Assembly: GCA_965220965.1 (NCBI GenBank)
Contig: OZ244852.1
Location: forward strand, 2,080,001-2,144,000
DNA from: Candidatus Marinacidobacterium sp.
GTDB lineage: Bacteria > Acidobacteriota > Vicinamibacteria > Marinacidobacterales > Marinacidobacteraceae
Length of the DNA stretch: 64,000 bases
Direction: 5' to 3'
Part shown: positions 1 through 64,000 of the stretch, piece after piece
How the letters are laid out: each line of letters begins with the position of its first letter
How positions within the stretch are numbered: the first letter of the stretch is position 1
Notes under the pieces: generated by a model
Told to the model about the DNA's origin: nothing
The model's database searches: none
The model's input: the letters and a program-made list of their open reading frames with translations, nothing else
Translations under genes and position numbers: made by a program

Positions 1-612
1 GCGATCGCCACGATCGGCGTCTCGGAGGCCACCCGGATCGTGGCGAACCACATCGAGGCGGCCGGAGGCGCTTCCGGCCTGACGCTTCCCCTCGAGCAGG
101 ACAGCGGCGCGGTGGCGCTCTATGCGCTCGGCGCGGTCCTCGCGGTCGGCGCGGTGCTGGCGGCCGATCTCGTCCGCCGCTCCCGGCTAGGGCTTGGCCT
201 GATCGCCCTGCGGGAGGACGCCCGCGCCGCCGCCGCCTCCGGGGTGGACGTGGCGAAAGAGCAGGTCAAGGCGTTCGCGCTGGCCGCCGCGATCACCGGA
301 CTCGGCGGCAGCTACTACGCGCTGTTCACGCTTTACGTTGTTCCCGAGAAGGTGTTCGGCTTCGATCTGTCGATCAGCCTGGTGCTCATGGTGCTGGTGG
401 GAGGCATCGGCACCGTGACCGGCCCGGTGCTCGGCGCCGCGATCTATCTGGTGCTCGAGCAGTTCGTGCTCGCGAGTCTCGCCGACATCCACCTCGCCGC
501 CTTCGGGGCGCTGCTCATCTTCATCGTCGTGCTGGAACCGCGCGGGCTGGCGCCCCGGCTCGCCCAGGGACTACGGTGGGCGCGCGGCCGCCTCAGGGGC
601 GCTGACAGATGA
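1..612 (+). CDS. livM: Branched-chain amino acid ABC transporter permease (LivM-like), 5'-truncated by window edge
   Basis: Frame is open from base 1. Hydrophobic protein with RSRLGLGLIALREDARAAAASGVD and VLVGGIGTVTGPVLGA signatures; stop overlaps the next ATG. Confidence 0.85.
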   Translation, partial: AIATIGVSEATRIVANHIEAAGGASGLTLPLEQDSGAVALYALGAVLAVGAVLAADLVRRSRLGLGLIALREDARAAAASGVDVAKEQVKAFALAAAITGLGGSYYALFTLYVVPEKVFGFDLSISLVLMVLVGGIGTVTGPVLGAAIYLVLEQFVLASLADIHLAAFGALLIFIVVLEPRGLAPRLAQGLRWARGRLRGADR

Positions 613-1394
613 CCGCCACCAGCGAATCCGGCGTCGTGCTCGAAGCGCGGGGCCTGACCCGTCGGTTCGGGGGGCTCACGGCGGTGCGTCAGGTGGACCT
701 CGATCTCCGCGCCGGCGAGGCGCTCGGGCTGATCGGGCCGAACGGCGCCGGCAAGACCACCCTGTTCAACCTCCTCGCCGGACAGCTCCGCTGCGACGAA
801 GGCGCGGTGCGCCTCCTCGGAACGCGGGTGGAGGGCCGGCCCGCGCACCGGATCTGCCGAATGGGACTGGCGCGCACCTTCCAGGTGCCGCGCCCGTTCC
901 TCGCGCTGACCGTTTCGGAAGCGGTGCTGGTGGGCGCCCGGTTCGGGCGGCCGACGCCAGGCAGGTCGCCGTTCGCGGTGGCGGACGATTGCCTGGAGCG
1001 GACGGGTCTGGCGAGCCGCAGCGACGACCCCGTCCTTTCGCTGAACCTCGCCGACCGGAAACGCCTCGACCTGGCCCGCGCGATCGCCTCGAACCCCCAG
1101 GTGCTGCTGGTGGACGAGGCCGCCGCCGGGCTGAACCCCACCGAGGTGCGGGAGATCGTGGGGCTGCTGCGCGACGTGCGGGCGTCCGGCGTGGGGATCG
1201 TCTATGTGGAGCACGTCATGGAGGCGGTGCTCGACCTCTCGGACCGGGTCCAGGTGCTGGACCAGGGGGCGACGATCGCCGTGGGCTCCCCGGAGGAGGT
1301 CACGCGGAACCCGGTCGTGGTGGAGGCCTACCTGGGCCGTCCGGTGGAGACGCTCGTCGAGACCGGCGGCGCGGAAGCGGGGCATGCCGGATGA
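609..1394 (+). CDS. livG: Branched-chain amino acid ABC transporter ATP-binding protein (LivG-like)
   Basis: Walker A GPNGAGKTT, ARTFQ, LLVDEAAAGLN, and C-terminal VVEAYLG. Confidence 0.88.
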   Translation: MTATSESGVVLEARGLTRRFGGLTAVRQVDLDLRAGEALGLIGPNGAGKTTLFNLLAGQLRCDEGAVRLLGTRVEGRPAHRICRMGLARTFQVPRPFLALTVSEAVLVGARFGRPTPGRSPFAVADDCLERTGLASRSDDPVLSLNLADRKRLDLARAIASNPQVLLVDEAAAGLNPTEVREIVGLLRDVRASGVGIVYVEHVMEAVLDLSDRVQVLDQGATIAVGSPEEVTRNPVVVEAYLGRPVETLVETGGAEAGHAG

Positions 1395-2224
1395 GCCGCT
1401 CCCTCGAGATCCGCGACCTCGAAGTGCGGCGAGGCGGCGCCCGGGTGCTGCGGGGGATTTCCCTGGACGTCGGGAGCCGGGAGGTCGTGGCCCTTCTCGG
1501 AGCGAACGGAGCGGGCAAGACGACCACGCTGCGGGCCATCAGCGGCCTCTCGCGCGCCGAGGGCGGCGAGGTGCGCTTCGACGGCCGGCGGATCTCCGGC
1601 ATCGGCCCGACCTCGGTCGTGGCCGCCGGCGTGGCCCACGTTCCCGAGGGAAGCCGCGTCTGGCCCGAGATGACGGTGATGGAGAACCTGCGGCTCGGGG
1701 CGTTCGCGGTGCGGCGGCGCGGCGGCCTGGAGGACCGGCTGGACCGGATCCTGACGCTCCTGCCCCGGCTTCGGGAGCGCGCGGCGCAGCTCGCCGGGAC
1801 GCTCTCCGGCGGCGAGCGTCAGATGGCGGCGATCGGCCGCGCCCTCATGGCGGCGCCGAAGCTGCTCCTGATGGACGAGCCCTCACTCGGGCTGTCCCCC
1901 CGGGTCGTGGACACCGTCTTCGAGACGATCCGGGCGATCCGCAGCGAAGGCGTCGCGGTCCTGCTGGTGGAGCAGAACGTGGTGCGGGCGCTCGAGATCG
2001 CGGAGCGCGGCTACGTGCTCGACGGCGGGCGCATCGTCCGCACCGGCGCCGGGCGGGAGCTCCTGGAAGATCCAGAGGTCCGCGAGGCGTACCTCGGAAG
2101 ACCACGCAGCACGGGAAGACCACGCAGCACGGGAAGACCACGCAGCACGGGAAGACCACGCAGCACGGGAAGACCACGCAGCACGGGAAGCCCACGCGGC
2201 GCCGGGACGGGGCGGTCCTCCTGA
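1391..2224 (+). CDS. livF: Branched-chain amino acid ABC transporter ATP-binding protein (LivF-like) with a repeat-extended C-terminus
   Basis: ATG 1391 overlaps the livG stop (ATGA). GANGAGKTT, LSGGERQM, LLMDEPSLGL, LLVEQN, REAYLG. The ORF-track start at 989 is too far upstream. Confidence 0.88.
   Translation: MSRSLEIRDLEVRRGGARVLRGISLDVGSREVVALLGANGAGKTTTLRAISGLSRAEGGEVRFDGRRISGIGPTSVVAAGVAHVPEGSRVWPEMTVMENLRLGAFAVRRRGGLEDRLDRILTLLPRLRERAAQLAGTLSGGERQMAAIGRALMAAPKLLLMDEPSLGLSPRVVDTVFETIRAIRSEGVAVLLVEQNVVRALEIAERGYVLDGGRIVRTGAGRELLEDPEVREAYLGRPRSTGRPRSTGRPRSTGRPRSTGRPRSTGSPRGAGTGRSS
2096..2203 (+). repeat. 18-bp tandem repeat GGAAGACCACGCAGCACG: 5 perfect copies plus 1 degenerate
   Basis: Units start at 2096, 2114, 2132, 2150 and 2168, with a degenerate unit at 2186. 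Encodes (GRPRST)n after the conserved EAYL end of LivF. Confidence 0.95.
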
Positions 2225-2306
2225 CCCTCGGCGACCTGACCCTGAATCTCCGCCAGGCGGGGACGGGGGTCGGGGCGCGCGAGGGTGTCGGGGCGCGTGT
2301 GGGGGT

Positions 2307-3743
2307 CTACTGGGAGATCCAGCCGGTGACCGGGACGAACTCCCCGTTCTCGACGCGCTTCAGCGTCACGGCGTCGAAGCCGCGGTGGTTCTCGTCGCTG
2401 AAGGTCACCGGGTGGCCCATCAGCCCTTGCCAGTTGTCCAGCGTCTCGAGGGCGCGGAGCAGGTTGATCCGCCGGAGGTCGGGGCCGGCGCGCTCCATCC
2501 CCTCGTGCGCCAGTTGCGCCCACGCCATGCCGAGCATCGCGTAGTCGCCGAACGGCACGTCGGGGGCGTAGTCCCGAAGAATCTCCCGCACCAGCCGGGT
2601 CGCGTCGGTGTCGAGGCTCAGGTCCGGCGTCGTGGAAGCCACGACCGCACCTTCCATCGCCTCGCCCGCCATCTCGATCATGATCGGGTCGGCCATCGCG
2701 ATGGAGCCGAGGATCAGGGGATTCCAGTCCTCGTCCCCGTCGGCTGCGATCGCGTCGAGCACCGCGGCGCCGAACTCGGCGACGCCCCAGACGACGATGG
2801 CGTCCGCGTTACGGGCCTTCAACTGGGCGATCGCTTCCTGCACCTGGGAACCGTCCTTCGAGGCCCGCAGCATGCCGACATCCTCGGGGGCCCGCTCGGG
2901 ACGTTCCCAGCGGCCGCCCTCCGGGCGCTCCGCCCGATACAGGTCGCCCTCGCCCCCCGCGGGGATCTCGAGCCAGCCTTCGCTCGCCGGGTCGTTCGAG
3001 CGCGGACGCCGCGGGTTGCGTTCCCCGGGAGGGAGCCGCGCATACCGGACCTCGAGTCCCTCCGGCAGGTTGGCGCGGATGTCCTCGTAGAAGGCGCGGA
3101 CGCCGAGGCGGTAGCCCTCCTGCCCCTGCGAGCCGAACGGGGTGTCCTCGGCGAGGGAGCCGATCCGGGTCGCGCCGAGCTCCGCCAGCGCGTGCCGGGC
3201 GAGGGCCTGGGCGGCGGTGATCGAGGTGGGGAAGATCGAGAAGGTGTAGGCGTGGAACGGATCGGTCCACACGCGGGCGCTCGAGCCCGGGTTGATCCAG
3301 GGCACCAGGCGGTTCCAGACCATGTCCTGCACGGCCAGGCAGTTCGCGCTGCCGAGGCCGCCGACCATGGCGAACACCTGATCGCCGCGCAGCAGCTCCT
3401 CGACGACCTCCGGCGTGACCTCGGGGTTGCCCTGATCGTCCTTCAGGTTCAGGACGACCCGACGGCCGTGGATGCCGCCCTGGTCGTTCACCCAGTCGAA
3501 GTAGGCCGACATGGCGCGCCCGACGTTGCCGAGCGCGGCGAACTCACCGGTGAGCGGCGCGAAACTCCCGAGGAGAATTTCGTCCGAGGAGACCCCGATG
3601 TCGGGGCCGCCGCAGGCGCTGGCCGAGGCCGCCAGCAGGGCGGCCGCGAGGGCCGCGGCCGGGCCGCGGCGGGAGCGCAGGGAAGGAGCGGATCGGGCGG
3701 GGGCGCGTTCGGGTCGCAAGACGATTCCTCCGGGAATGGTCAA
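2307..3743 (-). CDS. ABC transporter substrate-binding lipoprotein, type I periplasmic binding (Leu/Ile/Val-like) fold
   Basis: Lipobox-like ASACGG, APLTGEFAALG, VNDQGGIHGRRV...DDQGNP. True start may be downstream of 3743. Confidence 0.8.
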   Translation of the reverse strand: MTIPGGIVLRPERAPARSAPSLRSRRGPAAALAAALLAASASACGGPDIGVSSDEILLGSFAPLTGEFAALGNVGRAMSAYFDWVNDQGGIHGRRVVLNLKDDQGNPEVTPEVVEELLRGDQVFAMVGGLGSANCLAVQDMVWNRLVPWINPGSSARVWTDPFHAYTFSIFPTSITAAQALARHALAELGATRIGSLAEDTPFGSQGQEGYRLGVRAFYEDIRANLPEGLEVRYARLPPGERNPRRPRSNDPASEGWLEIPAGGEGDLYRAERPEGGRWERPERAPEDVGMLRASKDGSQVQEAIAQLKARNADAIVVWGVAEFGAAVLDAIAADGDEDWNPLILGSIAMADPIMIEMAGEAMEGAVVASTTPDLSLDTDATRLVREILRDYAPDVPFGDYAMLGMAWAQLAHEGMERAGPDLRRINLLRALETLDNWQGLMGHPVTFSDENHRGFDAVTLKRVENGEFVPVTGWISQ

Positions 3744-3882
3744 CGGCGAAAACGCTGATTTTACCAGTTGGCGCGGGAGGGTCCCCGTCCACCTTCGGCG
3801 CCTGCGGACCGGACCGGGGCGCGCCCCGACCGCATCCGGGGCGCTCCCGCCGACGTCGCCGGCGCTTCCCGCCGCCGACCGA

Positions 3883-4551
3883 TCAGGCGCTGGAGGGAGT
3901 TTCTCCGGACTCCTCCGTCTCGCCGGCGGTCTCCTCCGCCTGGACCTCCGGCTCTTCCGCGGCGACCGACTCTTCGGCGGCCGCCTCCGACCCGGACCCC
4001 GACGCCTCGCCCCGGACGTAGGCGCCCAGATCGCGGACCGCGTCCTCGAGCGAGGACAGCCGGTCCACCAGCAGGGAGACCTGTCCGGAGACGGTCATCC
4101 GCGTCACCTTCTTCCGCGTCGTCTTCTTGCGACTGACCTTCTTGCGCGAGACCTTCTTGCGTCCGACCTTCTTCCGGGTCACCTTCTTGCGCGCCACTTT
4201 CTTGCGGCTGACTTTCTTGCGCGTGACCTTCTTGCGAGCCACCTTCCTGCGGCCGGCTTTCTTTCTCGTGACCTTCTTGCGGGCCACCTTCTTCCTGCTG
4301 ACTTTCTTCCGGGCCACCTTCCGGCGCGTCGTCTTCTTCCTCGACACCTTCTTCGCGACCTTGCGGCGCGTGGCCTTCCTGGCCCCCACTTTCCTCCGCG
4401 CCGCCTTCTTGCGGGTGGTCTTCTTTCTCGTCGCCTTCTTCCGAAGCGTCATCGCGCTCCGCGTCGCCTTCCTCCGCACGGCCTTCTTGCGAACCGCCGC
4501 CTTTTTTCGTGTGGCTTTCTTTGCGGCGCGCTTCGCTTTCTTCTTGGGCAT
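3883..4551 (-). CDS. Histone H1-like basic repeat protein (Hc2/BpH-like composition)
   Basis: About 25 R(K/R)K(V/A/T)(A/S/T/G) pentapeptides, then a short heptad segment and an acidic tail. Confidence 0.75.
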   Translation of the reverse strand: MPKKKAKRAAKKATRKKAAVRKKAVRRKATRSAMTLRKKATRKKTTRKKAARRKVGARKATRRKVAKKVSRKKTTRRKVARKKVSRKKVARKKVTRKKAGRRKVARKKVTRKKVSRKKVARKKVTRKKVGRKKVSRKKVSRKKTTRKKVTRMTVSGQVSLLVDRLSSLEDAVRDLGAYVRGEASGSGSEAAAEESVAAEEPEVQAEETAGETEESGETPSSA

Positions 4552-4696
4552 GAAAGAGCGTTCCTCGGGGAAGGCCCGCCAGCCGTCTCTCTGGCGGGGC
4601 AGGGACGATTGGCGGAGCGTAACAGCCCGCCTCGACGCCGGTCAACGCGGCGCCGCCTGACTCCGTCGGCTCTGCGAGAATACCGGCTCACCCGGA

Positions 4697-5572
4697 ATGC
4701 CCGCCGACCCACCGACGCGAACGTCCTCCCGAATCGTCCGGAGACTCGGAGTGTGGGCCGAGTATCTCAAGCTCGAGCACACACTCTTCGCGCTTCCGAT
4801 GATCTATGCCGGAGCGTTGCTGGCGACGCCGCCGCTGACGCTCCGAACCGGCGTGCTGATCCTGATCGCCGCCACCGGGGCTCGCACCGCAGCCCTTGGC
4901 CTGAACCGCATTCTGGATCGCCATCTGGACGCGCGAAACCCGCGCACCCGGAACCGGGCCCTCCCTCGGGGAGAGCTGACTCTACGGTCAGCGAGAGTCG
5001 CCGTCGTTCTCGCGTACGCCGTCTCGGTCGCAGCCGCCATGGCGATCGCGCCGCGCCTCGCCCTCTACAGCCCGATCCCGCTCATCGCGTTCACCGCGTA
5101 CCCGTTGCTGAAGCGCGCCACGCGCTGGGCGCACCTGGGGCTCGGCGCCACGCTCGCGCTTGGCCCGCTGTGCGGCTGGTACGCCGTCAATCTGTCGTTC
5201 GCTGGCGCGGGACCCGTCCTCACGCTTGCGCTCTTCACCGCCCTGTGGTCTGCGGGCTTCGATGTTCTCTACGCCACGCAGGACGAAGCTTCGGACCGGC
5301 GAACGGGCGTCCATTCCCTTCCCGCAGCGGTGGGATCGGCGAATGCGCTGCGGATCGCGGCCGGGTTCCACGCCGCGGCCTTCGCGGCTCTATGCGCGCT
5401 GCTGTTCTCGACCACGACCGGACTGTGGACCGCCCTCTGTTTCGCCGCGGCCGGAGTCCTCTTCGTGGTGCAGCACCAGGTCCGCAAGCATCTGAACTTC
5501 GCCTTCTTCCACGTGAACGCCGCGCTCGGCGCCGTTGTCTTTCTCGGCGTGGCGCTCCGCAACCTGTCCTGA
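4697..5572 (+). CDS. mqnP: UbiA-like polyprenyltransferase (MqnP type, futalosine pathway)
   Basis: KLEHTLFALP, NRILDRHLDARNPRT, GFDVLYATQD; first gene of the mqn cluster. Confidence 0.8.
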   Translation: MPADPPTRTSSRIVRRLGVWAEYLKLEHTLFALPMIYAGALLATPPLTLRTGVLILIAATGARTAALGLNRILDRHLDARNPRTRNRALPRGELTLRSARVAVVLAYAVSVAAAMAIAPRLALYSPIPLIAFTAYPLLKRATRWAHLGLGATLALGPLCGWYAVNLSFAGAGPVLTLALFTALWSAGFDVLYATQDEASDRRTGVHSLPAAVGSANALRIAAGFHAAAFAALCALLFSTTTGLWTALCFAAAGVLFVVQHQVRKHLNFAFFHVNAALGAVVFLGVALRNLS

Positions 5573-5584
5573 CCGGAGGTCGCC

Positions 5585-6136
5585 GTGCGGGTCGTCGTCG
5601 GATTATCCGGATCTTCGGGAGCCCTCTACGGGGCGCGCTTCCTGAAGCGATGCCCGGGGGAAAAACACCTCATCGTTTCGCGATGGGGACGCGAGGTGCT
5701 GCGGCACGAAACCGGGTTTCGGGTGGAGGATCTCTCTTCCGATGTGGTGCGCGTGCATGACGACGCCGACCTGGCCGCTCCCTGGTCTTCGGGCTCGAAT
5801 CGTTACGACGCGCTGGTCGTCATTCCGTGCAGTCTCTCCACGCTCGGGAAGATCGCCGCCGGAATCGCCGACACGCTGATCACCCGCGCAGCGCAGGTGG
5901 CGCTCAAGGAACGGATGCGCCTCGTCGTCTGCGTGCGGGAAACGCCGTGGTCCACGATCACGCTCGAGAACGCGCTTCGGGTGTCCCGGGCGGGCGGAAT
6001 CGTCATGCCGGTGGCGCCTCCGCTCTACCGCAACCCCGAGTCGATGGAGCAGATCGTGGACGGGTTCTGCGACAAGGTCCTGGGCGTGATCGGCCATCCT
6101 TCCGGGCCCGGCTGGCGCGAAGAACTGACGCGCTGA
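5585..6136 (+). CDS. ubiX: Flavin prenyltransferase UbiX
   Basis: GLSGSSGALYG, SSGS, PCSLSTLGKIAAG, RAAQVALKER, RETP. Confidence 0.9.
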   Translation: MRVVVGLSGSSGALYGARFLKRCPGEKHLIVSRWGREVLRHETGFRVEDLSSDVVRVHDDADLAAPWSSGSNRYDALVVIPCSLSTLGKIAAGIADTLITRAAQVALKERMRLVVCVRETPWSTITLENALRVSRAGGIVMPVAPPLYRNPESMEQIVDGFCDKVLGVIGHPSGPGWREELTR

Positions 6137-6224
6137 GGGGGGGCGCCGGAGCTGTGCTAGCATCGGCCGTTCTCGCATCAGCGCCGCGCTCGGCGGTCGC
6201 GACGACCCGGCGGGTGGGTCCCCC

Positions 6225-7349
6225 GTGCGAGCTCCCATCGTGTCTGCAGCAGAAATCCGTTTCCGCGACCCCTCGCTGATCCCCATCCGGGACAAGGTCC
6301 TGGCGGGCGAGCGCCTCGACGCCGCCGACGGCGTGACGATGCTCCGGACCCTCGACCTGCCGGCGCTCGGACGGCTGGCCGATCACGCGGCGCGCGCCCG
6401 CAACGGCGACCGGGTGCAGTTCGTGGTGAACCGCCAGATCAACCCCACGAACCTGTGCGTCCTGTCGTGCGTCTTCTGCGACTTCGCGGCGAAGCCGGGC
6501 GATGATCACGCCTACGAACAGAGCCTCGACGAAGTCCTCGCCCAGGTGAGCCCCGACCTGTCGGAGGTCCACATCGTGGGCGGGCTCCACCCCAAGTGGA
6601 AGTTCCCGCAGTACCTGGAGATCGTCAGCGAGATCCACCGCCAGTTCCCCCGGGTGCAGATCAAGGCCTGGACCGCGGTGGAGATCGACTGGTTCGCGCG
6701 GCTCGAGCGGACGACGATCGAGGACATTCTGATCCGGCTTCAGGACGCCGGACTGAACACCCTCCCCGGCGGAGGGGCCGAAGTCTTCTCGGACCGGGTC
6801 CGGAAGGCCACCTTCCGGACCAAGATCGGACGCGAGCGCTGGTTCGAGGTGCACCGGGCGGCCCACCGGCTCGGGATCATGACGAACGCGACGCTCCTCT
6901 ACGGTCACATCGAGACCCTCGAAGAGCGGGTGGATCACATGCTGCAGCTTCGCGAGGCGCAGGACCAGAACGGGCCGGAGGACGCCGGGTTCGCGTCGTT
7001 CATCCCGCTGGCGCTCCAGCCGGGGAACACCGGCCTCGCCGAGCGGCAGGCCTCGGTGCTCGAAGACCTTCGCACCGTCGCCTGCGCCCGCCTGCTGCTG
7101 GACAACTTCCCTCACGTGAAGGCCTACTGGGTCATGCTGGGCGAGGACTCGGCGTCCATCGCGCTCAACTTCGGAGCGAGCGATCTCGACGGAACGATCG
7201 GGGAAGAGCGGATCGCCCACTACGCGCAGGCCTCGAGCCCGGTCGGCGTCGCCCGGGAAACGCTGGTCCGGATGATCCGGGACGCCGGCAAGACGCCGGT
7301 CGAGCGGGACGCGCTCTACAACACCGTGCAGGTCTGGGAAGCCGCCTGA
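6225..7349 (+). CDS. mqnE: Radical SAM aminofutalosine synthase MqnE
   Basis: NPTNLCVLSCVFCDF (CxxxCxxC), EVHIVGGLHP, PGGGAEVF, NATLLYGHIET, HVKAYWVM. Start may be GTG 6240. Confidence 0.88.
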   Translation: MRAPIVSAAEIRFRDPSLIPIRDKVLAGERLDAADGVTMLRTLDLPALGRLADHAARARNGDRVQFVVNRQINPTNLCVLSCVFCDFAAKPGDDHAYEQSLDEVLAQVSPDLSEVHIVGGLHPKWKFPQYLEIVSEIHRQFPRVQIKAWTAVEIDWFARLERTTIEDILIRLQDAGLNTLPGGGAEVFSDRVRKATFRTKIGRERWFEVHRAAHRLGIMTNATLLYGHIETLEERVDHMLQLREAQDQNGPEDAGFASFIPLALQPGNTGLAERQASVLEDLRTVACARLLLDNFPHVKAYWVMLGEDSASIALNFGASDLDGTIGEERIAHYAQASSPVGVARETLVRMIRDAGKTPVERDALYNTVQVWEAA

Positions 7350-7383
7350 TCGGCGCCGGCGCTCCCACAGTTCCAAATCGCCC

Positions 7384-8193
7384 TTGCGTCCCCTGATCGG
7401 GCAGCTCGACTACCTCAACACCCGGCCCTTCGAACCCCTGCCCGGGACGCGGATCATCCGCGCCATGCCGTCCGGGATCGGGCGGCTCGCCCGGAACCGG
7501 GAGATCCACGCCGGGCTCCTCTCGGTCGGCGACCTCCTGCGCGTCGAACGGGACTACGCGCCGCTCGGCGGCGGCCGTCCCGCCTTCGGCATCGCGTGCC
7601 GCCGACGCGCCGGAAGCGTCTTCCTGCTGTCCCGCGTCCCGGTCCCCGAACTCTCCGGCCGGACGATCGGGGTCACGAGACAGACCTCGACGGCGGTGCT
7701 GCTGCTCCGGGTGTGGCTCCGGGTCCATATCGGCGTCGTGGCGCCGAAGTACGTTCGCGGAATCTCCCGCAGCCAGGACGCCGCGCTCCTCATCGGAGAC
7801 GACGCGCTGCGCGAACGCGAGCATCCCGATCCCGAATTCCCGTTCCGGACGGACCTCGCCGCCGCCTGGCGCGAGTGGATGGGCCTGCCGTTCGTGTTCG
7901 CCGTCTGGAGCGCGCGCCGGTCCCTGACTCCGGCGCTGCATGACCGCCTGACCCGCACCCTTTCCGACGCGCTCGACTCCGGTCTGGCGGGGATCCCGGA
8001 AATCGCCCGGGAACACGCCGGGCCCCTCGGGGACGCCAGCGCGATCAGGGCCTATCTTTCCGACTTCACCTACCGCTTCGAGGACGAAGAACGACGAGGC
8101 CTGGAGGCGTTCCGGGATCTGGTGCGAGAACATCTGCCCGAAGCGACCACACTCCTTGAACCGACTCCTTCAGGAGCAGGGAACGAACGATGA
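7384..8193 (+). CDS. mqnA: Chorismate dehydratase MqnA
   Basis: YLNTRPF, SVFL, TSTAV, LLIGDDAL, DLAAAWREWMGLPFVFAVW; lies between mqnE and mqnC. Confidence 0.85.
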   Translation: MRPLIGQLDYLNTRPFEPLPGTRIIRAMPSGIGRLARNREIHAGLLSVGDLLRVERDYAPLGGGRPAFGIACRRRAGSVFLLSRVPVPELSGRTIGVTRQTSTAVLLLRVWLRVHIGVVAPKYVRGISRSQDAALLIGDDALREREHPDPEFPFRTDLAAAWREWMGLPFVFAVWSARRSLTPALHDRLTRTLSDALDSGLAGIPEIAREHAGPLGDASAIRAYLSDFTYRFEDEERRGLEAFRDLVREHLPEATTLLEPTPSGAGNER

Positions 8194-9311
8194 ACCGCAT
8201 GACGATGGCGACCATCCGCCAGAAACTGGACGGCGGCGAACGACTGACCCGCGACGACGCCGTCTGGCTGCTCTCCGAGGGGCCGCTGCTCGAAATCGGC
8301 GAGGCCGCGAACCAGGAGCGGTTCCGACGCCATTCGGAGGCCGAAGTGACGTTCGTGGTGGACACGAACCCGAACTACACGAACGTGTGCGAGGTGGACT
8401 GCACCTTCTGCGCGTTCTACCGCCGCCCCGGCCACGACGAGGCCTACACCTATACGGTCGAGAGCGTGCTCGACCGCATGGGCAAGGCGATTGAGCAGGG
8501 CGCGACGACCGTGCTGCTCCAGGGGGGCGTGAACGAGTCGCTCCCGCTGGACTACTACCTGGACCTGGTGCGCGGGACCCGGGAGCGCTACCCGGGCGTG
8601 ACCCCTCACTTCTGGTCAGCCGTCGAGATCGAAGGCATGGCGAAGGTGAGCGGCCTCTCCCTTCGCGAGGTCCTGCTTCGCCTGAATGACGCTGGGCAGG
8701 ACACCCTGCCGGGCGGCGGCGCCGAGATCCTCTCGGACCGGATCCGGCGCAAGGTCTCGCACAAGAAGGGAGGCGCGGCGGCCTGGCTGGACGTGCACCG
8801 CGAAGCGCACGCCATCGGGTGGCGGAGCACCGCCACGATGATGTACGGCCACGTCGAGGAGGTCGAGGACACCGCCGACCACCTGATGCACATCCGCGAG
8901 CTGCAGGACGAACACCGGGGCTTCACCGCGTTCGTCCCCTGGAGCTTCAAGCCGGGCAACACGCCGCTGGTGAAGAAGATCCCCAGCTACGCCGGACCGA
9001 ATGACTACCTGCGGGTCCTCGGGGTCGCCCGGCTCGTCCTCGACAACTTCGATCACATCCAGGCCTCGTGGTTCAGCGAGGGCAAGAAGGCCGGGCAGGT
9101 CGGACTCCACTGGGGCGCCGACGACTTCGGCGGCACGCTGATCGAGGAGAACGTCCACGCCTGCACCGGCTTCATCAACCGGACGAGCACCGACGAGGTG
9201 AAGACCCTGATCCGCGAGGCGGGGTTCACCCCGGTTCAGCGCGACACCCGCTACCGGATCCTGCGCCGCTTCGACGAAAACGGTTCCGGAGATCGCCCCG
9301 GCGAGTCCTGA
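8190..9311 (+). CDS. mqnC: Cyclic dehypoxanthinyl futalosine synthase MqnC
   Basis: NYTNVCEVDCTFCAFYR, LLQGG, TATMMYGHVE, FVPWSF, HIQASW, DDFGGTLIEENV. Confidence 0.9.
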   Translation: MNRMTMATIRQKLDGGERLTRDDAVWLLSEGPLLEIGEAANQERFRRHSEAEVTFVVDTNPNYTNVCEVDCTFCAFYRRPGHDEAYTYTVESVLDRMGKAIEQGATTVLLQGGVNESLPLDYYLDLVRGTRERYPGVTPHFWSAVEIEGMAKVSGLSLREVLLRLNDAGQDTLPGGGAEILSDRIRRKVSHKKGGAAAWLDVHREAHAIGWRSTATMMYGHVEEVEDTADHLMHIRELQDEHRGFTAFVPWSFKPGNTPLVKKIPSYAGPNDYLRVLGVARLVLDNFDHIQASWFSEGKKAGQVGLHWGADDFGGTLIEENVHACTGFINRTSTDEVKTLIREAGFTPVQRDTRYRILRRFDENGSGDRPGES

Positions 9312-10634
9312 GTGGTCTGGGCGCTCGGCGCGGCGCTGTTCGCCGTCTTTGCCATGTCGGCGTTCTTCTCCGGCTCGGAGACCGCTTTCATGGCGGTCCG
9401 CCTCCACCGGCTGCGGGAGATGGCGTCGCGCAACCGGCGGGCCGCCGCGGTCCTGAAGATCGTCGGCCATCCGGAACGCTTCCTGGGGGCGATCCTCACC
9501 GGCAACGTCTTCGTCAACGCCCTCGCGGGCGTGCTGATCACGCTGGTCTTCTCGGCGGGCGCGGAGACCACCGAGCAGCGGGCGCAGGCCGCCACCCTGG
9601 CCACGCTGGTCGTCGGCGCGGTTCTCCTGGTGTTCGGGGAGATGATCCCCAAGAGCGTCGCCTCCCGGCACGCCGAACGGTGGGCGCTGGTCACGATCCG
9701 CCCGGTCCAGGTTCTTCTGCGGCTGCTCGGCCCGATCACCGGGGCGCTGACCTGGCTGGTGACGCGCCTGCTCAGGATCTTCCGGATCCCGCGACCCGAC
9801 CGGGACCCGGGAATCAGCCCCGCGGAGATCCGGGCCAGCCTTCGCAGCGGATCCGGCGCCGAGCGGGCCGAGCAGGAAGTGCTGGCGCGGCTCGCCGACG
9901 CCACCGCGCGCCGGCTCACCGAGGTGATGACGCCCCGGCGGGCGGTGGAAGCCGTTTCCGAGAGCGCCGCCGCGGACGAGCTGCTCCGCCGGTTCCGCAA
10001 GGGCGGGCACCGGCAACTGCCGGTCGTCGGCGCCAGCCTCGACGAGGTCCGGGGGCTGGTGGATCTGCGCGACGCGCTGGCGGCCTCCGCGAGCGGCGAA
10101 AACTTCGTCCTGGCCGACCACATCCTCCCGGCGCAGTTCTGCCCCGGCGCGGCGACCCTCGCCCAGGCCCTGATCCAGATGCGCGACCAGGACTCCCGGC
10201 TCCTCATCGTGGTGGACGAGCACGGGGGAGTCGAGGGCATCGTCACGGCGGCCTCGCTGCTGGAGGCGGCCTGGGGCTCGGGGCCGGCGGCGGCGCGCGA
10301 TCCGGCGGGATCGTGGCTGCTCGACGGGGCGCTCCCGGTCTCCGAGGCCAACATCGAGCTGGCGCGCCGGAGCGGGGGGGCCGAGGCCTCCGGAGAGACG
10401 ATCCAGATCCCGCCGGGCGACGACTACGACACGGTCGGCGGGTTCGTCCTCGCCCATACCGGCCGGATCCCGGCGCCCGGCGAAACGGTCGCCGTGCCCG
10501 GCGGCGTCATCCGCGTGGAGGAGGTCGGGGAGAACCGGATCCGGCGACTCCGGGTCGAACCGGCGGCGGTCGCGCCGGAGGTCGCTCGCGCGGCGGTGAC
10601 GAAGCAATCGGACGACCCGGCGGCTCCGAACTGA
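9312..10634 (+). CDS. CNNM/hemolysin-family protein (DUF21-CBS-CorC)
   Basis: SAFFSGSETA, VFGEMIPKS, VMTPR, VVDEHGGVEGIVT, DYDTVGGFV. Confidence 0.88.
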   Translation: MVWALGAALFAVFAMSAFFSGSETAFMAVRLHRLREMASRNRRAAAVLKIVGHPERFLGAILTGNVFVNALAGVLITLVFSAGAETTEQRAQAATLATLVVGAVLLVFGEMIPKSVASRHAERWALVTIRPVQVLLRLLGPITGALTWLVTRLLRIFRIPRPDRDPGISPAEIRASLRSGSGAERAEQEVLARLADATARRLTEVMTPRRAVEAVSESAAADELLRRFRKGGHRQLPVVGASLDEVRGLVDLRDALAASASGENFVLADHILPAQFCPGAATLAQALIQMRDQDSRLLIVVDEHGGVEGIVTAASLLEAAWGSGPAAARDPAGSWLLDGALPVSEANIELARRSGGAEASGETIQIPPGDDYDTVGGFVLAHTGRIPAPGETVAVPGGVIRVEEVGENRIRRLRVEPAAVAPEVARAAVTKQSDDPAAPN

Positions 10635-10656
10635 CGCTTCGGGGGCCGGGGCCGTC

Positions 10657-11748
10657 GTGAAGCGTCCGCTGCGCCGGCGACTCGCGGAGGCGGCGCGGAC
10701 CGCGCTGCGAACGACGCTCCCTTCGTGGCCTCGAGAGGCGGGGATCCTGGTCGGCTTCTCCGGAGGTCCGGACTCGACGGTGCTGCTGCGATTGCTGGTT
10801 GACGAGGCCCGGCGGGAGGGATTCCATCCGCCGCGGGCCGGGAAGAAGGCCGTCGTGGTGGCGGCGCACCTCGACCACGGGCTCCGCCCGGACTCGGGCG
10901 ACCAGGCCGCCGCCGCGTCGCGCGCCGCCGCCGCCCTCGGCGTCCGGTGCGTGGTCGAACGCCGCGACGTGGCGGAACGGGTACGGCGCGAGGCGCAGTC
11001 GGTCCAGGAGGCGGCGCGCGAGGTTCGCCTCGCGTTCCTGGCCGAGACCGCGGGCGCCCGCGGTCTCGCCGCGGTGGCGCTCGGTCACACCCGTTCGGAT
11101 CAGGCGGAAACGCTGCTGCTCCGCCTGGCGCGGGGGTCGGGGACCGGCGGGCTCTCCGCGATGGCCCCGGCGCGCCCGATGCCCGGCCCCGGGGCCCCGC
11201 TCCTGCTCCTGCGCCCGCTGCTCGGAGTCTCGCGGAGCGAGATCGATGCGCTGGTTCAGGCCGAGGGATGGCCGGTCGCGGAGGACCCCTCGAACCGGGA
11301 TCTCCGCTTCGCCCGGAACCGGCTCCGCCAGGGAGCGCTGGCGCGGCTCCGCGACGAGATCAACCCCGCAGCGGAGACGGCGCTCGCCCGGGCCGCGACG
11401 CTGCTGCGCGACGACGAGGAGTGGCTCGCGGCGCGGGCGAAGGAGGTCTTCCGTGAACTCGCCAGCCGGGACGGCGCCGGAACCGCCCTCCCCGCGGCCG
11501 GACTCGTGGATCTCCCGCCGGCGATCTCCCGTCGCGTGGTCCGGCTGGCGCTGGAGCAGGTTCGCGGCCGCCTGCAGCGCATCGGGCTGGTCCACGTGGA
11601 GGATGTGCTCCGCCTGGCGCGCGCCGGGCGCGGCGGCGCTTCGCTGGATCTCCCCGGAGTCACCGTCAGGCTGCAGGAGGGGTTCGTGCGATTCGCGCTC
11701 CCCTCGCTGACGCAGAACCGGGAGTCTGCGACGAAGAACGGGACCTGA
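10657..11748 (+). CDS. tilS: tRNA(Ile)-lysidine synthetase
   Basis: PP-loop [47 protein letters not shown]. Confidence 0.92.
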
Positions 11749-11844
11749 CGACGGTCGCTACGGCTCGCGGGAACACCGACTGGCGACCCGGCGTTTCCCC
11801 AACGGATGACGAAGCAATCACCCGGAAAGCGCGGCTGGCCCGCC

Positions 11845-11850
11845 TATAAT
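11845..11850 (+). promoter_or_regulatory. Candidate sigma70 -10 box upstream of ftsH
   Basis: Perfect TATAAT in GC-rich intergenic DNA about 90 bp before ftsH; no clear -35. Confidence 0.45.
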
Positions 11851-11942
11851 CCGGAGGAAACCATCCGGGGGAACAGGGGGCGGGGACCCTCCTCTGGAGG
11901 GGCCGGGCTTCCGCCGGCCCTGAAGGCGGGAACCGCATCACG

Positions 11943-13865
<1,923 letters not shown>

Positions 13866-13903
13866 GGAACGGGTTCGGGCCGGCGCCACGGCCCAGGCTC
13901 TGA

Positions 13904-14776
13904 ATGTCGTTCGCCGACCGGCTCCGCGACTTCGCGGGGACTCTGGCCGGACGGCTTTCCTTCCTGGATGTCGTCGACATCCTGCTGGTGGCGGGCGGCG
14001 TGTATGTCCTGCTGAAGCTCATCGAGGGACGCCGGGCCTCGCAGATGGCCTTCGGCACCGTCGTCGTGGGCGGCCTGCTGGTCCTCACCGGTTCCTCGCA
14101 GCTCGGTCTCACCACCGTGCAGTGGGTCGTGCGCAACACCCTGCCGTACCTGGGCATCGCGCTCATCGTTCTCTATCAGGCGGAGATCAGGACCGGGCTG
14201 GCGCAGATCGGTGGCGGCTTCCTGTTTCGCAACCGCCGACGCGACCAGGACCTGGAGCAGGAGACGGTCACCGCCCTGGTGCGCGCCGCGATGGACCTTT
14301 CCCGCGGGCGCGTCGGAGCGATCATCGTGTGGCAGGGCGCCATCGGGCTCAAGAGTTACGCCGACACCGGCGTCTCCATCGACGCCGCGCTGACCTCGCG
14401 GCTTCTTGTCGCGTTGTTCCAGACCACGTCCCCGCTCCACGACGGGGCGGTCATCGTGAGCGGCGGCCGGATCGTGGCCGCGCGGTGTCTGCTGCCGCTC
14501 TCCCAGCAGGAGACCCGGACCGGCGGCACGCGCCACCGGGCGGCGATGGGCCTGACCGAAGAGACCGACGCCACCGTCCTCGTGGTCTCGGAGGAGACCG
14601 GACTCGCCAGCGTCGCGTCCGGCGGCGGCATCGTGCCGGCGGCGGACGCCGCCGACCTGGAGTCCCAGTTGATCCGGTCCCGTCCTTTCCGCGCCGGTTC
14701 GCGCGCAAGCGCCGAGACCCCCCAGCCCCGGCCGGCCCCCGAAGCGGTGCTGGCCCGATCGACGCGGCGGACATGA
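13904..14776 (+). CDS. cdaA: Diadenylate cyclase CdaA/DacA
   Basis: Three N-terminal TM helices; catalytic motifs PLHDGAV and GTRHRAAMG; VSEETG. Confidence 0.92.
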   Translation: MSFADRLRDFAGTLAGRLSFLDVVDILLVAGGVYVLLKLIEGRRASQMAFGTVVVGGLLVLTGSSQLGLTTVQWVVRNTLPYLGIALIVLYQAEIRTGLAQIGGGFLFRNRRRDQDLEQETVTALVRAAMDLSRGRVGAIIVWQGAIGLKSYADTGVSIDAALTSRLLVALFQTTSPLHDGAVIVSGGRIVAARCLLPLSQQETRTGGTRHRAAMGLTEETDATVLVVSEETGLASVASGGGIVPAADAADLESQLIRSRPFRAGSRASAETPQPRPAPEAVLARSTRRT

Positions 14777-15768
14777 CGGACCTCGTCCCCGGCGGGGGGC
14801 CGTTTCGCGCGAGGGAGGTCCTGCGGGTTCTCTTTTCGCTCGCCCTCGCGGCGGGCATGTGGGTCTTCGTGGCCGATGAAGAAGGGACCGAGATCCTGGT
14901 GTCGGCGCCGCTGGAGCTTCGCAACGTCCCCCCCGGCCTCGAAGTCGTGAGTCAGTCGGAACAGGCGGTGGACATCCGGCTGCGGGGCTCTTCCGGCCTG
15001 CTCCGCGACGCGCCGCTCGAGGACCTCCGGGCCGGGCTGGACCTGACCGGCGAGCTTCCCGGCGAGCGCACCTGGTTCCTGGGCACCGAGGCGGTCGAAG
15101 CCCCCTCCGGGGTCGAAGTGATGCGCGTGGATCCGTCGCAGGTGGTGTTGTGGCTGGACCGCACGGTGACGAACGAGGTCCGGGTGAGTCCGAGGGTCCT
15201 GGGACAGCCGGCGACCGGCTTCGAGATCCATCAGGTCGTGATCGAGCCCCAGGAGCTCACCGTGGAAGGCCCCGAAACACTGCTGCGGGACATGGAAGCG
15301 ATCACGACCGAGCCGATCTCGGCGCAGGGGCTGCGCGAGACCTACGCGCAGCGGCTCCAGATCGAACTGGACCCGGCGCTTCGTCCCAGTCTCCGGCGCG
15401 TCGATGTGCGACTCCTCATCGGCGAGGAGCGGGAGACGCGGGAACTGCGTCTTCCGGTGCGCCCGGCGGTCTCCGAAGAGACCGGGAACAACTGTGACGT
15501 GCTGGCGCCCGAGGTCGGGGCGACCGTGCTGGTTCCCCGGAGCCTGACCGACGCCCTCGATGCCGCCGAGACCGAAATCGGCTACGCCGAAGTGGACTGC
15601 TCCGGCCTCGAGGCGGGGAGCCACCAGGTCGTCCCGGCGGTGGTGTTCGTCGCGATCAGCGGGCCGGGCCTGGCGGTGGCGGCGCTGGACCCGGAGACGG
15701 TCACGGTCGTCGTGGCCCCCGGCGAAGAAGCGCCCCCCGAATCGGGCGCCGCTCCCGGAGACCGCTGA
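14773..15768 (+). CDS. cdaR: CdaR/YbbR-like regulator
   Basis: ATG 14773 overlaps the cdaA stop. N-terminal TM (LFSLALAAGMWVFV) followed by YbbR-like beta repeats. Confidence 0.8.
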   Translation: MTDLVPGGGPFRAREVLRVLFSLALAAGMWVFVADEEGTEILVSAPLELRNVPPGLEVVSQSEQAVDIRLRGSSGLLRDAPLEDLRAGLDLTGELPGERTWFLGTEAVEAPSGVEVMRVDPSQVVLWLDRTVTNEVRVSPRVLGQPATGFEIHQVVIEPQELTVEGPETLLRDMEAITTEPISAQGLRETYAQRLQIELDPALRPSLRRVDVRLLIGEERETRELRLPVRPAVSEETGNNCDVLAPEVGATVLVPRSLTDALDAAETEIGYAEVDCSGLEAGSHQVVPAVVFVAISGPGLAVAALDPETVTVVVAPGEEAPPESGAAPGDR

Positions 15769-15789
15769 TCGCGTCCCGCAGCAACATTT

Positions 15790-16449
15790 ATGGCTGACTC
15801 CCCGGCCCGACCCCGCCGCTCCACGGCGCGGGAGTACTTCGAGTCGATCTGCGCCGCGGTGATCCTGGCGCTCTTCGTCCGGACCTTCGTGTTCCAGGCG
15901 TTCAAGATCCCGACCGGTTCGATGCTCGACAACCTGCTGATCGGCGACCACCTCATGGTGAACAAGATGCTCTACCACGAGGCCGGCATGCCGCTCATGC
16001 CGTCGCGTCCGGTGGAGCGCGGCGATGTGGTGGTCTTCAAGTTCCCCGAAGAGCCGGAGCGCGACTTCATCAAGCGGGTCGTCGGACTCCCCGGCGAAAC
16101 GATCACGGTCGGCCGGCGACAGGTCCTGGTGGACGGGGAACCGCTCGCGGAGCCCTACACCCGGTTCATCCATGGAGGCCAGCCGGCGACGCGCGAGCAC
16201 CGGGTGCCCGAAGGGCACTACTTCATGATGGGCGACAACCGCGACAACAGCCATGACAGCCGGTTCTGGGGCTCGCTCCCCGCCAGCCACGTCAAGGGCA
16301 AGGGGCTGTTCATCTACTGGTCCTACGGCGCGCCGCGCGAGGAGTACCTCGAAACCCGGCTCTCGAGGCGCGCCCTCGACCTGCTCCTGCTTCCGGTCCG
16401 GTTCGTCTCCCGCACCCGCTGGTCCCGCTTCTTCACTCCGGTGGAGTAA
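15790..16449 (+). CDS. lepB: Signal peptidase I
   Basis: IPTGSM (catalytic Ser), FIKRVVGLPG (catalytic Lys), MGDNRDNSHDSRFWG. Confidence 0.95.
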   Translation: MADSPARPRRSTAREYFESICAAVILALFVRTFVFQAFKIPTGSMLDNLLIGDHLMVNKMLYHEAGMPLMPSRPVERGDVVVFKFPEEPERDFIKRVVGLPGETITVGRRQVLVDGEPLAEPYTRFIHGGQPATREHRVPEGHYFMMGDNRDNSHDSRFWGSLPASHVKGKGLFIYWSYGAPREEYLETRLSRRALDLLLLPVRFVSRTRWSRFFTPVE

Positions 16450-16482
16450 GCCGCCCCAGCAGGGCAAGGGCAGGGCGCGAAG

Positions 16483-17202
16483 TCAGGCGCCCGGCGGGGC
16501 CCTTCGCGGTCCGAAGATCGCGGTCCCGACCCGCACCGCGGTGGCGCCCTCGGCGATCGCGACCTCGAAGTCGTGGCTCATCCCCATCGAGAGCTGCGGC
16601 CGAGGGGGCAACAGCCCGCCCGCGTGGCGCTCCGCAAGCTGGCGGAGGCGGGCGAACCACGGCCGGGTCACCTCCGGATCCGGATCGAACGGAGGGATCA
16701 GCATGAGGCCCAGGAGCTCGAGGCCGGGGAGCTCGCGCATCGCGGCGAGCGCCGGCTCGACATCCGCCTCGGGGATCCCGAACTTCGTGGACTCGCTGGC
16801 GAGATTCACCTGGAGGAAGACGCGCAGGGCCCCCCCGCCGGGCGGCGCCGCTCCCTCGCTCACCAGGCGCGACAGACGCCGCGCCAACCCCTCGCTGTCC
16901 ACCGAGTGGATCGTCGGAAACCAGCGGATCGCCGCCTTCGCCTTGTTCTTCTGGAGGTGGCCGATGAAGTGCGGGGTGAACGGGGCGGACACGTCGGGGA
17001 ACTTGGTCGCCGCCTCCTGAACCCGGTTCTCCCCGAAGTCCGTCACGCCGCAGGCCGCGACCGCATCGATGTCCGCGGCCGGACGGGTCTTCGAAACGGC
17101 GATCAGCCGCACCGTTCCCGGGTCCCGGCCGGCCCGGCCGCAGGCGTCGGCGATCCGGCCTCGGACTCCGGCGATCCGCTCGGCGAGCGGCGGGAGGCTC
17201 AC
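16483..17202 (-). CDS. yggS: PLP homeostasis protein YggS/PROSC family
   Basis: [55 protein letters not shown] 17202 overlaps the upstream stop; the ORF-track start at 17646 is too far upstream. Confidence 0.92.
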
Positions 17203-19229
17203 GGGAGGCCCTCCAGGAAGCGCACCGCCTCGGCGGTGTCGTGGATCCGCCGAAACGGCGGCAGGGAGTCGAGGATCCTCCGCCCGTAGGGACGGGTGAC
17301 CAGCCGGGAGTCGAACACCGCCGCGAGCCCCTGGTCCCGGTGGGACCGGATGAGGCGCCCGAGCCCCTGCTTGAGCGCGAGCGTGGTGAGCGGCACGGTG
17401 TAGTGGGCGAAGCCGCTTCCGGTCGCCTGCTCGGCGCGCTCCTGGCGGGCCTGCTGGAGCGGATCGGTGGGCACCGGAAACGGGAGCTTGTCGATCACCA
17501 GCAGGGTCAGGTCCTCTCCCGGGAGATCGACGCCCTCCCAGAAGGAGCGGACGCCGAGCAGCACGGCGTTCGATTGCCGCCGGAAGTCGTCGAGGCGACG
17601 CTGGTTCGCGCCGCCCTTCTCCTGGCGAAGCACCGGGTAGCGGCACGTCTCCCGGAGCCGCCGGTGGACGCGCTCCAGGTTGCCCCAGCTCGTGAACAGG
17701 ACGAGGGCCCGGCCGCGGCTGGCGTTGATGAGCTCGAGCAGCCGCCGGGCGACTTCGGGGACGAAGTGCGGACTCTGGGGCGGCGGCAGGTCGCGCGGCA
17801 CGAAGAGCCGCCCCTGGTCCTCATAGTCGAACGGGGAGGGGATCGCCGCCTCGCGCGCGTCCGGAACGCCGAGCTCCTCGGCGGCGTGCGCGAAGCCCCC
17901 ATCCACCGACAGCGTGGCGGAGGTCAGCACGCACGACCCGACCTCCTCGAACAGCAGGCCGGGGAGCTGGCCCCCGGGGTGCACCGGCGCCACGGTGGCG
18001 TAGAGCGCCGGGTTCGCTTTCGTTCGCTTGCCGGGCCGCCCGAGAGGCAGCGCTTCGGGCGAGGCCCGCCCGTCGTTGCGATCGACGACGCGGGTCCAGT
18101 GAACGACGTCTTCGCGCTCCCCGAAGACCTCTTCGAGATCGCGCTGGAGGTCCTGGATCTTGACGATCAGCCGCGTCGCGCCAGCCGCCGGGTCCTCCGC
18201 GCCGGGCGGCGCGGACGCCCGCTCCGACGCCGGTTCCGCCACCTCCTCGACGCTCGCCCCGAGCGCCGCGAGATGCGCCTCGGCGTGTTCCCTGGCCTCC
18301 GTCGCCGCTTCGGAGAGCGCCTGCGGATCGAATCCCTGCGCCTCGCCGGGGGCGCCCCACGGAAGCTCGCCAAAGAGCTCCTTCCAGGCGCGCTTCAGGC
18401 GCGCGGCGGCGGGCGGAGTGGCGCCCTCGGGGCGGGCCTTCTTCCAGAAGCGGTTCAGGTCGACGGCCAGCCGTTCCGCGGCGCCGGAGGTCAGGGTGTA
18501 GGAAAGGCTCTGGGTGGCGGCGGCCTCGAGGCGGTGCGCCTCATCCACGATGAGGCGGTCGTAGTCGCCGAGGATCTCCCCGAAACCGTTCTGCCGGACC
18601 AGCCGATCCGCCACCAGCAGGTGGTGGTTCACGATGAGGATCCGGCTCTTGCGGGTCGCCTGGCGAAGGTTCGTCAGATAACACTCGTCGTACTCGGGAC
18701 AGTTGCGGCCGATGCAGTTCTCCGCGACGGTCGAGATCCCGCGCCAGAACCCCGGCGAACTCCGCATCCCGGGGATCTCGTCCCGGTCGCCGGTCTTCGT
18801 GGTCGCCGCCCACGTCTCGATCCGGCGGATGTCCGCCTGCCGGGCTCGCGGGTGGAGGGCGGTTTCCCCGTCGAGGAGGCGGCCCCACTCCAGCCGGCAC
18901 AGGTAGTTCTCCCTTCCCTTGACCCGGACGGCCTGGACCCGCCGACCCAGCAGCCGCTGGAGTTGCGGCAGGTCCTTCTCGAAGAGCTGGTCCTGGAGCG
19001 CCCGGGTGGCCGTCGAGATGACGACCCTTTCGTCGTGCAGGATCGCTGGGATCAGGTAGGCGAAGGACTTGCCGATCCCGGTGCCGGCCTCCACGAAGAG
19101 CGAGCCCCCGTCGCGAAGGACCTCCTCGACCTGCGCCGCCATCTCGATCTGTCCTTCCCGGACCTCGAACCCGGGCAGGCCGCGGGCCAGCGGCCCTTCG
19201 GGACCGAGGAGGTCGGCGGCCTCGCTCAT
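17199..19229 (-). CDS. ATP-dependent DNA helicase, DinG/YoaA family (Fe-S)
   Basis: [53 protein letters not shown]. Confidence 0.92.
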
Positions 19230-19272
19230 GCCGTCCGGTCGCGGGGACCGGGGCGACGCCCGGCCGTCCGGT

Positions 19273-20553
19273 TCACTGGATCCGCTCGGTGTAGAGCGGG
19301 AACCCGGAGGCGAACTCGGCGACCTCGTCCCGAAGACGGGCGAGCGCCGGTTCGTCGCCGGCGGCCCGGAGCGCGCGGTCCATCAGGCCGGCCACGACCC
19401 CCATCTCCGCCTCGCGCATCCCCCGGGTGGTGAGCGCCGCCGCGCCGAGACGGATCCCGCTGGCGATCATGGGCTTTTCCGGGTCGAAGGGGATCGTGTT
19501 CTTGTTCGCGGTGATCCCAGCCTCTTCGAGCACCTGTTCGGCGTCCCGCCCGGTGGTTCCGCGGGCCCGGACATCGACGAGCACGAGGTGGTTGTCGGTC
19601 CCTCCCGAGACGATGCGGAAGCGGTGGCCGGTGAGCGCCTCGGCGAGCGCCTTCGCGTTCGCCACCGTCTGGTGGGCGTAGTCGGAGAAGCCGGGCTGGA
19701 GCGCCTCCCGGAAGCAGACCGCCTTGGCGGCGATGGTGTGCATCATCGGCCCACCCTGGGTCCCGGGGAAGGTGAGGCTCTGGATCCGCTTGCTCAGCTT
19801 CCGGTCGTTCCAGAGGATGAGGCCGCCCCTCGGACCCCGCAGCGTCTTGTGGGTCGTGGTGGTCACGATGTCGGAGAGCGGCGTGGGGTTCGGCAGCGCG
19901 CCGCCGGCGACCAGGCCGGCGATGTGCGCCATGTCGGTGAAGACCCGGGCCCCGACCTCGTCTGCGATCTCGCGGATTTCCGGGTTCGGGAAGATGCGCG
20001 GGTAGGCGCTCGCCCCCACCAGGATCATCTTCGGCCGGTGCTCGCGGGCGAGCCGCCGGAGCTCGTCGAGGTCGAGCTGCTCGGTGTCCCGACGCACCCC
20101 GTAGGGGACCGGGTGGTAGGTCTGGCCGGAGAAGTTCAGCGGATGGCCATGCGTGAGGTGGCCTCCCTGGTCGAGCGCCATGCCCAGGAACGTGTCCCCC
20201 GGCTCGAGCAGGGTCTGGAACGCGACCATGTTCGCCTGCGTCCCGCTGTGCGGCTGGACGTTCGCCGATCGCGAGCCGAAGAGCTCCTTCGCCCGGTTGC
20301 GCGCCAGCCGCTCGGCGTCGTCCACGTGGATGCAGCCGCCGTAGTAGCGCCGGCCCGGGTAGCCCTCGGCGTACTTGTTCGTCATCACGGAGCCGGTGGC
20401 CTCCATGACGGCATCGCTCGCGAAGTTCTCGGAAGCGATGAGTTCGAGGCCCTCGGACTGGCGCGCCGCCTCGGCGCGGATGGTGGCGGCGATCTCGGGA
20501 TCGGCCTCCGCGAGCGGCGGGCCGAACAGGACGCGGGTGCGGGAATCGGTCAC
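19273..20553 (-). CDS. glyA: Serine hydroxymethyltransferase
   Basis: [44 protein letters not shown]. Confidence 0.98.
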
Positions 20554-20590
20554 GGCGCGAGTATAGAAAGCGGCGCCCCGTCCTGACCCT

Positions 20591-21511
20591 TCAGAGGAGG
20601 TAGGCCGCCGCGAACCCGATCTGGGCGAGCATCATCATGAGATACATGTGGCGCCAGGAGACGTGGTTCGCGTCGGTGGCGAGCTCTCCCGGCCGCCGGA
20701 GCAGGAGCCAGGCGGTGAAGACGCCGTAAAGCGCCAGTCCCACCCCAAGCAGGTCGAGCAGGAGAGCGTTTCCGGTGAGCAGCCCGGTGCGCACGCCGAG
20801 CGGTATCAGCGGAAACGGCAGCACGAAGAACGGCGCGATGCGCCACGCGGCGCCCCGGACGCCGTAGCGGACCGGGAGCGTCCGGCACCCGCCGGCGCGG
20901 TCCGCCTCGATGTCGGAGAAGTCCTTCGTCGTCGTGGCGCCGAGCAGGAAGAGGCCGAAGATCAGGCCGATGAACCACGGCTCGGGCGCGAGGACGGTGC
21001 GCAGCGAGGACCATCCCGCCACCTTGAGGAGGAGCCCCCGGGGGACGGCCACCGTCAGGTTGGCCACCATGCCGAGGCGCTTGGTGCGGAGCGGCGGCGC
21101 GGAGTACATCCACACGAAGCCGCTGGCGACGACCACGATCCAGAAGCACTCCCGCCCCGGCCCCGGACTCGCGAACCACGCGAGCGCGAGGGCGAGCGCC
21201 CAGACCACCGCCGTGAACCTCCGCGCCGCGGGAAGGCCCAACCGGCCCGACGGAAGCACCCGTCCCGGTTTGGCGATCCGGTCGATCTCGAGGTCGCAGA
21301 TCTGGTTCAGCGCGTTGCTCGCCGCGTTCAGCGCCGCCGCCATGAGCGAGCCCACGACCGGGTGGACCCACGAGACCTCGGCGAGTGGCGGCGAGGCGCC
21401 GAAGGCGGTGACGGCGCCGCTGAGGAAGCCGACGAGCGGAGGAAGGAGCGTGAACGGACGGGACAACTCGACGTAGAGGCCGGCCTGGCGGCGGACTTCC
21501 GCGAGGGTCAC
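20591..21511 (-). CDS. UbiA-superfamily prenyltransferase (DGGGP synthase/ChlG-like motifs)
   Basis: [52 protein letters not shown] 21511 overlaps the upstream stop. Confidence 0.8.
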
Positions 21512-22227
21512 GCGCCTGCCCCGTAGGCGAGGGTCGCCGTCAGGACGCCTCCCGCCAGAACCGAGACGGCGTTCACACCGTCGTTGTCCAGCCACCCCCG
21601 CTGCTCCAGCGGCGCCAGGAGTCCCTCGAGCATCGCCGCGGCGAACCCGCAGGAAGCCGCAACGACCGCTATCGAGGCCGTGACGACGGACCCGGCGACG
21701 GCCACGCCCGCCACCAGCGCCGCCGCGGCCGCGCCCGCGAGCGAACCGGCGACGCTCACGCCGCCCGGCGTACCCGGCGGGACGCGGGAGAGGTCGGTGA
21801 GCCGCACGACGCGCCCGTCGAGCGCCATCCCGATCTCGGAGGCGACGGTGTCGGCGGCGGCCGTCGCCAGCGCTCCCGTGAACCCCGCCGCGGCCGCCGC
21901 GAACGCGGGGTCCCTCTCGCCGAGGAAGCCGGCGGCGATCGCGAAGGCGAGCGGGGGGCCCCCGTTCGCGAGCGCCTGCCGGACGCCGCGCGCGCCGCCG
22001 CGGCGTTCGGCGACACCGCGCGCCGCCTTGCGGCGCCAGCCGATGCGGGTCGCCGCCGAGCCGAGGATGAAGTAAGCCAGCAGCGCAACGTACCCCGGCC
22101 AGCCCAGCCCGATGGCCACGCCGGCGCCCACCAGGAAGGCCGCGGCGCCGCCCATCTGGGTGAGCGTCCCGATCCGGACGGCGCCCGCCGCCAGCACGGC
22201 GTTGACGGCGAGAAGCAGGGGGAGCAC
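21508..22227 (-). CDS. DUF92 (TMEM19/VTE6-like) membrane protein
   Basis: GARGVRQALANG, ADTVASEIG, VPPGTPGGVSVAG, DNDGVN. Confidence 0.85.
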   Translation of the reverse strand: MLPLLLAVNAVLAAGAVRIGTLTQMGGAAAFLVGAGVAIGLGWPGYVALLAYFILGSAATRIGWRRKAARGVAERRGGARGVRQALANGGPPLAFAIAAGFLGERDPAFAAAAAGFTGALATAAADTVASEIGMALDGRVVRLTDLSRVPPGTPGGVSVAGSLAGAAAAALVAGVAVAGSVVTASIAVVAASCGFAAAMLEGLLAPLEQRGWLDNDGVNAVSVLAGGVLTATLAYGAGA

Positions 22228-22275
22228 GTTGGACTCAGGGGCCCGGGGCGGGCCGGGCTCCGCGCCGCGGACGGA

Positions 22276-24531
22276 TCAGTAGTACCGGTCCCGCTCTCCG
22301 GCGCCGAAGCCGAAACTCGTCAGCCCGCCGAGGGTGATCCCGACGTGGAACAGATTCTCGGTCCTGCTGGGGAGGTTGTAGCGGATCCACTCCACGTTCA
22401 GCCCGCAGCACTGGAGCAGAAAGTCGGCCCGCACGCGCAGGTGCGACAGCCGGCGCTCGGTGATGTCGAAGTTGATGTCGGTTCCGCCGCGGAAGGCCTT
22501 GCCGAGGAAGAAGTCCGCGCCGCCGCGCAGGTAGCTCGAGGTGTCCACTTCCTCGCTGTCCTCGTCGCCGATGCGGCGCGAACGCCGGGACCAGTTGAAG
22601 TGGAACTGCTGGTCCGAGAGCCGGTCCCCGACCCGAAGGCCGGCGCGGACCGAGGTGAAAAGGCGTTCGTCCGGATCCCACTCCATCGTCCAGTCCCCGT
22701 TGACCGCCTGGTCGGGAGTGAAGCGGAAATCGGAGCGGATCGGCGACTTCTCCACCGCGCTCTCCTCGAAGGAGGAGGAGACGTAGTTCGAGTCGAACGC
22801 CCCCGCCGCTTCGTTGAAATAGAAGGTCTGGTGGACCCGCCAGGTGATCAGGTCGGTTGCGCTCGACTCCTCGACGCCGTTCCGGTAGCGCTTGGCCAGC
22901 ACCCGGTTCGCCAGCCCGAAACTCACCTCGTTTCGCTGGGGCGCGCGGTCATAGCTGTCGAGGCGGCGGACGTGTTCGGCGCCTTCGCCGCCTGTCAGGT
23001 AGCTCCACCGCACCTCCGGTTCGACGAGGTGCTTGAGGCGGGCCGCATAGAAGTTGTTCGGGGTCTCGAAGATGCGCTCCAGCTTGGGGCCCACCAGGAA
23101 CGCGTTGCCGCCGTAGAACCGGCGCGCGATCCCGAGCCCGGGAACGAAGTCGCCGGTCTCGGGATCCTCGGACCCGGTGTAGCGCATGTACCCCCCCTCG
23201 ATCTCGGCGCGAAGGTCGAGGAACGGGATCTCGGGAAGCGAAAGCCCGAGCGTGGGCGCGAAGACCATGCGGCTCCACTCCTCGAACTCATCGCGCCGCG
23301 ACTGACCGGACCGGACGAGGTCCGCCTCGTAGGAGAGCTGGACGTAGCGACCGGCCAGGTTCAGGTTCCGCCGCTCGATCGAGAGCTGCGGCCACGTCTG
23401 CCGGATGCTGTTGCGCTCCGGGTACTGGGTGTCCCGACGGTCGGCCCGGAACTTCACCCGGTGTTTCAGGAGCTGTCCGCTGAGGTCGAACTTCGTCCGC
23501 TTGTAGCGCCGGGTGGAACTCGCGAAGGAGTCCTGGAAGCGACGGCCGAAGTCGAAACTGGAATACATGTCCCCGGTCGCGCTGAGCCGGAAGCGTCCGG
23601 GGAGCCGCTGGGTGACGTCGAAGGCAAGCGAGTACTCCCGGTTCTCGGTCGTCCGGTCGTTGATGACGAAGCCCTCCACGTCGCCCCGCGACCCCTCCGC
23701 GCCGCGGTAGCGGTATTCGAGACCCATGCCGGTTCCGGAGACGGTGAAGTGGTCCACGCTGACCGTCGCGTCCATCGAGCGGTTGATCGCCCAGAAGTAG
23801 CCCTGACTGAAGAGGTGCCCCCGGGTATCGGAGCGGCCGTAGCGGGGAAGCAGGAACCCGCTTTGCCGCCCGTCTTCCTCGATGGGGTAATACATCGCCG
23901 GGAGGAAGAGCACCGGAGCGTTCTTCACCTGAAAGGACACGTTCCGGAGCCACACGTTCTTCCCCGGACGCACGACCGCGCTGGTCGCGGTGAAGCTCCA
24001 GCGGGGATTGGGCTGGGCGCAGGTGGTGAAGGCGCCGTTCGTGATCTCGTAGGCGCCGTCGTCGCGCTCCTCGAAGCGTTCGGCGACGAAGTGGAAGTCC
24101 TGTCCCACGATGCCGCGCGCCTCCTGGAAGACCGCGGTTCCGGCCTCGAGGTCCGCCGTCATGGCCTCCGCCACGACCTTCTCGTTCCCGCGCTCGAAGA
24201 CCACATCCCCGGAAGCGGACAGCGTCTGGGCGTCCTCGTCGATCTCGATCCGGTCCGCCTGGACGCGGATGTCCCGGTATGCCATCTGGGCGTAGCCCTC
24301 GAGCGCGACCCGGGCCCCCTCCCGCTCCACCGATTCGGCGCGGGTGATCATCGTTCCCTCGGGCGGGGGGTCGTGCGGCCAGGCGACCGGCGGCTCGGGC
24401 TCCCGCTCCCTCCGGGCGCCCCTCGGCTGCGCCTCGGCGTCGAGAACCGCGGAACACGCAAGCACCCCCACGGCCACGATGCTCCGGCAGAGCGGGCGGG
24501 CGGCGGATCCCATGGCCCGCAGCGGATGCAA
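22276..24531 (-). CDS. lptD: LPS-assembly outer-membrane protein LptD
   Basis: N-terminal jellyroll, FTTC...PRW, RQSGFLLP, YFWAINRSMDAT, C-terminal QCC; beta-barrel character. Confidence 0.85.
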   Translation of the reverse strand: MHPLRAMGSAARPLCRSIVAVGVLACSAVLDAEAQPRGARREREPEPPVAWPHDPPPEGTMITRAESVEREGARVALEGYAQMAYRDIRVQADRIEIDEDAQTLSASGDVVFERGNEKVVAEAMTADLEAGTAVFQEARGIVGQDFHFVAERFEERDDGAYEITNGAFTTCAQPNPRWSFTATSAVVRPGKNVWLRNVSFQVKNAPVLFLPAMYYPIEEDGRQSGFLLPRYGRSDTRGHLFSQGYFWAINRSMDATVSVDHFTVSGTGMGLEYRYRGAEGSRGDVEGFVINDRTTENREYSLAFDVTQRLPGRFRLSATGDMYSSFDFGRRFQDSFASSTRRYKRTKFDLSGQLLKHRVKFRADRRDTQYPERNSIRQTWPQLSIERRNLNLAGRYVQLSYEADLVRSGQSRRDEFEEWSRMVFAPTLGLSLPEIPFLDLRAEIEGGYMRYTGSEDPETGDFVPGLGIARRFYGGNAFLVGPKLERIFETPNNFYAARLKHLVEPEVRWSYLTGGEGAEHVRRLDSYDRAPQRNEVSFGLANRVLAKRYRNGVEESSATDLITWRVHQTFYFNEAAGAFDSNYVSSSFEESAVEKSPIRSDFRFTPDQAVNGDWTMEWDPDERLFTSVRAGLRVGDRLSDQQFHFNWSRRSRRIGDEDSEEVDTSSYLRGGADFFLGKAFRGGTDINFDITERRLSHLRVRADFLLQCCGLNVEWIRYNLPSRTENLFHVGITLGGLTSFGFGAGERDRYY

Positions 24532-24568
24532 TGCGCGTTCCCGCTCCCCGCCGGATCCGGCGGATTCC

Positions 24569-25177
24569 CTAACGGGAGGCTTCGTAGTAGGGGTTCGTGC
24601 CGGCGGCGTGATCCGTGGTGTCCAGGATCGCCCCGATCCCGGGGACCGCCCGGCGCAGGCTCCGCTCGACGCCCTGGCGCAGGGTGGCGGTCGCCATCCC
24701 GCAGCCCTGGCAGCCGCCGCCCATCTTCAGGAACACCTGGTTGCGGTCCACCCGCACCAGGTCGATCCATCCGCCGTGCGACGCGACCGCCGGGTTGATC
24801 TCGTCGCGGAGCACCGTCTGGACGCCTTCCCGGATCGAGTCCTCCGAGGGGAGTTCGTCCAGGACCTCGGGATCGACCGCCAACTCGCCGCTCTCGAGGA
24901 CGCTCCGGATCCGGCGGCCGACCTCGCGGCCGATCGGCATCCAGTTGCCTCCGGTGTCGGCGTTCACGGTGACGAGGCTGTCCTGGATGAGCACTCCCTG
25001 GACGCCGGGTATCCCGAGGATCGCCCGGGCCATCGGCGACCGCCCGGCCTGCGCGGAGGAGTCGAAGAAGACGGACCCCTCGGGGAAGATCGGGCGGTCC
25101 ACCACGAACCGGCAGGTGTCGTTGTCGCGGGGTTCGGCGCGGATGCGGATTCCGTCTGGGGGCGTCGGCGCAGCCAT
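24569..25177 (-). CDS. NifU/NfuA-family Fe-S carrier (Nfu_N plus NifU domain)
   Basis: INPAVASHGG, MGGGCQGCGMA. ATG 25177 chosen over the ORF-track start at 25486. Confidence 0.88.
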   Translation of the reverse strand: MAAPTPPDGIRIRAEPRDNDTCRFVVDRPIFPEGSVFFDSSAQAGRSPMARAILGIPGVQGVLIQDSLVTVNADTGGNWMPIGREVGRRIRSVLESGELAVDPEVLDELPSEDSIREGVQTVLRDEINPAVASHGGWIDLVRVDRNQVFLKMGGGCQGCGMATATLRQGVERSLRRAVPGIGAILDTTDHAAGTNPYYEASR

Positions 25178-25602
25178 GCGAAGAGTGTAGCGGCGGGGAG
25201 GCGGCGCCGGCGCCGGGAGATGAGCGCAGGGATCGTCCATGAAACCCCCGTTCCGCGTTCCACCCATTGAACCGGGACTGGCGGGTTTGTGGATGGGGCC
25301 GAAGGCCCGGATCCGGGATCCAGTTCCCCGAAGCGCGGCGACCGCAGCCTCTTCCGGCGCCCGGTAGAGGGTCCGAATCGCGATGCGCCGACAGCGCCCG
25401 GCGCTTCGTGTCCGGCCGGTCGGGTGGTGGGCCCACATGGCGGGAGCGGTCTCCGGGGCGCGCCCCTTGCGCCGAAAGGAGAACACCCGGGACGAGCCGC
25501 CCGGCGTCTTCCGAGGTCCCGGAATCCCCCGGAATTCAGGAAAGGCGACATCGCGGCTGTCCCGGGCCTTCTCTCATTCGCACAAAGGAGCGACACCATC
25601 CG

Positions 25603-28491
25603 ATGAAACCCCTTCCCCGACCCGTCCGCGCTCTCGCGGCCTTCGCCGCGCTGGCGCTCCTCGCGGGAGCCCCGGCGCTCGCGCAGACCTCCGGCGAGAT
25701 CGAAGGCCGGGTCACTGATTCCCAGGGGCTCGCCGCGCCAGGCGTGGTCGTGACCCTCTCCGGCGAGGCGCTCATCGCCCCGCAGACCGCCGTCACCCTG
25801 AGCGACGGCTCCTACCGCTTCCGCTCGCTGCGGCGCGGTTCCTACGACCTCCGCTTCGAGATCTCCGGGTTCTCCACTCTCGTCCGGGAGGGCGTCCTCG
25901 TCGAGGGCGGCCGCACGATCACGGTTCCGGCGATCCTCGAAGTGGCGACCGTCGCGGAGACCGTGACCGTCACCGGCGAAGCCCCGGTGGTCGACGTCCG
26001 GACCACCGCAATTTCGAACGACTTCGGCAGGGAGGAGCTCCACGACGTCCCCTCCGCCACCGATGTGTGGGCCGTCCTGGCCCAGACCCCGGGCGTGCGG
26101 ATGCGCGGTTACGACGTGGGGGGATCCCACAAGAGCCAGCAGACCGGCTACGAGAGCTTCGGCATCCGCAGCCAGAACCGCGTTCTCGCCGACGGCGTGG
26201 ACACGACCGAGGGCGAAGGCGGAACCGGCTTCTACTTCGACTACTACTCCATCGAGGAGTTCACGACCGCCGCGGCCGGGGCCGACGTGGAAATGACCGG
26301 CCCGGGATCGATGATCGTCATGACGATGAAGAGCGGCGGCAACGATTTCAGCAGCCTGCTTCACGGGGACTACGAGCCGGGCGCCTTCGTCGGAAACAAC
26401 ATCGACTCGGAACTCGAGGCCCGCAACTTCAGCGGGAACCCGAACCTGCTGTTCTGGGAGGCCCACGGGGATCTCGGCGGCCCGATCGTGAAGGACCGCG
26501 CGTGGTTCTACGGCTTCTACAACCACTTCCGGATCGACAAGCAGGTTTCCGGGGTGGACCCGGAGGTGGCCACCGACCTGGGCGACTTCGACCAGTTCGG
26601 CGGCAAGATCACCGCCGCCCCGACGACGAACGACCAGATCCTCCTCTACACGAACTACCAGCTCAAGCAGAAGCCGAAGCGGGGCCTGTCGAACACGATC
26701 GGCCCCGACTCGGTGCTCGCCCAGGACAGTTGGAGCTGGGCGCACAAGGCCGAGTGGCAGCGGGTCTGGGACGAACGCACGTTCACGACTCTGGCGGCCA
26801 AACACTTCGGGTTCGGGTGGCCGATGGTTCCCCAGGTGGACCCGGAGTCGAACCCACCGCGTTACGACCAGGCCACCAGCATTCTCAGCGGCGCCGGGTG
26901 GTTCAGTGGCGTAACCGGGGCGCCGCCGTTCACGTTCGAGCGCTGGAAGCCCCAGGTCACGGCGACCGCGAACCATTACGTCCCGGACTTCGGCGGCAGC
27001 CACGACTTCAAGGTGGGCTACGAGTTCCAGACGGACAGCCGCCGGTTCGGCGCGAACTCGAACTCGGGGCACATCCGCTACATCGACGACAGCTCCCAGG
27101 GGCGTCCGTTCGATGTGGACCAGATCGCGCTGTTCAGCATGCCGGCGGACGGCCAGATCGAGGCCGACTCGCGGAACACCCACCACGATGTCTTTGCGCA
27201 GGACACCTGGCGTCCTCATCGCCGGCTGACGCTGAACCTGGGCGTCCGTTACGGCCGTCAGCGGACGCACTTCCTGGCGTCGGAGTCGAATCCGCTCTTC
27301 GCCGACTTCTTCCCGACCGGCGAGACCGAGGGACAGACGCTCGTGGTCTGGGACACCTGGGCGCCGCGGGTCGGCGCGACGTACGAGATCTCGTCCGGCA
27401 GCGTGCTGAAGGCGCACTACGGGCGCTACTTCGTGAATCTCGCCGACGCCCACCGACGGGCTGACCCGGCGAACGTCGCGTGGATCCGGTTCGACTTCCT
27501 CGACCCGAACGGGAACGGGCTCTACGACGGACCGGCGGAACTCGGCGCGGTCCGCGCGACGTCCGGCGCCACCGGGACGGAACTGACGGCAATCGGCACC
27601 CCGGTGAACCCGGATCTCGAACAGGAATTTGTGGACGAGTTCAGTCTCTCGATCGAACACGAACTGGTCGAGGACACCGCGGTGCGCGCCTCGTGGGTCC
27701 AGAAGCGGCGCAACGCCGATAGCGGACAGTGGAACGCTCCCCAGCAGCTCGCATTGCTGAACGGCGAGGGAATCGCCTGCGGAACCGACTTCGACTGCCC
27801 GGTGAACGCGCTCACCGGAGCCCCGATCAACATCCAGCGGGTCCCCGATGCAGTGGCCGATGTCGTGGACATCGGAACCGACACGTTCCCCGGCATGGAG
27901 TCCCGATACGACACGATCCAGATCGCCACCGACCGCCGTTTCGCCGGCGGGTTCTTCATCCAGGCGAGTTTCGACTACCAGTGGCGCGATGAACACCGCG
28001 CCGCCGCCGGCGAATCCACCAGCCCGCTGACCGCCGACCCCATCGATGTGGGCTCCGACGGCCACGGAACCATCTGGCAGAACCACAGTCTGGACGTGGA
28101 CTTCCGGCAGAAGACCACGAACTGGAACGGCCGCCTGCTGGCCCGCTACGCCTTCGGCTGGGGCGCCGCGCTCTCCGCGAATCTGCGTTACCAGAGCGGC
28201 TGGCCGTGGGCCCCGATCCAGACGGTTTCGGTTCCCGGCTCCGGAACCCAGCGGGTGTTCCTTTCGAACCTGGACGAGAACCGGTCCGAAGACACGACGC
28301 TGCTGGACGTCCGGATCGAGAAGGCTTTCGACTTCGAGGGCGCGCAGCTCACCGCCATGCTGGATGTCTACAACGCCCTGAACTCGAACGCGGTCACGAA
28401 CTTCAACCTGCGCACCGGCGCGAACTACTACGACGTCATCGCGGCCCTCGATCCCCGGGCCGCCAAGGTGGGACTCCGCCTCACCTTCTGA
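25603..28491 (+). CDS. TonB-dependent receptor with N-terminal carboxypeptidase-regulatory-like domain (paralog 1)
   Basis: AAGGAG RBS, signal peptide, ETVTVTGE TonB-box-like motif, KSGGN, LGGPIVKDRAWFY, QDTW, C-terminal RLTF. Confidence 0.9.
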   Translation: MKPLPRPVRALAAFAALALLAGAPALAQTSGEIEGRVTDSQGLAAPGVVVTLSGEALIAPQTAVTLSDGSYRFRSLRRGSYDLRFEISGFSTLVREGVLVEGGRTITVPAILEVATVAETVTVTGEAPVVDVRTTAISNDFGREELHDVPSATDVWAVLAQTPGVRMRGYDVGGSHKSQQTGYESFGIRSQNRVLADGVDTTEGEGGTGFYFDYYSIEEFTTAAAGADVEMTGPGSMIVMTMKSGGNDFSSLLHGDYEPGAFVGNNIDSELEARNFSGNPNLLFWEAHGDLGGPIVKDRAWFYGFYNHFRIDKQVSGVDPEVATDLGDFDQFGGKITAAPTTNDQILLYTNYQLKQKPKRGLSNTIGPDSVLAQDSWSWAHKAEWQRVWDERTFTTLAAKHFGFGWPMVPQVDPESNPPRYDQATSILSGAGWFSGVTGAPPFTFERWKPQVTATANHYVPDFGGSHDFKVGYEFQTDSRRFGANSNSGHIRYIDDSSQGRPFDVDQIALFSMPADGQIEADSRNTHHDVFAQDTWRPHRRLTLNLGVRYGRQRTHFLASESNPLFADFFPTGETEGQTLVVWDTWAPRVGATYEISSGSVLKAHYGRYFVNLADAHRRADPANVAWIRFDFLDPNGNGLYDGPAELGAVRATSGATGTELTAIGTPVNPDLEQEFVDEFSLSIEHELVEDTAVRASWVQKRRNADSGQWNAPQQLALLNGEGIACGTDFDCPVNALTGAPINIQRVPDAVADVVDIGTDTFPGMESRYDTIQIATDRRFAGGFFIQASFDYQWRDEHRAAAGESTSPLTADPIDVGSDGHGTIWQNHSLDVDFRQKTTNWNGRLLARYAFGWGAALSANLRYQSGWPWAPIQTVSVPGSGTQRVFLSNLDENRSEDTTLLDVRIEKAFDFEGAQLTAMLDVYNALNSNAVTNFNLRTGANYYDVIAALDPRAAKVGLRLTF

Positions 28492-28502
28492 CTTCTTCCA
28501 CG

Positions 28503-28530
28503 GGCTGGCGGTCCTCCGGGGCCGCCAGCC
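28503..28530 (+). terminator. GC hairpin after TBDR paralog 1
   Basis: GGCTGGCGGTCC-TCCG-GGGCCGCCAGCC; weak U-tract. Confidence 0.5.
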
Positions 28531-28544
28531 TCCGTTCGCGTCCA

Positions 28545-28752
28545 GTGACAGGTTTCCGCCGGGTTCGCGTCCTGCGCAGGTGGGAGAGCCTCGCCCCCGC
28601 CCTGACCCACAGGATGCGGTCCGCTGGCTCCGGGAGGATCGGCAGGGACAGCAAGAGGCCGAGCGCCGCCGCATGTTCCCGCGCTGATCGGCCTCTTCGG
28701 CGCAGGGCTGATCGTGCTGGGGCAGTTCCTGCTCCAACGTCTCGCCGGGTGA
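28545..28752 (+). pseudogene. Internally deleted relic copy of the array unit (copy 0)
   Basis: A degenerate version of the unit upstream region joins directly to VPALIGLFGAGLIVLGQFLLQRLAG* (28675-28752). Promoter, head and stalk are missing. Confidence 0.8.
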
Positions 28753-28946
28753 AGACCCCGGGCGCTCCCGGCGGCGGCCCGAGAAACTGACAAAGCGCCG
28801 CCGGGTGGCAGGTTTCCGGCGACTTTGCGTCTTGCGTCTCTCGGAGAGCCCAGCCCCCGCCCTGACGCTCAGGTCGGACTGGCGGGCTCCCGGGAGGATC
28901 CGCATGAACACGAAGAAGCCCGCAGCCGCTGCCCAGGGCGCGCCGG

Positions 28947-28975
28947 TTGCCGTCGCGCAGGCACGTCCCTACACT
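28947..28975 (+). promoter_or_regulatory. Sigma70-like promoter repeated before every array gene (first copy given)
   Basis: TTGCCG-N17-TACACT; also at 29705-29733, 30780-30808, 31663-31691, 32595-32623 and 33614-33642 (TTGCCA). Confidence 0.65.
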
Positions 28976-29008
28976 GGAGTTGAGCGACCCGCGCCGGTTC
29001 GACCCCCG

Positions 29009-29506
29009 ATGACCTCACCCCCGACGAAGCCGGAGCCGTCGCCGCCCACCTCGGCGCAGACGGCGGCGCGGGCGCTTGCCGAGGCCCCGGTTCCGCAGGA
29101 CGAGCTGACCCGGTGGCTCTACAGCACGCTGGATTCCCACCGGCTCGAAGCGCGCGAGGACCGTCGGGACATGGAGGGACGGCTGAACGAGCAGTTCTCC
29201 TCCGTCGATCGTCGGCTCTCCGTACTGGAGCGCCAAGGGGCCGCCGTGGAAGGCCGGCTCTCCGCGGTGGAAGGTCAGGTCGCCGAACACAGGGCCGAGA
29301 CCCGGGAGCAGTTCAAGGCGGTCAACGCCACCCTGAGCGAGCTCTGCGCGCGGATGGATCGCATGGAGGCGGCGTCGGCCGCCGAAAAGGAGCAGCGGGA
29401 CCGGCTATTCCGCGTCATCGCGTGGCTCGTTCCGGCCCTGATCGGCATCTTCGGGGTGGGGCTCGCTGTGTTCGGGCAGTTTCTGCTGCAGCGCCTCGCC
29501 GGCTGA
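29009..29506 (+). CDS. C-terminally membrane-anchored coiled-coil protein, copy 1 (165 aa)
   Basis: Pro-rich N-terminus, 4 heptads, C-terminal TM helix. Alternative in-frame start at ATG 28904 (MNTKK) with a GGAGG RBS. Confidence 0.8.
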   Translation: MTSPPTKPEPSPPTSAQTAARALAEAPVPQDELTRWLYSTLDSHRLEAREDRRDMEGRLNEQFSSVDRRLSVLERQGAAVEGRLSAVEGQVAEHRAETREQFKAVNATLSELCARMDRMEAASAAEKEQRDRLFRVIAWLVPALIGIFGVGLAVFGQFLLQRLAG

Positions 29507-29766
29507 AGACTCCAGGCCACCGTCTCCCGGCGACGGCCCGAGAAACTGACAACGCGGCGCCGGGTGACAGGTTTCCGGCGGCGGTGCGTCTTGCTCCTGT
29601 CGGAGAGCCCAGCCCCCGCCCTGACACCCAGGTGCGGCACGCGGGCTCCGGGAGCATCCGCATGGACACGAAGAAGCCCACAGCCGTTGCCCAGGGCCCG
29701 CCGGTTGCCGCCGCACAGGCCCGGCCCTACACTGGAGTCAAGCCGCCTGCGCTGGTTCAACCCCCG

Positions 29767-30381
29767 ATGACCTCACCCCCGAAGAAGCCGGAGCAGTCGT
29801 CGCCGACCCCCGCGCGGGCGCTTACCGAGGCTCCCGTTCCGCAGGACGGGCTCGGTCTGTGGCTCTACAGCGCGCTGGATTCCCAGCGGCTCGAAGCCCG
29901 CGAGGAGCGTCGGGACATGGAGGGGCGACTGAACGAGCGCTTCTCGGAACTCGGCGGCAAGGTCTCCTCCGTCGATCGCCGGCTCTCCGCCGTCGAACGC
30001 CAGGGGGCCGCGGTGGAAGGCCGGCTCTCCGGGGTGGAAGGCCGGCTCTCCGCCGTTGAGACTGGGCTCGCCGAACTTGGGAAGCGACTCGACCACCAGG
30101 GCGCCGAACTCCGAGGGCACATTGACAGCCAAATCAGCGAGCTCAGAGGGCAAATCGACAACCTCAGAGAAGAGACTCGCGCCGATCGGAACGCCATCGT
30201 CGCCACCCTGAGCGAGCTCTGCGCACGGCTCGACCGCATGGAGGCGGCCTCGGCCGCCGAGAAGGAGCAACGGGACCGGCGGTGGCGCGTGATCGCGTGG
30301 CTCGTTCCCGCCCTGATCGGCATCTTCGGGGTGGGGCTCGCTGTGTTCGGGCAGTTCCTGCTGCAACGCCTCGCCGGCTGA
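29767..30381 (+). CDS. Membrane-anchored coiled-coil protein, copy 2 (204 aa)
   Basis: Paralog with heptads plus 2 hendecads; C-terminal TM. Confidence 0.8.
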   Translation: MTSPPKKPEQSSPTPARALTEAPVPQDGLGLWLYSALDSQRLEAREERRDMEGRLNERFSELGGKVSSVDRRLSAVERQGAAVEGRLSGVEGRLSAVETGLAELGKRLDHQGAELRGHIDSQISELRGQIDNLREETRADRNAIVATLSELCARLDRMEAASAAEKEQRDRRWRVIAWLVPALIGIFGVGLAVFGQFLLQRLAG

Positions 30382-30517
30382 ACACCCGGGCCGCCGTCTC
30401 CCGGCGGCGGCCCGAGAAACTGACAACGCGGCGCCGGGTGGCAGATTTCCGCCGGCTTTGCGTCTTGCTCCTGTCGGAGAGCCCACCCCCCGCCCTGACG
30501 CTCAGGTCCGGCGTTAG

Positions 30518-30715
30518 CAACCTGTTGACGAAGTCACGCGGCCCGGTTCTCCCGGTAGGGGCTCGAGCGGCGATCCATCCCGCCCGAACCGCGCCCCTTC
30601 GGGGCGCTCATCGTTGCGTTTCGCTCGGAATATTCCCGATATTCCTCGCTCACGCGCCTTGTCGGCCGGGCGCCTCACCGCTCTCGGCGCTGCACGGGAC
30701 TTCATCAACAGGCTG
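30518..30715. mobile_element. MITE-like element 1
   Basis: Terminal inverted repeats CAACCTGTTGACGAAGTC / GACTTCATCAACAGGCTG. Absent from the equivalent site in other array units; TTAG on the left flank. Confidence 0.75.
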
Positions 30716-30841
30716 CCGGCTCCCGGGAGCACCCGCATGGACACGAGGAAGCCCACGGCCGCTGCCCAGGGCGCGCCGGTTGCCGCCGCCCAGGCCCGGC
30801 CCTACACTGGAGTTAAGCGGCCTGCGCTGGTTCAACCCCCG

Positions 30842-31465
30842 ATGACCTCACCCCCGAAGAAGCCGGAGCCGTCGCCGCCCACTTCGGCGCGGACGGCGGC
30901 GCGACCGCTCGCCGAGGCCCCGGTTACCCAGGACGGGCTGACCCGGTGGCTCTACAGCGCGCTGGATTCCCACCGGCTCGAAGCCCGCGAGGACCGTCGG
31001 GACATGGAGGGGCGGCTGAACGAGCAGTTCTCCTCCGTTGATCGCCGGCTTTCCGCAGTCGAACGCCAGGGGTCCGCGGTGGACAGCCGGCTCTCCGCAG
31101 TGGACGGCCGAGTCTCCACAGTTGAAGGTCGGCTCTCGAAGGTAGAGAACCGGCTCTCGAAGGTAGAGAACCGGCTCTCGGCTGTGGAAGGCCGGCTCTC
31201 CGCAGTGGAAGGCCGGCTCTCCGCGGTTGAGGGCCAGCTCGCCGAACACAGGGCCGAGACCCGGGAGGAGTTCAAGGCGGTCAACGCCACCCTCAGCCAA
31301 ATCTGCGCGAGGCTCGACCGCATGGAGGCGGCCTCGGCCGCCGAGAAGGAGCAGCGGGACCGGAGGTGGCGTGTGATCGCGTGGCTCGTTCCGGCCCTGA
31401 TCGGCATCTTCGGGGTGGGGTTCGCTGTGTTCGGGCAGTTCCTACTGCAACGCCTCGCCGGCTGA
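30842..31465 (+). CDS. Membrane-anchored coiled-coil protein, copy 3 (207 aa)
   Basis: 10 heptads (SAVEGRL/SKVENRL type), no hendecads; C-terminal TM. Confidence 0.8.
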   Translation: MTSPPKKPEPSPPTSARTAARPLAEAPVTQDGLTRWLYSALDSHRLEAREDRRDMEGRLNEQFSSVDRRLSAVERQGSAVDSRLSAVDGRVSTVEGRLSKVENRLSKVENRLSAVEGRLSAVEGRLSAVEGQLAEHRAETREEFKAVNATLSQICARLDRMEAASAAEKEQRDRRWRVIAWLVPALIGIFGVGFAVFGQFLLQRLAG

Positions 31466-31724
31466 ACACCCGGGCCGCCGTCTCCCGGCGACGGCCCAAG
31501 AAACTGACAAAGCGCCGCCGGGTGGCAGGTTTCCGGCGACTTTGCGTCTTGCGTCTCTCGGAGAGCCCAGCCCCCGCCCTGACACCCAGGTGCGGCACGC
31601 GGGCTCCGGGAGCATCCGCATGGACACGAAGAAGCCCACGGCCGTTGCCCAGGGCGCGCCGGTTGCCGCCGCCCAGGCCCGGCCCTACACTGGAGTTGAC
31701 GAAATCGCGCCGGTTCGAACTCCG

Positions 31725-32396
31725 ATGACCTCACCCCCGACGAAGCCGGAGCCGTCGCCGCCCACCTCGGCGCAGACGGCGGCGCGGACGCTCGCCGAGG
31801 CTCCGGTTCCCCAGGACGGGCTGACCCGGTGGCTCTACAGCGCGCTGGATTCCCACCGGCTCGAAGCGCGCGAGGACCGTCGGGACATGGAGGGGCGGCT
31901 GAACGAGCAGTTCTCCTCCGTCGATCGCCGGCTCTCCGCCGTCGAACGCCAGGGGGCCGCGGTGGACAGCCGGCTCTCCGGAGTGGAAGGCCGGCTCTCC
32001 GCAGTGGAGACGGGGCTCGCCGAGCTCGGGAAGCGAATCGACCGCCAGGGCGCCGAAATCCGAGGGCGCAGCGACAGCCAGTTCGCCGAACTCCGAGGGT
32101 ATATCGACAGTCAGGTTTCCGAGCTCCGGGGGCACATCGACAGCCGGGTCAGCGATCTCAGAGGGCAAATCGAAAACCACAGAGCCGAGACCCGCGCCGA
32201 TCGGAACGCCATCGTCGCCACCCTGAGCGAGCTCTGCGCGCGGATGGATCGCATGGAGGCGGCGTCGGCCGCCGAGAAGGAGCAGCGGGACCGGCGGTGG
32301 CGCGTGATCGCGTGGCTCGTTCCGGCGCTGATCGGGATCTTCGGGGTGGGGCTTGCTGTGTTCGGGCAGTTCCTCCTGCAACGCCTCGCCGGCTGA
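31725..32396 (+). CDS. Membrane-anchored coiled-coil protein, copy 4 (223 aa)
   Basis: Heptads plus 4 hendecads; C-terminal TM. Confidence 0.8.
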   Translation: MTSPPTKPEPSPPTSAQTAARTLAEAPVPQDGLTRWLYSALDSHRLEAREDRRDMEGRLNEQFSSVDRRLSAVERQGAAVDSRLSGVEGRLSAVETGLAELGKRIDRQGAEIRGRSDSQFAELRGYIDSQVSELRGHIDSRVSDLRGQIENHRAETRADRNAIVATLSELCARMDRMEAASAAEKEQRDRRWRVIAWLVPALIGIFGVGLAVFGQFLLQRLAG

Positions 32397-32656
32397 CGGC
32401 CCCGGGCCGCCGTCTCCCGGCGGCGGCCCGAGAAACTGACAAAGCGCCGCCGGGTGGCAGGTTTCCGGCGACTTTGCGTCTTGCACCTTCCGGAGAGCCC
32501 GGCCCCCGCCCTGACACTCAGGTCGGACTGGCGGGCTCCGGGAGGATCCGCATGGACACGAAGAAGCCCACGGCCGCTGCCCAAGGCGCGCCGGTTGCCG
32601 TCGCGCAGGCACGTCCCTACACTGGAGGTGAGCCTCCGGCGCTCGTTCGACCCCCG

Positions 32657-33163
32657 ATGACCTCACACCCAAAGAAGCCGGAGCAGTCCTCGCCGACCCC
32701 GGCGCGGGCGCTTACCGAGGCTCCCGTTCCGCAGGACGGGCTCGGTCTGTGGCTCTACAGCGCGCTGGATTCCCAGCGGCTCGAAGCCCGCGAGGAGCGT
32801 CGGGACATGGAGGGGCGACTGAACGAGCGCTTCTGGGAACTCGGCGGCAAGGTCTCCTCCGTCGATCGCCGGCTCTCCGCCGTCGAACGCCAGGGGGCCG
32901 CGGTGGAAGGCCGGCTCTCCGCCGTTGAGACTGGGCTCGCCGAACACCGGGCCGAGACCCGGGAGGAGTTCAAGGCGGTCAACGCCACCCTGAGCGAACT
33001 CTGCGCACGCCTCGATCGCATGGAGGCCGCCTCGGCCGCCGAGAAGGAGCAGCGGGACCGGCGGTGGCGCGTGATCGCGTGGCTCGTTCCGGCCCTGATC
33101 GGGATCTTCGGTGTGGGGCTCGCTGTGTTCGGACATTTCCTGCTCCAACGCCTCGCCGGCTGA
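32657..33163 (+). CDS. Membrane-anchored coiled-coil protein, copy 5 (168 aa)
   Basis: Short stalk, no hendecads; C-terminal TM. Confidence 0.8.
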   Translation: MTSHPKKPEQSSPTPARALTEAPVPQDGLGLWLYSALDSQRLEAREERRDMEGRLNERFWELGGKVSSVDRRLSAVERQGAAVEGRLSAVETGLAEHRAETREEFKAVNATLSELCARLDRMEAASAAEKEQRDRRWRVIAWLVPALIGIFGVGLAVFGHFLLQRLAG

Positions 33164-33300
33164 AGGCTCCGGGCCACCGTCTCCCGGCGACGGCCCGAGA
33201 AACTGACAACGCGGCGCCGGGTGACAGGTTTCCGGCGCCTTTGCGTCCTGCACCTTCTGGAGAGCCCAGCCCCCGCCCTGACGCTCAGGTCCGGCGTTAG

Positions 33301-33549
33301 CAACCTGTTGACGAAGTCACGCGGCCCGGTTCTCCCGGTAGGGGCTCGAGCGGCGATCGCCCCCACCGGGAGGACTGGCCCCGCCCGAACCGCGCCCCTT
33401 CGGGGCGCTCATCGTTGCGTTTCATTCGGCATCCCGATGCCGGTTCTCCCGGTAGGGGCCCTCCCTCACGCGCCTTGTCGGCCGGGCGCCTCACCGCCAG
33501 TTCTCCCGGTGGGGGCCTCGGCGCTGCACGGGACTTCATCAACAGGCTG
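33301..33549. mobile_element. MITE-like element 2 (contains four 20-nt inserts)
   Basis: Same terminal inverted repeats and insertion site as element 1; longer because of internal micro-insertions. Confidence 0.75.
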
Positions 33550-33651
33550 CCGGCTCCCGGGAGCACCCGCATGGACACGAAGAAGCCCACAGCCGTTGCC
33601 CAGGGCGCGCCGGTTGCCACCGCACAGGCCCGGCCCTACACTGGGGTCAAA

Positions 33652-33846
33652 CAGCCCGTTGACAAAGTCCCGCGGCGTTCGAGCGGCGATGCATCCCGCC
33701 CGAACCGCACCCCTTTGGGGCGCTCATCGTTGCGTTTCATTCGGCATCCCGATGCCGGTTCTCCCGGTAGGGGCCCTCGCTCACGCGCCTTGTCGGCCGG
33801 GCGCCTCACCGCTCTCGGCGCTGCACGCGACTTTATCAACGGACTG
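33652..33846. mobile_element. MITE-like element 3, between the promoter and ATG of copy 6
   Basis: Terminal inverted repeats CAGCCCGTTGACAAAGTC / GACTTTATCAACGGACTG, flanked by TCAA(A) and TTAA. The empty site in copies 2 and 3 has a single TCAA or TTAA. Confidence 0.78.
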
Positions 33847-33875
33847 TTAAGCCGCCCGCGCCGGTTCGACCCCCG

Positions 33876-34568
33876 ATGACCTCATCCCCGAAGAAGCCGG
33901 AGCAGTCGTCGCCGACCCCGGCGCGGGCGCTTGCCGAGGCCCCGGTTCCACAGGATGGGCTGGGTCTGTGGCTCTACAGCGCGCTGGATTCCCAGCGGCT
34001 CGAAGCCCGCGAGGAGCGTCGGGACATGGAGGGGCGACTGAACGAGCGCTTCTCGGAACTCGGCGGCAAGGTCTCCTCCGTCGATCGCCGGCTCTCCGCC
34101 GTCGAACGCCAGGGGGCCGCGGTGGAAGGCCGGCTCTCCGCGGTGGAGACCGGGCTCGCCGAGCTTGGGAAGCGACTCGACAACCAGGGCGTCGAACTCC
34201 GAGGGCGCAGCGACAACCAGTTCGCCGAGCTTCGGGGTTACATCGACAGCCAGGTTTCCGAGCTCCGGGGTCACATCGACAGCCAGGTTTCCGAGCTCCG
34301 AGGTCACATTGACAGCCAGGTCTCCGAGCTCCGAAGTTACGTCGACAGCCAGATCGCCGAACTCAGGGCCGAGACCCGGGAAGGGTTCAAGGCGGTCAAC
34401 GCCACCCTCAGCCAGATCTGCGCGAGGCTCGACCGCATGGAGGCGGCCTCGGCCGCCCGGGAGGAGCAACGGGAGCAGCGGCGACGCCTGCGCGCCTGGC
34501 TCGGTTCCGCGCTGATCGGCCTCCTCGGCGCGGGGCTCGTCGTACTGGGGCAGTTCCTGCTCCAGTGA
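33876..34568 (+). CDS. Membrane-anchored coiled-coil protein, copy 6 (230 aa)
   Basis: 6 hendecads (SELRGHIDSQV type); divergent C-terminal TM. Confidence 0.8.
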   Translation: MTSSPKKPEQSSPTPARALAEAPVPQDGLGLWLYSALDSQRLEAREERRDMEGRLNERFSELGGKVSSVDRRLSAVERQGAAVEGRLSAVETGLAELGKRLDNQGVELRGRSDNQFAELRGYIDSQVSELRGHIDSQVSELRGHIDSQVSELRSYVDSQIAELRAETREGFKAVNATLSQICARLDRMEAASAAREEQREQRRRLRAWLGSALIGLLGAGLVVLGQFLLQ

Positions 34569-34666
34569 CCGGGGCGCCGTAGGCCCGGGCCCCGAGGCCC
34601 ACCCCGCCACCACGCCGCCCGGCGGGAGCGGCGGCCCGCGGTCGTGCGGCGACGCCGCGCGGGGCC

Positions 34667-35599
34667 TCAGCGGGACGGGACGTCCACTTCGCCGCGGATG
34701 TCCCCGTAGCGGATCCGCGAGCGCTTCGTCCCGCGAACTGTGAGCCCTCCCTCGACATCGCGGACCTCGACGCCGCCGGAGCCGGCGTCCTCGATCCGGA
34801 CCTCGCCACCGACTCCCTCGATCCCGATGCTCCCCGAGCCATCCTCTCCGACGAGCACGCTCCCGCCAACGACGCGGACGCGAACGCTCCCGCCCCGATC
34901 TTCGAGGCGCACATCGCCCCCCACGTCGGCGATGCGGACGCTTCCGGACCCGTCGTCAACGGTCACGCTGCCCTCCACCCCCTCGATCCGGAGGCCTCCC
35001 GAACCGTCCTCCACGGTCACATCGCCGGCGATCTGGCGGATCTCGAGGCTCCCCGAACCGTCCCGCACCTGCGCCTCCGCGGCCCGCTCGATCGTCAGCG
35101 ACCCGGACCCGTCCTCGATGTCCACCGCCCCGACATCGGAGATCCGGACGGAGCCGGAACGGTCCTCCAGCCGGATCGCCGAGACGGCCGGAACACGGAC
35201 ATCGAGGTCGATCCGGGCGTAGTCCCGGTCCCACCAGCCGCCGTTCCGCTCGGGGACACGCGCCTCCAGCCGTCCGGATTCCAGCGTCACCGACAGATCT
35301 TCCAGGATCGCCTGGCTCGACGCGCACAGCGTCGCGGTCACGAGCACCTCATCCAGGTCCGCCTCGCCCCGGATCGCGACCGCCCCCGGGCCGCTCCGCA
35401 CGAAGAGCGAGTCCGTCGCCGACTCCGAGAGACTCACGGTGTCCGTGGATTCGCAGCGGTCGCCGTCATAGGCGAGCGCCGTCCAGCCCGGCCCGTCTCC
35501 GTCGATGTGGACGACGCAGCCCGACGCCAGCGCCGCGCCGATCGCCAGAACCCCTCCCCGAACCCATCGGCCTGTCCCGTTTCCCGTGCTCGCTGTCAT
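34667..35599 (-). CDS. DUF4097/adhesin-like beta-strand repeat lipoprotein
   Basis: GGAGG RBS, lipobox LASGC, many DGSGS(V/L)RI repeats. Confidence 0.75.
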   Translation of the reverse strand: MTASTGNGTGRWVRGGVLAIGAALASGCVVHIDGDGPGWTALAYDGDRCESTDTVSLSESATDSLFVRSGPGAVAIRGEADLDEVLVTATLCASSQAILEDLSVTLESGRLEARVPERNGGWWDRDYARIDLDVRVPAVSAIRLEDRSGSVRISDVGAVDIEDGSGSLTIERAAEAQVRDGSGSLEIRQIAGDVTVEDGSGGLRIEGVEGSVTVDDGSGSVRIADVGGDVRLEDRGGSVRVRVVGGSVLVGEDGSGSIGIEGVGGEVRIEDAGSGGVEVRDVEGGLTVRGTKRSRIRYGDIRGEVDVPSR

Positions 35600-35725
35600 C
35601 GTGGTCCTCCAGGGGCCTCACCGCGCCAGCGGCGCTCGTCGCCCCTCCCACACAAACGACATCCCGGCGTCCACGGTTCCGGGACGGGGAGCATCCTCCC
35701 GTCTCCTTCCTATACTCAGAGCGTC

Positions 35726-37417
35726 TTGAACGCCCCGCCAAGGACCGCGCTCCGCCTCGCGGCGGCCTTCACGCTCGCGTTCCCCGCCGCCGCCGCCGCG
35801 CAGGGCTTCACCGACGTGACGGAAGAGGCCGGGATCCGCTTCGTCCACGACGCCGGAGATCAGGGCGATCTCTCCCTCCCCGAGATCACCGGGGCGGGCG
35901 GGGGATTCTTCGACGCCGACGGCGACGGCGATCTGGACATCTACCTGCTCCAGGGCGGACGACCCACCGACCCGCCGGGTCCCCGGCCGGGGGCCCCCGG
36001 AAACGCGCTCTATCTCCAGGGCCCGCCGGGCCGGTTCACCGACGCGAGCGAGGCCTCGGGAACGGCGGACACCGGCTACGGCATGGGGCTCGCCGCCGCC
36101 GACATCGATGGGGACGGGCTGACCGACCTGTTCGTCACGAACTACGGACCGGACCGCCTCTACCGGAGCCTCGGCGACGGACGCTTCGAGGACCACACCG
36201 ACGCGGCGGGGGTCGCCGGCGAAGGCTGGTCTTCCTCCGCGGCGTTTTGCGACTACGACGCCGACGGCCGCCTCGACCTGTACGTGGCGCGCTACGTCCG
36301 GAACGACCCGGCGAAGGCCTGCACCCAGCAGGACGGGACGCGCGACTACTGCAGCCCGCAGGTCTTCCCCGGCGTCCACGACTACCTCTACCGGAATCTC
36401 GGCGGCGGGCGCTTCGAGGAGGTTTCGCTCGCCGCCGGCCTGCGCGCGGTCCACGCCCCCGGGCTCGGGGTGGTGTGCTCCGACTTCGACGGGGACGGCC
36501 GGCTCGACTTCTACGTCGCGAACGACGGGGAGGCGAACCAGCTCTGGCTGAACCAGGGCGACGGAACGTTCGTCGACGACGCCTTCCTCGCCGGGGTGGC
36601 GCTGAACGACGCCGGCCGACCCGAAGCCGGCATGGGGATCGCGCTGGGAGATCTCGACGGAGACCTCGATCTCGACCTCTTCATCACCCACGTCGCCGAC
36701 GAGACGAACACGCTCTACCGGAGCGACGGCGGGGGCATGGGCCTGACGTTCGCCGACCGGACCGGCCCCTCCGGCCTCGGTCCCCCGAGCATGGCGATGA
36801 CCGGATTCGGGGTGGCGTTCATCGATCTGGATCTGGATGGCGCCCTCGATCTGGTGGTCGCGAACGGGCGCGTCCAGCGGAAACCGGCCCTCCCCGGCGC
36901 CCTCGGGGACGCGTTCTGGCGCGACTTCGGCGAGCCGAACCAGATCTTCCACAACGCCGGCGTCGACGCCGGCGACGCGCGATTCACCGATATCGATTCC
37001 GCGGAGGACTTCGCGGCCCTGATCGAGGTCAGCCGCGGGCTGGCGATGGCCGACTACGACGAGGACGGCGACCTCGACCTGCTGGTGGCGAACGCCGAGG
37101 GGCCGGCCCGGCTCTTCCGCAACGACTTCGAGCGCGCCGGACGACCCCTCCGGGTCACACCAGTCGACGACGCGGGTCGACCGGCATTCCCCACCCGGAT
37201 CACCGTGACGCTGTCGAACGGCCGCGAGGTGGTGCGCCTCGCCGACCCGGGCGGCAGCTACCTCGCGGCGAACGACGCGAGAGCCTTCTTCGCGGTCCCC
37301 GAAGGCGCCGAAGTAACCGGCCTCGCGGCCCTCTGGCCCGACGGATCGCGGGAGGAGTTTCCCGGAACCGACGAGGACGCGGTCACCCTGCGCCAGGGCG
37401 ACGGAGGGCCACGATAG
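35726..37417 (+). CDS. CRTAC1-family FG-GAP repeat / ASPIC-UnbV protein
   Basis: FTDVTEEAGI, several DxDGDGxLD Ca-binding repeats, GGSYLA near the C-terminus, signal peptide. TTG 35726 follows TATACT at 35711. Confidence 0.85.
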   Translation: MNAPPRTALRLAAAFTLAFPAAAAAQGFTDVTEEAGIRFVHDAGDQGDLSLPEITGAGGGFFDADGDGDLDIYLLQGGRPTDPPGPRPGAPGNALYLQGPPGRFTDASEASGTADTGYGMGLAAADIDGDGLTDLFVTNYGPDRLYRSLGDGRFEDHTDAAGVAGEGWSSSAAFCDYDADGRLDLYVARYVRNDPAKACTQQDGTRDYCSPQVFPGVHDYLYRNLGGGRFEEVSLAAGLRAVHAPGLGVVCSDFDGDGRLDFYVANDGEANQLWLNQGDGTFVDDAFLAGVALNDAGRPEAGMGIALGDLDGDLDLDLFITHVADETNTLYRSDGGGMGLTFADRTGPSGLGPPSMAMTGFGVAFIDLDLDGALDLVVANGRVQRKPALPGALGDAFWRDFGEPNQIFHNAGVDAGDARFTDIDSAEDFAALIEVSRGLAMADYDEDGDLDLLVANAEGPARLFRNDFERAGRPLRVTPVDDAGRPAFPTRITVTLSNGREVVRLADPGGSYLAANDARAFFAVPEGAEVTGLAALWPDGSREEFPGTDEDAVTLRQGDGGPR

Positions 37418-37421
37418 GGTG

Positions 37422-38972
37422 ATGGCCCGCTCCCGCCGGTCCCGCTCCCCTCGCCGCTCCCCTCCCCCGGCTCAACGGCCAACAAACCGGACCGCCCGGC
37501 CCGCGCCCGACCCCACCCGGCCGCCGAAGGAGGCGCCGGAGCGTTCCGCGGCCGCGCAGATCGTCGTCGCGGTCCTCGCCGTCGCCCTGGTGGTGGGGGC
37601 GGTGGTTCTGGTCCCCCGGATCCTCGCGCCCGACCTCCCGGATCCGCCGGACCCGGATCTATCCGGCGCCGAGGCCGGAGTGGCCGAAGCGGTCCGTGAC
37701 GCCCGCGAGGCGCTGCTGGACGACCTCGACTCCGCCGATCGGTGGTCAACCTACGGCGCCACGCTCCTCGTCCACGAGCTCCATGAAGAGGCGGCGACCG
37801 CCTATCGCGCGGCGGCCGCCCTCGACGACGAGGACTTCCGCTTTCCGTATCTGGAGGCCCGCGCGCTCTTCACGGTAGACCGGGAAGCGGCTGAAGCCGC
37901 GGCCCTCCGCGCCGCCGGACAGAACCCGACCTACGCGCCGGCGCACCTGCTGGCGGGCCAGCTCGCCGAGGACCGGGGCGATCCGGAGGCGGCGAAGGAG
38001 CGCTACCGGGCGGTCCTCGACCAGCCGGCCCGTCCGGCGCCGGCGAACGAGGCCGCCGCCCGTTTCCGGCTGGGACGCCTGCTCGCCGGCGAGGACAACC
38101 TGACCGAGGCGCTTCCGCTGCTGGAGCGGGCGGAAGCCCTCGCTCCCGACTCCGGAGCCATCGTCGCGGCGCTCGCCCGGGTCTACCGCCGCGCCGGGGA
38201 CGGCGAGCGCGCCCGCGCGGCGGCGGAGCGGGCGCGCGGTCTGGAGCACGACCTGCTCATCTCGGACCCGCTGATGGACCAGGTGAACGCGCTCGCCCGG
38301 TCGGTCGTGGGGATGGAGCGGCGGGCCTTCGCCGCCGAAGCCGCCGGCCGCCCCCAGGTCGCGGAGCGCCTGCTGCGCGAGATGATCGAGGCGCGCCCGG
38401 GCGCCGCCGACCTCTACTACAACCTGGGGAACAACCTCTCCCGTCAGGGCCGCAACGACGAGGCGCTCGAAGCGTGGGCCAACGCCCTCGACCGGAACCC
38501 GGACCACGTCTCGGCGCTCGTGAACTCGAGCATCGTCCTCGCCCAGTCCGGGGAACTCGCCGAAGCCGAGCGGCGCTGCCGCCGGGTCCTCGACATCCAG
38601 CCGCGCCATCCGGGCGCGCTCTCGAGCCTCGGCAGCATCGCCGCGCTCGCCGGGCGGCGCGCAGAGGCGCTCCGCTGGTTCGAACAGGCGCTCGAAGAGG
38701 AGCCCGAACGCGCCGGAACCCACGACTCGATCGCCCAGGTGCTCGCGTCCGAGCGCCGGTTCGCCGAGGCGATCCGCCACTTCCGCATCGCGGTCGGCAA
38801 GGAGCCCTTCCGCGCCGACTACCGCCTCGGGCTCGCCGCCTCGCTCGCCTCCACCGGCGACTTCGAGGGCGCCTGGGAGACCGCCCGCGAGGGCGAACGC
38901 CTCGGCGCCCCGCTCCCCGAGGACTTCCTCGGCATGCTCCGCCGAGCGCTCCCGGAGCCGGCGCCCCGGTGA
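37422..38972 (+). CDS. Membrane-anchored tetratricopeptide repeat protein
   Basis: N-terminal TM helix, then TPR-like repeats (LYYNLGNNL, ALDRNPDH). Confidence 0.8.
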   Translation: MARSRRSRSPRRSPPPAQRPTNRTARPAPDPTRPPKEAPERSAAAQIVVAVLAVALVVGAVVLVPRILAPDLPDPPDPDLSGAEAGVAEAVRDAREALLDDLDSADRWSTYGATLLVHELHEEAATAYRAAAALDDEDFRFPYLEARALFTVDREAAEAAALRAAGQNPTYAPAHLLAGQLAEDRGDPEAAKERYRAVLDQPARPAPANEAAARFRLGRLLAGEDNLTEALPLLERAEALAPDSGAIVAALARVYRRAGDGERARAAAERARGLEHDLLISDPLMDQVNALARSVVGMERRAFAAEAAGRPQVAERLLREMIEARPGAADLYYNLGNNLSRQGRNDEALEAWANALDRNPDHVSALVNSSIVLAQSGELAEAERRCRRVLDIQPRHPGALSSLGSIAALAGRRAEALRWFEQALEEEPERAGTHDSIAQVLASERRFAEAIRHFRIAVGKEPFRADYRLGLAASLASTGDFEGAWETAREGERLGAPLPEDFLGMLRRALPEPAPR

Positions 38973-39200
38973 GCGCAACGGCGCCCCCGACATTCCGGCG
39001 GGCTCCGCCAGTTGGACACCGGCCGACCGGTCCGCATAAGATCGCTTCAATGTCTTGGATATTCGCTCCGGACGCATGGGGACGGGTCACGCGTCGGAGC
39101 CAGTAAGTCATTGACAGAGAGGACTTTGTATCCGGCGCTGAGCCGGGTACGGCGGTTGCTGCTTCGGCTTCCCGCCATGTATTCCCGCGAAGGAGGGACC

Positions 39201-42098
39201 ATGAGAAAGACATTCCTCGCTTTCCTGCTCGTCGCGTTCGCCGTCCCGGCGCTCGCGCAGCAGCAGTACGGACGCCTCGAAGGCGCCGCGCGCGACGCGC
39301 AGGGGCTCGCCCTGCCCGGGGTGTCGGTCACCCTCTCGGGTGAAGCCATCATCGGGACCCGGAACGCCACCACCGACGTGGACGGCTCCTACCGGTTCCA
39401 GGCGCTCCCTCCGGGCGACTACCTGCTCCAGTTCGAGCTGAGCGGTTTCCAGACCGTGATCTTCGAGGACCTTCGGGTCGTCACCGGAGCGACCTTCTCG
39501 GTGGACGCCGACATGCAGCTCGCCACCGTCGCAGAGACGGTCACGGTGACCGGGGAGTCCCCGGTCGTGGACGTCAAGTCCACCGGCGTGGCGGCGACGT
39601 TCGACAAGACGCAGCTCGACGAGGTCCCGACGGCGACCGACATGTGGGCGGTGCTCCAGCAGAGTCCCGGCGTCCGCGTGCGCGGCTTCGACGTGGGCGG
39701 CTCGCACAAGAGCCAGCAGTCCATGTACGAGACGTTCGGCGTCCGCAGCCAGAACCGGGTGCTCTACGAGGGCGTGAACACGACCGAGGGCACCGGCTCC
39801 GCCGGCGGCTACTACGACTACTACGCGATGGAGGAGTTCCAGGTGTCGGCGCAGGGCGCGGACGTCGAGATGTCCACTCCCGGAGCGCAGATCCAGACCA
39901 CCGTGAAGAGCGGCGGTAACGAGTTCTCCGGTCTCGAGAGCGGGGCCTGGAACCCCGCCGACCTGATCGCCGAGAACATCGACAGCGCGCTGGAGGCCCG
40001 GGACGCGACTCCCTCACCCGTGCTCCAGTTCTACGAGTTCCACATCGACCTCGGCGGCCCGATCGTCCGCGACAAGGCGTGGTTCTACGGCGCGTACAAC
40101 AACTTCTACATCGACACGGTGATCTCCGGGCAGGACCCGTCGATCGCGACCGATGTGGGGGACTTCGACATCTTCACCGGCAAGGTGAACTACCAGGTCA
40201 CCGAGCGGGACCAGTTCATCGGGTTCTCGACGTGGTCCTGGAAGCGCAAGCCGAACCGGTCCCTGTCGGTCCAGATCCCGGCGGAGTCGGTGCTCGCGCA
40301 GGACTACTGGATCTGGCTCCACAAGGCCGAGTGGCAGCGCGTCTGGAGCGATCGCCTTTACAGCAACATCATGATCGGCCACATGGGCACGACCTGGCCG
40401 ATGGTGCCGAAGGCCGATCCGGTCAACGGGAACGAACCGCGGATCGATCTCTCCACGAACGTGCGCTCCGGCGCCGGGTGGCAGCCGTTCACCCGGAACC
40501 GCTGGAAGCCGCAGAGCACGGGTCAGTTCAACTACTACGTGCCGATCGGCAACACCAGCCACGACTTCAAGTTCGGTTGGGACTGGCAGATCGACTCAGA
40601 GCTCTCCGGGTGGAACACGAACTCGGGCGGCATCCGCTACCTCGATGACCCGGGCCAGGGGCGGCCACTGGACGTCCACCATGTCTTCCTCGCGGGAGTC
40701 CCGAACCTCGTGGACAACCGGAACACGCACATGGACTTCTTCGCGCAGGACGTCTGGACCGTCAACGACCGGCTGACGCTGATGGCGGGCTTCCGGGTCG
40801 GAAGCCAGATCCTGAGCTTCCTCGAGTCGGACAACTCGCCGGGTAGCGCCTGTCAGGATGTCCTCCAGTGCCAGTTCGAACTCCCGTCCGACCAGAGCCA
40901 GATTCTGGGGGATGTCTTCGGCGCCGGCGGAGTGACCCCGGGCGACACGGTGTTCACCCACTGGAACGTCGCGCCGCGCGTCGGTCTTACCTATGACCTC
41001 ACCGGCGAAGGCACGACGGTCTTCAAGACCTACTTCGGCCGCTACTACTCGAACGTCGGGACCGGGCTCGGTTCGGCGAACCCCGGCGGGCAGCCAAGCG
41101 CCCGCTACGAGTTCCTCGACCAGAACCAGAACGGGATCCTCGACAGTTCCGCGGAACTGGGACAGCAGCTCTCCTTTGTCGCCGGCGCCGGGTCGGGAAG
41201 CACGACGCCGATCGACCCGAACTGGTCGCTCCCCTGGGCCGACGAGCTCAGCGCTTCGCTGGAGCACGAGCTGACCGCCGACCTCGGAGCGCGCGCCTCC
41301 TACGTCTACAAGCGGATGCGGAACACCTGGAGCAACTACGACCAGGTCGACGCCCTGAACCGGAACACGCCGCTCACGATCCCAACGTGCGACGGATGCC
41401 CGGCGGGCTTCGAGCGTTCCTTCAACCTGCTGCTCTATCCGGAGAACCTCGTCGGACAGACCGAGAACCTGACGACGAACCATCCGGCTGGCGAGAGCGA
41501 CATGGACTTCCACACCGTTTCGCTCGCGCTGAACAAGCGGTTCCGGAACAACTTCTTCTACAACGTCTACTTCGACTACCAGTGGCGGTCCGAGCCCCGG
41601 AGCCCCGGCACCTCGGCGACGGCCTGGGACGCGACGAGCCCACTTTCGTCGGATCCCACCGCCCAGGGCTGGTTCATCGACTACGACCAGGACATCCCGA
41701 CGGTCCAGGACACCACGACTTACCAGTTGAAGGCGTCCGCCCGCTACGTCCTGCCGTATGAGATCGCCGTCGCAGGAACGTATCGCTACATCAGCGGCTG
41801 GAACTACGCCCCGATCCACCGGAACAGCGTCTACGACGGCCGCGTGACGGTGTATTCGTGGCTCGGCCTGATGAGCGAAAACCGCTCCGACAACGTGACG
41901 GTCGTCGACTTCCGGGCCGACAAGACCTTCGCGATGGGCGACACCATGAATCTCCAGGTCATGGTGGATCTGTTCAACGCGCTGAATGCGAACACGATCG
42001 TGAACTTCCAGTTGCTCGACTCCGTCCAGCCCTATCAACGGGTTGTCGAGTACCTCAAGGGACGAACCGTGGGGCTCTCGGCGAGGTTGACGTTCTGA
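39201..42098 (+). CDS. TonB-dependent receptor (paralog 2)
   Basis: GGAGGG RBS, signal peptide, ETVTVTGES, DVGGSHKSQQ, KSGGN, C-terminal RLTF. Confidence 0.9.
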   Translation: MRKTFLAFLLVAFAVPALAQQQYGRLEGAARDAQGLALPGVSVTLSGEAIIGTRNATTDVDGSYRFQALPPGDYLLQFELSGFQTVIFEDLRVVTGATFSVDADMQLATVAETVTVTGESPVVDVKSTGVAATFDKTQLDEVPTATDMWAVLQQSPGVRVRGFDVGGSHKSQQSMYETFGVRSQNRVLYEGVNTTEGTGSAGGYYDYYAMEEFQVSAQGADVEMSTPGAQIQTTVKSGGNEFSGLESGAWNPADLIAENIDSALEARDATPSPVLQFYEFHIDLGGPIVRDKAWFYGAYNNFYIDTVISGQDPSIATDVGDFDIFTGKVNYQVTERDQFIGFSTWSWKRKPNRSLSVQIPAESVLAQDYWIWLHKAEWQRVWSDRLYSNIMIGHMGTTWPMVPKADPVNGNEPRIDLSTNVRSGAGWQPFTRNRWKPQSTGQFNYYVPIGNTSHDFKFGWDWQIDSELSGWNTNSGGIRYLDDPGQGRPLDVHHVFLAGVPNLVDNRNTHMDFFAQDVWTVNDRLTLMAGFRVGSQILSFLESDNSPGSACQDVLQCQFELPSDQSQILGDVFGAGGVTPGDTVFTHWNVAPRVGLTYDLTGEGTTVFKTYFGRYYSNVGTGLGSANPGGQPSARYEFLDQNQNGILDSSAELGQQLSFVAGAGSGSTTPIDPNWSLPWADELSASLEHELTADLGARASYVYKRMRNTWSNYDQVDALNRNTPLTIPTCDGCPAGFERSFNLLLYPENLVGQTENLTTNHPAGESDMDFHTVSLALNKRFRNNFFYNVYFDYQWRSEPRSPGTSATAWDATSPLSSDPTAQGWFIDYDQDIPTVQDTTTYQLKASARYVLPYEIAVAGTYRYISGWNYAPIHRNSVYDGRVTVYSWLGLMSENRSDNVTVVDFRADKTFAMGDTMNLQVMVDLFNALNANTIVNFQLLDSVQPYQRVVEYLKGRTVGLSARLTF

Positions 42099-42124
42099 CC
42101 TTCTGAGAGCGGTCCCGAACCCCG

Positions 42125-42165
42125 CGGGCCCGTCGGTTCCTTCGGGAGCCGGCGGGCCCGTTTCC
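42125..42165 (+). terminator. Rho-independent terminator-like hairpin after TBDR paralog 2
   Basis: CGGGCCCGTCGGTTCC-TTCG-GGAGCCGGCGGGCCCG followed by TTTCCTT. Confidence 0.7.
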
Positions 42166-42196
42166 TTGTCAGGCAGCCGGCGGTATCGTTGAGCCG

Positions 42197-44116
42197 GTGG
42201 TCACCGTCGTCCGGAAGCTCGGACCTCTCGCCGGGCTGCTCCTGCTGAGCTGTGGAGGAGCATCGGAAGCGCCCGCGCCGACCGGGCCGCCCTCCTCCGC
42301 GCCTCCCCGCGCTCCGCTGCTTTCTCCAGACGCCGTGGTCGGCGCCGAGACCTGCGGCGCCTGCCACGCCGACATCACCGCCGCCCAGGCGGAGCACCCG
42401 ATGGCGCGGACGGCGGCCGTGGTCTCCCCGGCGTCGGCGGACCGCTGGTTCTCGGATGACATGCTCGCCCGGGCGTTCCACTGGCCGGAAGACCTCGGGT
42501 CACGCCCGGGGTACCAGATGGGCGCCGACGGCGTCCGCTTCACCGCGCCCGGCGCCGATCCTCCGGACGTCCCGGTGGACGCCGTCTTCGGCTCGGGGCT
42601 CCGCGGCCTGACGCCGGTCTCGTTCGCCCCGGAGGGCAGGCTGCGCGAACTCCGACTCTCGTTCTCGCGCGCCCGCGAAGGCTGGATCCCGACGCCCGGC
42701 GGGGAAGACGACCCCGACCCCTTCGGTGACCTCGACAGCCCGGAGGCCTCCGCCAACTGTCTCGGGTGTCACACCACGGCGCTGGCGTGGGACGCCGAGG
42801 GACGCTTCGACCCGCACCGCGCCGTCCTCGGCGTCTCGTGCGAGCGGTGCCACGGTCCGGGGGAGCCGCATCTCGCCGCGCAGTCCGCCGGGGAGAGCGG
42901 CGGCATCTTCCATCCCGGACGGCTCGCCCCGAGGGAGCAGGTCGCGTTCTGCGGCCAGTGCCACCGCCAGCCCACCGACTTCGAGCCGCAGACGATCCTC
43001 GCCCGCGACCCCGGCCTCGCCCGCCACGCCGGGGCGAGCCTCATGATGAGCGCCTGCTTCCGCGAGTCGCCCGCGGAGGCCGCCATCACCTGCAGCGAGT
43101 GCCACGATCCCCACCGACCGGATCCGGCCACTCCGGAGCGGACGCGAGGGGTCTGCCTGCGCTGCCACCAGACGCCGGAGAGCCTCCACCAGACGGGCGC
43201 CGTCCCGCCCGACGGAGGCGACTGCGCAAGCTGCCATCTCCCGACCGAACAGGACGCCTTCCACGGGACGCCGTTCACGGACCACTGGATCCGGAACCCC
43301 GAGGACGCCGCGCCGTCACCGGCGTCGGCAAGGGGCCGGAGCGACCTCGCCTGGCTCGAGACGCTCTACGAAGGGCGCGTCGTCGAGGAGAACCCGCCCG
43401 AGAAGGCGGCGCAGCTCCGCACCGGTCTCGCGGAGCTCCTCCACCTTCGGGGCGCGAGGGAGAGGTCCCGCGCGCTTCTCGCCGAAGCCGTCGCGCTGGG
43501 CCCTGCCTACGAGACCCGGGTGAAAGCTGGCGCCCTGTTCCGCGACGGAGGCGACGCCGCGAGCGCGCTCGCCGCCTTCCGCGCCGCCGCGGAGCAGCGC
43601 CCCGACAAGCCCCACGCGTTCTACGAGCTCGGCGACCTCCTGAGCGAAATGGGCGACTTCGCCGGCGCGGTCGCGCCCCTCACGACCGCCGCGCGCCTCA
43701 GCCCGGAGTCCGCCGGGGTACGCGCCGCTCTCGGAAGCGCGCTTCTCGGATCCGGCCGCCCGGAGGAGGCGGTCAGCGCGCTGGAAGCGGCGCTGGCCAT
43801 CGACCCGGATGAGCCAGCCGCCCTCGGACCGCTCGTGGCCGTCCTGGCCGCCCACCCGCGTCGCGACCTGCGCGATCCCGTTGAAGCCGTCCGGCTCGCC
43901 GAGCGGCTGGCTTCGCGATTCGGTTTCAGCGAGCCTCGCTCGCTCGACCTCCTGGGAGCGGCCTACGCCGCCGCCGGAGACTTCGCGAGCGCGGTCCGGG
44001 CGGCGGAGCGCGCCGCCGAACTCGCCAGTCCGGAGAACCCCGCCGACCAGGCGAGGATCCGGGACCGGCTCGCGCTCTACCGCTCCGGGCGAGCCTGGGT
44101 GGGGCCGATCCCGTAG
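42197..44116 (+). CDS. Multiheme c-type cytochrome-TPR fusion lipoprotein
   Basis: Lipobox LLSC; seven CxxCH motifs (CGACH, CLGCH, CERCH, CGQCH, CSECH, CLRCH, CASCH); C-terminal TPRs. Confidence 0.85.
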   Translation: MVTVVRKLGPLAGLLLLSCGGASEAPAPTGPPSSAPPRAPLLSPDAVVGAETCGACHADITAAQAEHPMARTAAVVSPASADRWFSDDMLARAFHWPEDLGSRPGYQMGADGVRFTAPGADPPDVPVDAVFGSGLRGLTPVSFAPEGRLRELRLSFSRAREGWIPTPGGEDDPDPFGDLDSPEASANCLGCHTTALAWDAEGRFDPHRAVLGVSCERCHGPGEPHLAAQSAGESGGIFHPGRLAPREQVAFCGQCHRQPTDFEPQTILARDPGLARHAGASLMMSACFRESPAEAAITCSECHDPHRPDPATPERTRGVCLRCHQTPESLHQTGAVPPDGGDCASCHLPTEQDAFHGTPFTDHWIRNPEDAAPSPASARGRSDLAWLETLYEGRVVEENPPEKAAQLRTGLAELLHLRGARERSRALLAEAVALGPAYETRVKAGALFRDGGDAASALAAFRAAAEQRPDKPHAFYELGDLLSEMGDFAGAVAPLTTAARLSPESAGVRAALGSALLGSGRPEEAVSALEAALAIDPDEPAALGPLVAVLAAHPRRDLRDPVEAVRLAERLASRFGFSEPRSLDLLGAAYAAAGDFASAVRAAERAAELASPENPADQARIRDRLALYRSGRAWVGPIP

Positions 44117-44192
44117 CGACGCTCAGCGCCCGCCGGCGAGAACCGGCCGGCGCGGCCAGTCCCTCCGGGGCGATCACGCGCCGGCGGATGCG

Positions 44193-45254
44193 CTACTCGT
44201 GCGGGTGTTGGTGGTGCGCCGCCTGCTCGTAGTGCTCCCGCAGCAGGTCCCCGCCGAAGTCGTCGTTCAGGTCGCGCCACACCGAGTGGACGTGGTTCGC
44301 GTCGTTCTGGGTGTTGTCGTACTCGATGAGGAAGTCGGGGGAGTGAACGCGGTAGTAGTGGCGCGCGCCGACCTCCATGGGGCCCGCCCAGGCGAAGAAG
44401 AGCTCGTCGTCGGAGCCATCCGCGACGCGCTTCGTCCACCGGCTTGCCGCCTCTTCGTCCATGTTCCCGACGTACTCCTGGATCAGGCGGTCGAGCTGCG
44501 CGCGCTGGGCAGCGTTCAGCGCCGAGGCGGCAATCCCCTCGAAGGGGAGGGAGGCCTCCCGTTCGGCGCCGGTGATGATGTCGTCGTAGGCGTCGCTCGC
44601 GATCACCGCCGTCTTCCGCTGGTCGGCCGAGAGCATCGTGACGAGGGTCCGGGCGAGGTCCTCCTCCGCGCCCAGCACCCGCAGCCCCGCCTTGGGCCCC
44701 TCGCGCACTGTGGCCGGATTGGCGCCGAGGAAGGCGGGCCCAACGACGACTTCGCCGCCGCCGGGAGAAGAGACGTTGATCGAGAGGTGGTGCCCCTCGA
44801 ACCGCCACGCCCAGGGAGCCTCCGCCGACGGCGAACCGAAGATCGTCACGTAGTAGTCCTCGGGGTCGCGTCGCTCTTCGCGTCCCTCCATGATCCCGAG
44901 GACGCGCTCGAGTTCGATCACGGCGTTGGCCTTCAGGTAGCCCTGCGTACTGAGCGCCGCCTTGAGCAGGTGGTGGGCCGCGGTGCGCTGTTCGAGGGTC
45001 ATCGCCTTGAGCGGCATCCCGTTGCGCTGGCGCGGGACGAAGTGCCAGTTGTGGCGCTCCGCATCGTCGAGCCCATAGACCGCCCGGTCCCGGGACCCGT
45101 CGTCCAGCGTCGCGAGGAACCCCCGGGCGGCGCCCGCCACCCGGTCAGCCGAACCCGAGACCGCGGCGACCACGACGCCGCCCAGCGCCGAAGCAGCGAC
45201 AACCAGCAGGACGAACCCGGCGACCCCGCGCCGGGATGAAGTCGATCTCCTCAT
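44193..45254 (-). CDS. DUF3500-family exported protein
   Basis: WHFVP, WAWRFEGHHLSIN, FLGANP, IEYDNTQNDANHVHSVWRDLNDDFG; His-rich tail. Confidence 0.85.
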   Translation of the reverse strand: MRRSTSSRRGVAGFVLLVVAASALGGVVVAAVSGSADRVAGAARGFLATLDDGSRDRAVYGLDDAERHNWHFVPRQRNGMPLKAMTLEQRTAAHHLLKAALSTQGYLKANAVIELERVLGIMEGREERRDPEDYYVTIFGSPSAEAPWAWRFEGHHLSINVSSPGGGEVVVGPAFLGANPATVREGPKAGLRVLGAEEDLARTLVTMLSADQRKTAVIASDAYDDIITGAEREASLPFEGIAASALNAAQRAQLDRLIQEYVGNMDEEAASRWTKRVADGSDDELFFAWAGPMEVGARHYYRVHSPDFLIEYDNTQNDANHVHSVWRDLNDDFGGDLLREHYEQAAHHQHPHE

Positions 45255-45429
45255 GATGCGTCTCCTCGATCGGGGTTGTGATCGGTGGCGGAACCGCCAC
45301 GACCGCCAACCCTACCGGAACCGCGGGTCGCTCGGTCGGACCGCAAGACCGTGACCAACAGGCGCTCCCCGACGAAGTTCAGGTCCCGTTGAAGGAAATG
45401 GCGACTTCGGGAGTAGTACCTTGGTAGAG

Positions 45430-46158
45430 ATGATCGTGATCGCGTTCTTCATTCCGGCGCTCGTCATCGCGCTGTCGGTTCCGCTGATCCTGGGCAAGAT
45501 CCCGCCCAACAACGCCTACGGGTTGCGGACCACACGGACCCTGGACTCTCCCGAGATCTGGTATCCGGCCAACCGGGCCGCGGGGTGGTTCATGTCGGGC
45601 GCCGGCGTTCTGATCATCGCCGTCAGCCTGGGCCTCCTTGGGCTCGCCCCCGAGTGGACTACGACGCGGATCGGTTCCGGCGCGTGGGTGGTGTACGCCA
45701 ACGCCATCCCGCTGGGGATCGCCATCGCGGCGTCCTTCCTCTATCTCAGGCGGCTGGGCGCGCGCGAGGCTGCGGACCCCTCCGACTCCGCCGCCGGGGG
45801 CGCGTCCGAGGGGCAGACCTCCCGGAGCGGGATGCAGCTCGCGGTCCCCTTCCTGGTCCCGGCCCTTATGCTGCCGCTGGCGATCCTCCTGATCGTGGGC
45901 GCGGTCCCGCTCAACGAGACGGTCGGCTTTCGGACGGCGGCGACGCTGGCGGATCCCGACGTCTGGTTCCCGGCGAACCGCGCGGCGGGGTGGTTCTTGC
46001 TGATTGCGGCCGCGCTGTCCATCGGCCTCAGCCTGACCGTGCTGCGCCGCTTCCCGCAGTGGTCCGCGAGCCGGAAGTTCTCGTGGATGTTGGGCGGCGG
46101 CCTGGTCCTGCCCCTGATGGCCGCCCTCGGATCCTTCCTCTTCCTCGCCCGGCTCTGA
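45430..46158 (+). CDS. SdpI/YfhL-family membrane protein with an internally duplicated domain
   Basis: Two copies of the PxN..G(L/F)RT..TL....W.PANRAAGWF motif. Confidence 0.75.
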   Translation: MIVIAFFIPALVIALSVPLILGKIPPNNAYGLRTTRTLDSPEIWYPANRAAGWFMSGAGVLIIAVSLGLLGLAPEWTTTRIGSGAWVVYANAIPLGIAIAASFLYLRRLGAREAADPSDSAAGGASEGQTSRSGMQLAVPFLVPALMLPLAILLIVGAVPLNETVGFRTAATLADPDVWFPANRAAGWFLLIAAALSIGLSLTVLRRFPQWSASRKFSWMLGGGLVLPLMAALGSFLFLARL

Positions 46159-46335
46159 GACGCGCGCGGCGCGGTGAGGGGCCTGCGCCCCTGACGGGCG
46201 ACCCCGGTCGGCGGCGCGCTCGAGGCGACAGGTACACTCTTTCGAAGGCCGCGAGCGACTCCTGAATCGTCCGGACTTCCCCGGCGAACGGTCGCCAGCG
46301 CGGCGCCATGGACCCTTTTCCGGGAGCGACAGACG

Positions 46336-47454
46336 ATGACCAGACTGAGAGCCCTTCTCGCCGTGAGCGGCCTCGCCGCCCTGCTGATCGGGTGCGGCGC
46401 CCCGCCCGCCACGGAAGACGCGGCCGCCGCAGGCAACCCGGACTTCGTGGTCCGGGATCTCCCGAACCCGAATCCGGTCGTCATCACCCAGTGGGCCGAC
46501 CTCCCTGACGGGCGGACCTGGGGTTCGACGGCTGGCGTTGACATCGGGCCGGACGGCCACGTGTGGGTCTACGACCGCTGCGGAGCGAACGCGCTGGCCG
46601 GCGGCTGCGAAGAGAACCCGGACGTGAACCCGGTCCTGAAGTACGACCGGCACACCGGCGAGGTTCTCGCCGAGTTCGGCGCGGGCCTCTTCGTGCTTCC
46701 CCACGGTCTCCATGTGGACGATGACGGGAACGTCTGGGTAACCGACTCCCAGGGCAACAAGTCCGGCACCAAGGGCCACCAGGTCATCAAGTTCACCCCC
46801 GAGGGGGAGATCCTCATGCGGCTCGGCGTCGCCGGGCAGCCCGGAACCGGTCCCGGGCAGCTCTACGAGCCGTGCGACGTGATCACCGCGCCGAACGGGG
46901 ACATCTTCGTCTCCGACGGCCACAGCGGCCAGAACCCGGATCCTCCCGAGGACCGCACCGGGCGCATCCTGAAGTACGACAGCGAAGGCAACTTCATCAT
47001 GGAGTGGGGCGTCATCGGGTTCCGGCCGGGCCAGTTCCGCACCCCGCACGCGCTGGAGATGGACTCCCAGGGGCGGCTGTTCGTCGCGGACCGCGGCAAC
47101 CACCGCATCCAGATCTTCGACCAGGACGGGAACCTCCTCGACATCTATTACCAGCAGGGGCGGATCAGCGGGATGTACATCACCGACGACGACATGCTCT
47201 ACACGATCGACTCCGAATCCACCCCCACGAACCACTACGGCTGGCTCAACGGTGTCCGCATCGGCCCCGCGGGCGAGGACGCGGTGACCGCCTTCATCCC
47301 ACCCCACTACCCCACCGAGGGACGAGTCCTCCAGGGCCTCGCGGGCGAGGGGGTCGCGGTGGACGCGGACGGCAACGTCTTCGTGGCCGAGGGGCCGGCG
47401 TCCCGGCCCTTCGCCGGAGGCGGCCTCACCAAGTACGAGCGCGCCCAGGACTGA
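46336..47454 (+). CDS. NHL-repeat beta-propeller lipoprotein (PAL-like)
   Basis: Lipobox LIGC, PHGLHVDDDGNVWVTD, PHAL, LFVADRGNHRIQIFD. Confidence 0.8.
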   Translation: MTRLRALLAVSGLAALLIGCGAPPATEDAAAAGNPDFVVRDLPNPNPVVITQWADLPDGRTWGSTAGVDIGPDGHVWVYDRCGANALAGGCEENPDVNPVLKYDRHTGEVLAEFGAGLFVLPHGLHVDDDGNVWVTDSQGNKSGTKGHQVIKFTPEGEILMRLGVAGQPGTGPGQLYEPCDVITAPNGDIFVSDGHSGQNPDPPEDRTGRILKYDSEGNFIMEWGVIGFRPGQFRTPHALEMDSQGRLFVADRGNHRIQIFDQDGNLLDIYYQQGRISGMYITDDDMLYTIDSESTPTNHYGWLNGVRIGPAGEDAVTAFIPPHYPTEGRVLQGLAGEGVAVDADGNVFVAEGPASRPFAGGGLTKYERAQD

Positions 47455-47840
47455 CGCCGGAGACGAGCCGAACGATGGCGATCCCCCCCGGCGAACCCGA
47501 CCGGGGGAAGAGGGGGCGGCGTCGGGCCCGAGCCGGGCGGACCGCGACCCGCCGGCGTCCTCCTGCGGACAGCCGGCGGACCGGGCGCCGACCGCCCGCC
47601 GAGGTCGAATCATCGAGCAATACCTCGATGAGCTCGAGCGGCTGGGGATCGACTCCCCCCCGGCCGTCGAAGGGCCGTTCCGGCCCGGCCCGGTGACTCG
47701 CCGGCCGGGAGGGCTTCGACGGTTCCTCGACAAGCGGGCGGAGTAAGGGCCGGCTCGACCAGTTCTTCCTGTTCCGCTCCGTCACTCCCGGCGACGGGGT
47801 GCGGAGCCGTATTGATTCAGGGTGATGCGATGATCCATCC

Positions 47841-48104
47841 CTTCGGCTCACGCTCAGGGTCGCCGAGAATGTCCTGCTGGAACTGAAGCGGCGCGCCCGC
47901 GAACGGAAACTCTCGCTCAGCGAGGTCGCGAAGGAGTCGCTGCGGGCCGGCCTCGCCCAGGGAGTCCGCGCCGGAAGTCCGCGCCCCTACCGCCAGCGGG
48001 TCTTCGACCTTGGCGAACCGCTGGTCGACCTCGACCATCCGCTCCGTCTCGTCGCAGATCTCGAGGACGAAGCGGCGGCGACGAACCTCAACGACGGAAC
48101 CTGA
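47841..48104 (+). pseudogene. Orphan VapB/RHH-like antitoxin lacking a start codon
   Basis: LRLTLRVAENVLLELKRRARERKLSLSEVAKESLRAGL...PYRQRVFDLGEPLVDLDHPLRLVADLEDE. First codon is CTT, with an in-frame TGA at 47823; not in the ORF track. Confidence 0.6.
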
Positions 48105-48239
48105 CCGTCGGTCGATCCGGAGACTCGCGTCCGTCAGGTAGCCGAACTCTGGGAGTGAGGCGCTCCGGCGACTCTCACAGAACCGCGCGGTCTGGCCCTT
48201 ACGGCCTCACACGGATCAAAAGAGACCCCGAACAGGCGG

Positions 48240-48271
48240 AAGGCCCGCCGCCCCGAAGGGCGACGGGCCTT
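48240..48271. terminator. Hairpin just downstream of TBDR paralog 3
   Basis: AAGGCCCGCCGCCC-CGAA-GGGCGACGGGCCTT. Confidence 0.6.
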
Positions 48272-48295
48272 GGTTTGCCCTGGGATTCGGGATCC

Positions 48296-51202
48296 CTAGA
48301 AGGTCAAGCGGGCGCTAAGGCCGATCGTGCGGCCCTGGATCCACTCGATCGTTTCGCGGTAGCTGCCGCCGGCAAACATCCGGAAGTTCGTCTCGGACGC
48401 GTTGTTCAGCGCGTTGAAGATGTCCACCATGAACTGAATCTCCGCGGTATCACCAAGAGCGACCGCCTTGTCCACGCGGAAGTCCAGGATGGAGACCGTG
48501 TCGGAACGACGATTGTCCAGGTTGTCGAGGAAGATCGTCTGGGTGCCGACGTTTCCGATGTTGAGCCTCAGAAGCGGGGCCCAAGGAAATCCACTGACAT
48601 GGCGCAGCGTTCCGGCCACTCCAACGTCATACGGCATGACGTAGCGAGCCGCCGCCTTGAATTGCCAGTTCGTGACAGTCTGGAGCAACGGGATGAAGCC
48701 GTACTGGTACGTCCAGCCGACTCCCACCGGGTCCGTCGTCAGAGGGCTCTGGGTCTGGCCAGGCGTGCGACCCTCGTGTCGCCACTGATAGTCGAAGTAG
48801 GCGTTCCAGAAGAAGTTGTTCCGGAAGCGCCGGTTCACGCCCAGCGAAACCGTGGTCCAGTTGAAGTCCGCTTCTCCGTCGGGGACGTTCGTCGCCAGGT
48901 TTTCGCTGGTCGGAGCGCCGTCCGGAAGGTCGTAGACCGTCAGCGTCGTTCCGGCGAGACCGTCGGGGCAGGTAGCCGGGCAGGGCACCTGCTTGGCGTT
49001 CGTCAGCGTCCCGATGCGCGCGATGTTGAGGTTGCCCCAGGCGCCGGTCTGGCGCTTGTGGACCAGCGAGGCGCGCAGGCCGAGGTCGCTGCCGACCTGG
49101 TGCTCCAACGAACCACTGATCTCGTCCACGTACGGCTGCGACGTGTTCGGGTCGACGGGGCTGCCAACGGGCGGCTGAGTGAAGTCCTCTCCCAGGCCGG
49201 CGCCAGTGCTGCCGGTGAGCCGGGCGCCCAGTTCGCTTACGCCATCAAAGAGACCGTTCTCGTTCTGGTCGAGGAAACTGTACCGAACGAACTTGTTGCC
49301 TCCGGGATTGGAGAAGTCCCAGCCGCTGTTCATGTTGTGGTAGTAGCGGCCCCAGTAGCCCTTGAAGACCGACCGGCCTTCGCCGGTCACGTCATAGGTG
49401 AAGCCGAGGCGAGGCGCCAGGTTCCACCAACTGATGACGTTGCTTTCCGCCGGGATCTCGGCGCCAGGTCCGAAGAGCTGCGGCAGCGCTCCGGCGACGT
49501 TGGCGTCGATGTCGGCGATCTCGCGAATGCAGCCCACCACGTCAGGGCAGGTTCCGCCCGGCGTGTTGTTCGACCCGAGGTAACCGATCCGCTGGCTGCC
49601 GAAGCGCACGCCGGCGTTCACGGTGAGGCGGTCCGTCAGCGTCCACACGTCCTGGAAGTAGAAGTCGATGTGGGTGTTCCGGTCATGGTTGAAGTTCGGG
49701 ACACTGTGGAACTCGATTTCGCTGACGTTGAACGGCCGCGCCGGATCCAGACCGCTGTGGTCCCGATAGCGGACGGCTCCTGAGTTGGAGTTCCAGCCAA
49801 ACTGCTCCTCGTCGATCTGCATGTCCCAGCCGAACTTGAAGTCGTGGCTTCCGCTCTCGGTAGGCAGGTAGTAGTTGAACTGGCCGGTCGTGTGCGGCTT
49901 CCAGCGATTGAAGGTGAACGGCTGCCAGCCCGCGCCGGACCACTGATCGCTGTCGAGGTCGATGCGTGGCGGGTTCGTCGCCGGGTCGACCGCCGGCGTC
50001 ATCGGCCAGCCGAACCCGAAGTGGTTCACCTGGATGTTGCTGTAGAGCCGATCGCTCCAGACCCGCTGCCACTCGGCCTTGTGGAGCCAGGACCAGGAGT
50101 CCTGGGCCAGGATCGACTCGGCCGGACGGTTCGCGGAGAGTCCACGGAACGGCTTCTGCTTCAGCGACCAGTGGTGGAAAGTGATGAACTGGTCCCGGTC
50201 AGTGAGCTGCCAGTTCACCTTGGCGGTGAACATGTCGAAGTCACCCAGATCCGTGCCGTCTTCCGCAGGCTGGCCGGAGATGATCCGGTCGATGACGAAG
50301 CGGTTGTAGGCCGCGTAGAACCACGCCTTGTCCCGTACGATCGGGCCGCCGAGATCGAGGTGGTACTCATAAAACTCGATGACCGGCGCCGAAGTGCCGC
50401 CGCGGCTCTCCAGATCCGACGTGATGTTGTCGACGATCCACGCCTCGGGCTCGTAGGCGAGGTGCTCGGTTCCGGAGAAGTCGTTTCCTCCGCTCTTCCA
50501 CACCGCGTTCACGGTCGCGCCCGGCGTGTTCGACTCGACGTCCGCGCCCTGCGCCGACACCTGGAACTCACCGATCGCGTAGAAGTCGTAGTAGCCGCCG
50601 GCTCCGCCGGTGCCCTCGGTCGTGTTCACACCATCGTTGATGATGCGGTTCTGACCGCGGACGCCGAAGGTCTCGTAGCCGGACTGCTGGCTCTTGTGGG
50701 ATCCGCCCACATCGTAGCCGCGCATCCGGACGCCGGGGCTCTGCTGCAGCACCGCCCACATGTCGGTCGCGGAGGGAACGTCCTCGAGCTGGGTCGTGTC
50801 GAACGTGGCCGACACGCCGGTTGTCTTGACGTCCACGACCGGCGATTCACCGGTCACGGTCACCGTCTCGGCGACGGTGGCGATGTCCATCGAGGCGTTG
50901 ATCTCGAACGTCGAGCCACCGACCACGGTGACATCCTCGAACACGACGGTCTGGAAGCCGCCGAGCTCGAACGTCAGGTTGTAACTCCCGCCGACGAGCT
51001 GCGCGAACCGGTAGGAACCGTCAACGTCGGTGACGGCCGTCCGGGGCGCAACGAGCTCCGCCGACTCCAGGGTGACGGTCACCCCGGGGAGGACGAGACC
51101 CTGGGCGTCGCTGGCGGCGCCTTCGAGTCGCCCGTAGATCTGCTGACTGAAGGCCGAAGCCGGCCAGGCCAGCAGCACGGTAAACAGGATGAGTTTTCTC
51201 AT
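48296..51202 (-). CDS. TonB-dependent receptor (paralog 3)
   Basis: AAAGGAG RBS before ATG 51202, signal peptide, same conserved motifs as paralogs 1 and 2, C-terminal RLTF. Confidence 0.9.
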   Translation of the reverse strand: MRKLILFTVLLAWPASAFSQQIYGRLEGAASDAQGLVLPGVTVTLESAELVAPRTAVTDVDGSYRFAQLVGGSYNLTFELGGFQTVVFEDVTVVGGSTFEINASMDIATVAETVTVTGESPVVDVKTTGVSATFDTTQLEDVPSATDMWAVLQQSPGVRMRGYDVGGSHKSQQSGYETFGVRGQNRIINDGVNTTEGTGGAGGYYDFYAIGEFQVSAQGADVESNTPGATVNAVWKSGGNDFSGTEHLAYEPEAWIVDNITSDLESRGGTSAPVIEFYEYHLDLGGPIVRDKAWFYAAYNRFVIDRIISGQPAEDGTDLGDFDMFTAKVNWQLTDRDQFITFHHWSLKQKPFRGLSANRPAESILAQDSWSWLHKAEWQRVWSDRLYSNIQVNHFGFGWPMTPAVDPATNPPRIDLDSDQWSGAGWQPFTFNRWKPHTTGQFNYYLPTESGSHDFKFGWDMQIDEEQFGWNSNSGAVRYRDHSGLDPARPFNVSEIEFHSVPNFNHDRNTHIDFYFQDVWTLTDRLTVNAGVRFGSQRIGYLGSNNTPGGTCPDVVGCIREIADIDANVAGALPQLFGPGAEIPAESNVISWWNLAPRLGFTYDVTGEGRSVFKGYWGRYYHNMNSGWDFSNPGGNKFVRYSFLDQNENGLFDGVSELGARLTGSTGAGLGEDFTQPPVGSPVDPNTSQPYVDEISGSLEHQVGSDLGLRASLVHKRQTGAWGNLNIARIGTLTNAKQVPCPATCPDGLAGTTLTVYDLPDGAPTSENLATNVPDGEADFNWTTVSLGVNRRFRNNFFWNAYFDYQWRHEGRTPGQTQSPLTTDPVGVGWTYQYGFIPLLQTVTNWQFKAAARYVMPYDVGVAGTLRHVSGFPWAPLLRLNIGNVGTQTIFLDNLDNRRSDTVSILDFRVDKAVALGDTAEIQFMVDIFNALNNASETNFRMFAGGSYRETIEWIQGRTIGLSARLTF

Positions 51203-51448
51203 GCTTGCTGATGCTCCTTTGAGCGATGAGGAAAGTGGATCGCCGGTCCCCCGGGCGAGACGCCCCAGGAACCGGATCGATGGGTGATCCGCTTCAGGCA
51301 GCAACGTCCGGACCAAGCCGATGCGGGCGCTGCCGAAGAGTGATCACGCCTTCCAAGTCGTTGATTTCCCGCGATTTGTCCGGACCGCCGATCCGATGGC
51401 TCCTCAGGAAACCCTTGGGAACTTCGGTTTTTTGAACCCGGACCGCGT

Positions 51449-51478
51449 AGTATCTTGAATTCCGCGGGCTCGAGTCAA
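51449..51478 (-). promoter_or_regulatory. Candidate sigma70 promoter for TBDR paralog 3
   Basis: TTGACT-N18-GATACT on the minus strand in an AT-richer patch. Confidence 0.4.
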
Positions 51479-51688
51479 CCGGCTGTGCAGGCCCATCCCG
51501 TTTGGCGGTCGGGGCGGCGTCCGGGCCGGGATGGGGGCGGCGCCGTGGGGGCCCCGGCGCCGTCCCGCGGGCGTGGAGGCGTCGGAGGGCTGCGATAGGC
51601 CGTTCGCGGGGCCCATCCGAACGGGGTGGGGCCGGCCCGGAAGTCCGGCCCGGCCCCAATGCCGGAGCAGACTGGACTTCCCGACCCC

Positions 51689-53095
51689 TCAGAAAGTGTC
51701 GGGGCGGCGGCGGGGGAGGACGACGGTGGGGCGCGTCGTCTCCAGGTGGATGACCACGTCGAAGTGGTCGGCGAGCGGCCGCTCCCACCAGTACCGGTCC
51801 GAGAGGTCCGCGTTGAAGCAGGCTCCGATGCTGCGCATCTGCCGGGAGCCCGCGAGCCAGGTCGTTGCCGGGTTCTCCGGATTCCGGCCCCTCAGGTCCA
51901 GCACGAAGCGCGGCGCCGCCGCCGTGGAGAAGTAGTGCTCGTAGGAGCCCTCGACCACCGGATCCAGATCCCAGGCGCCAAGCGCGCCGCAACCGCCGTC
52001 CTCGAACTGCCGAGCCGCCGTGACCCGGCCCTGCTCATGGGTGAACCCCACGATCACCATGTCGGCCCCGTACTCCTTCCGCAGGTGGAAACCCTGGGCT
52101 CCGGCCGGACCATACTCACGCAGATTGGCGACATGGTTGTTGTGGGCCCACAGCACCATGCGGCTGCCGGGACCCTGCTGGCGATGGATCCAGGCGGTGT
52201 TCTCGGCCATCGACTCGTCCCGGCTCTGGAGTCCTGACGTCATGAGGTGAAACTGGAACGCGACCCGGAGACTCTGCAGCGCGACATCGAACGCCTCCCG
52301 GCCACGCACAGCGACGTAGGCCGCCTCGTTCGACTCGAGAACGGACCGCACACCGTCCAGCGACACCCCGCAGTCGGTGCGGTAGGTGTCCACGAGTTCG
52401 CCGTAGCGGGGGCTCGGGGCGATTCCGTCCGGGCCGTTGGCATAGCGATCCAGACACTCCATCCCCTCGGTGACCTCGTCGAGGCGCGACGGGTCCACGG
52501 ACGCAACGTACTCGCGGACGTTGTGGAGAGCCATCCCGGGGAACTGCATGTCGAACCCGTGGAACCCGATGTCCCCGCCGGCCTCGTTGTGGTCCCGCAT
52601 CCACTCAATCATCTCGAGGACCGATTCGGTGTTCCAGGTCCAGAAATAGAGCGCGGAGAGGAGCACCTCCGGGTCGCCCTCTCCCGTCCGGACGTAGTGA
52701 TCCAAGCGCCGCGACTCGGGCCAGGTCGCCTCGATGGCGAACGTGTCGAACCCCATCTCCTCGACCAGGAACCGGAGGATCCGGGCCTTCATCTCGAAGA
52801 AGTCGCGCGTGCCGTGCGTTCCGTCGCCGAGCGAGACGACGGTGGCGTCGCCAACGACATCGCGCAGAAACTCGAGGTCGTCATGCGGCAGGGACAGGTG
52901 GACGCCCTCCAGGGGGTGGGCGTTCGCGTCGATCCACTCGGTCGCGACCGCCGGTACTTCGTAGACCACGGGCAGGGGAGGCGGGACCATGAAGTCGGGC
53001 CCGTCGCCGCAGCCAGCGAACGCCAGGAGCGCAACGCCGAACGCTGTCGCCGACGCTCGCTTCGGACCGAGGCATCGGGAGTGTGTCTCTCTCAT
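51689..53095 (-). CDS. Erythromycin esterase-family lipoprotein
   Basis: LGDGTHGTRDF, FAIEA, EWMR.HN, GFDMQ, RDESMAEN, LWAHNNHV; lipobox FAGC. Confidence 0.85.
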   Translation of the reverse strand: MRETHSRCLGPKRASATAFGVALLAFAGCGDGPDFMVPPPLPVVYEVPAVATEWIDANAHPLEGVHLSLPHDDLEFLRDVVGDATVVSLGDGTHGTRDFFEMKARILRFLVEEMGFDTFAIEATWPESRRLDHYVRTGEGDPEVLLSALYFWTWNTESVLEMIEWMRDHNEAGGDIGFHGFDMQFPGMALHNVREYVASVDPSRLDEVTEGMECLDRYANGPDGIAPSPRYGELVDTYRTDCGVSLDGVRSVLESNEAAYVAVRGREAFDVALQSLRVAFQFHLMTSGLQSRDESMAENTAWIHRQQGPGSRMVLWAHNNHVANLREYGPAGAQGFHLRKEYGADMVIVGFTHEQGRVTAARQFEDGGCGALGAWDLDPVVEGSYEHYFSTAAAPRFVLDLRGRNPENPATTWLAGSRQMRSIGACFNADLSDRYWWERPLADHFDVVIHLETTRPTVVLPRRRPDTF

Positions 53096-53313
53096 CCGGG
53101 CAGCTCGGGAGACGCCGTCTTCACGCCCGAGCGCAGCTGGGAGTGTATGAAGGCGACGGGCAACCCCGCCATCGACCTCTCCGCAAGCCCGGCCACAAGC
53201 TCCGTTACGTCTTCCGGCCACCGTTGCGAAAGATCGGACGCCAGCAGGGTCTGTGGACAGCTCCGCACAAGTTCGGACACATCAACATATACTGAGTGAT
53301 TATCACTCACCAT

Positions 53314-54537
53314 ATGTCGGATCACCCGCTTCCCCGACTTGCGGCCGGTCCCCTCGCGACCCATCTGGCGGAGGCTCCGGTCGTCGTCGTCACCGGCGCC
53401 CGTCAGACCGGCAAGACGACGCTGGTGCGGGAGCTCATGCCGGAGGGCCGGCAGTACTTCACCTTCGACGATCTGGACGCCGTGGAAGCGGCGCAACGGG
53501 ATCCGGGCCAGCTCCTGCGCGCTGCCGAGGCCGTGACGCTGGACGAGGTCCAGCGCTACCCCGAGGTCCTCTCGGCGGTGAAGCGCATCGTGGACGACTC
53601 GCGCCGGCCCGGTCGCTTCCTGCTGACCGGCTCCGCCAACCTGCTCCTCATGCGCCGCGTCTCTGAAACGCTGGCCGGGCGCGCCGCCTGGCTGAACCTC
53701 TGGCCCATGACCCGCAGCGAGCAGCTCGGGAAGGGTCGTTGTGGGCTGTGGGGTGACCTGTTGGCGGCGCCCCCATCCGACTGGCCGGAGGCGCTCGCCT
53801 CGCGGCCTGATGAGCCGGAGGACTGGAAGGAGCTCGCGCGGCGCGGCGGGTTCCCGGTCCCGGCGCTCACGCGCCGAGCGGAGGCCTCCCGCTGGCGGTG
53901 GTTCGACGGCTACGTGCGGACCTATCTGGAGCGGGATCTGCAGACCCAGGCGCGCATCACCGCGCTCCCCGACTTCCGCCGGGTCATGCGGACGGCGGCG
54001 GCGCGTCTCGGCGGACTCGTGAATCAGACGGAAATCGGCCGCGACGCCGCGCTTCCGCAACAGACGGTGGGCCGTTACCTGAACCTGCTGGAGGTCTCCT
54101 GCCTCCTGGTTCGGCTGCCCGCCTACGCGGTCAACCGCACGAAACGGATCATCAAGGCGCCCAAACTCTACTGGGCGGACACCGGGCTGGCGCTCCATCT
54201 GGCGGGCGACCCGAAACCGGAGGGAGCGCATCTCGAGAACCTCGTGCTCCACGACCTGCTGGTCTTTCGCGACAGCCGCTTCGGGCGGACCGGGGTCTTC
54301 CACTGGCGCACGGCGCAGGGCGCCGAAGTGGACTTCGTGGTCGAGGCGGGAGATCAGCTCCTGCCGGTCGAGGTCAAGGCGACGCGGAGGCCGCGACTCC
54401 GCGACGCCCGACACCTGTTGACGTTCGCCGGCGAGTACGGGGCGGCTGTTCCGGCTGGTCTGCTTCTCCACACCGGAGACGAGACCGGATGGATCGCGCC
54501 CGGCGTGCTGGCCGCGCCCTGGTGGCGGGTCCTGTAG
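53314..54537 (+). CDS. AAA+ ATPase, AAA_14-DUF4143 type
   Basis: GARQTGKTT, LDEVQR, FLLTGSA, YLERD, PKLYWADTGL, EVDFV...PVEVK. Confidence 0.88.
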   Translation: MSDHPLPRLAAGPLATHLAEAPVVVVTGARQTGKTTLVRELMPEGRQYFTFDDLDAVEAAQRDPGQLLRAAEAVTLDEVQRYPEVLSAVKRIVDDSRRPGRFLLTGSANLLLMRRVSETLAGRAAWLNLWPMTRSEQLGKGRCGLWGDLLAAPPSDWPEALASRPDEPEDWKELARRGGFPVPALTRRAEASRWRWFDGYVRTYLERDLQTQARITALPDFRRVMRTAAARLGGLVNQTEIGRDAALPQQTVGRYLNLLEVSCLLVRLPAYAVNRTKRIIKAPKLYWADTGLALHLAGDPKPEGAHLENLVLHDLLVFRDSRFGRTGVFHWRTAQGAEVDFVVEAGDQLLPVEVKATRRPRLRDARHLLTFAGEYGAAVPAGLLLHTGDETGWIAPGVLAAPWWRVL

Positions 54538-54629
54538 CCGACCCACAGCGAAAGGAACCTCGCCCCGGACGGTTCCGTCCCTGGTCGCGCGGAGGACCGG
54601 CGCGGGGCGGCCCATAGACTTCTCCGGCC

Positions 54630-55976
54630 GTGGAAGCTCCCCTGCCCTTCCGGACCGCCGGCTCGGCGCTCGCCGCGAACCCGCTCCGGACGGCTCTGGC
54701 GCTGACCGGGCTGGTCATCGGGGTGGCGTCGGTCATCACGATGGCGGCGCTCGGGACCGGCGCGCGGGCGGCCGTCGCCGACGATGTGCGCTCGGCGGGC
54801 ACGAACATCATCGTGGTCCGCGCCGGGAACTACATCCGCGGCGGCGACGCCGTGAACATCCCCTCGGGGTTCGGGCGGGCCGACACGCTCACCGTGGGCG
54901 ACGCCGAAGCCCTCCGCGGGATCGCCGACGTGGCGAGAGTCAGTCCGGTCGTGGAGGACCGGGCGGCGGTCGCCTCGCGGTTCGGAAGCGGCTTCGCCCC
55001 GGTGCACGGCATCTCGGAAGACGGGGCGGTGATCCATCAGGTCCGCTTCCTCGACGGCGAGAACTTTTCGGCCGGGGATGTGACGGGCCGGCGTCCGGTG
55101 GCGCTGCTTTCCGGTCCGGCGGAGCAGGATGTGTTCCCCGGCGGGTCGGGGGTGGGGGAGACCGTCGTGATCCGGGACACCGAGTTCGAGGTCGTGGGCG
55201 TTTACCAGTCGGCCGACCGGAGACTCGCCGAGGCGGTCCTCGTTCCCTACACGGTGCTCCAGCCGCTGGTCGGACGCGACTACCTCCAGGCGATCGTGAT
55301 CTCCACCGAACGGGCGGGGGACGCTTCGCGGGTGGCGCGTGACGTGACGAACGTCCTGCGGGAGCGGCACGAACTGACCCGGGCGGCGCCGCCCGCCGAA
55401 TCCGCCGCGCCGCATGCCTTCCGGCGCGGGACGCGCCTCCCGGATGACTTCGTGGTCCGCACTCAGGCCACCGCGGCGCTGACCCAGGGGCTCTACACGA
55501 CCGCCGCGGCCTTCGTGCTGGCCTCGATGCCGAAGCTGGATGAAGTGACCTCGGAGGAGATGGTCGGCACCCTGAACCGCGCCACGTCCACGATGACGCT
55601 GCTGCTGGGAGCGCTCGCCGGAGTCTCGCTCATGGTCGGGGGAGTCGGCATCATGAACGTCATGCTGCTGGCGGTGACCGAACGGACCCGCGAGATCGGG
55701 CTCCGGCTCGCGGTGGGCGCGCGCCGCCGCGACGTGCTGTGGCAGTTCCTCGCCGAGGCCGTCGGGCTCGCCATCCTCGGCGGGCTCTTCGGCGTCGCGC
55801 TCGGCGGGGTGTCGTCCGCGGTCGTGGAGGGCCTCTTCGGCTGGCGGACGGTCATCCCGCCGGAGGCGCTCGCCGCCGGCGCGGCGCTCGCGCTCGGGGT
55901 GGGGGTTTTCTTCGGGTGGTACCCGGCGCGCCGGGCCTCGCGGCTCGACCCGATCGTGTCGCTCCGCTCGGAGTAG
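54630..55976 (+). CDS. MacB/FtsX-family ABC transporter permease
   Basis: RTALALTGLVIGVASVI, VGGVGIMNVMLLAVTERTREIGLR, FGWYPARRASRLDPI. Confidence 0.9.
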   Translation: MEAPLPFRTAGSALAANPLRTALALTGLVIGVASVITMAALGTGARAAVADDVRSAGTNIIVVRAGNYIRGGDAVNIPSGFGRADTLTVGDAEALRGIADVARVSPVVEDRAAVASRFGSGFAPVHGISEDGAVIHQVRFLDGENFSAGDVTGRRPVALLSGPAEQDVFPGGSGVGETVVIRDTEFEVVGVYQSADRRLAEAVLVPYTVLQPLVGRDYLQAIVISTERAGDASRVARDVTNVLRERHELTRAAPPAESAAPHAFRRGTRLPDDFVVRTQATAALTQGLYTTAAAFVLASMPKLDEVTSEEMVGTLNRATSTMTLLLGALAGVSLMVGGVGIMNVMLLAVTERTREIGLRLAVGARRRDVLWQFLAEAVGLAILGGLFGVALGGVSSAVVEGLFGWRTVIPPEALAAGAALALGVGVFFGWYPARRASRLDPIVSLRSE

Positions 55977-55994
55977 GAGAGGTCGGCCCCCGCG

Positions 55995-56384
55995 TCAGAT
56001 CCCGGCGCGCGCCAGGCGGGAGCGCCCCGTTCCCGACCCGCCGCCCGCGGCGACTTCGAGCGCAGCCTCCCGGGACTCGCAGATCGCGATGATCTGATCG
56101 AAACCGCTGATCCGGAACACTTCTTCGACGTGCGCCTTCATCGAGCACAGGACGAGCGATCCGCCGCTCTCCTCGAGCGCCCTCGCCGCCATCAGGAGGA
56201 CCCGCATCCCCGCGCTGCTGATGAAGTCGAGGCCGCTGAAGTCCACCACCAGCCGCTTCTCGCCGCCGCCCACCTGCTCCATGACGACAGTTTCGAAGGG
56301 GCGGCTGCTACCGCTGTCGAGCCGTCCGGTCGGGGACAGCACGAGCGTGTCTCCGCTGCGCTCCTGGGTGACTTCCATGCTCAT
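55995..56384 (-). CDS. STAS-domain anti-sigma factor antagonist
   Basis: GRLD, DFSGLDFISSAGMRVLL, VFRISGF. Confidence 0.9.
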   Translation of the reverse strand: MSMEVTQERSGDTLVLSPTGRLDSGSSRPFETVVMEQVGGGEKRLVVDFSGLDFISSAGMRVLLMAARALEESGGSLVLCSMKAHVEEVFRISGFDQIIAICESREAALEVAAGGGSGTGRSRLARAGI

Positions 56385-56561
56385 CGACTGCGTTCCTCCG
56401 GTCCGAAGGCCGGCGCGACCGGAGGAGACTCCGGGGGCGGCGGGAGGCGGACCTGGTGGCGCATCGTACCCGCCCCGCGCAGGAGCCCCTTCTTCGGATC
56501 ACCCCCGAAGCGCTGGTGAGGCGCACAACTTCGCCGTGATGGCGTCACGGAGTCCAACATC

Positions 56562-57905
56562 ATGCTCATGACCGATCAACGCAGCTACCTGGAAGCGACG
56601 CTTCCGTTCGAGGGGGATCCCCTGTCGCTGGCGACCCGGGTCGCGCGCTCGGCCGACAAGGGCGACTACGTGCTCTACGAGCACCAGGGCGAGTGGGCCG
56701 TGGGCATGGGGATGGAGGGCCGGGTGACGGCGTATCCGACCCGGATCGTGGTGAACTGGAACGGAGGGGAGCGGGTCCTCAGCCCGGGCGATGACCTGAG
56801 CCGGTCGATCCACGAAGCGCTCGGCGAGCTGCCGGTCGAGAACTGGCGCGCCTACGGGACGGCCACCTTCGAGTTGTCCCGGCTGAACTACGGGCTGCCG
56901 GTCCCGGAGGACGAGCCACTGCTGAAGCTGTTCCTTCCGCGCGAGGAAGTCCGGATCGAGGGGTCGGCGGTCCTGCTGCGGGCGCTGGAGGCGGAGGGAC
57001 TCGCAGCGCTCAGGGCGCGGGTGGAGGAGCTGATGCGCCAGGAGGACGCCGCCGAGCCGGCGGCGCCGATGGCGCTCGACCACGAGATCGCGACCCATGA
57101 CGCCGATCCCTACAAGCGGGGCGTCGCCGCGGCGCTGAAGGAGATCCACGCGCAGCAGTACCGGAAGGTGATCCTGTCGCGCCAGATCCCGCTCTCCGGG
57201 TCGCTCGACATGACGGCCAGCTACGTGGCCGGACGCCGGGCCAACACCCCGGCGCGGTCCTACGTGCTGCGGCTCGACGGCCTGGAGGCGGCGGGGTTCA
57301 GTCCGGAGACGGTCGCCGAGGTCACCAGCGGACGCGAGGTCTTCACGACCCCGCTCGCCGGCACCCGGTCGACCGGCGAAGGCATCATGGACGAGCTGCG
57401 GCTCCGCGAGGAACTGCTGAGCGACTCCAAGGAGATCGCCGAACACGCCATTTCGGTCTACGTCGGGTTCGACGAGATGACGATGGCGTGCGATCCGGCG
57501 AGCGTCTCGGTGATCAACTTCATGCTCGTCTCGCGGCGCGGCGCGGTCCAGCACCTGGCCTCCCGCCTCAAGGGCCGGCTGCTCGATGTCTGCAACCCGT
57601 GGCACGCCTTCAACGCGCTCTTCCCCGCGGTCACGGCCTCGGGCGTTCCCAAGCTCGAGTCGGTGGACGCCATCGGGCGGCTCGAGGCGAAGCCGCGCGG
57701 CCTCTACGCCGGCTGCGTGATGATCTGCGAGGAGGCCGGCAAGCTCGACGCCGCGCTCGTGCTGCGCAGCTTCTACCAGCGCGACGGCAAGGCGTGGCTC
57801 CAGGCGGGCGCCGGGATCATGAACATGTCGAGGCCGGAGCGCGAGCTGGAGGAGACCCGGGAGAAGCTCAGCAGCTTCTCGCGCTATCTGGTCGCGGCGG
57901 ACTGA
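56562..57905 (+). CDS. Salicylate synthase (Irp9/MbtI-like chorismate-utilising enzyme)
   Basis: KVILSR, FSPE, PLAGTR, KEIAEHAISV, VQHL, FPAVTASGVPK, LDAALVLR, LQAGAGI, RELEETREKL. Confidence 0.82.
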   Translation: MLMTDQRSYLEATLPFEGDPLSLATRVARSADKGDYVLYEHQGEWAVGMGMEGRVTAYPTRIVVNWNGGERVLSPGDDLSRSIHEALGELPVENWRAYGTATFELSRLNYGLPVPEDEPLLKLFLPREEVRIEGSAVLLRALEAEGLAALRARVEELMRQEDAAEPAAPMALDHEIATHDADPYKRGVAAALKEIHAQQYRKVILSRQIPLSGSLDMTASYVAGRRANTPARSYVLRLDGLEAAGFSPETVAEVTSGREVFTTPLAGTRSTGEGIMDELRLREELLSDSKEIAEHAISVYVGFDEMTMACDPASVSVINFMLVSRRGAVQHLASRLKGRLLDVCNPWHAFNALFPAVTASGVPKLESVDAIGRLEAKPRGLYAGCVMICEEAGKLDAALVLRSFYQRDGKAWLQAGAGIMNMSRPERELEETREKLSSFSRYLVAAD

Positions 57906-58200
57906 CGCGGAGGCGGCGCGAGACGACGCGCCGCGGTTCGCGGAGAGGGCCCACTTCCGGCGCCTTCACGCGAGCGCCCTCACTTGCGGCCGGGCCGGGG
58001 AAGCTTCAGCTCGTCGAACATCCACAGCAGATCCAGCGGCCGGCGTCCCTCGTGACGCGCGGCCCGGAGTTCGGCGTTCCCGCCCCGCGCAAGGGTGAGC
58101 GATCGAGTCGCATGACCGGCGGGGAACGCTCCCCGGCGGAGTGTAGGCGGCCACCCGCGCGGCGAACGGCGCCCCGGTGACGAACGGGGCGCGGCGCGAA

Positions 58201-59325
58201 TCAGCGGCCGGCGCGCTCCCTCACGTGCGTTCCGAAGCTCGGGATCCCCATCTCCCACACGCCGGGGCTGGACTCCCAGAGGACGCCGAGGTCCTGGAGG
58301 AGTTCCGCGAGCGCCCTCGGCTCCTGTTCGACCCGGCCGTCGGCGCACAGGGGGTCGAGAACCGCATCCAGGTCGTGATCCAGCACCGGCTCGGACCGGT
58401 CGTGGAACAGGTTCGCGAGCGGGAGCAACGCCTGCTCAACGCGCAGGTCGCGGGCTTCGGCAAAGCGCTCCGCGTAGAAGTCGGCGACCGCTCCGCGGGC
58501 GTTTTCGATGCCGGCCCTCGCGGCGCGCGGCGTGATCCGGGGCTCGTCACTCGCAGCGCACGCTTCCCACGCGGCGCTGCCAAGGAGCTGAATGAAGTAG
58601 GGATACCGCTGTGAGGCGACGCCGAGCAGCGAAAGGGCCTCGGACTCCATGGGTCGCCCGGCTTCCTCCGCCGGGATGCGCAGAGCGTCCGAGGTCGCGT
58701 CGGGGCGGAGTCGACCGATCCGCAAGCGCTCGAACATGCGCTCGGTGAACGTTCCGGCGCGCCGGAGCCTGCGACTCGTTCCGGGCGTCCCGGCCAGGAC
58801 CAGCAGGAACGGCAGCCGGGCGCGCCCCGCCCGCTGAACCGCCGAGAAGAACGCCTGCCCGGCGCCGGAGCGGGTCCGTTGCGCCTCGTCGATCAGCACA
58901 ACGAGCGGAGCGGGCGACCCGGACAGCCAGGTCGAGAACAGATGCGCGAGGTCGCTCGTTTCCTGCGGCCCCTCCACCGACACGCCAACGGGGCCCACCT
59001 GAACCCCGGTAACCCGGGTTGTGGAGCGGCTCACGCGCTGCCGAAGGGCCGCCATGAGCGCATCGCGATCGCTCAGGACGTCCGCATCGAGCTCTTCAAC
59101 GAGGAAACCGCGGCTCCGCGCCAGTTCGGCGAGCCGGTCGAGGAGCACCGTCTTGCCATTGCCCCGCGGCCCCTGAAGAAGGAACCCCTGCGGGGGAGCA
59201 ACTCCTTCCGCCAATCGAGCGAGTCGGTCCTCGAATCGGGCGACTTCCGTTTCGCGGCCGGCGAGGAAGCGAGGCATGCGCCCGGCGCCCGGTTCGAAGG
59301 GGTTGCGCTCACCGGAACTGCGCAT
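58201..59325 (-). CDS. AAA ATPase (AAA_16-like)
   Basis: NPFEPGAG.MP.FLAGRE, GPRGNGKT, LIDEAQ, YPYFIQL. Confidence 0.8.
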   Translation of the reverse strand: MRSSGERNPFEPGAGRMPRFLAGRETEVARFEDRLARLAEGVAPPQGFLLQGPRGNGKTVLLDRLAELARSRGFLVEELDADVLSDRDALMAALRQRVSRSTTRVTGVQVGPVGVSVEGPQETSDLAHLFSTWLSGSPAPLVVLIDEAQRTRSGAGQAFFSAVQRAGRARLPFLLVLAGTPGTSRRLRRAGTFTERMFERLRIGRLRPDATSDALRIPAEEAGRPMESEALSLLGVASQRYPYFIQLLGSAAWEACAASDEPRITPRAARAGIENARGAVADFYAERFAEARDLRVEQALLPLANLFHDRSEPVLDHDLDAVLDPLCADGRVEQEPRALAELLQDLGVLWESSPGVWEMGIPSFGTHVRERAGR

Positions 59326-59455
59326 GGGGAGCGAGGCTACCGCACGAGATGGGCTGGGGCCCGCACGGGAGCGTCCAGGGCTGCCCCGACTATTACGCTC
59401 GTGGCGGACCGCTGCCCCTCCATGGGAGGCGGTTTGCGCCAGGTTCGAAGTGACC

Positions 59456-60675
59456 ATGCAACCCCGCTCATTCAACACCGCCGGGCCCATGATCGCGGCG
59501 CAGCACTACCAGATCCCGCCGCTGGAGCGGCTGGATCGGGAGGACGTGCTGCGGCTCATCCGGGAGGCGAAGTACTTCCTCCTCCGCGCGCCCCGCCGAA
59601 CGGGCAAGACCACCTGCCTCCTGGCTCTGCAGGATCTGCTGAACGGCGGAACCGTCGGTTCCTGGCGCGCGCTCTACGTCAAGATCGAGACGGATCAGGC
59701 GGGGAGCGACGACACCGAGAGTGTGATGCGGGCCATTCTGAGCGCTCTAGGATCGGCGGCGCAACGGACCCTCGGGGACGGGTTTGTTGAAGCGGCGTGG
59801 CCGGACCTGCTCCAGCGCGGCGGGCCCGACACCGCTCTGGGGGAGCTTCTGGCGCAGTGGGCCGCACGCGATCCGAGACCTCTCGTTCTCCTCGTGGACG
59901 AGATCGACGCCCTCGTCGGCGACACGCTGCTCTCGGTTCTGCGTCAGCTCCGGGCCGGCCATACCGCCCGACCACACGCTTTCCCTCAGAGCGTGATCCT
60001 CTGCGGCGTCCGCGATATCCGGAGACATCGCGTCTCGACTCAGGACGGAACCGTGCTCGGAGGCAGCGCCTTCAGCATCTACGCCGAGTCCCTGCGCCTC
60101 AGGGACTTCACCCGGGAGGAGACGCAACGGCTCCTGGCGCAGCACACGGAAGAGACCGGCCAGGTCTGGGACATGGACGCCACCGAGGCGATCGGGGATC
60201 TGACCCGAGGCCAGCCCTGGCTCGTCAACGCGCTCGCCGATGAGGTCTGCTTCAAGGACCGCGCCGGACGGGACCGGAGCCACCCGATCCCCGCCGCCAA
60301 CGTGTTCGAGGCGAAGGAGCGCCTCATCCTGAAGCGGGCGACCCACCTGGACCAGCTCGCGCACAAGCTCGAGGAGGACCGGGTCCGCCGCATCGTGGGC
60401 CCGCTACTCAGCGGCGATCTGGGCCCCGCAGACGTCACCGCCGAGGACATCCACTACTGCCGGGATCTGGGGATCCTCCACCGGGGCTCACCGATGCGGA
60501 TCGCCAACCCGATCTACGGCGAGGTGATTCCCCGCGACCTGACCTGGACGGTTCAGGAACGGATCCCGCAAGAGACTCCCTCGTTCGCGGACCCTCGGGC
60601 GCGCTGAACGCCGAGAAGCTGCTCGCCGCCTTCCAGGAGTTCTTCCGGGAGCACTCGGAGCACTGGGTGGAGCGT
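59456..60675 (+). pseudogene. AAA ATPase with frameshifted, truncated C-terminus
   Basis: FNTAGP, APRRTGKTT, LVDEID, GQPWLVNAL, IANPIY. ORF stops at 60607, but LNAEKLLAAFQEFFREHSEHWVER continues in another frame from 60604. Confidence 0.7.
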
Positions 60676-60692
60676 CGGCTCGCCCCGTCAGG

Positions 60693-61214
60693 TCAGGGCT
60701 GCTCGGGTTCTGCGGTCGGGAGCGGAAGGCCGGTGTGGGGGTCCACCGTGGGGGGCTCCATGATGAACGGGACCTCGATCTCGTAGGGCGAGCCCTCGTG
60801 GGAGAACCACACGATGGCGGCGGCGTCCTCGTCGAAGGTCACCGGGCGGCCGGTGGCGATCCAGGCCTCTCCGAAGTCGTCGATCCGTGGACGGAGCGCC
60901 TCCAGATCCTCTTCACCTTCCTCGCCGGGAGGGCCCCGGCGGACGGTGATCCGGACCTCCTCGGCGACGGCGGCGGGCAGCTCGCCGCGCATCGCGTCCG
61001 AGAAGTAGATGCGGTGTTCCCCCTCGGCGGTGAGGACGACCTCGAAGTGGAGGTCGCCATGCATGAAGACATAGCCGCCGTAGCGGGGGTCGTGGTCCCC
61101 GTGGGCCATCATCATTCCCATGGCGTCCGCCGGCTCTTCGGGGGGCGGATCGCTCGACCCGCAGGCCGCGGCCAGGAGACCGGTCAGGAGCAGCGGAGCG
61201 GGGGCGCGGTTCAT
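60693..61214 (-). CDS. Hypothetical lipoprotein with His/Met-rich motif
   Basis: Lipobox AAAC; MGMMMAHGDHDPRYGGYVFMHGDLHFEVV. Confidence 0.7.
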   Translation of the reverse strand: MNRAPAPLLLTGLLAAACGSSDPPPEEPADAMGMMMAHGDHDPRYGGYVFMHGDLHFEVVLTAEGEHRIYFSDAMRGELPAAVAEEVRITVRRGPPGEEGEEDLEALRPRIDDFGEAWIATGRPVTFDEDAAAIVWFSHEGSPYEIEVPFIMEPPTVDPHTGLPLPTAEPEQP

Positions 61215-62467
61215 CGCGAGAGCGCCTCGGCGAGTTCGCCGGGACTCATCGCCCCCTCGACGATGCGGACGATCCGCTCGAGGCGGTCGGCGGGCGCGAG
61301 GGAGGCGTCGGCGAGGGGTTCGAGGGCGGCGCGGAACATGGGGTCGACCGAGGGACGCACAAGAGCGTACCCGTGAAACCGGTCGGCGTGAGCGAGCAAC
61401 GGGTGCGGGTTGGGGGCCAGCGCCTCGAAATCGAGCGCCCGCATGGCCTCGAGGCGGGTCAGCCCGCCGTCGAGATAGCGGGCGAGGATCCGCGCCACGA
61501 CCGGCTCGAGGATCCGGAGCGCGTCCTCTTCGGGCGCGGCCGGGGCGAGATCCTCCATCACGGCCGCGAGTCCCTCGAAGACCGCGGTGCGCGGGTCGTA
61601 GAGCGGGACGACGCCGGCTTCGGGCCAGCCGGTCGCGCGGAAATGGGTCTCGGCGACGACCGCCTGGAGGTGGTGTCCGGGCACCCCCTCGTGGCAGGCC
61701 AGCCGCTCGATCTCGGCGCGGTTCAGGGCGAGGCCGCGGGGCAGTTCGAGTTCCCCGACCCCGCTTCCCAGGTAGCGGTAGAACGGCGTGGGACCCCGTT
61801 CGCGTCGCAACGCGGCGTCGGGAGCGATCCAGCGGATCCGGAGCGGCTCGAGGACGAACGGAAGCGGGGACGGGGCGGTTCGCTCGCGGCAGTCGGCGAG
61901 CGCCTCCCGCAGCAGCGGTTCGACGTCCGTTGACGCGGCGGACCGCCGCTCGAAGCGGCGCCGCACCCGGACGACGAGCGGGGCGATCCCCGGAATCGCG
62001 CGGTCCACGTGAAAGTGGAGCCGTTCGAGATCGGGCGCCGGGAAGTCCGCCTCCAGTCCGAACATGAGGCGCAACTGGTCGCGCACCGGAAGGCGCTCGC
62101 CGAGCAGATGCGCCGCGCGCGCGGCGAGCGCCCGCGCCGAGGCGGCGATGCGGCGGACCCGGAACTCCTCGCCGCCCCGCGCGCCGGTCGCGGCGGCCTC
62201 CGCCAGCGTTGCGGCGCGCTCCCGGACTTCTTCGAGCGACCAGGGAGGGGGCGCCGGCGCCTCCTCGATAAAGACGTGATCCAGATAGAGCGGGTCGTGG
62301 CGGGAGAGCGCGAACGCGAGGTCCACCCAGGCGGCGGCGAGGCCGTCCACCGTCCGGGGCGCGGGTTCCGACGGTTCCCCGGCGGGTGGACCGCAGGCCG
62401 TCCCGGAAAGGGCGGCCACCAGCGGGACGCCGGCGACGGCGAAGCGGAACCAGCGGTGACGGGACAT
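61211..62467 (-). CDS. DUF885-like zincin metallopeptidase-type lipoprotein
   Basis: HEGVPGHHLQ and downstream FEGLA; lipobox-like GTAC. ATG 62467 chosen as start. Confidence 0.65.
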   Translation of the reverse strand: MSRHRWFRFAVAGVPLVAALSGTACGPPAGEPSEPAPRTVDGLAAAWVDLAFALSRHDPLYLDHVFIEEAPAPPPWSLEEVRERAATLAEAAATGARGGEEFRVRRIAASARALAARAAHLLGERLPVRDQLRLMFGLEADFPAPDLERLHFHVDRAIPGIAPLVVRVRRRFERRSAASTDVEPLLREALADCRERTAPSPLPFVLEPLRIRWIAPDAALRRERGPTPFYRYLGSGVGELELPRGLALNRAEIERLACHEGVPGHHLQAVVAETHFRATGWPEAGVVPLYDPRTAVFEGLAAVMEDLAPAAPEEDALRILEPVVARILARYLDGGLTRLEAMRALDFEALAPNPHPLLAHADRFHGYALVRPSVDPMFRAALEPLADASLAPADRLERIVRIVEGAMSPGELAEALSR

Positions 62468-62591
62468 TCCGAATAGCGACCCCGGAGGGCGCCGCAGTCT
62501 TTGACAGGACAGGTTATCCGCGCATATCTTCGGGGGCCGCCGGGGCCGGACGAACGGGCTCCCGCGCCATGCCCGCCAGAAGGAGATATCC

Positions 62592-64000
62592 ATGAAGATC
62601 CAGCGCGTTTTCCTCTCGCTGCTCGCGCTTGCGCTCGTCGCCGGCGGCGGTCTGCTCGCCTGCGCCGCGCCCGAAGCCCCCGAGCAGACGGCCTCCACCC
62701 AGGAGGCGCTCGGGATCCGGGCGGGCGGGGACACCGAGATCGCTCCCGACATGGAGCAGATCCCCGAGGAACTGCAGCAGGTCTTCGACTACATCGACGC
62801 GAACGTGGACGACCACGTCATGAACCTGCGCCGCTGGATCCAGCAGCCCAGCATCTCGAACTCCGGCGAGGGCATCCAGGAGTCAGCGCAGATGGTGAAG
62901 GGCTTCTTCGACCAGCTCGGATGCCAGATCTCCGAGGTTCACGACATCCCGATGACCGAGTGGGGCCAGCCAGGGAACCCGGTGGTCTACGCCGACTGCG
63001 ACTACGGCAAGGAGCACACGCTCCTCATCTACTGGATGTACGACACGATGCCGATCACCCAGCCGGAAGCCTGGGTGCTGCCCCCGTTCGACGGGGAGCT
63101 GACCGAGTTCGGCCCGTTCCAGAAGGTCATGATCGGGCGCGGGGCCACGAACTCGAAGGGGCCCCAGATGGTCCAGTGGAACGCGTTCCATTCGATCCTC
63201 GAAGTGACCGGCACGATGCCGGTGAACCTGATCTTCATCGCCGAGGGCGACGAGGAGCGGATGTCGATCGGCCTCCGCCAGTTCGTCCGGGAGAACCCGG
63301 AGCTGTTCGCCCACGCCGAGGCGATGTACCGGTTCGGCTCGCAGTCGCGTTCCGGCGCCGCCGGGATCGGCGGCGGCTCGGAGGGCTGCGTCTACATCGA
63401 GCTGACCACCAGCGGGGCGAGCTGGGGCCGCGGACCGGTGGCCTCGAACATCCACGGCGCGCACAAGCGGTCGACCGACGCCCCGGCGCTGCGGCACATC
63501 AAGATGCTCTCCACCCTCATCTCGGATGACGGCAACGACGTGCTCGTGCCGGGCTTCTACGAGGGCGCATCCCCGCTCACCGACGCGGAAGAGGCGATGT
63601 TCCAGGCCGCGGCGGAGAACATCGACATGGCGATCGCCGCCGAGAACATCGGCGTCGCCCGGTTCATGTCGGACGATCCGCTCGAGTACCTGAAGTCGGC
63701 CCGCTACGGGATCTCATTCAACATGGATGGCGTCTGGGCCGGGAACATGTATCCCGGCGGGGCCGGGGCGATCCTGCCGAACCGGATCACCTCGAAGCAC
63801 AACATGCGCTACGTGCCGGACATGGACGGGCTCGAGATGGTCCAGAAGATCCGTGACTACCTCGATTCGCAGGGCTACGAGGATGTCGAGCTGACGATCA
63901 TCGGCGACGTGCCGTGGTCGAAGTCGACCTATGACAACCGCGCCGCCCACTCGCTGATGCGGACCTACGACATCTTCGGGATCCGCTATCGCGAGCCGAT
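62592..64000 (+). CDS. M20/M25/M40-family metallohydrolase lipoprotein, 3'-truncated by window edge
   Basis: AGGAGA RBS, lipobox LLAC, QPSIS, GNPVV, MYDTMP...W..PPF, GRGATNSKG, EGDEE. Missing from the ORF track because it runs off the window. Confidence 0.85.
   Translation, partial: MKIQRVFLSLLALALVAGGGLLACAAPEAPEQTASTQEALGIRAGGDTEIAPDMEQIPEELQQVFDYIDANVDDHVMNLRRWIQQPSISNSGEGIQESAQMVKGFFDQLGCQISEVHDIPMTEWGQPGNPVVYADCDYGKEHTLLIYWMYDTMPITQPEAWVLPPFDGELTEFGPFQKVMIGRGATNSKGPQMVQWNAFHSILEVTGTMPVNLIFIAEGDEERMSIGLRQFVRENPELFAHAEAMYRFGSQSRSGAAGIGGGSEGCVYIELTTSGASWGRGPVASNIHGAHKRSTDAPALRHIKMLSTLISDDGNDVLVPGFYEGASPLTDAEEAMFQAAAENIDMAIAAENIGVARFMSDDPLEYLKSARYGISFNMDGVWAGNMYPGGAGAILPNRITSKHNMRYVPDMDGLEMVQKIRDYLDSQGYEDVELTIIGDVPWSKSTYDNRAAHSLMRTYDIFGIRYREP

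Follow-up and report, generated by a model that had tools for sequence, protein, structure and literature searches.

In a window of 64,000 nucleotides of Candidatus Marinacidobacterium sp., we confirmed a real tandem array of paralogs that encode membrane-anchored coiled-coil proteins; it is chromosomal and lies on the forward strand at positions 28538-34568 (Table 1). On balance, we regard its products as tail-anchored coiled-coil rods, of a DUF1640/Bdr-like type but without the head, that probably reside in the cytoplasm and present an RPYTG peptide.

Six forward-strand open reading frames end at 29506, 30381, 31465, 32396, 33163, and 34568 and, when counted from the ATG of MTSPP, MTSHP, or MTSSP, encode 165, 204, 207, 223, 168, and 230 aa (copies 1-6), the exact lengths given in the first-pass annotation. 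Judged from the sequence, the better start is an upstream ATG (MDTKKP/MNTKKP) with a GGAG ribosome site, 7 nt after GGGAG. This start gives 200, 239, 242, 258, and 203 aa for copies 1-5, which are the lengths of the protein-database gene calls, and GGAG-N7-ATG is also kept, together with the encoded RPYTG motif, in a second subfamily of 30-40% identity. Six intact paralogs plus one relic had been counted previously; the six reading frames are all present, but only copies 1-5 are intact, and the array holds two degenerate pieces, the detached N-terminal piece of copy 6 and the relic at the 5' edge. Copy 6, the most divergent copy, with a tail 4 aa shorter, has its first 27 codons split off by a ~190-nt MITE-like repeat, and its main reading frame opens at an internal ATG without a ribosome site. 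In the relic, a leader-like part (28538-28645) whose start codon is gone is fused to a remnant of the TM tail, ...GQFLLQRLAG, with its stop codon at 28750-28752. The spacers between copies are 85-94% identical (15 pairs), and a GC hairpin of 10 pairs just past the preceding stop is kept in five of the six; this conservation of the spacers could come from homogenisation rather than function. The copies had also been described as individually promoted, but no sigma-70 consensus site was found ahead of any of them, the single site found lying inside the fragment at 33571.

Table 1. Features of the array, in window coordinates.
Feature	Positions	Strand	Remarks
Relic, array 5' edge	28538..28752	+	repeat families, sequence, profile match 28675-28749
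Copy 1 leader/spacer	28753..28903	+	one of six ~151-155-nt conserved spacers
Copy 1, 200 aa (165 from 2nd ATG)	28904..29506	+	stalk 111 aa: 3 heptads + end piece
Copy 2, 239 aa	29662..30381	+	stalk 154 aa: 6 heptads + 2 hendecads
MITE-like dispersed repeat	30510..30716	.	~20 nt upstream of copy 3 ribosome site; blastn
Copy 3, 242 aa	30737..31465	+	stalk 153 aa: 10 heptads
Copy 4, 258 aa	31620..32396	+	stalk 169 aa: 5 heptads + 4 hendecads
Copy 5, 203 aa	32552..33163	+	stalk 118 aa: 4 heptads + end piece
MITE-like repeat	33292..33550	.	upstream of detached copy 6 piece; insertion point as in copy 3
Copy 6 detached N-terminal piece (MDTKKP...ARPYTGVK)	33571..33651	+	frame differs from main ORF
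MITE-like repeat	33655..33846	.	within copy 6 coding sequence
Copy 6 main ORF, 230 aa	33876..34568	+	stalk 184 aa: 5 heptads + 6 hendecads

Helix, oligomer, and topology are predictions. According to AF2 (10-row alignment), residues 1-60 are disordered (pLDDT 38-54), so that the "head" of the earlier description is not a folded domain, and residues 65-199 form one helix (pLDDT 81-90) with the C-terminal TM at its end; the predicted helix runs uninterrupted from PVPQD to the C-terminus. The N-terminal ~60 residues are Pro/Ala-rich and carry an invariant (A)RPYTG at residues 21-25. In the six-frame genome [RPA]PYT[GE] occurs 15 times, 11 of them in the rod family, always 21-25 residues past the first ATG. 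Also conserved is a membrane-proximal box, ATLSELCARLDRMEAASAAEKEQRDRRWR, and the sole hydrophobic segment of each protein lies at its C-terminus (KD19 2.1-2.4). No signal peptide or N-terminal hydrophobic stretch was detected in the array proteins, and 4-5 K/R are present in the 15 residues preceding the TM, against 0-1 following it, so that the rod is predicted to be cytoplasmic.

Modelled as a homo-trimer, residues 58-200 of copy 1 scored 0.74 (best of three controls, 0.00) and gave a parallel, in-register bundle, in which the contacts join same-numbered residues, from 65 to 162, with 3/4 spacing; the runs share at least 88% of contacts, with a partner pLDDT of at least 82. In a calibration on two copies and not three, 21 of 30 proteins with structures solved as pairs attained the mark for an oligomer, and 0 of 23 solved as single chains did; the copy number of three was imposed. 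The three-copy pass may reflect the likeness of coiled coils to many solved complexes.

The central part of each protein consists of 9 residues, n x 7 and m x 11 residues, and a 12-residue end piece, totalling 42 residues in copy 1, 49 in copy 5, 84 in copy 3, 85 in copy 2, 100 in copy 4, and 115 in copy 6. Counted in modules, every length step proposed at first pass (6x7, 2x7+4x11, 2x7+2x11, and 6x11-4) is right, and all length differences among the copies are whole heptad or hendecad modules. The heptads are of the RLSAVEG type and the hendecads of the ELRGHIDSQVS type, and hydrophobic residues recur with a period of 3.51 along the heptads of copy 3 and of 3.67 along the hendecads of copy 6; this, with the sole C-terminal hydrophobic segment, the AF2 helix, and the three-copy model, upholds the description of tail-anchored coiled-coil rods. 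The hendecads are hydrophobic at only 3 of 11 positions, with 4-4-3 spacing, and glycine is present in every heptad and hendecad, an unusual trait in a stable coiled coil. At the DNA level, TRF reported nine rows, with 21-nt arrays in six and 33-nt arrays in two, within the genes, and a 15-nt repeat downstream in the ninth; the repeats are imperfect (69-82% matches). Module-sized indels are also expected from slippage between 21/33-nt repeats without selection for register. A graded set of stalk lengths kept by selection is not supported by the intact stalks, which at 111, 118, 153, 154, and 169 aa include two near-equal pairs. In a relative, the near-identical forms P0008 and the G002 gene differ by an indel of 13 residues, which is no 7/11 step. 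The reading of the lengths as a molecular ruler or a repertoire is unproven.

The nearest known kinds are those named in the first-pass annotation, the DUF1640/CCDC90-like proteins (PF07798; MCUR1, CCDC90B, yeast Put6/Put7, and prokaryotic members) and Borrelia Bdr ("Bdr family repetitive protein", NF040499); the resemblance stands but membership does not, with the head and the beta-layer motif missing and the cut-offs missed. The word "MempromCC", used there for the DUF1640/CCDC90 kind, was not found in the literature searched. In Borrelia, the bdr genes lie dispersed over linear and cp32 plasmids, whereas the array genes are chromosomal, tandem, and placed between housekeeping genes. Both form multi-copy paralogs in one genome, with central 11-residue repeats in variable number, a common ...ID(S)... 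signature, and a C-terminal hydrophobic anchor. However, the defining feature of Bdr is an N-terminal domain of 52 residues, scoring 90-94 bits in Bdr, that finds no match in the array proteins at E<=1, and the likeness vanishes for copies without hendecads. An excerpt of PMC10016077 describes Bdr as associated with the inner membrane, with its function still undiscovered. The DUF1640/CCDC90-like proteins likewise have a long stalk and one C-terminal TM, with Trp at the TM start as in the array proteins, and bona fide PF07798 members of the same phylum also carry a variable number of 11-residue repeats; their N-terminal part, according to an excerpt of PMC7519068, faces the matrix, the cytoplasm-equivalent side. 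In contrast, the array proteins have a disordered Pro-rich RPYTG leader and no folded head, as well as an extra membrane-proximal box of ~22 residues, and their genes are tandemly amplified, whereas the PF07798 matches in G229 and G239 are dispersed.

It is possible, though rather doubtful, that the rods are true but highly divergent members of this superfamily that lost the folded head, with a bacterial role as that family's. PF07798 gives sub-threshold matches in five of the six copies (14.1-21.0 bits), each time in the model's C-terminal half, and Bdr itself reaches only 20.5-26 bits. Moreover, when the family was aligned by hhalign with 10 bona fide PF07798 proteins from the same phylum, 58 columns spanning the membrane-proximal stalk and the TM matched at 95% probability. 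Of 72,556 plasmid records searched by tblastn, four gave a match, every one a bdr gene of Borrelia turicatae (E 1e-6 to 5e-6), and a "putative DUF1640" cluster in the ESM Atlas, at 0.90, offers a lead only. However, the PF07798 cut-off of 33.5 bits was never reached, the head domain is absent by both AF2 and hhalign, and the beta-layer motif [aliphatic]-A-T-K-x-[DE], located at the start of the PF07798 stalk in an excerpt of PMC4786415, was found in 0 of 10 family members versus 6 of 10 PF07798 proteins. Copy 1 and B1, which have few or no hendecads, show no Bdr match at E<=10 and do not exceed 30 bits with PF07798 proteins, while unrelated heptad proteins give copy 1 a score of 42-47 bits. 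Copy 3 alone passes a Pfam cut-off, that of DUF7310 (41.6 versus 40 bits), via its heptad run. The similarity to DUF1640 and Bdr is carried by the repeats, and we classify the family as a head-less variant of that type, not a demonstrable member.

The Pfam Apolipoprotein model matches copy 6 (E 1.5e-8, 35 bits) and copy 4 (20.4 bits), and Bdr gives the same behaviour, as would be expected if the 11-residue repeats were amphipathic helices on a lipid surface (apolipoprotein, perilipin, LEA-like) and not a rod. We consider this improbable, because the scores fall far short of the 90-bit cut-off, the hydrophobic positions line up as a core stripe instead of a broad face, exactly the stripe buried in the three-copy model, and hendecads are few or lacking in copies 1, 3, and 5.

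The copies are mosaic, and recombination among them is visible, as had been proposed. In the N-terminal segment 13 of 20 informative sites separate copies 2, 5, and 6 from copies 1, 3, and 4, whereas in the C-terminal segment 11 of 27 separate copies 2 and 4 from the rest, and the four-gamete test is failed by 370 of 540 between-segment site pairs versus 18 of 190 within the N-terminal segment. The MITE-like repeat (33 HSPs genome-wide, blastn) occupies one shared insertion point in copies 3 and 6, which shows duplication of the unit after insertion; positions 30683-30822 and 33517-33656 are 94% identical. The rod family itself is a real, very rare orphan. A profile search over 28 genomes of its taxonomic family recovered it in 3, which belong to a single genus of Vicinamibacteria-like Acidobacteriota, and in none of the 25 from other genera, and 41 matches at E<=1e-3 were obtained among 1.84 billion representatives. 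Two further arrays are present in the genome (370, 266, and 188 aa; and 201 aa plus a MITE-split copy), composed of 7/11/18/22/33-residue units. Motif, box, and TM are conserved between subfamilies of 39-42% identity and in two sister species. This restricted distribution, the degenerate edge copies, and the four of 33 MITE copies that lie within the family's arrays, two of them disrupting genes, would suit a repeat-rich orphan gene spread neutrally by recombination and decaying, with no cellular role. Such an origin is hard to credit given that pooled pN/pS is 0.47 in the residues ahead of the second ATG and 0.41 and 0.33 in the other conserved segments (pS 0.05-0.41), that five reading frames are intact despite pS up to 0.3, and that motif, box, and TM are kept as described; the copies are under purifying selection.

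The array is not an assembly artefact, since copy-specific repeat pieces recur with 0 differences and at flank-like depth in contigs from runs of two studies (X1, 110-125; X2, 3-5), and two further pieces are present in contigs of a third; these identities also argue against ongoing variability. The least likely reading is that of a variable repertoire, with rods outside the cytoplasm whose copy number and length change fast and vary phage or host interaction: such systems draw on in-frame 21/33-nt repeats and tandem paralogs as raw material, the array is species-specific, with other genes at the site in sister species, and marine MAGs come out as nearest relatives when a housekeeping gene is compared, but the lack of a signal peptide and the positive-inside rule place the rod in the cytoplasm, the repeats are imperfect, the copies are old, because synonymous divergence between them reaches 0.41, the copy-specific pieces are stable, and PHROGs/PADLOC matches are coiled-coil noise at most, with none in phage records.

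Two other systems are worth comparing. The array of G015, a related uncultured bacterium, also consists of tandem paralogs (four genes with RLEAVEH runs) with one TM each and stalks differing by whole repeats, but its proteins have the TM at the N-terminus, a reverse topology, and the rod-family profile does not detect them. Golgins are eukaryotic tail-anchored coiled-coil tethers. They may offer a functional analogy, with a C-terminal anchor and a long rod whose far, N-terminal end bears a short conserved capture motif, although there is no sequence relation, the array rods are much shorter, and the captured partner is only putative here.

We return to cytoplasmic, tail-anchored rods as the preferred reading. 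Copies would arise and diverge by unequal recombination or slippage between the 21-/33-nt repeats, with exchange between paralogs contributing to their differences and the edge copies decaying. All three arrays are flanked by unrelated housekeeping genes, and the idea of a tether has no genomic support, because no conserved partner gene was found adjoining them. As the model suggests, the rods are most likely homo-oligomers, parallel and in register; standing on the inner membrane, they would hold a flexible N-terminal peptide ~17-25 nm off the membrane (15-42 nm in the second subfamily of the genome). We infer that they may serve as membrane-anchored spacers or tethers that show RPYTG to a putative cytoplasmic partner.

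The array comprises six plus-strand open reading frames between window positions 28538 and 34568 (ending at 29506, 30381, 31465, 32396, 33163 and 34568), and in a repeat search the whole unit recurs at spacings of 746-1417 nt. With the ATG at the start of MTSPP as the first codon, their products have exactly the 165, 204, 207, 223, 168 and 230 residues given in the first-pass annotation. A better start is the ATG 105 nt upstream (MDTKKP or MNTKKP), 7 nt behind GGGAG, from which the intact copies are 200, 239, 242, 258 and 203 residues long, as they are in a large protein collection. The GGAG-N7-ATG element and the peptide that it opens are kept in a second subfamily, found in the other arrays of the same genome and only 39-42% identical, and the extra 35 codons have a pN/pS of 0.47. 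The array had been described as six intact copies and one relic; the relic stands, but copy 6 is broken, since a MITE-like repeat of ~190 nt cuts off its initial 27 codons (33571-~33651) from the remainder. The array thus contains five intact genes, a broken one and a relic, and degeneration has gone furthest in the copies at its two edges.

Features of the window array, of its genome (G000, contig C1) and of a related genome, with their positions
Feature	Location	Strand	Description
Relic	window 28538-28752	+	5' edge; leader without start codon joined to TM tail
MITE-like repeat	window ~30510-30716, ~33292-33550, ~33655-33846; G000:C1:1718222-1718419		located by blastn
Second array	C1:170736-173686		three genes, 370, 266 and 188 aa
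Third array	C1:1717237-1718905		201-aa gene and MITE-split copy
310-aa protein gene	window 34667-35599	-	next to the window array
Tandem genes of another genus (G015, loci L013/L018)	G015 C1:1855825-1859623	-	four genes

In every copy, the variable centre opens with 9 residues and closes with a piece of 12, between which lie n heptads (type RLSAVEG) and m hendecads (type ELRGHIDSQVS); the sum is 42, 85, 84, 100, 49 and 115 residues in copies 1-6. Within the genes, TRF reports arrays of 21 nt in six rows and of 33 nt in two. This decomposition bears out the 7- and 11-residue arithmetic noted earlier, at the level of the modules and beyond mere numbers. Two to six hendecads are present in copies 2, 4 and 6. 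Hydrophobic residues recur with a period of 3.51 along the heptad run of copy 3 and of 3.67 along the hendecads of copy 6. The stretch from PVPQD to the membrane measures 111, 154, 153, 169 and 118 residues in copies 1-5, and at 1.5 Å per residue the rods of the intact copies are ~17-25 nm long. Copies 2 and 3 (window 29662-31465) have stalks of near-equal length (154 vs 153 residues) made from different modules, namely six heptads plus two hendecads in copy 2 and ten heptads in copy 3.

The AlphaFold2 model, based on a family alignment of ten rows, is a single helix over residues 65-199 (pLDDT 81-90), preceded by residues 1-60 with a pLDDT of 38-54, and the conserved N-terminal region that had been called a shared head is thus not a folded one. 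This disordered leader is 55-60% Pro, Ala, Ser and Thr and has no hydrophobic stretch; the sole hydrophobic segment (KD19 2.1-2.4) is at the C-terminus, in agreement with the transmembrane (TM) anchor proposed in the first-pass annotation. Since four to five Lys/Arg are found in the 15 residues before this segment, and none or one after it, the positive-inside rule predicts that the rod is cytoplasmic and tail-anchored, which agrees with the yeast DUF1640 proteins, described as facing the matrix in an excerpt of PMC7519068. Modelled as three copies, residues 58-200 of copy 1 form a parallel, in-register bundle with a score of 0.74 (best of three controls, 0.00), which, because coiled coils resemble many solved complexes, indicates likeness to such bundles and not the true stoichiometry. 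Contact agreement in the three-copy runs was at least 88% and partner pLDDT at least 82; in a calibration with two copies, 21 of 30 proteins with a solved pair structure and 0 of 23 solved as single chains reached the score mark. A sequence search of solved structures returned generic coiled coils only, the best match (E = 2e-4) being a spike HR1 mimic.

The window family and the DUF1640/CCDC90-like proteins both have a coiled-coil stalk that ends in one C-terminal TM anchor, and the PF07798 proteins of the phylum also have 11-residue repeats and a Trp-led TM segment. Membership in DUF1640 is nevertheless not supported by the profile score, the head or the beta-layer motif. Against a gathering cut-off of 33.5 bits for PF07798, five of the six copies scored 14.1-21.0 bits (best copy 4, 21.0), always in the C-terminal half of the model; copy 1 had no match at E ≤ 1, and the best six-frame match in the genome was 19.6 bits, with none above the cut-off. 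Members above it occur in 9 of 201 genomes of the phylum, and these carry a folded helical head before the stalk (FDT...L..AG....QAEAI), which the window family lacks. An extract of Hartmann et al. (PMC4786415) presents the motif A-T-K-x-[DE] as a beta-layer where the DUF1640 stalk begins; searched for as the regular expression [aliphatic]-A-T-K-[polar]-[DE], the motif was found in 6 of 10 PF07798 proteins of the phylum vs 0 of 10 window-family members. Alignment to PF07798 proteins with hhalign gave a probability of 95% over only 58 columns, which cover the membrane-proximal stalk and the TM segment. The name 'MempromCC', which the first-pass annotation had used for such proteins, was not found in the literature searched.

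The likeness to Bdr lies in the central 11-residue repeats, the number of which varies between paralogs in both families. NF040499, a 52-position model of the N-terminal Bdr domain (cut-off 40 bits), gave 94.5 and 90.4 bits with two B. turicatae Bdr proteins and no match at E ≤ 1 in any of the six copies, so that the absence of this domain argues against membership here as well. Matches to Bdr by tblastn and blastp reached 55-62 bits for copies 4 and 6; among 72,556 plasmid records, tblastn found four, all with Borrelia turicatae bdr genes, and nothing was found among 50,697 phage records. Copy 1 and B1, a family member used with it as a control, both without hendecads, show no Bdr match at E ≤ 10 and do not exceed 30 bits against PF07798 proteins, and copy 1 scores 42-47 bits against unrelated heptad proteins, which suggests that the likeness is carried by the repeats. 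The architecture is of the DUF1640/Bdr type, which does not establish membership. The setting also differs, the Bdr genes being located on Borrelia plasmids or cp32 prophages, whereas the window array is chromosomal. In an excerpt of a 2023 review (PMC10016077), the function of Bdr is still undiscovered, and the earliest Bdr paper cited there is from 1999.

By eye, the N-terminal region of a Borrelia turicatae Bdr protein (locus L055, 1330-1980; …ELTKAGINRDIAIDL…ELTYKDIEYLE) resembles the head and beta-layer region of the DUF1640 proteins of the phylum, Bdr proteins score 20.5-26 bits on PF07798, and a B. miyamotoi antigen is named 'DUF1640 domain-containing protein' in a portion of PMC6856195. 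Bdr itself may be a DUF1640 relative. On DUF7310 (PF23991, 40 bits), copy 3 scores 41.6 bits through its run of ten heptads and the other five copies 15-18.4, which is a matter of repeat composition and no family assignment. Scans of Pfam, NCBIfam, PHROGs and PADLOC brought up nothing but sub-threshold coiled-coil noise, for example SMC, ZorA, JetC, spanin and apolipoprotein.

The genome (3.25 Mb, two contigs) contains two further arrays of the family. All three arrays have [RPA]PYT[GE] at residues 21-25, where 11 of the 15 six-frame occurrences in the genome are found, a Pro-rich linker, PVPQD, and the membrane-proximal box EQRDR..R.IAWLVPA followed by the TM segment, and the stalks of the further arrays span 100-280 residues, made from units of 7, 11, 18, 22 and 33 residues. 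Among the 28 genomes of the taxonomic family, a family profile picked up relatives in three, which all belong to the window's genus, and none at E ≤ 1e-5 in the other 25. An exhaustive HMMER search of 1.84 billion representatives gave 41 matches at E ≤ 1e-3 and only four at 1e-10, the weak ones being mostly unrelated coiled coils. A word-based homologue search returned this genome's own proteins only (six matches), a family-profile scan of genome contigs gave 82 pattern matches with none confirmed, and no usable cluster name was available for any of ten relatives. The literature search yielded nothing on bacterial transmembrane hendecad paralogs, and nothing relevant on Marinacidobacter coiled coils.

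The three arrays are flanked by unrelated housekeeping genes, which are TonB-dependent receptor, NifU, LptD and FG-GAP/ASPIC genes for the window array, and radical-SAM, transketolase, M23 peptidase and FtsX genes for the other two, and no phage or mobile genes lie beside them except the MITE. In the two sister species, the family is present as one and as three dispersed genes, also with 11- or 22-residue repeats. At the locus of the window array, between the TonB-dependent receptor and the 310-aa protein genes, these species carry hemerythrin-like, lipoprotein and Zn-metalloprotease-like genes (locus L137, 1042-4197, in G002; L138 in G001). As none of these has an ortholog in the window's genome, the array is specific to the window's species. 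The G002 interval also encodes a small protein with an N-terminal TM segment and EEVAQVR heptads, which has no ortholog in the window's genome. The 310-aa protein is built of repeated 'GSGS(V/L)RI...V.GDV' units, has no Pfam match at E ≤ 1e-5, and is 63-67% identical in both sister species. In another genus of the taxonomic family (G015), four tandem genes encode proteins (193, 183 ... aa) whose TM segment is N-terminal and whose RLEAVEH-type heptad runs vary in number; they belong to another family and have the reverse topology, with a like theme of a length-variable array.

The history of the copies could be followed in their conserved segments, where pooled pN/pS values of 0.47, 0.41 and 0.33 point to purifying selection, and synonymous differences of 0.05-0.41 indicate that they did not arise very recently. 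Copies 2, 5 and 6 are set apart from copies 1, 3 and 4 by 13 of 20 informative sites in the N-terminal segment, and copies 2 and 4 from the others by 11 of 27 in the C-terminal segment; the four-gamete test is failed by 370 of 540 between-segment site pairs vs 18 of 190 pairs within the N-terminal segment. The copies are thus mosaic, in line with the recombinational origin suggested before. Selection on the stalk lengths had been proposed too, and every indel had been noted to keep the coiled-coil register. Slippage or unequal exchange between existing 21- and 33-nt repeats yields module-sized indels, which alone are therefore no proof of selection for register. In a relative, a difference of 13 residues, no 7/11 step, separates two near-identical forms, and a further pair differs by +33/-11.

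The MITE-like repeat (140-255 nt, with terminal inverted repeats of about CCTGTTGAYGAAGTC) has 33 blastn HSPs on contig C1, four of them inside coiled-coil arrays, where two split genes, and has no match in Rfam. The leaders of copy 3 and of the copy-6 fragment share one insertion point of this element, which means that a unit was duplicated later than the insertion. That the array is an assembly artefact is not what public runs indicate: copy-specific repeat pieces (29182-29339, 30047-30207, 31009-31280, 31937-32222 and 34113-34445) were matched without a single difference, at flank depth, by runs from two studies, in short contigs of which none spans the array, and two further pieces were matched in a third study. 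The joints listed in these contigs fall in MITE copies, and one run may be the source sample.

The spacers, of 151-155 nt, are 85-94% identical and at least as conserved as synonymous sites, and in five of six a GC-rich hairpin without a U tract is kept 5-8 nt past the stop codon. The stretch GAGAAACTGACAA...GGAGAGCCC...CCCCCGCCCTGAC is invariant in window 29507-29661 and in five other spacers. The copies had been considered individually promoted, and no sigma-70 consensus is present ahead of any of them. A structured RNA in the spacers gained no support, with covarying pairs at 1 of 36 in the consensus fold, and the only Rfam match in 28000-35000 was a chance one to an miRNA. Without a sigma-70 consensus or covariation support, separate transcription of the copies is plausible at most. 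Sigma-54 and ECF-type promoter motifs, looked for by eye in the leader, were rejected for misfit of the spacing.

Overall, the earlier observation is confirmed with these corrections, and its interpretation is partly supported. Against a fast-varying surface system, one of the roles that had been considered, stand the age of the copies, their uneven lengths and their predicted cytoplasmic location. In our view, the family is best read as a head-less variant, restricted to one genus, of the tail-anchored stalk proteins of DUF1640/Bdr type. In this reading, recombination amplified it into three arrays, and the product probably serves as a cytoplasmic spacer or tether presenting the RPYTG peptide. 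It is a bolder and rather improbable proposal that the paralogs would be cytoplasmic molecular rulers, forming homo-oligomeric rods on the inner membrane whose RPYTG-tipped flexible leaders hold a partner at a set distance (~15 to 42 nm over eleven genes). In that case the set would be a bacterial equivalent of golgin-type tethers, layering or tethering structures of the cytoplasm, and repeat recombination would supply new lengths. The narrow range of the family, one genus, limits its interest. In this family the stalk and anchor are kept, and a flexible leader with a short conserved peptide takes the place of the head. The genes cleanly illustrate how repeats of 21 and 33 nt give coiled coils of differing periodicity and length with the frame kept. 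The eleven natural length variants in one genome amount to a compact experiment of nature, in which a binding partner of the peptide, if there is one, and the influence of rod length on it would be directly testable.

Follow-up and report, generated by a model that had tools for sequence, protein, structure and literature searches.

Mobile DNA is normally taken to need either an enzyme gene of its own or recognisable ends of tens of bases, and for years, to our knowledge, only the small dispersed repeats (SDRs) of cyanobacteria hinted that mobile units could be as short as about 20 nt. SDRs are dispersed repeats of about 21–27 nt without coding capacity. Elhai and co-workers reportedly described SDR1–8 in Nostoc punctiforme and other Nostocaceae in 2008, and are said to have found them nested in their own copies, with a small predicted hairpin carrying compensatory changes, and to have favoured an RNA intermediate. 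We know of no enzyme or mechanism for SDRs, and a fixed 2-nt target replacement is not known for SDRs or for any other bacterial element. Among other short repeats, REP/REPIN elements are imperfect palindromes, 20–40 nt long and tagged at one end with GTAG (or CGTC), and MITEs have terminal inverted repeats, a target-site duplication and lengths of tens to hundreds of bp.

One study places the insertion of SDR5 precisely between the third and fourth nucleotide of HIP1 (PMC4390886), and another describes SDRs as confined to one lineage (PMC5861425). RAYT transposases have been linked to REP/REPIN elements (Bertels & Rainey 2011, PMC3116915; Di Nocera et al. 2013, PMC3733652), and the latter study has the GTAG-23 elements of T. 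roseum sitting within CCGSSCC(n3,4)GGSSCGG palindromes.

The 20-nt sequence analysed here (the 20-mer) has SDRs as its closest known relatives by analogy: both are about 20 nt long and non-coding, lie within MITEs or other repeats, nest in their own copies, use precise sites and occur in one lineage. SDRs belong to Nostocaceae (cyanobacteria) and the 20-mer to Acidobacteriota-type genomes; the two are likened by description, not by sequence, and the 20-mer is at most an SDR analogue, not a member by descent. It also swaps out two target nucleotides, which is not known for SDRs, and occurs in genomes where RVT_1 was not found (9/9 searched). We consider the 20-mer likely to be an ultra-short mobile insertion unit without coding capacity, comparable to SDRs, in a family of marine Vicinamibacteria-type acidobacteria.

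Six copies of the 20-mer occupy four sites of a MITE

The degenerate 20-mer CCRGTYCTCCCGGTRGGGGC matches the window (the whole 64,000-nt stretch of DNA that was analysed) six times without mismatch, vs. 0.02 matches expected, and six or more matches occurred in 0/100 shuffles. The matches start at 30543, 33326, 33440, 33497 and 33755 on the + strand and at 33359 on the – strand, exactly where the initial annotation had placed them, and no further match was found in the window at up to two mismatches, in keeping with its remark that the 20-mer had not been noticed elsewhere. The 20-mer is confirmed as real and non-random in the window. All six copies are hosted by three copies of a ~180-bp MITE:

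30518..30715, +, MITE copy A, 198 bp, terminal inverted repeats found; site 1 filled, sites 2, 3 and 4 empty
30543..30562, +, 20-mer v1 (CCGGTTCTCCCGGTAGGGGC) at site 1 of copy A, in place of the GT of empty copies
30576..30577, +, empty site 2 of copy A, CA of gatcCATccc, in the middle of the left palindrome of the MITE
30642..30643, +, empty site 3 of copy A, TT of cccgatATTcctc, within the hairpin GAATAT-tcccg-ATATTC
30681..30682, +, empty site 4 of copy A, CT of caccgCTctcgg
33301..33549, +, MITE copy B, 249 bp; four of four sites filled
33326..33345, +, 20-mer v1, filling site 1 of copy B; public run X3 has a 527-nt contig that spans 33150–33431 with 0 differences
33359..33378, –, 20-mer v3 (CCAGTCCTCCCGGTGGGGGC), inverted, at site 2 of copy B
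33440..33459, +, 20-mer v1, filling site 3 of copy B; run X4 has a contig that spans 33402–33489 with 0 differences
33497..33516, +, 20-mer v2 (CCAGTTCTCCCGGTGGGGGC) at site 4 of copy B
33652..33846, +, MITE copy C, 195 bp, from the other MITE subfamily, ~100 bp downstream of B; only site 3 filled
33677–33678, GT of empty site 1 of copy C
33692–33693, empty site 2 of copy C
33755..33774, +, 20-mer v1, filling site 3 of copy C; run X3 has a contig that spans 33717–33809 with 0 differences
33812–33813, empty site 4 of copy C

Each of the four positions has an empty sister copy in the window, as had been claimed. The example then given, CCGC-T-CTCGG vs. CCGC-insert-CTCGG, is correct; set in register with the 20-mer, it becomes CACCG[CT]CTCGG vs. 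CACCG[20-mer]CTCGG. Alignment of copy A with 33 other genomic MITE copies gives cgcggc-GT-tcgagc as the empty form of site 1. Copy B is paralogous to copy A, with the same flanks in a tandem gene array; leaving out the three extra inserts and the linked site-3 changes, the MITE and near flanks of A and B are 100% identical. The proposed three nested levels (20-mers in MITEs, MITEs in a tandem gene array) are supported.

The genome contains 36 copies of the 20-mer. At up to three mismatches there are 39 matches (30 in MITE copies, four in a second repeat and five poor ones elsewhere), and 15/34 MITE copies are empty of 20-mers. The MITEs and the second host repeat had no match in Rfam beyond microRNA noise at E 0.08–0.2.

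The 20-mer takes the place of two target nucleotides

Comparison of filled and empty flanks shows that the 20-mer stands for exactly 2 nt (net +18) in 35/39 flank classes; sometimes it stands for 1 nt, or the preceding base turns G. The unit is 20 nt long, or 21 nt with a frequent 5′ G, and is found in either orientation. It has no terminal inverted repeats (at most a 3-bp GCC...GGC if the preceding base is G) and no target duplication, the target losing 2 nt instead, which sets it apart from MITEs. Its insertions have no conserved left flank and no fixed target tetranucleotide.

The 20-mer also lies within its own copies, in their loop or tail. The inner 20-mer takes the place of the TG (positions 14–15), GG (12–13) or terminal GC (19–20) of the host 20-mer, the last of these producing doublets of period 18, and the interrupted host otherwise has the consensus sequence. 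Because the nested copies interrupt an otherwise consensus 20-mer, the direction of change is insertion, and the alternative of an excision footprint is not supported. The nested copies also contradict the idea that the empty sites are deletions from an ancestral repeat, as do relatives rich in MITEs and poor in 20-mers: G007 has 35 MITE matches but two 20-mers, and G009 has 36 MITE matches and 17 20-mers. Since related genomes can hold many MITE copies and almost no 20-mers, the 20-mer is not an ancestral part of the MITE. A longer transposon that leaves a 20-nt footprint was considered and rejected, as half-sites of 11–14 nt were no commoner in genes than expected by chance or else represented nested insertions; nor was any longer element found that ends in the two halves of the 20-mer.

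Host repeats, spread and subfamilies

At least four unrelated repeats act as hosts, namely the ~180-bp MITE, REP hairpins and two further hairpin repeats, repeat Y and “family 2”, in addition to the 20-mer itself. The 380 occurrences examined fall into 67 flank clusters, 37 of them with two or more members. At least seven MITE positions are used in G021/G014, in both orientations, and three positions are used in REP hairpins. The ATGCAT centre of the MITE is filled on the – strand here and on the + strand, 1 nt away, in G006; judging from these arrangements, this hot spot was hit independently in the two genomes. Occupancy of site 2 is scattered on the MITE tree, with nine changes for nine filled copies, which likewise speaks for independent hits.

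The motif is present in 20/41 related genomes at 2 to 753 copies (0–1 for a reversed-pattern control), with 19/24 genomes of the same family and 0/16 genomes of two other families. The highest loads are in G021 (753) and G002 (363); G006 has 65. No occurrence of 15-nt strings of the 20-mer was found in the main text of the papers searched, and a literature search on smallest mobile units, Marinacidobacterium and Vicinamibacteria repeats returned nothing relevant.

A census of 269 occurrences in 4.77 Mb of sampled sequence distinguished 51 variants. The variant v2 is identical in seven genomes of four genera, whose MITE backbones are 73–85% alike; among the genomes sampled, v1 is confined to the three members of this genus; and a T-ending form accounts for 35/37 copies found in G001, where it sits at two REP positions. 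On this census, the 20-mer has lineage-specific subfamilies. The evidence for a putative internal hairpin, with positions 9–11 paired with 16–18 around a GGTR loop, is thin: the pair 10–17 is C-G in 240 copies, G-C in 24 and half-changed C-C in three, and the 24 copies with the C10G + G17C double change come essentially from one host repeat in one genome.

Two candidate origins were rejected. The likeness of v1 to the T-arm and acceptor end of tRNA-Thr is loose (local score 11/20, gapped) and generic; v2, the universal form, is a poorer fit, and the tRNA pairing is lost in the compensatory variant. The three CRISPR repeat types of the genome are unlike the 20-mer.

Number of independent insertions

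It is unlikely that the 20-mer lacks dedicated mobility altogether, with a few illegitimate repair or template-switch events copying it into breaks and amplification of MITEs and REPs, gene conversion and recombination doing the rest. Several features are nonetheless what such a history would leave. The largest flank clusters are single sites amplified by their hosts. Occupancy of site 3 is clustered on the MITE tree (two changes for six filled copies, as low in 0/500 shuffles) and looks like one or two events carried by MITE copies. The site-3 region of copy B has linked variants of other filled copies, and its ends equal copy A. As these linked variants are shared with other filled copies, site 3 of copy B looks converted rather than freshly hit, and this four-fold filled copy looks to be partly a conversion mosaic. 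Deletion derivatives join 20-mers of different sites, and none of the four enzyme families tested supplied a candidate. The independent insertion events may be few, and some occupancy patterns in this genome are probably due to conversion between MITE copies. The recurrent insertion proposed by the initial annotation is thus shown only in part for this genome.

Against this account, repair fillers should be ragged-ended, but the 20-mer has fixed ends and the 2-nt loss described above. It lies in at least four unrelated host repeats, in both orientations and nested in itself at three defined positions. Subfamilies replace each other across hosts within a genome, as the T-ending form does in G001, and the identical v2 recurs across genera whose MITEs have diverged. 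These observations favour the mobile unit. 20-mers are almost absent from unique DNA, which counts against free transposition, as a free transposer might be expected there. No 20-mer polymorphism was seen between close strains, and we therefore make no claim of current activity.

Search for an associated enzyme

The initial annotation had pointed to RAYT-associated REPs by way of the motif GTAG, and we regard the 20-mer as very unlikely to be a REP that depends on a RAYT (Y1/HUH) transposase for its movement. RAYT genes do occur in some relatives (NCBIfam NF047646, 82.5 and 97 bits vs. a cut-off of 80), Pfam Y1_Tnp was found in 6/15 same-family genomes, all six of which carry 20-mers, and 20-mers often lie inside the REPs that flank the relatives' RAYT genes. 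The repeat flanking these genes, however, is a different one (GGARCGCC, an 8-bp hairpin and GGCA), and this genome lacks that REP family. G000, G002, G006 and G021, the last having the most 20-mers, yielded no RAYT in the Pfam search or with a RAYT protein as query (1/5 genomes matched). GTAG is internal and confined to v1, the commonest and widespread form having GTGG; the stem is only 3–4 bp, and there is no fixed target tetranucleotide. The GTAG lead is accordingly not supported.

The 20-mer resembles REPs in being short, GC-rich, hairpin-bearing and dispersed, and REPs, too, can sit in small palindromic targets, as cited above for T. roseum. It differs in having no long palindrome and no terminal GTAG tag and in not flanking RAYT genes; it is a guest inside REPs rather than a REP, and is abundant where no RAYT was found. 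In some relatives, a genuine REP/RAYT system coexists with the 20-mer.

Searches of this genome for RAYT, reverse transcriptase, IS110 and TnpB found nothing, and none of these tracks the 20-mer among the genomes searched; the RAYT/Y1, IS110 or reverse transcriptase gene flanked by the 20-mer that had been suggested as a target for searching was not found in those genomes. RVT_1 was lacking in all nine 20-mer-bearing genomes searched, the IS110 DEDD transposase (PF01548) had no match in G000, G001, G003 and G006, and TnpB (PF07282) had no match over the cut-off in 10/10 same-family genomes, G000 included. The 20-mer is thus unlike IS110/bridge-RNA and TnpB systems in the genomes searched. IS200/IS605-type elements use a Y1 transposase and insert 3′ of a fixed tetra- or pentanucleotide, leaving the target unchanged; the 20-mer, in contrast, changes its target, has no conserved left flank, and occurs in several high-copy genomes in which Y1_Tnp was not found.

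Functional and artefactual explanations

Very strong conservation across genera and high copy numbers in some genomes would suit a site under selection for some function, for instance protein binding or a DNA-uptake-type signal, and kept for its usefulness. This explanation is scarcely credible, as the 20-mer arises as a 20-nt block in exchange for 2 nt rather than via point changes, lies almost only inside itself and other selfish-looking repeats, and varies within one family from 0 to 753 copies per genome. An artefact of assembly or of the library (adapter or primer) is practically excluded, with no point found in its favour, by the presence of the 20-mer in 20 separately assembled genomes, by its fixed places in a multi-copy MITE with matching empty sites, and by contigs of public runs from three studies that match sites 1, 2 and 3 with 0 differences, these being short contigs broken at repeats, none of which bridges the whole stretch. 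Joints between 20-mer copies in the public-run contigs come from other MITE copies or organisms and are uninformative for this locus. Two further runs, X1 and X2, contain 0.04 of the words and did not enter this comparison.

Proposed mechanism and significance

For the mobile unit, we propose that existing 20-mer copies would serve as the source of new ones, through an activity acting in trans, which would recognise the 20-mer and open the target by two breaks spaced 2 nt. By the searches made, this enzyme would not belong to Y1/RAYT, RVT_1 reverse transcriptase, IS110 or TnpB. Most of the copy number (36 here, up to ~750 in relatives) would stem from hitch-hiking as host MITEs and REPs multiply, and 20-mers in the same orientation could act as recombination points that delete the MITE interior. 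With the tested enzymes and the REP family absent, the copies in this genome are probably relics reshuffled by conversion between MITE copies. In R2-type target-primed reverse transcription, among the few insertion mechanisms known to take a fixed 2 bp from the target, a staggered second cut yields the 2-bp deletion; the likeness to the 2-nt loss seen with the 20-mer is an analogy of outcome only, as R2 needs a reverse transcriptase and none was found in the carrier genomes searched. ERIC elements with internal inserts and BOX modules are modular repeat variants and, like the MITEs carrying the 20-mer, differ between copies by discrete internal blocks at fixed positions; the 20-mer, unlike these blocks, is shared with unrelated repeats and nests in itself, lies in both orientations and follows a constant exchange of 20 nt in for 2 nt out.

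The ultra-short mobile unit first suggested is therefore retained on the strength of its unrelated hosts, self-nesting, constant exchange and subfamilies among the 20 carrier genomes, and its excision-footprint and GTAG/RAYT components are dropped. More tentatively, the 20-mer may belong to a new class of very small mobile DNA, as a hairpin-bearing unit of 20 nt that an undiscovered enzyme, other than the four types named, would swap for two target bases, active across at least four marine acidobacterial genera and a driver of MITE and REP diversification. If this is true, it would be the smallest mobile element outside cyanobacteria; the 20-mer is in any case among the smallest mobile-looking elements seen. 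That a high-GC phylum unrelated to cyanobacteria has an SDR-like unit suggests that nano-elements of this kind have been overlooked as a general layer of how bacterial genomes change. In carrier genomes, the 20-mer explains much of how host MITEs and REPs vary in length and lose internal parts. Its range from 0 to ~750 copies among sister genomes offers a comparative handle on the enzyme through gene-content profiling.

Targeting of unpaired hairpin tips was considered and rejected, as the replaced dinucleotides rank 95, 38, 66 and 70 of 179 for unpairedness in a single-strand DNA fold of an empty MITE. As a separate, anecdotal observation, several 20-mer sites lie at palindrome centres or loops.

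A 20-nt unit inserted in copies of one MITE

The window contains six matches (≤2 mismatches) to the degenerate 20-mer CCRGTYCTCCCGGTRGGGGC, at 30543, 33326, 33359 (inverted), 33440, 33497 and 33755. The initial annotation had placed the unit at exactly these six positions; no further match was found in the window at this threshold. Chance predicts 0.02 matches and 0 of 100 shuffles reached six, confirming the recurrence. All three hosts are copies of one MITE, a repeat of ~180 bp with terminal inverted repeats of ~18 nt, in which the 20-mer occupies four positions (sites 1–4).

Hosts of the 20-mer in the window
30518–30715, MITE copy A, in a spacer between tandem-array paralogues
33301–33549, MITE copy B, in a spacer between tandem-array paralogues
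33652–33846, MITE copy C, ~100 bp downstream of copy B

Copies A and B occupy paralogous positions, each between members of a tandem gene array for coiled-coil proteins. The array paralogues (29113–35000 and beyond) encode proteins with a hydrophobic C-terminal tail and a number of RLSAVEG-type coiled-coil repeats that varies among them through indels of 21 nt and longer; copy C breaks the stretch upstream of an internal ATG in the next paralogue.

Contigs from public sequencing runs of three studies cover parts of this stretch, none bridging the whole. A 527-nt contig spans 33150–33431 (copy B, sites 1 and 2) with 0 differences, and others match copy B site 3 (33402–33489) and copy C site 3 (33717–33809); the best-matching run may be the source sample. 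Because these contigs and many separately assembled genomes (20 of 41 at ≤1 mismatch, source genome counted) carry the 20-mer, the adapter or assembly artefact raised as an alternative is ruled out.

The source genome (3.25 Mb, 2 contigs, 71–73% G+C) contains 39 matches at ≤3 mismatches, all on contig 1, with main forms v1 (CCGGTTCTCCCGGTAGGGGC, 16 copies), v2 (CCAGTTCTCCCGGTGGGGGC, 9 copies) and v3 (CCAGTCCTCCCGGTGGGGGC, 6 copies). Thirty are in MITE copies and four in an unrelated hairpin repeat, "family 2"; the remaining five, elsewhere with 2–3 mismatches, look like chance. At 961553–961572 of contig 1, a v2 copy with 3 mismatches precedes ctcggcg, the right-hand flank of site 4 of the MITE; both strands have long open frames here, and the match may be fortuitous or part of a MITE. 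BLAST located the MITE at 37 places, and 34 copies were aligned, 15 of which are empty at all four sites. Filled copies number 13, 11, 6 and 3 at sites 1 to 4, counts that include three truncated or internally deleted copies and omit an apparent site-3 filling in truncated copy m2466950, an alignment artefact. Which form is present depends on the site: sites 1 and 3 have v1 (+), site 2 has inverted v2 or v3, and site 4 has v2 (+). This genome has no full-length element with MITE ends, all end pairs lying 162–231 nt apart.

Twenty nucleotides replace two

Every strict 20-mer of four genomes was searched for an empty counterpart, using 13-nt flanks with ≤1 mismatch each, spaced 0–8 nt apart. Among the 39 flank classes that had one, the commonest filler was exactly 2 nt in 35 (GT, TG, CT, GC, GA, AT, CG, AC or GG), 1 nt in three and mixed in one. 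As the 20-mer replaces 2 nt, the net gain is 18, in agreement with the MITE length classes; at MITE sites 2 and 3 the base preceding the insert also becomes G. There is neither target duplication nor a conserved flank, and the 20-mer has no terminal inverted repeat beyond GCC...GGC.

The initial annotation also considered that empty sites might be deletions from an ancestral repeat. In two relatives, G001 and G002, a complete 20-mer is nested in another, replacing the host's TG (positions 14–15) or GG (12–13), and the interrupted host otherwise equals the consensus. As no deletion could recreate that consensus, filling is the derived state. In relatives G014 and G021, doublets of period 18 arise where one 20-mer takes the place of another's terminal GC. 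Symmetry at the MITE level is also complete in the empty states, which have an ATGCAT centre (site 2) and the GAATAT-tcccg-ATATTC hairpin (site 3).

The 20-mer is a discrete unit inserted many times in both orientations. Its ends are fixed, as is the 2-nt loss from the target. These features, together with its several hosts and self-nesting, support the proposal that it is mobile.

Probable inheritance, repeated insertion and conversion

In the source genome, all six pairs of MITE sites failed the four-gamete test. Site filling was mapped on a tree of 31 full-length source-genome MITE copies, with insert columns removed and the three truncated copies left out; its branches were weakly supported and none was starred.

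Changes in site filling on the MITE tree
Site 1: 10 filled, 6 changes needed, 11 of 500 shuffles as low
Site 2: 9 filled, 9 changes needed, 500 of 500 shuffles as low
Site 3: 6 filled, 2 changes needed, 0 of 500 shuffles as low
Site 4: 2 filled, 2 changes needed, 500 of 500 shuffles as low

Given the two changes for six filled copies and the shuffle result, site 3 looks like one or two events passed down with the MITE copies. Its filling is linked to a compensated change from GAATAT/ATATTC to GCATC/GATGC in the hairpin beside it. Homoplasy is seen at sites 1 and 2. In copy B, site 2 has the gatC background of paralogue A, other filled copies mostly having gatG, and in relative G006 the insert lies in the same palindrome, shifted by 1 nt and reversed in orientation; both observations agree with repeated insertion at a hot spot.

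Other observations speak against fresh hits. Apart from sites 2–4, copies A and B match at 100% identity, as do their near flanks (30489–30746 and 33272–33580), against ~90% for the spacer further upstream; this pattern suggests recent conversion over a tract with the MITE at its centre. The site-3 region of B, in addition, has variants of other filled copies, so MITE copies also exchange sequence by conversion. At 1812099–1812236 of contig 1, a 20-mer is fused from the start of a site-1 unit and the end of a site-3 unit, and fusions of this kind occur in many short derivatives of the MITE in G021 and G014; same-orientation copies thus act as recombination points. Short derivatives without the interior between same-orientation 20-mers occur in the source genome and in G021 (loci L021–L030; ~149642/149696, 163045/163099); in some of them one + and one − 20-mer remain immediately inward of the ends and give a longer perfect fold-back.

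Other host repeats

Insertions reach several unrelated repeats and the 20-mer itself. The commonest form in G001, ending in T, fills two positions of a REP hairpin, and a third REP position is filled in G002 in the opposite orientation.

Filled positions in other repeats of G001
REP position 1: GGAGCGCC(GC→20-mer)TCTCCAGAGCGGC
REP position 2: GCCGCTCTCCA(GA→20-mer)GCGGCA
Hairpin repeat Y: GCGCCGGG(CT→20-mer)CCCGCCCGGC

"Family 2" consists of a G-rich tract, a GGGAGGGGG-loop-CCCCCTCCC hairpin and a long gaatcg...cgattc hairpin, and matched no Rfam family. The source genome has four filled copies, a further degenerate filled one and nine empty ones, two of the latter within a spacer array.

"Family 2" copies on contig 1 of the source genome
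329573, 329873, 1161495 and 2446877: filled, v2 20-mer
935974: filled, degenerate
701369, 701564, 770266, 2865439 and others: empty

Pooling 380 occurrences gave 67 flank clusters, 37 with at least two members; the 67 are a rough count of contexts, because some are recombinant junctions or repeat one site from diverged subfamilies.

Distribution and subfamilies

The 20-mer is carried by 19 of 24 same-family relatives and by none of 16 from the order's two other families; carriers have 2–753 copies each (0–1 for a reversed-pattern control). At least 80 records of a public genome collection contain exact v2, and nearly all of the 80 listed are MAGs titled Vicinamibacteria, Candidatus Marinacidobacterium or Acidobacteria. 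Among the matches listed, the only one outside acidobacterial titles, a 6-kb contig (L186) in a bin titled Gammaproteobacteria, could be mis-binned or a transfer.

The MITE was detected in 12 of 25 genomes. G007 has 35 MITE matches versus only two 20-mers, and G009 has 36 (165 first-look candidates) versus 17, showing that the MITE exists largely without the insert. There are 52 20-mers in 200 kb of G021 and 21 in 100 kb of G014, at seven or more positions of the homologous MITE and in both orientations.

Copy number varies independently of the hosts, and subfamilies are lineage-specific. In 4.77 Mb sampled, 269 occurrences fell into 51 variants. v2 accounts for 102 and is identical in seven genomes of four genera, whose MITE backbones are 73–85% identical to the window copy; v1 was seen in this sample only in the source genus (its three genomes), and the T-ending form is largely restricted to G001 (35 of 37 copies). 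A C10G + G17C form (24 copies, counting one- and two-mismatch derivatives) occurs in G001 only and preserves the pairing as C-G/G-C; counts for pair 10–17 are CG 240, GC 24, CC 3, CA 1 and AG 1. This double change, which represents a single evolutionary event, supports a putative stem 9–11/16–18 with a GGTR loop and argues against CCGG/CCGG pairing. v1 loosely resembles the T-arm and 3′ acceptor strand of tRNA-Thr (contig 1, 2633501–2633575) with a loop 2 nt shorter, a likeness we judged generic.

Mechanism and candidate enzymes

A trans-acting activity may recognise the 20-mer and open targets with a 2-nt offset, hitch-hiking in host repeats probably supplying most copies; those in the source genome would be mostly relics. 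To our knowledge, only R2-type target-primed reverse transcription removes a fixed 2 bp. It is reverse transcriptase-based, whereas RVT_1 had no match in the nine carriers searched.

The closest known phenomenon is the small dispersed repeat (SDR) families of Nostocaceae, which are nested and show hairpin covariation. Citing papers describe SDRs as units of ~20 nt suspected to be mobile, with SDR5 inserted precisely within HIP1 (PMC4390886) and the families restricted to Nostocaceae (PMC5861425). No description of the 20-mer turned up in the literature searched. It belongs to a little-known type of element, and its insertion signature is as yet unexplained.

Enzyme searches used single models on sampled genomes 86–95% complete, where not found does not equal absent. 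IS110 (PF01548) had no match in four genomes (source, G001, G003, G006), and TnpB (PF07282) none over the cut-off in ten same-family genomes. Y1_Tnp (PF01797) matched in 6 of 15 same-family genomes, with none in the source genome, G002 (363 20-mer copies) or G006 (65). Two matches scanned are REP-associated Y1 transposases (RAYTs; NCBIfam NF047646, 82.5 and 97 bits, cut-off 80). A RAYT protein query found homologues in one of five genomes (G024) and none in the source genome, G002, G006 or G021, which has the most 20-mer copies. RAYT genes at three loci examined are flanked by a REP hairpin family, which the source genome lacks, and not by the 20-mer. With these flanks and no RAYT found in high-copy G002 and G021, the suggested RAYT association was not borne out.

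Relatives contain classical REPtrons (L110, 2500–4500; L108, 2770–4140; L111, 1–1240), in which a RAYT gene (NF047646) lies between inverted REP-hairpin arrays. The hairpin is built from GGARCGCC, an 8-bp stem and GGCA, and the tandem unit measures 31, 80 or 85 nt. If the RAYT frame is extended upstream to the preceding stop, the REP arrays on that side read as repeated peptides.
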